A DNA stretch of 21,817 nucleotides from an uncultured archaeon (GTDB taxonomy: Archaea > Asgardarchaeota > Lokiarchaeia > Sigyniarchaeales > SOKP01), in assembly GCA_964493715.1 (NCBI GenBank), contig CAZBPC010000056.1, forward strand, positions 1 to 21,817, read 5' to 3'. Below the pieces are notes generated by a model. It made no database searches. It was not told the origin of the DNA and was given only the letters and a program-made list of their open reading frames with translations. Positions 1 to 21,817 of the stretch are shown here, in pieces. How positions within the stretch are numbered: the stretch's first letter is position 1; each line of letters begins with the position of its first letter. Position numbers and translations under genes: made by a program.

Positions 1-345
1 AATAATGCTACCTAATACATTATCGTTTCCAGTACCTACATTTTCAACTGCTATAGCAGAAGATGAAACGTTTATTCGAACTGCACTACCTAACTCTTTT
101 TTAGTTGATAGGTAAGCATACGGTATCTTCTTTTCATCACATAACAAGGGAACATGAAAAAGTATTTCTGGAGGGCTCACATCTTCGGCCATTACAACAA
201 GTTTAGCTAAGTTCCTTTCAATTGCTTTCGTAACTTCATTCATTCCTTTTCGTATCTTTGAATCTCGTGCTCCAGCTATAGTGTTCAAGGCGTTTTTTAA
301 ATCTTTTTTCAAGTCATCGGGAATTTTATATTTTACATAACTCAT
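1..345 (-). CDS. rpl7ae: 50S ribosomal protein L7Ae (3' end runs off window)
   Basis: Manual translation from ATG at 345: MSYVKYKIPDDLKKDLKNALNTIAGARDSKIRKGMNEVTKAIERNLAKLVVMAEDVSPPEILFHVPLLCDEKKIPYAYLSTKKELGSAV... This contains the L7Ae motifs KG.NE.TK and AEDV.P. SD-like GAAGGAG lies just upstream. Not in the ORF track. Confidence 0.97.
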   Translation of the reverse strand, partial: MSYVKYKIPDDLKKDLKNALNTIAGARDSKIRKGMNEVTKAIERNLAKLVVMAEDVSPPEILFHVPLLCDEKKIPYAYLSTKKELGSAVRINVSSSAIAVENVGTGNDNVLGSII

Positions 346-529
346 TTTTTTTCTCCTTCGAATATATTTTAAAATCATTCAATATATTTTCATAATTCAT
401 CGAATTATAGAAGAAATTAGTAGAAGATAGAAAATAAAATTTTTGATTTATTCGGAAAGTTTTTTTTTTATGAATAATTGTTAATATTACGATTAACATC
501 CTATTTTTAATTGAAGATGTGATAAAATT

Positions 530-730
530 ATGATTATACCGATCCGCTGTTTTTCATGTGGTAAGCTCATCGCACATGTTTATAAACCTTATTTGGAGGC
601 TATAGAAAAAGGGGAAAGTCCTGAGAACGCTTTTAATAAATTAGGAATCAAACGCTTTTGTTGCAAAAGAATGATCGTGTCCCATGCAGACTTAATAGAT
701 GATCTCTTGAAATTCCCGAGATTACAATAG
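530..730 (+). CDS. rpoN: DNA-directed RNA polymerase subunit Rpo10/RpoN
   Basis: MIIPIRCFSCGK...RFCCKRM, the CxxC/CC zinc motif of RpoN/RPB10. Confidence 0.97.
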   Translation: MIIPIRCFSCGKLIAHVYKPYLEAIEKGESPENAFNKLGIKRFCCKRMIVSHADLIDDLLKFPRLQ

Positions 731-792
731 AAAATAGATATTATTAAAAAAATTCTCTTTAATATATTTTGAATTTTCCTCAAATTCTACTT

Positions 793-841
793 CCCAAGTA
801 CTTCAATAAATGATCTCTTGAAGTTTCTATACTTATAATAA
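793..841 (+). repeat. Degenerate direct copy of the rpoN 3' end
   Basis: CCCAAGTACTTCAATAAATGATCTCTTGAAGTTTCTATACTTATAATAA aligns to 681-730 CCCATGCAGACTTAATAGATGATCTCTTGAAATTCCCGAGATTACAATAG. The exact shared core is ATGATCTCTTGAA. It reads INDLLKFLYL* versus IDDLLKFPRLQ*. Confidence 0.65.
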
Positions 842-873
842 ATTTTATAAACTTATTATATAAAAGAAATGAG

Positions 874-917
874 TTTCTATTCTCCTAATAGAAAATTTAG
901 ATTCTATTTTTATAGAA
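874..917. terminator. Two tandem inverted repeats between convergent rpoN and rpl24e (possible terminator or binding sites)
   Basis: TTTCTATT-ctcct-AATAGAAA (874-894) and TTCTAT-tttt-ATAGAA (902-917). Confidence 0.35.
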
Positions 918-927
918 ATTGAGAATA

Positions 928-1110
928 TTATTCTTTTCCATAAACGGAAGTCCATCTTGTCTTCCGTGGATTTTTTTTGTACAATAATAATGCTTTTCTG
1001 CATTTCTGATTGCAAAAATTCAAGATTGTTCCATCACGCTTAATATACATGTGTCCTTTTCCGATTGATATATCACTTGAACAAAAGTTGCATTTTTTCA
1101 CTTTGACGAT
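928..1110 (-). CDS. rpl24e: 50S ribosomal protein L24e (start ATC at 1110 or GTG at 1101)
   Basis: Manual translation: (M)VKVKKCNFCSSDISIGKGHMYIKRDGTILNFCNQKCRKALLLYKKNPRKTRWTSVYGKE*. This has the CxxC...G.G..Y...DG....FC..KC...NPRK..WT signature. Not in the ORF track. Confidence 0.95.
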   Translation of the reverse strand: MVKVKKCNFCSSDISIGKGHMYIKRDGTILNFCNQKCRKALLLYKKNPRKTRWTSVYGKE

Positions 1111-1130
1111 GATGTTTCACCTTTATATTA

Positions 1131-1538
1131 TTATTCTCCTTCTGTTGCTTTGAAAAGTTCAGTTTCTCCATATTTAATGGTTTTTAGATTAATCAAGGTC
1201 ATGTCATAAGTTATTTCATTTCCTCTCACGGTCTTTCGCTTTTTTTCTCCTTTTCTTTTAGGTTTATAGCCAGTTCCGCGTTTTGAAACGAGAATCTTTT
1301 TTTTAACAGGTCCGTGAACATCTTTTCTCATTGGAAATCCACTGGCATCTGATCCTCCCGTGATTTCAAATTCATAATTAGGAAAACCAATCAATCCACC
1401 TTTAATTACATCTCCTATTCCCATTCCCTCAAAGCGAAATCTTTTTTCGTCGATTTCAATTATTTTTGATAAGCCTTTGCCGGGTCCCTCATTTCCACCT
1501 GATATGTTTAACTTGTACTGTTTTTTATCTGAACTCAT
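1131..1538 (-). CDS. rps6e: 30S ribosomal protein S6e
   Basis: YKLNIS...IGDVIKG...FEITGGSDASGFPMRKDVHG...GEKKRKTVRGN, the S6e signature. The ATG at 1538 is preferred over the TTG at 1547. Confidence 0.96.
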   Translation of the reverse strand: MSSDKKQYKLNISGGNEGPGKGLSKIIEIDEKRFRFEGMGIGDVIKGGLIGFPNYEFEITGGSDASGFPMRKDVHGPVKKKILVSKRGTGYKPKRKGEKKRKTVRGNEITYDMTLINLKTIKYGETELFKATEGE

Positions 1539-1714
1539 CTTAATCAAATTAATATAAGGAAAATTATAAAGAAAAATGACCCAAAATATAAAAATTTTAT
1601 TGATATCGAGGTCTTTTTCACTTTCTTCGGTTTCTTTTTCTCACAAAAAAACTAATATTTATTTTAACATGCAGTTCATATTACAATTAAAGCACATATT
1701 TAGGATCATTACAG

Positions 1715-2542
1715 ATGCAAATTTTCGAAGTACTCGAGATAAGGGAATCTCCATATTTTTTAACTGTTGATGTAATAGATGGAGAATTCGTTCGCGATAT
1801 TATCAATTATCTAAATAGCCATAAAGTCTATTTACTGGTTGATCATGATACTAAAAAGATTTGGACGTTTAACGGCATTAATAGTTCATTTAAACTTCAA
1901 ATATATGGAGGAATTTTAGCTGGAATGCTAAGAACGCAATTACGTCTATTTTACCGTATATATTCCTTGAATAAATATTCCTCTGAAGATCCAGAGTTTC
2001 AAGAAATTTTAAATAAGCCCTTAGGAGAAGGAAGAGCACGTTCAATTGACAAATCAGACTTTTCAACTCAACTGGATAAATTACCAGCAGGAGATTTACT
2101 CATCCATAATCCACGATTGAATCAAGCATTAGAATCTATTAAAGAATATCCTATTTTGAAAGGATTCAAAAGATCTTTCTTAATCGTGGGTGGTACTCTT
2201 TATTCAGATGAAGAAATAATGGAATCCTTTCTTAAAGATGAGAAAATTACCTTAGAAGAAGTTAAATTAGGCAGGCTAAATAATGGTTTTACGTTTTTTA
2301 ATGATCGCAATTATTCAGTCCGAGTCATAGTCATAAATCGAACAATTCAAGGAATAGAACTTTATATACGCGAAGATGAAAACCTTCCTATAATAAGGTT
2401 GAAAACGCCAGTAATCATGGAGGAAAAATTCAGTAAACCAGGTAATATTGAAAATGTGCTAAAGGCATTCCGGATTCAAGATTCATTATCAGATGAAGAA
2501 GTAATAGTACATGATTTAACAGGCTCAAAAAAAGATAAATAA
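1715..2542 (+). CDS. Gelsolin-like domain protein with a second C-terminal domain (Asgard 1DGelX-like, putative)
   Basis: LNSHKVYLLVDHDTKKIWTFNGINSS...A...R...EDPEF resembles the gelsolin repeat consensus (LNS.DVFILD....IY.W.G..SS...E..EF). The C-terminal P...GF.R..LI.G..LY...F....R......I..IEL segment resembles, from memory, the domain that follows gelsolin in Loki/Thor proteins. Confidence 0.6.
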   Translation: MQIFEVLEIRESPYFLTVDVIDGEFVRDIINYLNSHKVYLLVDHDTKKIWTFNGINSSFKLQIYGGILAGMLRTQLRLFYRIYSLNKYSSEDPEFQEILNKPLGEGRARSIDKSDFSTQLDKLPAGDLLIHNPRLNQALESIKEYPILKGFKRSFLIVGGTLYSDEEIMESFLKDEKITLEEVKLGRLNNGFTFFNDRNYSVRVIVINRTIQGIELYIREDENLPIIRLKTPVIMEEKFSKPGNIENVLKAFRIQDSLSDEEVIVHDLTGSKKDK

Positions 2543-2556
2543 CTATACTATATATA

Positions 2557-3897
2557 ATGATTCTTTTAATAAATCCCAAAACTACCAAATCTACAGAAAT
2601 TAATGTAGAATATTTTAGAGAGCCAAATTTAGGCTTGCTTTACCTCGCCTCAATTTTAGAGGATCAAGGTATAATAGTAGACATCTTTGATTTAGAGCAA
2701 TTTTATCCTCTCAATGATTCAGAATTAGAAGGGATTATTAAAAATAAAATCCGAGGGTATTCCTTTTTTGGATTAACAACACTTACAAACAATTTTTATT
2801 ATACTCTTAAAATTATTAAAATTATACGGAGATTAGTTCCTCAGAGTGTGATTATTTTAGGTGGACCACATACATCTTTCCTTTATGAGGATATATTAAA
2901 TATGGAAAACTTAGTGAATTATATCTGTGTGGGAGAAGCAGAACAATCATTTCCAGAATTATTGGAGATATTAAAGAATGAGGCTTATCAAGACTTAACT
3001 ATCCCAGAATTTGAATTAATTTTAAGGGATGTTAAGGGGATTGCATTCAAAAATCGTGATGAAAAGATAGAGTTTACTGGAACTCCAGAACCTATTAATG
3101 TTGATTCCTTACCATTACCTGCTCGATATAAACTCGTACATGAACATTATCATTATAGAGTAGCAAGCATTATCATTAATCGAGGATGTCCAAATCAATG
3201 TTCATTTTGCTCAAGACAAAATTTATTTAAAACACCACGCATAAGAAGTATTCCATCTATATTCGAAGAAATAAGAGATATAATTTCTTTACAAAACTAT
3301 ACCTACATCAATTTCTATGATAACATTAACATTAACAGGCAATTCTTCAATGATTTTTGTGAGATGTTCTTGAAAAATAACATAAATATACCATGGGGTT
3401 GTGAATTACGAGTAGACTCTATAACCCAAGAAGAAGCACGATTATTAAAACAAGCAGGATGTCACCTTATTGCTACAGGGATAGAGTCTGCAAACCCCGA
3501 AGTTCTTAGAAAAAATTTTAAGTATCAAGATCCAAAGGAAGTGATGAGAGGTTTAAAATATTTAAAACAAGTAGAAATACCCATTCAAGCCTATTTTGTG
3601 TTAGGGTTACCCGGAGAAACTGAAAACACTTTTTTACAAACAATTCAATTTATCAAGCAACTTCCATTTGATGTTAATGATCGCATAAATTATTTTATTG
3701 CTACACCATATCCGGGCTCTCGATTATGGATTGAGCAAGAAGGATTCGGGATTTCTATTTTTGAAAAAGATTTTTCAAAATATGACTGTGAACACGTAAT
3801 TTTTCAGACTAATGAGTTGTCTAGAAATCAATTAGAGACTCTACAACAAAATGCCAAAAAAGTAGAATCGTATTTTCAGCAAGATGATATTAAATGA
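2557..3897 (+). CDS. B12-binding domain radical SAM protein (class B methyltransferase-like)
   Basis: N-terminal PNLGLLYLAS...ILGGPH...GEAE cobalamin-binding domain. RGCPNQCSFC is the CxxxCxxC motif. Also GIES, GLPGET and PYPGS. Confidence 0.92.
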   Translation: MILLINPKTTKSTEINVEYFREPNLGLLYLASILEDQGIIVDIFDLEQFYPLNDSELEGIIKNKIRGYSFFGLTTLTNNFYYTLKIIKIIRRLVPQSVIILGGPHTSFLYEDILNMENLVNYICVGEAEQSFPELLEILKNEAYQDLTIPEFELILRDVKGIAFKNRDEKIEFTGTPEPINVDSLPLPARYKLVHEHYHYRVASIIINRGCPNQCSFCSRQNLFKTPRIRSIPSIFEEIRDIISLQNYTYINFYDNININRQFFNDFCEMFLKNNINIPWGCELRVDSITQEEARLLKQAGCHLIATGIESANPEVLRKNFKYQDPKEVMRGLKYLKQVEIPIQAYFVLGLPGETENTFLQTIQFIKQLPFDVNDRINYFIATPYPGSRLWIEQEGFGISIFEKDFSKYDCEHVIFQTNELSRNQLETLQQNAKKVESYFQQDDIK

Positions 3898-4024
3898 ATT
3901 TTATTTAGTAATATATGAAAATTTTATTAATTGAGAATTAACTCTAATTTATTGTAGATAAATTATTAATTATATTATCCAAAACATATTTAATTTTAAA
4001 TAAAAAAGAGTTTCTGTATGAATT

Positions 4025-5308
4025 ATGGCAAAAACGGATTATTTTATAGGAGAAGCCCTTCTGGGTGCTGAAGAAAACATAGCGCATATTGATTTGTTAA
4101 TCGGTTCAAAGGATGGGCCAGTTGGAATCTCCTTTGCGAATGCCCTTAGTGCACCATCAATGGGGCATGGGAGATTATTAGCATGTATTCGACCTAATTT
4201 GTTAACTAAGCCGATAAGTTTAATAGTCCCCAAAGTCACGCTCTCAAAGATGGAAGATTCTAATAAGATTTTTGGTCCCGCCCAAGCCGCTGTTGCGAAG
4301 GCTATTGCAGATGCAGTAGAAGAAAATCTCATCCCCATGAATAAACTCGATGAGTGGTTAATGATTGTGAGTGTATTTATCCATCCTGATGCAAAAGATT
4401 ATAGGAAAATCTATCAATATAATTATGGAGCTACAAAATTAGCAATTTCAAGAGCCTTGAAAAATTATCCTCCTATTGAGAAAATTTTTTATGATAAAGA
4501 TCGAGCTAAACATCCAGTTGCTGGAATGAAAGTACCGAGGTTATGGAGGCCTCCCTATATACAAGTAGCTTTAGATCATCCAGATATAGATCATGCTTTA
4601 AAGGTTGTTAGTAATTTACCGAAGAGTGATAGGATTATTTTAGAAATTGGAACACCATTTCTCAAGAAGTATGGAATGGAAGCGATAAAAAAGATTAGAG
4701 AAATTGCTCCACAGAAATTTATTGTAGCGGATCTAAAAACTCTGGATGTAGGTAAGTTAGAAGTGGATTTCGCTTTTGATGCAACAGCAGATGCAACCGT
4801 TGCAAGTGGTTTAGCAGCTCCTTCATCAATTGATAAATTCCTTTTAGAAGCTAATCGCATGGGTATCTACGGTTTCGTAGATACAATGGAAGTAGAGGAT
4901 CCTGTTACAAAATTAAAGTCATTGAAACATATTCCTGATGTTATCATTTTACATAGGGCAATAGACGTGGAACAAGGTTCTGTAAGTCAATCTTCTGATG
5001 CAGCACAAAAAGCAAGATGGGCAGTAATTCCTAAAATAAAGGAACTTTACAAGGATCAAAAATTAGCATCAGGACGAGATCGCGTTTTAGTAGCTGTTGC
5101 TGGCGGAATAGAGCCCAACACTGCAAAGTATGCTTTAGAAATGGGTGCTGACATACTTATAGTTGGCAGGTTCGTCACGTCCTCAAAAGATGTTGAAAAT
5201 TCCATGCGTAGATTACTTAACATTATTCCAGGATATTCTGATATTGACTTAAAACGAATCCATTCCGAAGATGACGATAATTCAGCTAGTATGCCAAAAG
5301 GAGAGTAA
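4025..5308 (+). CDS. fae-hps: Bifunctional formaldehyde-activating enzyme / 3-hexulose-6-phosphate synthase
   Basis: Fae domain: GEALLG...AHIDLLIG.KDGPVG...FGPAQAAVAKA...YNYGATKLAI. Hps domain: RLWRPPYIQVALD, EIGTP, ADLKTLDVG, LHRAID, VAGGI, IVGR. Confidence 0.95.
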   Translation: MAKTDYFIGEALLGAEENIAHIDLLIGSKDGPVGISFANALSAPSMGHGRLLACIRPNLLTKPISLIVPKVTLSKMEDSNKIFGPAQAAVAKAIADAVEENLIPMNKLDEWLMIVSVFIHPDAKDYRKIYQYNYGATKLAISRALKNYPPIEKIFYDKDRAKHPVAGMKVPRLWRPPYIQVALDHPDIDHALKVVSNLPKSDRIILEIGTPFLKKYGMEAIKKIREIAPQKFIVADLKTLDVGKLEVDFAFDATADATVASGLAAPSSIDKFLLEANRMGIYGFVDTMEVEDPVTKLKSLKHIPDVIILHRAIDVEQGSVSQSSDAAQKARWAVIPKIKELYKDQKLASGRDRVLVAVAGGIEPNTAKYALEMGADILIVGRFVTSSKDVENSMRRLLNIIPGYSDIDLKRIHSEDDDNSASMPKGE

Positions 5309-5355
5309 TTTTTTTTCTAATTTTTATTCAAAATAATTTTTATTCCTCTTTTATT
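5309..5355 (+). terminator. T-rich tract after fae-hps (archaeal-type terminator)
   Basis: TTTTTTTCTAATTTTTATT directly after the stop codon. Confidence 0.4.
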
Positions 5356-5401
5356 AGTTCATGAATCAAGCAGTTTTAACTGTTTTTCTTGTTCTATTAA
5401 C

Positions 5402-5857
5402 CTAACCATTTCTTCTTTTTATAAGATTCTGAAGGCAGCGTTGTAGATAATCTTCAAATTGGTTTATTTCTTCTTTACTAAAGCCGTCATAAAATAAGTT
5501 CGTCATGATTCTTGATACATCAATATAGTCCTGCTTCAATTTTAACGCTTTTTCTGTTAAAATTATGAAAGTCTCCCGTTTATCATTCTTAGATTGAATT
5601 TTTTTGACAATATCGATTTTTTCAAGATTATCCAGATGCGAACTAAGTGTAGATTTAGTTAATTGAGTCTTTTCAACGAGTTCATGAATAGGAATATTAT
5701 CTTTTTGTAGTAATAGAAATATCACTCGTCCTTGGGATGGATTAAATAAATCTAAATTATATTCTCGTAAAATCTTTGTAAAAATTCTTTGAGAAAGTTG
5801 ATGGATTTTAGAAATTAAAAATCCTCCCGCACTAAATTCCTTTGATTTTTTACTCAT
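5402..5857 (-). CDS. MarR family transcriptional regulator
   Basis: 151 aa: SQGRVIFLL...ELVEKTQLTKSTLSSHLDNLEK...DKRETFIILTEKA, a MarR wHTH. Confidence 0.92.
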   Translation of the reverse strand: MSKKSKEFSAGGFLISKIHQLSQRIFTKILREYNLDLFNPSQGRVIFLLLQKDNIPIHELVEKTQLTKSTLSSHLDNLEKIDIVKKIQSKNDKRETFIILTEKALKLKQDYIDVSRIMTNLFYDGFSKEEINQFEDYLQRCLQNLIKRRNG

Positions 5858-5889
5858 AATCTAGCATCTATTTTAAAAACAATGATATT

Positions 5890-6360
5890 TTATTCTATTC
5901 CCGGCTCAAATTCGACTTTTTGTAATTTATAATAGAATTGTGCTATTAGTGGTTTTAATCGAAGTAGGGTATAATCTGGATCACTTAATCCTTTAAGATA
6001 ATATTTTGTCCACCAGTCTAACCATAAATTTTTCTTTATGTTCATATCATCAATAATTTCTACTTTTCCTCCAAACATGACTCCCTTGAAATCATTAGGT
6101 TCGCAGTAATAAACGGAAATTTTAGGATTCTTCATAACATGATCAGTTTTAGATGATGATGTATTTGTTGAAATATATATATCGAATTCATTGTCCAATC
6201 CATTGAAGAACTCTATAAATTCAGGAAATTGCTCCTTATTCCTTAAATTAAACATTGCTCTTGTTATGGGGTATCCTTTTGAGTCAATAGTTGTTAAATA
6301 TACCGCTTTGGAGGAATCCATCAATTCCAAACTCAATTTTTTCACTTCTTCTAATTCCAT
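5890..6360 (-). CDS. Pyridoxamine 5'-phosphate oxidase-like FMN-binding protein (general stress protein 26 type)
   Basis: LTTIDSKGYPITRAM...STNTSSSK...NPKISVYY...DPDYTLLRL. Start taken at ATG 6360 (MELEE), which follows GAAGTGA; the ORF track starts at 6393. Confidence 0.88.
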   Translation of the reverse strand: MELEEVKKLSLELMDSSKAVYLTTIDSKGYPITRAMFNLRNKEQFPEFIEFFNGLDNEFDIYISTNTSSSKTDHVMKNPKISVYYCEPNDFKGVMFGGKVEIIDDMNIKKNLWLDWWTKYYLKGLSDPDYTLLRLKPLIAQFYYKLQKVEFEPGIE

Positions 6361-6394
6361 ATTTTTCACTTCTTCATGTATTTTAATATTCATA

Positions 6395-6733
6395 TTAAAA
6401 ATTTTTTCGAATTTCGTCTAACATTTCTTTAGTTGATGGTACTTTATCAAAAGTCATCTTTAAATTATCGCAGAAATAATCTTCACAAAAAGCACAATTT
6501 TGGAATCCTTTCTCTTGACAACAACTTTTTATGGGGCATTCTTTGCACCAGCTAAAAATTCTTCCCTCCCTATTACAACCATCGCAATATATATCCTCAG
6601 GTTTAAACGATAATGATTCAGTTGACCATTCTTTTGCAACCTTTTCAATTTCCTTAAAATCTTCCTTTTGAGTAGCTAAATATGCAGGACACTCTGAACA
6701 ATCAAGTCCACAATATGCAATTATTTTACCCAT
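6395..6733 (-). CDS. DUF3795 Cys-rich (putative metal/Fe-S) protein
   Basis: AYCGLDCSECPAY...CDGC...C.IK.CC..KG..NCA.C..Y.C pattern. Start at ATG 6733 after the SD GAGGT. Confidence 0.85.
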   Translation of the reverse strand: MGKIIAYCGLDCSECPAYLATQKEDFKEIEKVAKEWSTESLSFKPEDIYCDGCNREGRIFSWCKECPIKSCCQEKGFQNCAFCEDYFCDNLKMTFDKVPSTKEMLDEIRKNF

Positions 6734-6784
6734 ATTTAATACCTCATTTAATTTTTTCATTTTATTTCATATTTTAACTAAATC

Positions 6785-6812
6785 GTTTGATCTCGAACGT
6801 TCGATTGCGAAC
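6785..6812. promoter_or_regulatory. Tandem palindromic operator (GTTCG-N4-CGAAC x2), probable MarR site
   Basis: GTTTGATCTCGAAC (6785-6798) abuts GTTCGATTGCGAAC (6799-6812). It is GC-rich within AT-rich DNA and lies about 25 nt downstream of a minus-strand TATA box. Confidence 0.75.
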
Positions 6813-6834
6813 CAATAATATTAAGATCTCCATA

Positions 6835-6842
6835 TATTTAAA
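6835..6842 (-). promoter_or_regulatory. Putative TATA box of the DUF3795-PNPOx-MarR operon
   Basis: TTTAAATA on the minus strand, correctly spaced upstream of the operator. Confidence 0.5.
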
Positions 6843-7128
6843 CTTAACTTAATTCTGACGAGTGAAAAAACAAGATAAAAAACTAATATTTAATCTAATA
6901 TACAATGAATGGAGGGAAAAAAAAATAGAAATTGATAATCCTTTAATAATATTGACCGAAAATTACTGTTTGAATAATAATCTATATCAAGCATTATGAG
7001 ATTCTTGATATGTTTTAACATTATAATTCGCTTCATTTACATTAAAAAAGAAATATTTAAAAATGAAATCGCGTAACATTAAAGTATTAAATCTTAATTT
7101 TTAAAAGAATAAAGAGAGGTATTATCTA

Positions 7129-7236
7129 ATGGCAAAAAAGAAAGCACCGGCAAAAAAACCCGCAGCACCAGCTAAGAAAAAAGCTCCGGCTAAGAAAAAA
7201 GCTCCAGTAAAGAAGAAGGCTCCAACCAAAAAATAA
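7129..7236 (+). CDS. 35-aa Lys/Ala/Pro-repeat basic micro-protein (histone H1 C-tail-like)
   Basis: MAKKKAPAKKPAAPAKKKAPAKKKAPVKKKAPTKK*. SD GAGAGGT ends 8 nt before the ATG, TATTAAAT lies at about 7085, and a T-tract follows at about 7262-7285. Synonymous codons vary between repeats. Confidence 0.88.
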   Translation: MAKKKAPAKKPAAPAKKKAPAKKKAPVKKKAPTKK

Positions 7237-7532
7237 CATGCTAAAATGGAAGCATTATAAGTTTATCTTTTTTATTTTTTATTTATGAATATATAATCGC
7301 TCTAAAACATCCTAATCTTAAATCTGGTTTAAAAATGATATCTTATATAAAGATTTAGATTACGATATAAAATACTTGCCTATTCTCACATTCATCGATT
7401 TAATTAATCATTATACAATTAATGATAAAATGGATAAAATATAACAAAATTGCAATAGTTGAACAACTCATTTGCTTAAAAAATTATCCTAATTGCTTAG
7501 TTATATTAAAAAAAGAAAGAAATAAAAGAAAT

Positions 7533-9788
7533 TTACTTTATTGGTCGACTATTTGCTTGGAAAATTGGACCGATAAATTGCGAATATAATTTCGCATATG
7601 AAGCTTGGTTTGAAACCACGCTTATCATTTCAGATTCATTATCTGTAAATGGACCAATAATCACTTCTTCGGCATCTCGGGTGACCGCATAGAAATCGCC
7701 TTGAGTATTAAGCTGTCGGAATTGAATATTACCTAAACTCATCATCTTACGAATAATATCTCCATATTGGTCCATTGGAAAATGACTTGTAAGCATGAAT
7801 CGTGCCGCTTTCTTTTGAAAAGCAAATTCACTGACAACTTGTAAAACTTCTGGGATAACGACTGGTGTCACGATAATGACAGAAGATTTTGTCCTATAAA
7901 TCGCGTCTTTAATGGCAGATACCATCGCATCCCTACCAATTACTTGCCAGGTGGTAATTTCAGAAATCTCAGGGAGCGCACTCGAAGCGTTAAAAATATC
8001 CTTCAATTTATCTTCATTTTGTTCTGACAATTCCGTTCCATCATCAATTGAATTCATGAATTGGAGCGTGAAATCAGCAATTGCATCCTTGATATTTTGT
8101 GCGGTGTCCTTAGTAGTGTTTGATAAGCTATTTTGCAGTGTTTTAGCATTTTCTTCATATTTGGATTTATGATCACTGAGCATTTCACTTAATGTTCTAT
8201 CTAAATCCGCAGATTCATCTCCCCATAGGCTGATTTCAGCGGTAATTTTATCAGAGATATCACGTTTTCCTACAATAAATTTATCATCCGTATCCCTGAT
8301 CCAATCTTCTTTAATCTTCTTTATGTCGGTATCAAATTCTGTATAATGTTTAAGAGAATCATCCTTATGTCGAGTGATAGCTTCATTATATTGCCTATGA
8401 TGTTGCTGAATAGAGCTTTCAAGTGAATCTTTCAACTTTATGGTAGTACTGGAACAATCTTTTATTCCGTTTTGTAGTGTAGTATCAACTTCACCGGCCA
8501 TGTCTGTTGCTAATGTTTCTAACTGTACGTTAATAGTTTCTTGAGCTTTATGATCTAACTCTGTTGTCTCAGTTCCGAGATTTTCATTTTCTCTGGAAAT
8601 AATGGTAGTTACATCCTCTTTAATATCATCAGTAGTTTTGCGCGTATCTTTTATATAATCTTCAGTTGTTTTAATGAAATCATCTTTCATGGGCTCTGTA
8701 AAGGTGAGAATGTTTTGAATTGTAGTTTCATGACGTGCTTTAAATTTTTTCTTCTTACCCATCCAGAAAAAGCCCTTCTTCGCCATTTCTCCTGAAAAAT
8801 CAGTAAATCGATTCGCATGTTCGAGGAGGTTGTCAATTAAGGTTAGTGTCATGCTCTTGAAATCATTTGATTGATCATTTAAGATTCGATGCCGTTCATC
8901 TACTGTTGCTTTTAAGTTAGTTTGAAGAGTCTCAGTTGTATTTTTCACGTGAGTAGCGTGTTCATTTAATAGATTAGATATCCTTTGTTTCAGATCAGTA
9001 ACTATCTTATCCATGCGTTCTAAATATTTCTCGAGAATTTGTTCCATGCGAGGTTTCAAGTCATTTGCAATAGTTTTATGACGATCCACATGTTCATCAA
9101 GATCTTGCTTTAACTCTTTTTCGATATTTTCAACTCGGCTTGAAAAATCAGATAATAAATCAGCAACTAATTTAGTTAAGTTCTCTTTTGTTGTATTGAC
9201 TTGAGATTCGTTTTCTTTTATCTTTGTGGCACTAATGTTTTTTAAATCTGAGTTTAGCACGTTTAAAATTGAATGAGTGTTTTCTTCAAGGGTTTTTGAA
9301 GTGTCAGTAAAACGATTTCTAGCTAAATTTATTTTTTCTGCTTTATAATTGCTTTTAGTATCAGAATCTTCAAAGAATTTTTTCAATTGTCGATCTACAG
9401 CAGTCACTACTTCAGTTATGCTCTTATCTTGGATTGATTCTAGTTTTTCAAACCTACTTGCTTGATCAGCTAAAATCCTATCCTTGATTTGAGCAATTTC
9501 ATTTCTAAAAATCTCGGATTCTGATGTAAATAATTCAAAAAATGGTTCAAGTGGAATGTATCTATCTACAATTCCAGGCACATGCTTTAAAAAACCTTTT
9601 TCAACTAGCTGATTTGTTTCTTCAACGACCTTTTCGTAAGTTAAATCCTGATAATCATCGGTTAATGTGAGATATACTTCCGAAGAAGTTGCTCTTGGCA
9701 CTCTTAAATAACCAAGATATATAAGGATTTGTTCTTCTGTAAAACCATAACGAGTAAAAACTTCCTTAGTGAATTCCTTTAAACTCAT
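7533..9788 (-). CDS. TrmB-like protein: N-terminal wHTH, about 530-aa coiled coil, C-terminal TrmB effector/PLD-like domain
   Basis: N-terminal YGFTEEQILIYLGYL...L.EKGF....RYIPLEP (TrmB wHTH pattern). C-terminal TWQVIGRDAM...I.RTKSSVII.TP...RDAEEVIIG (TrmB C-domain pattern). The central region is helical and low in Gly/Pro. Confidence 0.8.
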   Translation of the reverse strand: MSLKEFTKEVFTRYGFTEEQILIYLGYLRVPRATSSEVYLTLTDDYQDLTYEKVVEETNQLVEKGFLKHVPGIVDRYIPLEPFFELFTSESEIFRNEIAQIKDRILADQASRFEKLESIQDKSITEVVTAVDRQLKKFFEDSDTKSNYKAEKINLARNRFTDTSKTLEENTHSILNVLNSDLKNISATKIKENESQVNTTKENLTKLVADLLSDFSSRVENIEKELKQDLDEHVDRHKTIANDLKPRMEQILEKYLERMDKIVTDLKQRISNLLNEHATHVKNTTETLQTNLKATVDERHRILNDQSNDFKSMTLTLIDNLLEHANRFTDFSGEMAKKGFFWMGKKKKFKARHETTIQNILTFTEPMKDDFIKTTEDYIKDTRKTTDDIKEDVTTIISRENENLGTETTELDHKAQETINVQLETLATDMAGEVDTTLQNGIKDCSSTTIKLKDSLESSIQQHHRQYNEAITRHKDDSLKHYTEFDTDIKKIKEDWIRDTDDKFIVGKRDISDKITAEISLWGDESADLDRTLSEMLSDHKSKYEENAKTLQNSLSNTTKDTAQNIKDAIADFTLQFMNSIDDGTELSEQNEDKLKDIFNASSALPEISEITTWQVIGRDAMVSAIKDAIYRTKSSVIIVTPVVIPEVLQVVSEFAFQKKAARFMLTSHFPMDQYGDIIRKMMSLGNIQFRQLNTQGDFYAVTRDAEEVIIGPFTDNESEMISVVSNQASYAKLYSQFIGPIFQANSRPIK

Positions 9789-10049
9789 GAGTTTTTCTCC
9801 AATGTTCTATTTACATTGAAATAAAATTCAAATAAATTTATGAATAATATGAATTCCTTTTCAATATCTTAAAATATTATAATCTTTAATTATTTATCAA
9901 AATTATTATATTAAAACTTAAGGATTAGGAAGACCGCTTTTTAATGTGGAACCTTTAAGAAATGAATCTATCACATTTATCAAATCTAATAGGGATACTC
10001 TAAATTGTAAACGTGAAGATATGATTTGATTGTATAATTAAGTCTAATG

Positions 10050-10080
10050 GGAATAATTATTCCTCAATCCTTTTTATATA
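10050..10080 (+). promoter_or_regulatory. Perfect 14-bp palindrome upstream of a TATA box (activator-type architecture)
   Basis: GGAATAATTATTCC (10050-10063), followed by TTTTTATATA (10071-10080). The ATG is at 10125. Confidence 0.65.
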
Positions 10081-10124
10081 GAATATACTTCTTTCTTACA
10101 GATAATAAAATTTGTTGAAAAAAA

Positions 10125-10805
10125 ATGAAAAAAACACATAAGATTTTAATCAGTATATTTAGTCTCATGGTACTTTTTTCCCTATTGAACGTAAGTTCGG
10201 TTGCAGCTCAAGGAACAACTCCTGAAGAAATTAATCAAGACTGGTACCAAACGAGATTGAACTCCTCTACACAATACAATTTTAGATTCAGATTACAAAC
10301 CCAACTAAGAATTATGGCGAATGTTAATATGGATCTACGTATTGATTGTGAACCAATGAAGATTGGGGTAAAAGATTTCACTCTTGAAGTTACAACATCC
10401 GGAGATTTAACGATGAATATGACATGCACGGAAGAACAAAAAGAACTTGGATTATTAAATGGAAACACTTACCAAATGAGGAATCAAAATCGATTTCGAT
10501 ATGATGAAGGATTTTGCGTTAGAATTCAAACAAATGCTACAAATCAAATACAAGCAAAGTTAATGATTCAAGCAACAAATCAAAATCAAGTAGGTACGTG
10601 GGCATACTACGATGAAGCAACCGGAGAATGGGTATCAGTCCCAACTACGGTTGAGAACGGATATTTAGTAGCCAACGTTGATCATTTCTCATATTGGACA
10701 ATTTTACTTCCAGATTTTACACTCGCGATAATTATTAGTATTGGTGTAGGAGCAAGTGCCTTGGTTGCAGTATTAGCAATTTATTATTGGAAGAAGAAGA
10801 GATGA
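10125..10805 (+). CDS. Secreted, C-terminally membrane-anchored beta-rich surface protein
   Basis: Signal peptide ending VAA/Q, N-glycosylation sequons (NSS, NMT, NAT), YYDEATGEW...VDHFSYW motif, then a TM helix and KKKR tail. Confidence 0.85.
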   Translation: MKKTHKILISIFSLMVLFSLLNVSSVAAQGTTPEEINQDWYQTRLNSSTQYNFRFRLQTQLRIMANVNMDLRIDCEPMKIGVKDFTLEVTTSGDLTMNMTCTEEQKELGLLNGNTYQMRNQNRFRYDEGFCVRIQTNATNQIQAKLMIQATNQNQVGTWAYYDEATGEWVSVPTTVENGYLVANVDHFSYWTILLPDFTLAIIISIGVGASALVAVLAIYYWKKKR

Positions 10806-10896
10806 GACAATAGTATTTAATTAATATCCTTTTTTTTTATCTTTTAATTATCAAAATTATATAAAATATTGTTGAGGTTGGCTAAAAATTCGTAAA

Positions 10897-12144
10897 ATGG
10901 TGAAAAGGGAAAATAAAACAATTATTTTTCTTGCATCATTTATAGTATTATTAAGTTTAAATCTGTACCTCAACACGGTTTTAGCTCGGGATGAATACAT
11001 TCCTGGATTCTCTACAAACGATTCCATAAATGCAGATGAAACAGTTAACTATCATTTCTCTAACAATATACTTTTAAGTATAAGTAGCAATGTCTCAATA
11101 GAACTTAGTGCTAGCTACGAAAATCCTATTCTAAATAAACAAATTCACTTTTTCATCAATAATAGCAATCCATTATCATTAAATATCACTTCAAAAGAAA
11201 ATCTTGGAAATTTTGGTGTTTCTAAAGCCCCACAAGATCCAAATAAAGGGGGTCTTCAGTATCAAAATAAATATAATTGCATAATGTTGATTATAGCTAA
11301 TGTTACCATAGAACATCTGACAATTCGGAGCTTTAAAAGTACTCAATATGGATTTAACTTAAATTCACAATATTCAATCGGAGTTTATGAACCATCTAGT
11401 GAATCTTGGGAAATATTTGAAACACAAGAACAACTTAATACATCTAATTCAGAATTGTATTTAGAGACATCATTATCTTTACTGAATGCTAGTACAGAAT
11501 ATTATATTACTTATTTTGAAGTAAATAACATAGTTGATAATTGGATTTGGGTTTCATTTTTTGTAATTCTCTTTTGTGTTATTGTTGCTGCTGCAATAAT
11601 GATCTCAAAAAGTGATTACATAAATTATTTAAAAATGCGAACTGTTCCAATTGAGAAGGGAGTGCATCGTCTTACTTTGGAAGATGTATTAGAAAATAAA
11701 AACCGTGATAAAATAATTGATTTAGTATTAAATGAGCCTGGAATTCATTTCAATGAGCTATTAAGAAGAACAGAAATTGCTGCAGGAAATTTAGTCTGGC
11801 ATTTAGATATTCTTGAAACCTATAAGATAATTGGAAAAAAGCGAGTGGGTAAATTTATTGCCTATTTTCCATATTATGATAAAAATCCTATTTCAAATAT
11901 AGATTTAAAATTGAGTAAAAGCAAGCTAACCCTAGAAATTTTAGAGATGATTGAAAATGAACCGGGGTTATGGAATAATATCATTACAAAGAAACTAAAA
12001 GTGGATCATAAAACAATTCATTATCATATCAACAAATTAAGAGATTTGAATCTCATACGTTTTCAAAAGGATGGACGGAAAAAAAAATTCTTCCCGAATT
12101 TAGAATCAGAATATTTTGAAAATAAAAAAGAAGAAGATAATTAG
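10897..12144 (+). CDS. Single-pass membrane transcription factor: signal peptide, ectodomain, TM, two winged-HTH domains
   Basis: Signal peptide ending VLA/R, many sequons (NDS, NVS, NNS, NIT, NVT, NTS, NAS), TM WIWVSFFVILFCVIVAAAIMI. Tandem wHTH repeats: NRDKIIDLVLNEPGIHFNEL...WHLDIL and ILEMIENEPGL...HYHINKL. Confidence 0.88.
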   Translation: MVKRENKTIIFLASFIVLLSLNLYLNTVLARDEYIPGFSTNDSINADETVNYHFSNNILLSISSNVSIELSASYENPILNKQIHFFINNSNPLSLNITSKENLGNFGVSKAPQDPNKGGLQYQNKYNCIMLIIANVTIEHLTIRSFKSTQYGFNLNSQYSIGVYEPSSESWEIFETQEQLNTSNSELYLETSLSLLNASTEYYITYFEVNNIVDNWIWVSFFVILFCVIVAAAIMISKSDYINYLKMRTVPIEKGVHRLTLEDVLENKNRDKIIDLVLNEPGIHFNELLRRTEIAAGNLVWHLDILETYKIIGKKRVGKFIAYFPYYDKNPISNIDLKLSKSKLTLEILEMIENEPGLWNNIITKKLKVDHKTIHYHINKLRDLNLIRFQKDGRKKKFFPNLESEYFENKKEEDN

Positions 12145-12300
12145 TCTAAGCTCAAAAACAAACTTAGATTTTTTCATTCCATTGACCTTAATGCATTTAT
12201 GAGCTGATTGTAATTTAATATTTGAGAATTTATTTTGGGAGTTTTGGTATTTTTAAAATATTAAAGTTGCATTTTTAATCATCTATAAACTATAAATTTC

Positions 12301-12804
12301 ATGATTGAACCAGAAAAACTTTTAGAGTTTATGAAGAACCGTAGGAGCATTCGTTCGTTTCAAAATACCCCGATTGCTGAAGATGCGATTGAAATGCTAT
12401 TAGAAGCAGCAAGATGGACTCCAAGCGCTTCAAATAGGCAACCTTGGGAATTTATCGTTATTAAAGATAAGGAGCTTTTGGAAAATGTAGCAAGTAATGC
12501 AATGTTCGGAAAGTTCGTGAAAAGAGCACCTTTGGCAATTGCAATAGTTGGAAAAAAAAGGGTGAGTCCTAATTGGTATGTTATAGATACATCCTTGGTT
12601 TCTATGAATATGATGCTTATGGCTTGGTCTTTGGGGATCGGAACTTGTTGGATTGGCTCCATGGATCGGGAAAAGGCGAAGGAGATACTCAAATTAAAGG
12701 AGGATGACTATTTGCTTACTATCCTACCATTTGGTTATGTAAAAGGAGCAATCCCAAAACCTACTTTACGTAAATCAATGGAAGAAATTAAAAAAGAGAT
12801 GTGA
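12301..12804 (+). CDS. Nitroreductase family protein
   Basis: RRSIRSF, PSASNRQPWEF and GIGTCWIG motifs. Confidence 0.95.
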   Translation: MIEPEKLLEFMKNRRSIRSFQNTPIAEDAIEMLLEAARWTPSASNRQPWEFIVIKDKELLENVASNAMFGKFVKRAPLAIAIVGKKRVSPNWYVIDTSLVSMNMMLMAWSLGIGTCWIGSMDREKAKEILKLKEDDYLLTILPFGYVKGAIPKPTLRKSMEEIKKEM

Positions 12805-12806
12805 AT

Positions 12807-13973
12807 TTATAGTTCAATAATTAACTCATCTAACTTTTCTGGTGCATTAGATAATTTAATGTATCCGTCTTCTGTAATCAAGACTGTATCAGAATGTCGA
12901 AATCCTCCTAATCTGGGGATATAAATTCCGGGTTCAACACTTATTAACATGTTAGGTTCTAATTGACGATCATAACCTTCTGCTAGAAATGGTGCTTCAT
13001 GCCCAGTAATCCCTAATCCATGCCCTGTCCGATGGATGATGTAATCCCCATATCCATTATTCGTAATGAATTTCCTAACTTTTTTATCAATTTCCCCCAT
13101 GTTCTCTCCAGGCTTTAATAGAGTATATGCTAAATCTCTTGCTTGATACATGATTTCAAACGGTTTTTTAGCTCTTTGTGGTATTTCACCTAAGAAGAAA
13201 GTTCGTTCTATTTCAACTCCATACCCATCTACTTGCGCGTAAACTATTGAAACATGTGGTCCTCCGTTTTCCATTTCAGCAAAAATTTTTGGTATTATAT
13301 GCGGATCATGAGAAAAAGAGGGTGGCCAAACAGCAGCGGTGGTCTTACATACCATAAAATTAGCTTCGGGAATATCTTGGATGATTTTAGACGTCATGAG
13401 TCCTGTTACTTTTTGATATAATGCAAACTCTAGTACACCAGGTCGACACATTTTAAGAACTTCCTTATGACCTTTATTGATTACCTTGCAAGCGTGTACT
13501 GAACGTCCAACTTCATAGTCAGTTTTTATAATCCGAACCTCATCAATAATATCCGTGATGATCTTAATTCCTTGAGTTTTTTCTGCAATTCCCATAGGCA
13601 TTGCAGACTCTATGCCCACTGTTTTATTATTTTTAATAAGTTTTTGGTATTGATCAAACCAATTTTCTCCTTTTGGAGCAGGAAATTCATAATAGCTGAA
13701 AAACTCCAGATCACATAATGCTCTTGTTTCAACGTGACTTTTTTCTAAAAGTGGTACTACCATTTTTGGGGGACCTTCTTTCTCAATTACTAAGATAAAG
13801 GGTCGTTCATGAACATTATTAGCAAAATTCGTTAAATAGTAAATGTTTACTGGGTTAAATGAAATATAATAATCTAAATTTTCACGATGCATTAAGGAAC
13901 GCACTTTTTCAAGACGATTATTTAACTCCTCTTTCGATGGAGGTACTTTTATTGATTTTAATTTTGAAACCAT
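12807..13973 (-). CDS. M24 (Xaa-Pro peptidase/creatinase) family protein
   Basis: Creatinase-N-like N-terminus (NIYYLTNF) and pita-bread domain motifs RIIKT..E, HRTGHGLG..HEAP and VEPGIY. Confidence 0.9.
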   Translation of the reverse strand: MVSKLKSIKVPPSKEELNNRLEKVRSLMHRENLDYYISFNPVNIYYLTNFANNVHERPFILVIEKEGPPKMVVPLLEKSHVETRALCDLEFFSYYEFPAPKGENWFDQYQKLIKNNKTVGIESAMPMGIAEKTQGIKIITDIIDEVRIIKTDYEVGRSVHACKVINKGHKEVLKMCRPGVLEFALYQKVTGLMTSKIIQDIPEANFMVCKTTAAVWPPSFSHDPHIIPKIFAEMENGGPHVSIVYAQVDGYGVEIERTFFLGEIPQRAKKPFEIMYQARDLAYTLLKPGENMGEIDKKVRKFITNNGYGDYIIHRTGHGLGITGHEAPFLAEGYDRQLEPNMLISVEPGIYIPRLGGFRHSDTVLITEDGYIKLSNAPEKLDELIIEL

Positions 13974-14112
13974 TTTTTTTCACCTAATTATCTTCTAAAT
14001 CAATATTTAACTTAATTTTGTTGGGCTAATAATTTTTCACATTATCTCTTCTCACTAAACTTAATAAAAAGGAAAATTATTTTACTAGTAAAACCTAAAA
14101 TTGAAAATATAA

Positions 14113-15705
14113 ATGACTACCGGATATTTTGGATTAGTACTGCATGGTCACATGCCTTGGTGTAAGAAGAGTGGGGTATGGCCTGCAGGAGAACAGTGGT
14201 ATACTGAAGCCGCTCTGGAAACATATATACCTCTGTTAAATGTTCTAAGGGAGCTTAAAGAGAAAGGAGTAAAGACTGCTATAACAATCAATATCACCCC
14301 AATATTGGCAGAAATGATGGCTGACAACTATATGAAAGAACGTTTTATTCATTATGTTGAAGACTTAATAAAAAGAGCTAAATCTGACATTCAGAAATAT
14401 ACTAATCATCCTTCAAGAAAGAAAATCGCCGAATTCCATTTACGTAATTTAAAAAATAACCTTTCTGCTTTTTATCAAAATTATTATAGCGACCTTTTAG
14501 GTACCTTTAAGTGGCTTCAAGATGAGAAGATGATAGAATTAATAACTTGTGCAGCAACTCATGGTTTTTTACCGCTTTTTGAGCGAGATTCTACCATTTT
14601 TTCTCAGATACAACTTGCAGTCGAAACTTACAAAAAATACTTTAAGAAAGAACCAAAAGGATTTTGGCTTCCCGAATGTGCTTATCGCCCCAGGAAGAAA
14701 ATTGGAAATGCTATACGGGAAAGTATTGATTATTGGCTTCATAACTCTGGAATAGAATACTTTTTTGTTGATTCTCATGGGATTTTAACCGCTGAGATGA
14801 TTGAGAGTAAAAACCAAATAGGTTTGAACACTAATATTGGATATAATTTAGAAACTGGAGTTTCAGTTTTGGGGAGGAATAAAAACACGAGCAGACAAGT
14901 ATGGGATGCACAAATAGGTTATCCTGGTAATGAATATTATAGGGAATTTCATAAAAAAGATCATGATTCTGGATTACAGTATTGGAGGATTACAGATAAA
15001 TCAATTGGTAACGAGCAGAAGGAATTATATGATATAGAAAAAGCTCAAGATAGGATTAAATTGGATGCAAATTATTTTATTTCTTCTCTTTTAAAAGAAT
15101 TAACATCATTCTCAAGTAAATATAATGAGAAAGGCATTATTGTATCCCCTTATGATTTTGAACTGTTTGGTCATTGGTGGATGGAGGGAATTCCATGGCT
15201 TAAAAGAGTCTTTGAATTAATCCATGGAGAAAAAAATATCAAAATGATCACATTTTCAGCATATCTTTCCAAAAATAAAGATAAGTTTTCTATTATTAAG
15301 ATGAAAGAAAGTAGTTGGGGTGAAGGTGGTCATTTCCAAGTTTGGAAAAACCCAGAACATGGTTGGATATGGCCTTATATTAATAGCTCTGCAATAGAAT
15401 TTGAAAATATTTTAGAGAGATATCCCAATCCTAATACATCACAACAACGTATCTTAAGACAGATTGCTAGAGAACTTTTATTGATGGAGGGAAGTGATTG
15501 GTCTTTTCTATTATACACTAAACAAGCTAAAGAATATGCAAATCAACGGTTTCATCACCATCACCAAAGATTTAATAAATTAATCTGGATTGCCAAGGAT
15601 TTTAATGATAAAAATAGGTTATCTTTAAAAGAGTTGGAAGAAATTGAATCAATCGACTCTTGTTTCCAAAATATCAATTTAGATTATTTTCGTAAAAAAA
15701 ATTAA
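14113..15705 (+). CDS. GH57 1,4-alpha-glucan branching enzyme (DUF1957)
   Basis: LHGHMP, ETYIPL, ATHGFLP, GFWLPEC (nucleophile), YDFELFGHWW.EG (acid/base), SSWGEGG and SDW motifs. Confidence 0.93.
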   Translation: MTTGYFGLVLHGHMPWCKKSGVWPAGEQWYTEAALETYIPLLNVLRELKEKGVKTAITINITPILAEMMADNYMKERFIHYVEDLIKRAKSDIQKYTNHPSRKKIAEFHLRNLKNNLSAFYQNYYSDLLGTFKWLQDEKMIELITCAATHGFLPLFERDSTIFSQIQLAVETYKKYFKKEPKGFWLPECAYRPRKKIGNAIRESIDYWLHNSGIEYFFVDSHGILTAEMIESKNQIGLNTNIGYNLETGVSVLGRNKNTSRQVWDAQIGYPGNEYYREFHKKDHDSGLQYWRITDKSIGNEQKELYDIEKAQDRIKLDANYFISSLLKELTSFSSKYNEKGIIVSPYDFELFGHWWMEGIPWLKRVFELIHGEKNIKMITFSAYLSKNKDKFSIIKMKESSWGEGGHFQVWKNPEHGWIWPYINSSAIEFENILERYPNPNTSQQRILRQIARELLLMEGSDWSFLLYTKQAKEYANQRFHHHHQRFNKLIWIAKDFNDKNRLSLKELEEIESIDSCFQNINLDYFRKKN

Positions 15706-15759
15706 GTTCTAGTTCTATAAATAGTAGATTGTAATGGAAACCGGTGATAAAGTTATTTT

Positions 15760-16533
15760 TTATTTTTCCTTTTTCACAAATTTAGAAAGCCTCTCTTTCA
15801 AGATGTCAGATTGTGATGTCTCAATCATTGCAACTGACTCTCGAGCAAGAACTCCCTCAATATCAAGATCCTGATTTTCATTTATGTAAACTTTCGTATA
15901 TCTTAATGCTGCGTGTCCTTTTTGGACAATTGTGTTGGCAATTTTTACCAAAATTCTTTTTAAACTTTCAGGTTTGCAAACTCGTGTAACTAAACCTATT
16001 TTAAGAGCATCTTCAGCAGATATTTCATCACCAAATATCATCATATCTTTAGCTCGACCTTCTCCAATTATTCGGGGTAAAAGCTTCGTAGAGGCATTAG
16101 AAAAGAAGAGACCAACTCCCGCTTCAGGCAACATGATTCGTGTATCTGTAGCAGCAATTCTTACATCACACGCTAATGTATGCTCGAATCCTCCACCAAT
16201 AACCCATCCGTGATACCCTACAATAATAATCCCCGGGTGTGCTATCATTTTTCTCGTTAATACTTGCCATGCCTCAAGAAATTGCACACCCTCGGCGAAC
16301 TTTTCCTCATTGGTAATTAAATCATAGCTATATTTTAAATCTGCCCCCACAGTGAAATGCTTTCCATTCGCAGAATATAACACACACGCATCATCGTTCT
16401 TAGCACTCAATTCAAAACATTCTATCAATTTGGTAAGGAGTGCTAGATCGATTGTGTTTCTTTGATCTGGCTTATTGAGCGTGATCTTTCCTATATCTCC
16501 CTCTTTTTCATATGTAACAATATTATCCATCAT
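15760..16533 (-). CDS. Enoyl-CoA hydratase/isomerase (crotonase) family protein
   Basis: LNKPDQRN, F.VGADL, IGGGFE and LPEAGVG; both catalytic Glu positions are present. Confidence 0.93.
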   Translation of the reverse strand: MMDNIVTYEKEGDIGKITLNKPDQRNTIDLALLTKLIECFELSAKNDDACVLYSANGKHFTVGADLKYSYDLITNEEKFAEGVQFLEAWQVLTRKMIAHPGIIIVGYHGWVIGGGFEHTLACDVRIAATDTRIMLPEAGVGLFFSNASTKLLPRIIGEGRAKDMMIFGDEISAEDALKIGLVTRVCKPESLKRILVKIANTIVQKGHAALRYTKVYINENQDLDIEGVLARESVAMIETSQSDILKERLSKFVKKEK

Positions 16534-16663
16534 GAGGATCGCTTATATTTTTTTTAATTAAAAAGTAGAATTTGGTAGAAAATTAAAATATTCTCCATTA
16601 ATTTGGTTGTCGAAAAATGCGTAATTGAAAAAATTCAAATAAAGAATTGCTCTATTGTGTTAC

Positions 16664-18178
16664 ATGGTCTTAGAAAAATTAGAACCAAAAATAGTCTGGC
16701 ATATATTTGAACATGTAATTTCTTCTACCCCTCGACCTTCAAAACATGAAGAGATGATTCGCGATAAATTGAAAACTTGGTTGGGTGAACAAGATAAAAT
16801 TGATTCTCTTAATCTCATAATAAGTGAAGATGATGTGGGAAATCTCCTAATCAAAAAACTTCCAACAAAAGGAATGGAAGGATTACCCTCTCTATTGCTT
16901 CAAGCCCATATGGATATGGTATGCGAAACGGATAAAATTGTAGGATTCGATTTTATCACACAAGGTATCCCCATTCGCATTCAAGATAATGGTGAATGGA
17001 TCGATGCAGATGGAACAACTTTAGGAGCTGATGATGGAATTGGCTTAGCAATTGCTTTAGCACTCTTAATTGATAAATCAATAGAATCTCATGGTCCTAT
17101 TGAGGTTCTATTTACAGTTAACGAAGAAGATGGTTTTACCGGGGCAAATGGGTTGAATGTAAATAAATTGGGAATCAAAAGTAAATTTATGATCAATTTG
17201 GACAGCGGTTCTTTAGACGAAATCACTATTGGCTCTGTCGGAGGAAGGCGTGTTCACTTTATAAAAGAGTTAATTTGGCAAAAAATGGAGAATCTAGTTC
17301 AATTCAAATTGTCCGTTTCTGGTCTTGCAGGAGGTCATTCTGGAGGAGATATTCACTTACCTCGAGCGAACGCCAATAAGATAATTGGGAGAATTATATC
17401 AAATTTAAACAAAGATTTTGATATTTTTATAAGTAGTTGGATTGGTGGTACTAAATCAAATGCTATTCCAAGGGGATCAGTCCTGGATTTTGCTATCAAA
17501 TCTCAAGATTCAGAAAGGTTCAAGGAAGCTATTAAGAAGGAAATTTCAATTTTATATGACTATTATAAAAAAGAGAGCGAAACCGTTAAAGCTTTTGAAC
17601 CTAATATGGAAATAAATCTCCTTCCTAATAATTTTACTGAATTTCTTTCTATTAATGATAGTAAAAACTTGATGCACTTGGTGAATCTCATTCCCAATGG
17701 CGTTTTAAGACAATCTTCTATATATAAAGATTTCGTGGAAAGCTCAAATAATCTAGGGATTCTTAATATTCAAAAAGATCAAGTAGAGATATGGATTTAT
17801 CCTCGAAGCATAATACGTAATGAATTACACGCATTTTGTCGGTCAATGGAACAATTAGGATTTTTGGCAGGTTGGGAGGTTGAATTCCGTCCAATACTCC
17901 CTGAATGGAATCCTGAAAGGGATTCAAAGTTTTTAAAATTTATAAGAATTGAATATGAAAAGGTCCTTGGAAAACCAGTGAAAATGGAACCAACTCATGG
18001 GGGATTAGAAACAGCAACCATTAGAGAAAAGATTCCTGAATTAGAGATGGTAGCAATATCTCCAACTGTCGTTGATGGTCATTCTCCTAGTGAAAAACTA
18101 AAAATTCAGGATGTAAAAGTAATATATGATATTCTAAAAAATATTTTAGCCAATTTTAGGAATGTACAGGATTCTTAA
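16664..18178 (+). CDS. pepD: Aminoacyl-histidine (beta-Ala-His) dipeptidase, M20C
   Basis: PRPSKHE, QAHMDMV, TTLGADDGIG, NEEDG, INLDS, GGHSG, HGGLE and HSPSE motifs. ATG 16664 preferred as start. Confidence 0.93.
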   Translation: MVLEKLEPKIVWHIFEHVISSTPRPSKHEEMIRDKLKTWLGEQDKIDSLNLIISEDDVGNLLIKKLPTKGMEGLPSLLLQAHMDMVCETDKIVGFDFITQGIPIRIQDNGEWIDADGTTLGADDGIGLAIALALLIDKSIESHGPIEVLFTVNEEDGFTGANGLNVNKLGIKSKFMINLDSGSLDEITIGSVGGRRVHFIKELIWQKMENLVQFKLSVSGLAGGHSGGDIHLPRANANKIIGRIISNLNKDFDIFISSWIGGTKSNAIPRGSVLDFAIKSQDSERFKEAIKKEISILYDYYKKESETVKAFEPNMEINLLPNNFTEFLSINDSKNLMHLVNLIPNGVLRQSSIYKDFVESSNNLGILNIQKDQVEIWIYPRSIIRNELHAFCRSMEQLGFLAGWEVEFRPILPEWNPERDSKFLKFIRIEYEKVLGKPVKMEPTHGGLETATIREKIPELEMVAISPTVVDGHSPSEKLKIQDVKVIYDILKNILANFRNVQDS

Positions 18179-18923
18179 AAGAACAAGGTACGACACACAC
18201 ACATTTACCGCATGCATCCACTAAACCAATGTCTGAGTAAATTCTAGCATTTTCTAAACAAATATCATAACATTTTTGCTTATTTAAATTATCAATTTTT
18301 AATGCATCAAATATACAATTTTCAACACATTTTAGGCAAGATTTATTATAATGATATAAACAGTATTCTTTTTCACTCCGCTCAGTTGGTTGGATTTTTG
18401 CTGATGTAATTATACTACCTAATCTCCCACAACATCCTTGCTCAGTTATTAACATGTGGTGAAGTCCGAAATTCCCTAAACCCGCAATGTACCCCACGTG
18501 TTTATGCGACCAATCACTGATCAATTCTTCTTCATTAAAGTTATGAGTAGCTGGCATTGGTTTCACATCAAAACCTTCGAATTTTAGTTTTTGTCGCAAG
18601 AAATTGTTAATTTCTGTGATTAGCTCATTAGTCTCTATATATGCGTGAGCCCATTCTTTTGAACTAACTTTAAGTTCCCGATTAGAAATCGCAATGTCTT
18701 TTTTAAAAGGTATGAAATAAACAATTACCGTGCTTGCATTTTTCAATAATTCGTTTGGATGAGCATGTGAATTTCCAATCACTTCTTTTAATTTAATAAA
18801 TAATGGATCTTTAGCAACTGCGAATGAGACTATTGGATCTTTCCAAGCAGTTAAAGAATGATTTTTAGTTTTATATTCTTTTACAAATGAATTTACCCAC
18901 TTTTGAATTTCTTCTTCTAACAT
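18156..18923 (-). CDS. Epoxyqueuosine reductase (QueG)/reductive dehalogenase-like cobalamin Fe-S protein
   Basis: WSHKHVGYIAGLGNFG...GRLGSIIT, plus CLKCVENC and CGKCVCVVPC Fe-S motifs. The substrate cannot be determined from sequence. Confidence 0.85.
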   Translation of the reverse strand: MLEEEIQKWVNSFVKEYKTKNHSLTAWKDPIVSFAVAKDPLFIKLKEVIGNSHAHPNELLKNASTVIVYFIPFKKDIAISNRELKVSSKEWAHAYIETNELITEINNFLRQKLKFEGFDVKPMPATHNFNEEELISDWSHKHVGYIAGLGNFGLHHMLITEQGCCGRLGSIITSAKIQPTERSEKEYCLYHYNKSCLKCVENCIFDALKIDNLNKQKCYDICLENARIYSDIGLVDACGKCVCVVPCSFKNPVHS

Positions 18924-18988
18924 TTTTTAGACTATTTATGATAAACTGTTATTTAATAATGATATTTCTTTATGGATTTATATGATTT

Positions 18989-20278
18989 TTAGCTATCTTC
19001 TAATTGTATTACATTTTCTAAATAGGTTTTAGCTTCCTCTTTTTTAGCATCACTAAGCTTACATTCCGTGATCGTCCAAAAGCGGTATTCATGATTCAAA
19101 TATGCGGGACAATCTTTATGGATTTCCTCTGGGCAATCTGTGATCTGCCAGCATTGGAAAATTTCTCGCTCATAATATGAATGAAATTTCTTTGGTAGTT
19201 TTTTATACTCAAATTTAGTTTCTCTAAGATACTTATCTAGATCGTTAGAATTATACGTATTCCAGAACAACACAATTTTCGATTTATTTTCCTGTTTTGC
19301 AAGAATATCGAGCATTGCTGCTGCGTTTTTACCCGTATAAGTAGTTTCTAATTTAAAACCTCGGCGTTTACCTTCTAATTTTTCAATTAAATCAACTGCA
19401 TTCTGGCTTTTTATCGTTTTAATTCCATATTCTGAACCCAGATATCCCTTTATCATTGTAAAATCTTCCTCGGTTACTAATACATCGGGAATTGAATTAT
19501 CTCTTTTTCTGAGGTATTTAATCGCTTTATTTGCGATTTTCATTAAAACCTTAGGACTGACAACAATATCTCGCGAAACATTAACAAAATTTACTTTTGT
19601 TTTCATGCCTAAAAGTTTACACCCTGCTGTTAAACCCGCTGCTGTTCCGGTCGATCCTGCCGCTACGAAAATTACATCGGGTTCTGGTAAGATTTTTTCA
19701 TCTATTTGTTTTTTAAGTTCAATTATGGCATTAATGAATCCAATAGAGCCCAAGGGTGTTCCAATTCCGAGCAAAGGAGAACCTCCTATTGACATTAAAT
19801 AATATTTCGGATGCAATAATCTGAAGAATAAACTTTTAAGTACCCCTAATTCAAAAATTTTTGTGAAGTGCAATTTCGCGCCAAAATAATCGTATAATAG
19901 CAAGGATCGTTGCACGTGCCACGTGAGGGGTTGTAAGGACAAGAAAAGTTCACACTTTAACCCCAATTCTTTAGCAATAATCGCACAAGCTATGCCATGA
20001 TTAGTTCCTATGCCTCCAAGAGTGATAACACCTTTCTTTTTTTTCTTTAATATTTCTCCAAATATGAACTCAAACTTTCTAAGTTTATTGCCACCATAGA
20101 TTTTATGATCTTTGTCATCTCGCTTAATATATATTGCTCCATCCTTTATATTCAAGTGTTTTTCTAATTCTGTTAACTTATCGATGTTAGAAGGTATTCC
20201 CGTTAATATTGGTGTCCAAGGAACTTTTCCTTCCAAATTAGGATAAAATTCGAATAACACGGGTCTAGTGTTTTCCAT
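18989..20278 (-). CDS. PLP-dependent D-cysteine desulfhydrase/ACC deaminase family enzyme with a C-terminal Cys-rich extension
   Basis: IKRDD...GGNKLRK (PLP Lys), GSTGTAAG and ETTYTGK. Thr rather than Glu at this position points to a desulfhydrase-like enzyme. Confidence 0.9.
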   Translation of the reverse strand: MENTRPVLFEFYPNLEGKVPWTPILTGIPSNIDKLTELEKHLNIKDGAIYIKRDDKDHKIYGGNKLRKFEFIFGEILKKKKKGVITLGGIGTNHGIACAIIAKELGLKCELFLSLQPLTWHVQRSLLLYDYFGAKLHFTKIFELGVLKSLFFRLLHPKYYLMSIGGSPLLGIGTPLGSIGFINAIIELKKQIDEKILPEPDVIFVAAGSTGTAAGLTAGCKLLGMKTKVNFVNVSRDIVVSPKVLMKIANKAIKYLRKRDNSIPDVLVTEEDFTMIKGYLGSEYGIKTIKSQNAVDLIEKLEGKRRGFKLETTYTGKNAAAMLDILAKQENKSKIVLFWNTYNSNDLDKYLRETKFEYKKLPKKFHSYYEREIFQCWQITDCPEEIHKDCPAYLNHEYRFWTITECKLSDAKKEEAKTYLENVIQLEDS

Positions 20279-20441
20279 AAAAAGGTAAATTCATAATAAT
20301 AAAAAAAGATTATAAGAAATTGGAGTATTTTGACAAAAATATCAAATAATTAATGAAATTTACAACTAAAATATTAATTTTTATTAATTTTGAAATGTGA
20401 TTTAAAACAATTAATAAAGAAATTATAAAACAGTATCAAAA

Positions 20442-21641
20442 ATGGATTTCAACATAAGAGATTATTCATTGTTAGATGACATAGGTCCAGAAAAGATCAT
20501 TTCGATAAATAGCCCCGCCGTAGGATTGAACGGGGTCTTAGTTATAGACAATTCCGTGTATGGTATACCTGCTGGAGGAATAAGATTAGCTCCAGATATT
20601 ACCATCGATGAAATGATAAGACTTTCACGTGCTATGTCTCTAAAATTTTGCGCATATCGATTAAAAATAGGAGGAGCAAAAGCGGGAATATGTGGAGATC
20701 CTTCAAATATGGAGAATAAAGGGATTTTATTAACAGCATTTGCAGATCAAATAGCGCCATTCATCACCAATGATGTTTATTATCCCGGTCCAGATATGGG
20801 AACTGATGATAACGACTTGTTAAAGATGTTCAAAGTGATGGGAGTACCTAATTTGGCTCCTAAACCTATTGGATTGAAGAAATCTGGAGTTCCCGTGGAA
20901 GAATTATTTACCGGTCAAGGAGTTGTAGATTGCTTAGATACAGTGTATAATAATCTCGATAGACTTACAGAAATTAAACAAGATAAGCATATAAAACCAA
21001 GAGTTATCTTAGAAGGGTTTGGCAAAGTAGGAACCGCAATTGTAATTGCATTAAAAAATTTAAAATTCACACTAACTGGAGTTTCAACGCTTAAAGGAGC
21101 AATCTTTGAGGAAGAGGGTTTAAATGTTGAAGATTTATTAAAATTAAAACGCCAGTATGGAGACGATTTAGTAAACCACTATGAGAGTAAAAATCTAGTG
21201 AGGATAGCAAAAGAAAGATTATTTGATTTATCTTCTGAATACCAAACAGACTTCATTATTCCGGGTGCACGACCTGATGTCATTAATAAGAGCAATGTAG
21301 ATAAAATCAATGCAATTGCCATAGTCCCCGCTGCTAATATCCCTTATGGAAAAGGGACTACTGAAATTTTAAGGGAAAGAGGAATAATTGCCTTTCCAGA
21401 TTTTGTAGTGAATGCCGGCGAAGTATTGGCTATTCTAGTCAACAAGGTAGCTAAAAATGCTGATGAGATTTTTAACTTTGTCAAAACCAAAATAACAGAG
21501 AAAACTTTTGAAGTGATTCAAGGAGCTGCTCAAGATAAAATTTCCCCATATAAATTCGCTGTGAATGATGCTATGAATGAACTCAAAAAAAAACAAAAAA
21601 GGAAAAAAAAGCTCTTGGAAAAAATCAATCAGCGATATTAA
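20442..21641 (+). CDS. Glu/Leu/Phe/Val dehydrogenase family protein
   Basis: GGIR, MSLK, GGAKAG, GPDMGT, EGFGKVG, AAN.P and PDFVVNAG motifs. Confidence 0.93.
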   Translation: MDFNIRDYSLLDDIGPEKIISINSPAVGLNGVLVIDNSVYGIPAGGIRLAPDITIDEMIRLSRAMSLKFCAYRLKIGGAKAGICGDPSNMENKGILLTAFADQIAPFITNDVYYPGPDMGTDDNDLLKMFKVMGVPNLAPKPIGLKKSGVPVEELFTGQGVVDCLDTVYNNLDRLTEIKQDKHIKPRVILEGFGKVGTAIVIALKNLKFTLTGVSTLKGAIFEEEGLNVEDLLKLKRQYGDDLVNHYESKNLVRIAKERLFDLSSEYQTDFIIPGARPDVINKSNVDKINAIAIVPAANIPYGKGTTEILRERGIIAFPDFVVNAGEVLAILVNKVAKNADEIFNFVKTKITEKTFEVIQGAAQDKISPYKFAVNDAMNELKKKQKRKKKLLEKINQRY

Positions 21642-21779
21642 AAAATAATATATTTACTTTTTAGTCCAATTCCTCTCTTTTCTTTGTTAAAGGTTTATAT
21701 AGAGTTATGGACTTAGATCAAAAAATGATATTTTTCAAAATTTTAAAATAAATTATTAGGAAATTAAAAAAAGTGATAT

Positions 21780-21817
21780 ATGATGGTGGAAGATAAAGAA
21801 CTCAAACGTGGGCTTAA
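21780..21817 (+). CDS. Start of a CDS running off the window (possibly an APC-family amino acid permease)
   Basis: MMVEDKELKRGL... after AAGTGA. LKRGL resembles the N-terminus of APC permeases, but only 12 codons are visible. Confidence 0.4.
   Translation, partial: MMVEDKELKRGL

Follow-up and report, generated by a model that had tools for sequence, protein, structure and literature searches.

A conserved lysine-, alanine- and proline-rich micro-gene of Lokiarchaeia encodes a candidate nucleic-acid-binding polycation

A 35-aa ORF in the window (the whole 21,817-nt stretch of DNA that was analysed) is, judged from its sequence and that of its relatives, a real protein-coding gene, and it is presumably expressed. 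The host is a Loki-type Asgard archaeon, as the initial annotation had supposed, and belongs to the GTDB order that also holds Ca. Lokiarchaeum ossiferum. The product, MAKKKAPAKKPAAPAKKKAPAKKKAPVKKKAPTKK, consists almost entirely of Lys, Ala and Pro (K/A/P). In the reading that we propose, and hold at about even chances, this micro-protein works as a free polycation, binding DNA or the histone-DNA fibre and aiding its compaction; its disorder, its DNA binding and its effect on compaction are predicted properties.

The micro-ORF and its expression signals

The micro-ORF was identified from the ORF list of the window and its translation, and runs from ATG to TAA (Table 1). The micro-protein contains 16 Lys, 10 Ala, 6 Pro and one residue each of Met, Val and Thr (46% K, 29% A, and 17% P), with no Asp or Glu. 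This recount agrees exactly with the length and composition given in the initial annotation, and the mixed synonymous codons described there were also found: Lys is encoded by AAA (10) and AAG (6), Ala by GCA (5) and GCT (5), and Pro by CCA (3), CCG (2), and CCC (1). Neither a signal peptide nor a hydrophobic segment for export or membrane insertion was seen on inspection of the sequence. The micro-ORF sits within a 772-nt gap between a DUF3795 gene and the gene for a 751-aa protein. Its GC content is 41.7%, compared with 24.1% for the surrounding gap and 31% for the whole genome. When all frames of the 3.68-Mb genome were filtered for K/A/P-richness, two passed, the micro-ORF and a tailed histone (contig C39). 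That just these two frames passed genome-wide rules out a chance frame. Across the tandem repeat, two further frames (35 and 37 aa) are open on the minus strand, as expected for repeat DNA, and the codon-position variation among orthologues agrees with the plus-strand K/A/P frame. A look-up of sequencing runs that contain the stretch listed no RNA run. In DNA contigs from four runs, which were short, low-depth fragments from the host and related organisms, differences within the ORF were mostly at third positions, with one V-to-A and one A-to-S replacement.

Table 1. Micro-gene, its signals, and neighboring genes in the window (positions count from the first nucleotide of the window; negative offsets are relative to the ATG)
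Feature	Position	Strand	Basis or remark
Micro-protein CDS, 35 aa, K/A/P	7129..7236 (stop TAA 7234-7236)	+	ORF, orthologues, codon-position test
Imperfect 18-nt tandem repeat inside the CDS, unit = one AKKKAP hexapeptide	7164..7224	+	Tandem Repeats Finder: period 18, 3.4 copies, 83% matches
Purine-rich BRE-like stretch and TATA box (TTTAAAAA from 7056, 73 nt before ATG), presumed promoter	7044..7064	+	TTTAWAW position kept in relatives
Second TATA-like heptamer, TTTAAAA, at -29	7100..7106	+	Box near -29 to -31 in 8/40 loci only
Shine-Dalgarno-like GAGAGG, -15 to -10, 9 nt before ATG	7114..7119	+	Similar motif in relatives
Two T6 runs, 31 and 38 nt past the stop, presumed archaeal oligo-T terminator	7268..7284	+	T run in relatives
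Fae/Hps fusion	4025..5308	+	Formaldehyde-activating enzyme and OMP-decarboxylase family
DUF3795 gene, Cys-rich	6395..6760	-	
Gene for 751-aa protein	7533..9788	-	Long coiled-coil-like middle; sub-threshold apolipoprotein matches only

The gene had been credited with a Shine-Dalgarno motif, a TATA-like box, and a T-rich terminator of its own. All three were present, and their positions proved to be conserved across the 40 distinct stand-alone loci described in the next section. In 38 of the 40 loci, a TTTAWAW box lies between -73 and -86, most often at -81, and its promoter role is presumed from archaeal promoter architecture. Of the two TATA-like boxes of the window, it is the upstream one that keeps its position. 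The heptamer at -29 is probably not the promoter, because its position is not conserved and because a transcript starting there would lose the conserved Shine-Dalgarno motif. A GGAG/GAGG/AGAG/GGTG motif lies no more than 22 nt from the ATG in 32 of the 40 loci; the remaining eight, which belong to the third repeat subtype, carry AAGGGAA instead. A T run of at least six nucleotides follows within 100 nt past the stop in all 40 loci and presumably acts as the terminator. The micro-gene is monocistronic. Against a role as a leader peptide, a reading that was rejected, stand the convergent orientation of the next gene in the window, downstream genes that vary by species, and the T run that always lies between. 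A search of Rfam with positions 6600-7700 returned nothing at E ≤ 1.

Across the loci, the flanking genes encode DUF3795 proteins, a methyltransferase, a Rad51-like ATPase, and unknowns, none of which bears a chromatin or ribosome annotation. Partial synteny was seen in close relatives only, where an unknown 105-122 aa gene lies ~299 nt upstream; an unknown 128-aa gene recurs as well, also in the genus of the window. The Cys-rich DUF3795 gene adjoins the micro-gene both in the window and in locus L063 (6759-7166, -), and in L087 a 141-aa ORF located 85 nt past the micro-gene is related to the L063 copy by BLAST. The orientation and side of the DUF3795 gene vary, and the window copy did not cluster with the L063 and L087 copies at E 1e-5. 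This adjacency is probably a coincidence of a multi-copy family. The other genes of the window include HVO_0163-type regulators and the Fae/Hps fusion listed in Table 1.

Stand-alone relatives and selection on the peptide

The initial annotation had suggested a search for a conserved ORF in relatives. Protein and pattern searches recovered 40 distinct stand-alone loci, with products of 27-38 aa that start with MAKK[K/A/R]AP; since the census rests on sequence patterns, its counts are lower bounds. The pooled composition of the 40 loci is 50% K, 28% A, 18% P, and 2% G; V, T, S, R, and N each stay below 1%, and D and E are absent. Carriers make up 16 of the 41 genomes of the window's genus (g1), 23 of the 53 genomes of the sister genus g22, and one of the six genomes of g15. 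Further stand-alone copies were found on four metagenome contigs and in one unplaced MAG (L063). With the exception of this MAG, all 40 distinct loci fall in one GTDB family (f1) of Lokiarchaeia. The window ORF has the properties of the f1 micro-proteins, namely a length within 27-38 aa, the MAKK[K/A/R]AP start, at least 80% K/A/P, and the KK end, together with their signals (TATA at -73, GAGAGG at -15 to -10, and T6 at +31). The ATG and the terminal KK-stop are kept in all stand-alone loci.

The individual searches differed in their reach. Apart from the window's own genome, true homologues came out of a protein search of 41 relatives in two cases (G015 and G007); their stand-alone products have 29 and 34 aa, and their neighbours differ. 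The other matches among the 10 of 41 "matched" genomes were discarded, as six "39-aa" matches lay antisense inside a 750-aa ORF and two lay in larger or N-masked frames. The exact KKKAPAKKKAP pattern was present in five of the 41 genomes of the genus (reversed control, 0), and a looser pattern (up to three mismatches) matched in 86 of 398 Asgard genomes (control, 0). Among 84 of the matching places that were listed, at least 27 were stand-alone ORFs of 27-37 aa, every one of them in f1; one was an 80-aa variant from f1, five had no frame that passed the filter, and the others were K/A/P tails of larger proteins. The N-terminal pattern, applied across the genus of the window, added eight more loci of a third repeat type.

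A profile built from nine sequences found no stand-alone copy in five genomes of the same order (four closed, one that of L. ossiferum). Within its own genus, the micro-gene is missing or was not found in 25 of the 41 genomes, and the non-carrier relatives include genomes scored as 100% complete. The micro-gene is therefore dispensable and lineage-restricted. We take it to be a derived, lineage-specific innovation and not an ancestral linker histone, because it was found in f1 only and not in the five genomes of the same order, while the tailed histone is widespread in Asgard archaea.

Several single loci deserve mention. The CDS and upstream DNA of L119 (G200, g15) and L148 (G267, g22) are identical across two genera, and may represent a shared or mis-binned contig. 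MAGs labelled "Hermodarchaeota" or "Odinarchaeota" (L023 and L043; compare G247 and G243) belong to g22, within the family that holds the Loki-type genomes; how far the gene has spread can therefore not be judged reliably from submitter labels. In the genus of the window, L150 (G016:C64:1-942, -) encodes an 80-aa relative that starts with MAKKTTVRKRPPAKK, contains KKRPPAKK/KKKPTTPKK repeats, and has a non-repeat C-terminal end. This form may be an expanded or read-through micro-gene.

The variation among orthologues is concentrated at third codon positions. In 13 orthologues of exactly 37 codons, there were 4, 8, and 29 variable columns at codon positions 1, 2, and 3, respectively, and the pairwise differences numbered 83, 195, and 994. 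The differing codon pairs of this set comprised 903 synonymous and 229 non-synonymous pairs. In a 34-codon group (n = 3), the variable columns were 1, 1, and 15. Identity was 85% in the CDS, 73% in the 40 nt upstream, and 58% in the 40 nt downstream. This third-position bias shows purifying selection on the K/A/P frame, and free slippage is disfavoured because the length is fixed at 37 codons in the 13 species. The view that selection acts on the protein, earlier based on the mixed codons of the window ORF, is thus borne out by its orthologues. The repeat register differs by lineage (KKKAPA; KKKAPAKKAGP; KKKPAPKKKAAP), with composition and length held. Since the register drifts while length, charge, and composition are kept, fuzzy electrostatic binding fits better than binding to a fixed pocket.

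Resemblance to tailed histones and to known polycations

The back-translated sequence MAKKKAPAKK gave 92 matches in a search of one genome per species over ~185,000 species. Among these were 36 Asgard histones of 77-94 aa (MAKKKAPAKK[K]SEGYIAKAPIRRLMKKEG..., one from L. ossiferum) and 12 Asgard stand-alone ORFs. The rest were bacterial HU proteins with such tails (seen in Pseudomonadales and Luteimonas), other proteins, and a few short bacterial ORFs. The ten N-terminal residues of the micro-protein are thus identical to the N-terminal tail of those 36 Asgard histones. The window's genome encodes five histone paralogues, one of which is tailed: it has 84 aa and the tail MAKKSAPAKKAPAKKAKSETY, and matches PF00808 over residues 24-82 (E 7e-10). 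The tail of this histone (MAKKSAPAKKAPAKKAK...) is unlike the micro-protein at residue 5 and beyond residue 10. A single MAG can carry both a tailed histone and the micro-gene. In L040 (CAZALK010000007.1), a tailed-histone start, MAKKKAPAKKKSEGYIAK, meets a stop after 20 codons; the histone gene may be frameshifted or broken here, or the assembly may be wrong.

In four genomes, the DNA upstream of the micro-gene was no more similar to that upstream of the histone gene than shuffled sequences were (z -0.9 to 1.5), and a recent duplication of the 5' end of the histone gene, promoter included, was rejected on this basis. The downstream regions gave z scores of 0.6 to 7.3, which probably reflect merely the T runs that both have. 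The decapeptide in common with the histone tail could stem from an old duplication or from convergence. Convergence could explain it because other Asgard proteins, e.g., an AAA_5 ATPase, also begin with MAKKKAP, and because the upstream DNA is dissimilar. The link to chromatin through the N-terminus of the tailed histones is suggestive.

Tailed histones (HLoB of Loki, HMpB of Hod), as described in the main text of a 2026 preprint (10.64898/2026.07.02.735847), resemble the micro-protein in their K/A/P composition, in being lysine-rich and disordered, and in occurring in the same organisms. In contrast to them, the micro-protein has no histone fold (~65 aa, three helices) and no PF00808 match, and the tail is its whole product. 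Its K/A/P run extends over 27-38 aa, compared with tails of ~10-25 aa in the histones seen, and the promoter and leader of the micro-gene are unrelated to those of the histone gene. The Lys-rich MAKK... N-terminus that defines the tailed subclass (HLoB/HMpB) is the sole feature of this subclass that the micro-protein has in common. According to the same main text, the tail peptide of residues 2-10 of a Loki tailed histone is mostly methylated, with the initiator Met removed, and an Asgard acetyltransferase acetylates tail peptides in vitro (10.64898/2026.07.02.735847). The terms "standalone", "small protein", "linker histone", and "KKAP" do not occur in this main text, and its supplements may list small acid-extracted proteins.

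Searches of Pfam-A (hmmscan), NCBIfam, and PDB at E ≤ 10 gave no match to the micro-protein. A phmmer search of 1.84 billion representative proteins gave none at E ≤ 0.001; a query this short and low in complexity is expected to find nothing, and the result does not prove absence. The exact sequence was absent from a collection of 15 billion proteins, in keeping with its earlier description as unannotated; five micro-proteins were looked up in this way, none was present, and no gene caller reports the micro-gene. When the 43-aa stop-to-stop frame was used in a word-index protein search, two proteins were returned (E 5.4 and 7.5). The N-terminal pattern matched eight times in viral contigs, and none of these matches was a K/A/P-only micro-ORF. 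The IMG/VR loci L237, L238, L240, and L244 have a common 40-aa ORF with a MAKKKAPAKK start and a six-lysine end that lies amid small lysine-rich ORFs and is distinct from the Asgard micro-protein. The literature searched contained no description of an archaeal K/A/P peptide that stands alone.

The initial annotation had called the peptide H1-tail-like. The likeness holds for the Lys/Ala/Pro-rich composition of the basic H1/H5 tail and for composition only. Kinship to H1 or to chlamydial Hc1/Hc2 did not emerge: the winged-helix domain of linker histones H1/H5 (PF00538) is missing, no family, including PF07432 and PF07382 (which we take to be those of Hc1 and Hc2), was matched at E ≤ 10, and the nearest sequence is the N-terminal tail of the tailed histones. 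Like the micro-protein, the H1 C-terminal domain is K/A/P-dominated, disordered, and cationic, with presumed charge neutralisation of DNA. The micro-protein differs from H1 in having no winged-helix domain and no detectable sequence kinship, and in being far shorter. As far as sequence comparison can tell, it is not an H1 homologue; it would be an analogue rather than an ancestor of H1, because it is confined to one archaeal family. Kinetoplastids have a tail-only H1. In bacteria, H1-like lysine-repeat proteins include Chlamydia Hc1/Hc2, the tail of mycobacterial HupB/Hlp, and Pseudomonas AlgP. They have similar Lys/Ala/Pro repeats that bind DNA or other polyanions, but they are longer or fused to folded domains and belong to another domain of life. 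KAPAKK-type motifs are described for mycobacterial Hlp (PMC2409343).

Proposed function and alternative readings

The proposed action of the micro-protein starts from its physical character. A polycation of 35 residues and charge +16, with no hydrophobic core and a proline at about every sixth position, would be disordered, judging from its composition. It presumably cannot fold alone because of this charge, the lack of hydrophobic residues, and the regular prolines. The micro-protein would be a free counterpart of the K/A/P tail which, in these archaea, is joined to histones and further nucleic-acid binders, and its des-Met N-terminus would equal that of the tailed histones, the tail of its own genome's histone differing at residue 5. 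It may then neutralise charge non-specifically on chromosomal DNA or the histone-DNA fibre, and, as a mobile counter-ion, promote compaction in the way of the H1 C-terminal domain, without kinship to H1.

Fused K/A/P tails in Asgard archaea were seen on histone, Alba (N-terminal), RNA polymerase subunit D (C-terminal; the protein has a 4Fe-4S insert), an aIF2-gamma-type GTPase (N-terminal), uL18, eL32 (HhH-eL32), and eS25. They also occur on an FKBP, a HEAT-repeat protein, and an AAA_5 ATPase (fused-tail loci: L158, L163-L166, L169-L174, L175/L176/L185, L186, L190, L179, L193, and L207). The tail thereby appears to be mainly an appendage of nucleic-acid binders. Going by composition alone, RNA is just as plausible a target, as ribosomal proteins and a translation factor carry such tails too. 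The lack of a chromatin link among the flanking genes counts against a chromatin role.

A micro-protein associated with RNA or the ribosome, bound to rRNA in the manner of eL41, bS22, or bL37 or coating other RNA, is the alternative that the initial annotation had named, and a rather unlikely reading. Very short, very basic stand-alone proteins have repeatedly proved to be ribosomal, and the tails on uL18, eL32, eS25, and the aIF2-gamma-type GTPase point in the same direction. The description of eL41, bS22, and bL37 in PMC10085706 is of proteins of ~24-40 aa that are highly positive (55-65% positive residues in bS22 and eL41) and easily missed in annotation. However, these proteins are Arg-rich, helical, and conserved in sequence, whereas the micro-protein has no Arg and no hydrophobic residue, is proline-rich and repeat-built, and varies in register; a proline at every sixth residue also runs counter to the helix described for bS22 (PMC10085706). 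No ribosomal family, eL41/bS22-type families included, was matched in Pfam or NCBIfam at E ≤ 10. In addition, both register and length (27-38 aa) drift between genera, and the micro-gene was not found in most relatives, including the 100%-complete genomes, unlike what is seen for a structural component of the ribosome.

The identity of the ten N-terminal residues with those of the tailed histones opens further readings. The micro-protein might act as a histone tail in trans, i.e., as a free peptide that carries the N-terminus of the tailed histones and whose methylation or acetylation is governed by the writers and erasers of those histones, so that its charge state sets the packing of histone and DNA. 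We consider this unlikely; if true, it would make the micro-protein a regulated analogue of linker histones that arose in Asgard archaea independently of H1. Alternatively, it could mimic the histone tail as a free substrate, competitor, or sink for tail-modifying enzymes or readers and so tune the modification of tails, which would be compatible with DNA binding. The reported methylation of the Loki tail peptide 2-10 after removal of Met, and the acetyltransferase activity on tail peptides in vitro, favour such a mimic (10.64898/2026.07.02.735847), but the reading is purely inferential, and the mismatches to the histone tail of its own genome (residue 5 and past residue 10) weigh against it. 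We regard it as quite unlikely. An unstructured peptide of charge +16 would bind any dense polyanion, and no neighbouring gene indicates chromatin, so that polyphosphate, acidic lipids, acidic partner proteins, or a role in lysine storage or buffering come into question as well. Nothing speaks positively for these targets, the peptide has no signal peptide or hydrophobic segment, and we hold them to be improbable.

That the micro-ORF is non-functional is very improbable; it would then be what repeat expansion has made of a leftover 5' end from a tailed-histone gene, or a frame open by chance in a repeat rich in lysine codons. The low-complexity tandem repeat with several open frames, the patchy occurrence, and the silence of gene callers would suit such an origin. 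They are outweighed by the third-position bias and the exact 37-codon length in 13 species, the position-conserved TATA, Shine-Dalgarno, and terminator signals across 40 loci, the ATG and terminal KK-stop that are always kept, and the upstream DNA that is unlike that of the histone gene.

Asgard chromatin is being actively studied as the nearest model among prokaryotes for how eukaryotic chromatin arose, and the tailed, modified, and very abundant Asgard histones have only just been described. A conserved tail-only gene would be an unrecognised component of chromatin or of other nucleic-acid complexes in these archaea, one that escapes gene callers, domain databases, and standard tryptic proteomics. 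It makes testable whether lysine-rich tails act in trans and whether they serve as common substrates of tail-modifying enzymes. Three points set this case apart: an N-terminus identical to that of the tailed histones, a census of 40 or more loci within one family, and selection proven at the codon level.

Together with similar bacterial mini-genes, the micro-gene suggests that oligolysine micro-proteins form a class that has been neglected. Stand-alone ORFs of 22-28 aa with a MAKKKAPAKK start were observed in high-GC Chloroflexi/Dormibacteraeota (Dormiibacterota; L057, L100, L077, L108, and L109, and L236 from a metagenome), and look like an analogous family of unannotated micro-proteins. They resemble the archaeal micro-gene in having their own signals, in encoding nearly pure Lys plus small residues, and in being unannotated, and differ from it in sequence and lineage. 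Their signals are a perfect AAGGAGG Shine-Dalgarno motif, a conserved leader (GGCTACC...GTTGCC...), and a GC-rich hairpin terminator.

Follow-up and report, generated by a model that had tools for sequence, protein, structure and literature searches.

Two neighboring genes of an uncultured archaeon of the Lokiarchaeia raise the question of whether a self-cleaving surface domain can feed into gene control in archaea, as the GAIN domain does in animals. They lie on contig CAZBPC010000056.1 in a stretch of 21,817 nucleotides, termed the window hereafter. ORF calls and translation place both on the forward strand, in line with an earlier note that had proposed a co-oriented pair from the bare sequence: G1 (10125..10805) encodes a 226-aa type-I membrane protein and G2 (10897..12144) a 415-aa type-I transmembrane regulator. 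All features described below are on this strand, and the coordinates of sub-features were worked out by hand from residue numbers. Based on an analysis of the paralogy and architecture of the two proteins, of signals of their topology, of how a motif is distributed between them, of synteny, and of the conservation and uniqueness of a promoter box, we tentatively favor a predicted system in which a surface protein of the self-cleaving type is under the control of a transmembrane one-component regulator that probably also senses it.

G1 is built, in order, of a signal peptide (approximately residues 1-28; 10125-10208), a MAIN/GAIN-like β-sandwich (approximately residues 29-197; 10209-10715), a TM helix (approximately residues 198-222; 10716-10790), and a basic tail (KKKR, residues 223-226) with the stop codon next to it at the end of the frame. 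In the AF2 model (mean pLDDT 88.1) the ectodomain is an all-β sandwich with blocks of 90-98 over residues 31-200, and a hydrophobic C-terminal helix spanning residues 201-225 is followed by four basic residues, which agrees with the TM segment and KKKR ending reported beforehand. The N-terminal hydrophobic signal and the C-terminal TM helix with its basic tail recur in all 20 G1 sequences checked. The family comprises 95 representatives at E<=0.001, and relatives consist solely of the domain, in one to three copies; G1 itself is the domain alone, with no large adhesion or enzymatic passenger N-terminal of it. The anchor directly behind the domain is a TM helix and not of the sortase or SLH type. 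A role as a PGF-CTERM/archaeosortase substrate was considered and rejected: no NCBIfam sorting-signal model matches G1, and the archaeosortase PF09721 was not found in its own genome, for which marker genes indicate 100% completeness (the M. jannaschii control was positive), so that its C-terminal segment is taken to be a simple TM anchor. Some orthologues from another family display a Pro-Gly-Tyr-like motif at their C-terminus.

The affinities of this sandwich were sought in both structure and sequence. A Foldseek search of the PDB, with a query model that included the signal and TM helices, yielded no match at E<=0.001, and entries of the GAIN (9mqr, 4dlo, 8oek), ZU5 (3ud2, 3ud1), and FIIND (7crw) domains occupy ranks 2, 3, 4, 5, 18, and 21 of the resulting list; the GAIN and ZU5 matches are weak (E 0.067-0.21, TM-scores 0.22-0.27). 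G1 rises above the cut-off of no family in the Pfam and NCBIfam model searches, its profile finds a single irrelevant match among PDB sequences (E 0.71), and the sole matches in the ESM Atlas were unnamed clusters of Promethearchaeota and Bathyarchaeota. A possible relationship emerges with the MAIN (Microbial Autoproteolysis INducing) domains, which have been reported from bacteria and archaea, with B. subtilis YfkN and the S. agalactiae IgA Fc receptor as examples (Brogan and Rudner, bioRxiv 2026, doi 10.64898/2026.05.12.724683). The YfkN-type model NF006937 weakly matches 1 of 20 anchor-trimmed ectodomains of the G1 family (E 0.021, at positions 1213-1332 of the 1411 in the model). Of 60 full-length members, with matches counted wherever they fall along the chain, 3 are matched by NF006937 (best E 4.3e-4) and 2 by NF038253 (best E 6.2e-5). 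The sequence link of G1 to verified MAIN proteins is hence weak, and its likeness to MAIN domains in fold and sequence only suggestive.

What the two groups share is an HX(S/T) turn between the last two strands and an anchor directly behind the domain, which in G1 is a predicted secreted β-sandwich. In G1 this turn is formed by His187-Phe188-Ser189 (codons at 10683..10691), and DSSP places it at residues 186-189, between the last two strands (180-185 and 190-196) and beside the membrane. His-Phe-Ser is the best-conserved motif of the family, being present in 54 of 58 aligned sequences, with HYS in two, HFT in one, and the motif absent from one; among representative matches it is found in 56 of 59 domain instances. 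GAIN, ZU5, and bacterial MAIN domains are described as cutting themselves at such a turn between the last two strands, PIDD and Nup98 are cut at His-Phe|Ser, and in YfkN, which has the same motif, the cut was placed at Phe/Ser by Edman degradation (doi 10.64898/2026.05.12.724683). By this analogy, G1 is predicted to cleave itself between Phe188 and Ser189. In contrast to the described MAIN proteins, which average 158 kDa and use sortase or SLH anchors, G1 is a solitary domain on a TM helix and is paired with a regulator carrying a presumably dead copy of that domain. With the GAIN/ZU5/FIIND/Nup98 superfamily, G1 shares the cleavage-type motif in a tight turn that ends a membrane-side β-sandwich (PMC3482391, PMC3210808).

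G2 consists of a signal peptide (approximately residues 1-30; 10897-10986), a β-sandwich (approximately residues 31-215; 10987-11541) that is a predicted non-cleaving paralogue of that in G1, a TM and juxtamembrane helix (residues 216-247, of which the TM portion is approximately 216-237, at about 11542-11607), and two winged helices delimited from Pfam matches and the AF2 model (residues 261-325, 11677-11871; residues 334-400, 11896-12096). The matches to PF24266 (58.6 bits against a cut-off of 31, residues 268-325) and HTH_24 (33.1 bits against 21.9, residues 343-388) are to DNA-binding ArsR/MarR types, and the AF2 model (mean pLDDT 83.1) shows two winged helices after the TM helix, as the earlier note had read from the translation. 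The protein has 508 database relatives, and the best 120 of these 508 are at least 57% identical over at least 90% of its length. The net charge around the TM helix is -2.07 before and +2.43 after it, with the latter exceeding the former in 54 of 56 sequences, and N-glycosylation sequons number 2.93 per 100 aa outside as against 0.09 inside, the outside value being higher in 56/56. Both distributions support the predicted cytoplasmic location of the winged helices, as anticipated in the earlier note; its description of the topology as eukaryote-like was overstated.

Transmembrane transcription regulators (TTRs), of which ToxR, CadC, and the archaeal ArnR are examples, carry a DNA-binding domain and one or more TM helices on a single chain (Demey et al. 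2023, PMC10269533). G2 resembles them in this respect and in its probable one-component action from the membrane. It departs from the TTRs described there in its signal peptide, its N-out/C-in order, the MAIN-like sandwich as a sensor, and the tandem ArsR/MarR-type winged helices, which are of the PF24266 rather than the OmpR type; the word Asgard is absent from that article.

The ectodomains of G1 and G2 are true paralogues, with a likeness well beyond chance. In BLASTP they are 26% identical over 142 aa (E 4e-4), and an hhalign comparison of the G1 (58 sequences) and G2 (56 sequences) alignments pairs residues 32-186 of the former with 31-194 of the latter (probability 99.7, E 1.2e-25, 153 columns). 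With the signal peptides and TM helices trimmed the E-value is 1.5e-19, as against 0.0073 for a reversed G2 alignment and 0.5-0.83 for five column shuffles. The G1-family HMM, run over the organism's own genome, recovers the G2 frame at E 2.3e-12. The four ectodomain matches that the earlier note had aligned by eye all lie within G1 and G2 and fall in the same columns as the profile alignment, and its proposal of a duplicated ectodomain pair is thereby upheld. In a tree the G2 ectodomains lie on one side of a branch (SH-aLRT 96), pointing to one old duplication. In the last two strands, all 56 G2 sequences are without an H-x-S/T/C triplet, and uncleavable members are likewise known in the GAIN/ZU5 superfamily (Zhang et al. 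2012, PMC3482391; D'Osualdo et al. 2011, PMC3210808). In two fusions (P0136 and P0179) a motif-bearing ectodomain of the G1 type is followed, within a single polypeptide, by a TM helix and a pair of winged helices. A search of 60 relatives found no single frame corresponding to the first, which could have arisen by rare recombination or as a chimera of the assembly; the ectodomain of the second matched only itself. Searching with the G1 alignment recovered no fused forms of greater length at E<=0.001 among 8000 candidates, which is weak evidence.

The pair is also tightly linked, as the earlier note's reading presupposed. Of the 49 related genomes in which G1 has a match, 46, spread over four families of the order, have G2 immediately 3' of G1 and in the same orientation; two of the remaining three are at contig ends and hence not assessable, and in one the genes are not adjacent. 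Oligo-T runs serve as transcription terminator signals in archaea. The 91-bp spacer between G1 and G2 contains a run of nine T (10830..10838) and a TATA-like stretch (near 10857-10867), and a T-run of at least seven is present in all 27 orthologous spacers of 65-100 bp. This run is likely to be an oligo-T terminator or attenuator, in which case G2 probably has its own, weaker transcription, and its conservation suggests that the two genes do not form one tight operon.

Upstream of G1 is a promoter box (10049..10080), delineated by the conservation of upstream regions, copy counts in its own genome, and occurrence before paralogues. Its elements are a G-run, a perfect palindrome of 14 bp (10050-10063), the conserved core TTCCTCAA (contained in 10057-10070), and, about 45 bp 5' of the ATG, a T/A run resembling a TATA box (10071-10080); the palindrome-containing box is placed directly upstream of the TATA box. 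The box is conserved in all 30 genus-level upstream regions of G1, with the flanking DNA being unalignable. The organism's own genome contains one exact copy; at <=2 mismatches there are 17 matches as against 25 for a backwards control. In five other genomes the copies with 0-1 mismatches are those in the promoters of G1 and of an unlinked G1 paralogue, the exceptions being one extra 1-mismatch site in one genome (G013) and a G1-promoter copy with 2 mismatches in another (G022). By eye the box is seen before all eight unlinked G1-paralogue genes (nhmmer E<=0.011 in seven); it also precedes a tandem G1 without an adjacent G2, and a related form stands before the upstream neighbor of a second G2 paralogue. 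The box-sharing G1 paralogue lacks the His of the turn in the eight loci read, implying that cleavage is dispensable for box-linked expression.

Beyond the genus, the genus-level box HMM is not significant in other families of the order (E 0.4-8), and family-specific variants before G1 were recognized by eye. A pattern derived post hoc from these very sequences is found in 13 of 18 upstream regions, as against 23 matches in 183,228 nt (all loci, both strands), and these putative variants are thus suggestive. Taken at face value, the box suggests what the regulator may act on, and it could belong to a factor other than G2. A divergent neighbor of 751 aa was judged unlikely as the box-binding factor, being adjacent only within the genus: it adjoins the pair in 25 of 29 genus loci and in none of 12 distant ones. 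This neighbor has homologues in 55 of 60 genomes, among them the five genomes of families f5-f7, in which a search for G1 found none, and in closed genomes it is located elsewhere.

A comparable linkage is seen in a distant Asgard family (f27). In all six of its loci a regulator with a G2-type cytoplasmic module (tblastn E 1e-10 to 1e-16) adjoins a tandem G1-type protein in reversed gene order, a box with the same core precedes the tandem G1-type gene, and each of five genomes out of five has one exact copy of the box. The outer domain of this regulator is unrelated to the G1 type (hhalign probability <1%), which implies that contact between paralogous domains is dispensable for the linkage. 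No G2-type regulator was found near the G1-type repeat proteins of three other families (f14, f19, f20) within the 5-7 kb covered at each of six loci. The family f27, the promoter box, and the His-Phe-Ser turn had all escaped the earlier note.

Given the above, we propose that G1 and G2 may constitute a conserved Lokiarchaeial two-gene signaling module, for which we infer self-cleavage, DNA binding, the direction of regulation, contact between the ectodomains, and the nature of the signal. G1 would be exported, glycosylated, and folded as a GAIN_B/MAIN-like β-sandwich, and would probably cut its own chain at Phe188/Ser189, leaving a fragment of ~160 aa in non-covalent association with the last strand, which in turn would run into the TM anchor. 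G2 would be a single-pass regulator with an uncuttable copy of the sandwich outside, one long membrane helix, and two ArsR/MarR-type winged helices inside, and would most likely bind and activate the palindrome-containing box at the putative target promoters of G1 and its paralogues. The input would most likely be the state of the outer fragment of G1, namely whether it is present, bound, or pulled off; the paralogous outer domain of G2 would read this state, and the cell would adjust or replace G1.

A related reading, which we regard as attractive but doubtful, would make this an Asgard instance of a GAIN-like self-cleaving domain in transmembrane signaling, in which shear, contact, or a ligand would remove or occupy the G1 fragment, the copy in G2 would sense this, and the winged helices would switch the box; the rare fusions might then be a one-protein form of the same signaling. 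The coupling of a cleaved outer domain to a membrane-embedded signaling part would be alike in GAIN-type systems. These differ in that G1 and G2 have no 7TM region, no GAIN_A helical subdomain, and no death-fold partner, that their output would be a DNA-binding domain, and that the cleavable and signaling copies are on two polypeptides. An identity with adhesion GPCRs was rejected, as each protein has a single TM helix after the sandwich. The SEAL domains of RsgI/SigI also employ a self-cleaving outer domain to relay a surface event to transcription, as the pair would; they differ in their SEA-like fold, the anti-sigma factor, and the dependence on intramembrane proteolysis.

It is unlikely, though well worth weighing, that G2 is instead an independent one-component regulator sensing an outside ligand through its own β-sandwich, with G1 no more than its target gene or product and the outer domains never touching. 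The f27 regulators, which retain the linkage and the box despite an unrelated outer domain, argue for this, as do the boxes in front of unlinked G1 paralogues and the presence, in related genomes, of the same TM and winged-helix output module on many other N-terminal regions (frames of ~200-850 aa). However, such an arrangement leaves unexplained why a motif-less copy of the G1 domain has served as the sensor across four families since an old duplication, and why ectodomains of the G1 type are occasionally fused directly to the output module.

ToxR/ToxS comprises a membrane regulator and a small single-pass membrane partner encoded beside it, and the ToxR-type layout runs from an N-terminal cytoplasmic OmpR-type winged helix through a TM helix to a C-terminal periplasmic sensor. 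The earlier note had invoked this system, and a small single-pass membrane protein encoded next door to a membrane regulator is common to both; the likeness is otherwise loose, with an opposite topology, in which the sensor of G2 is first and outside and its winged helices last and inside, and a different DNA-binding fold, the Pfam types being ArsR/MarR. Moreover, the putative partner G1 is encoded upstream and is paralogous to the sensor domain, whereas, to our knowledge, ToxS is not a paralogue of the outer domain of ToxR, and we know of no homology between the two systems. The corresponding model, of a constitutive hetero-complex in which an uncleaved G1 acts as a co-receptor or anti-activator and the His-Phe-Ser turn is purely structural, appears rather improbable. 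It accords with the paralogy and tight synteny, and the Phe of the motif is a buried structural anchor in self-cleaving ZU5-type domains (PMC3210808), so that its conservation by itself is no proof of catalysis. Against this, the His and Ser of G1 are as well conserved as the Phe, the substitutions observed retain the nucleophile, the motif occupies the same position as in proteins proven to cleave, and G2, which would need to stay whole, is uniformly devoid of it.

A further alternative, that G2 is no transcription factor and its tandem winged helices are a protein-binding scaffold in a structural link from the surface to the cytoplasm, seems decidedly improbable. For the tandem as a whole, Foldseek does rank winged-helix proteins of the scaffold type highest (8iue_P at E 5.4e-6, then TFIIIC, ScpB, and 3cuq), with RPC34, TFIIIC, ScpB, and ESCRT-II among the scaffold proteins and tandem winged-helix proteins also represented, but the single winged helices superimpose on structures of the ArsR/SmtB repressor type (rmsd 1.1-1.9 Å over 66-68 columns), the above-threshold Pfam matches are to DNA-binding families, and a unique dyad-bearing box co-occurs with the module. 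Lastly, a Notch- or RsgI-like mode of regulated proteolysis, with a signal-induced cut of G2 in or near the membrane freeing the winged helices, would fit the very strong conservation of the ~30 residues after its TM helix and the triggering of RsgI intramembrane proteolysis by self-cleaving SEAL domains (doi 10.64898/2026.05.12.724683), yet is very unlikely given that G2 is without a self-cleavage motif, that no protease gene is conserved beside the pair, and that prokaryotic membrane-bound regulators are able to reach DNA without release (PMC10269533).

The favored reading, of a regulator that controls and probably senses a self-cleaving-type surface protein, is assembled from parts of known kinds, the MAIN domain and membrane-bound regulators. 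The earlier note had recognized no characterized system here; as MAIN domains are described in the 2026 preprint, and membrane regulators are known, archaea included, the parts were not beyond recognition. As for their combination, no paper joining "Asgard" and "GAIN domain" was found in the literature searched, and the 15,000-protein supplementary tables of the preprint may list such architectures. According to the preprint, MAIN domains have so far been tied to no signaling (doi 10.64898/2026.05.12.724683), and the box before G1 hints that a domain of the GAIN-like/MAIN type, in a way not described before, feeds into gene control.

The module ties a MAIN/GAIN-like domain to a membrane regulator by neighborhood, by a duplicated and inactivated copy as the sensor, and by a dedicated promoter box, and the link between domain and regulator is seen in two distant Asgard families. 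With a regulon of only one or two promoters per genome and small parts, the question posed at the outset is directly testable. If the more doubtful, GAIN-like reading is true, the pair would be a prokaryotic counterpart of adhesion-GPCR/Notch-type mechanosensing, split over two proteins, and would provide the first signaling role of microbial MAIN domains, in the closest archaeal relatives of eukaryotes.

The two genes of the module are co-oriented in an AT-rich window (G+C ~31%). The first, G1 (10125-10805, + strand), encodes a membrane protein of 226 aa, and the second, G2 (10897-12144, + strand), a transmembrane winged-helix regulator of 415 aa; a 91-bp spacer separates them. The public matches listed for G2 are 57-95% identical to it, and their sources label them either hypothetical proteins or winged-helix regulators of Promethearchaeota or Lokiarchaeota, which identifies the source organism as a Loki-type Asgard archaeon. 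The earlier note had proposed that the two ectodomains are paralogous, and a BLASTP comparison aligns 142 residues of the proteins at 26% identity (E 4e-4). When an alignment of 58 G1 relatives (A3) is compared using hhalign with one of 56 G2 relatives (A2), both drawn from database matches and ORFs read at 20 loci of more distant genomes, the two are matched with probability 99.7 and E 1.2e-25 over 153 columns. The match pairs G1 32-186 with G2 31-194, and is therefore confined to the ectodomains. Trimmed ectodomains lacking the signal peptides and TM helices still recover each other with E 1.5e-19, while the controls give E 0.0073 for the reversed G2 alignment and E 0.5-0.83 for five column shuffles. 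The matches originally picked out by eye fall on columns of the profile alignment. In whole-genome searches the G1-family HMM also finds the G2 frame of its own genome (E 2.3e-12) and matches the adjoining G2 frame in many other genomes. Paralogy is a computed observation, and so are the architecture, the topology signals, the distribution of the motif, the synteny and the occurrence of the box described below. Two database proteins with a G1 part joined to a ribosomal protein S2 or methyltransferase part (P0134 and P0163) are probably assembly or gene-calling artefacts and were taken out before A3 was built.

Across 60 related genomes, including the source genome itself, G1 was found in 49, namely in 29 of the 35 genomes of family f1 plus the source genome, and in all sampled members of families f2 (14/14), f3 (1/1) and f4 (4/4); it was not found in the five genomes of families f5-f7. 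As judged from the positions of the matches and from the ORFs read at distant loci, 46 of these 49 have G2 immediately downstream of G1 in the same orientation. Of the others, G023 and G033 have contigs ending right after G1, and G054 has a tandem-fused G1 standing without G2. The conserved neighborhood comprises the pair alone. A tree of 60 ectodomains places all G2 versions on one side of a branch with SH-aLRT 96, which indicates that a single duplication preceded the diversification of the order. Two database proteins, P0136 and P0179, combine a motif-bearing G1-type ectodomain, a TM helix and two winged helices in one polypeptide. P0136 nests inside the genus-level G1 clade and was not found as a single frame in the 60 genomes, and may therefore be a rare recombinant or a chimera; P0179 is a singleton in a word-based search.

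The remaining neighbors are a divergent 751-aa, largely coiled-coil protein (7533-9788, - strand), whose sole Pfam match is a sub-threshold one to Apolipoprotein, and ordinary genes at 5402-6760 (- strand) and 12301-15705, encoding a MarR-type regulator, PNPOx-like, DUF3795, nitroreductase, M24 peptidase and GH57 branching-enzyme-like proteins. Homologs of the 751-aa gene occur in 55 of the 60 genomes, including families devoid of G1 or G2, and adjoin G1 only within the genus. The N-terminal 70 residues of this protein appear winged-helix-like by eye.

Each protein opens with a signal-like segment, basic at first and hydrophobic thereafter. As the earlier note had read them, G1 ends in a TM helix followed by four basic residues, and G2 continues past its TM helix into two winged helices. 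The latter are supported by Pfam matches to PF24266 (58.6 bits, cut-off 31) and HTH_24 (33.1 bits, cut-off 21.9), and by an AlphaFold2 model (mean pLDDT 83.1) with one long helix at 216-247 preceding them. In the 56 G2 sequences the 15 residues ahead of the TM helix carry a mean net charge of -2.07 and those after it +2.43, with the latter value higher in 54. The positive-inside rule is well established for membrane proteins, and this charge split predicts a sandwich outside the cell and winged helices inside. N-glycosylation sequons follow the same pattern, their density per 100 aa being 2.93 N-terminally and 0.09 C-terminally, and greater outside in all 56 sequences, in accord with the cytoplasmic placement originally proposed. 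G2 fits the published definition of transmembrane transcription regulators, a class in which 1,384 archaeal proteins are included, with no mention of Asgard (PMC10269533). The best 12 literature matches listed for Lokiarchaeal membrane winged-helix regulators held nothing relevant. In many related genomes the TM and two-winged-helix module (G2 ~207-405) also occurs on frames of ~200 to 850 aa, suggesting that membrane regulators with varied outer domains form a family in this order.

No Pfam or NCBIfam family covers the G1 ectodomain. An exhaustive HMMER search gathers 95 representatives at E<=0.001, mostly of 205-260 aa but also in two- or three-copy forms, while weaker matches to the C-terminal third are seen in larger surface proteins of archaea and bacteria, among them a bacterial one with an SLH anchor. 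AlphaFold2 models G1 as a confident β-sandwich, and its family's best-conserved motif, His187-Phe188-Ser189, lies in a turn of four residues that joins the last two strands immediately ahead of the TM helix. The triplet is found in 54 of the 58 aligned sequences (HYS twice and HFT once in others); of 59 domain instances in the representatives, 56 carry it. In G2, an H-x-S/T/C triplet is found in the last two strands of none of the 56 sequences, and the window's G2 has a five-residue loop with a sequon at this position. His-Phe|Ser is the self-cleavage site of PIDD and Nup98 (PMC3210808), and the ZU5, GPS and Nup98 domains have been united in a single superfamily, members of which are found on surface proteins of bacteria as well (PMC3482391). 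According to a 2026 preprint (Brogan and Rudner, doi 10.64898/2026.05.12.724683), Microbial Autoproteolysis INducing (MAIN) domains of bacterial and archaeal proteins are GAIN_B-like sandwiches situated just ahead of the surface anchor, which cut themselves at an HX(S/T) turn, with the fragments remaining together; in YfkN, Edman degradation placed the cut at Phe|Ser, and a Ser-to-Ala mutant was inactive. The His-Phe-Ser turn of G1 before its TM anchor matches this description, and its motif, motif position and architecture are therefore those of a MAIN domain. G1 resembles MAIN proteins in motif, position and anchoring, but differs in size and in having no passenger domain. The modeled fold appears to match MAIN-type domains weakly: a Foldseek search of the PDB returned no significant match, with GAIN and ZU5 domains and the NLRP1 FIIND at ranks 2, 3, 4, 5, 18 and 21, none significant. 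The sequence link to the YfkN type is also weak (one of 20 trimmed G1 ectodomains at E 0.021, and three of 60 full-length members). On the basis of its motif, G1 is predicted to cut itself. The literature searched yielded nothing combining 'Asgard' with 'GAIN domain'; the parts of the module are known in kind, as a MAIN-type domain and a transmembrane transcription regulator. In another family of the order, G1 orthologs carry a Pro-Gly-Tyr or Asp-Gly-Tyr-like motif before the C-terminal helix and basic tail (alignment A1), recalling PGF-CTERM sorting signals. The window's G1 lacks such a motif, and no archaeosortase was found in its genome.

The sole element standing out from the unalignable DNA upstream of G1 is a box at 10049-10080, made up of a G-run, a perfect palindrome of 14 bp, a core that is conserved and a TATA-like run. 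All 30 of the genus-level loci have it, and the source genome contains one exact copy, with looser matches no commoner there than for a backwards control. A variant with the same layout is visible in other families of the order (13 of 18 upstream regions, with a pattern written after the fact), and the tandem G1 of G054, a gene without an adjacent G2, likewise has the box upstream. Archaeal activators usually bind directly upstream of BRE/TATA, and we infer that G2 could bind the box and activate transcription from it. In the spacer (65-100 bp), a T-run of at least 7 occurs in all 27 orthologous loci, at 10830-10838 in the window. Oligo-T runs resemble archaeal terminators, and this one looks like a terminator or attenuator; hence, G2 probably has its own promoter or a lower level of transcription.

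Many genomes of the genus, though not that of the window, encode an unlinked G1 paralog of 280-310 aa (L081-L088, e.g. G029:C28 and G013:C31), with a long Cys-x-Cys repeat insert in a sandwich loop that resembles a metal-binding or disulfide-rich module. At all eight loci read, another residue stands in place of the turn's His, although the database representative, P0127, retains His-Phe-Ser. The box lies upstream of this paralog at 8/8 loci by eye, and at 7/8 with E<=0.011 by nhmmer. Box copies with 0-1 mismatches in five genomes are essentially confined to the promoters of G1 and this paralog, the exceptions being the G1-promoter copy of G022, with 2 mismatches, and one additional site in G013, with a single mismatch. 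A second G2 paralog (414 aa, 42-45% identical, with PF24266 and HTH_24) is seen at L054 (G032:C62) and G003:C100, preceded by a 188-aa secreted or anchored protein that has neither a Pfam match nor His-Phe-Ser. This locus, with a related box upstream and a T-run, may represent a parallel module in which the partner differs.

In the phylum as a whole, the G1 HMM detects the domain in 53 of 199 genomes, with those outside the order falling in f12 (1/43), f14 (1/1), f19 (3/7), f20 (3/4), f24 (1/6) and f27 (6/10). Six loci from f14, f19 and f20 contain no G2-type regulator within the DNA fetched. At all six loci of f27, a family represented by one genus, a membrane protein of 448-506 aa lies directly upstream of, and co-oriented with, a ~360-aa protein with two G1-type domains, each bearing an H-[FYL]-[ST] turn. 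The cytoplasmic part of the former matches G2 238-415 (tblastn, E 1e-10 to 1e-16) and has ArsR-type Pfam matches, and its outer domain is unrelated to the G1 type (hhalign probability <1%). Upstream of the tandem gene there is, at 6/6 loci, a box sharing the core of the G1 box, with one exact copy per genome in 5/5 genomes. The association of a winged-helix membrane regulator, the box and a MAIN-like gene thus persists where gene order and sensor are different, which supports the regulator-target link and weakens the case for paralogous contact being essential. In the proposed mechanism the G1 and G2 ectodomains would be in contact, and the stimulus would most likely be the state of G1's outer fragment. 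Tandem G1-type proteins with two or three copies, each with its own His-Phe-Ser, are also seen at L052 (G054:C1:3656536-3657708) and in P0123 and P0124. If every copy cuts, the pieces of such a protein would be joined into a chain by non-covalent contacts.
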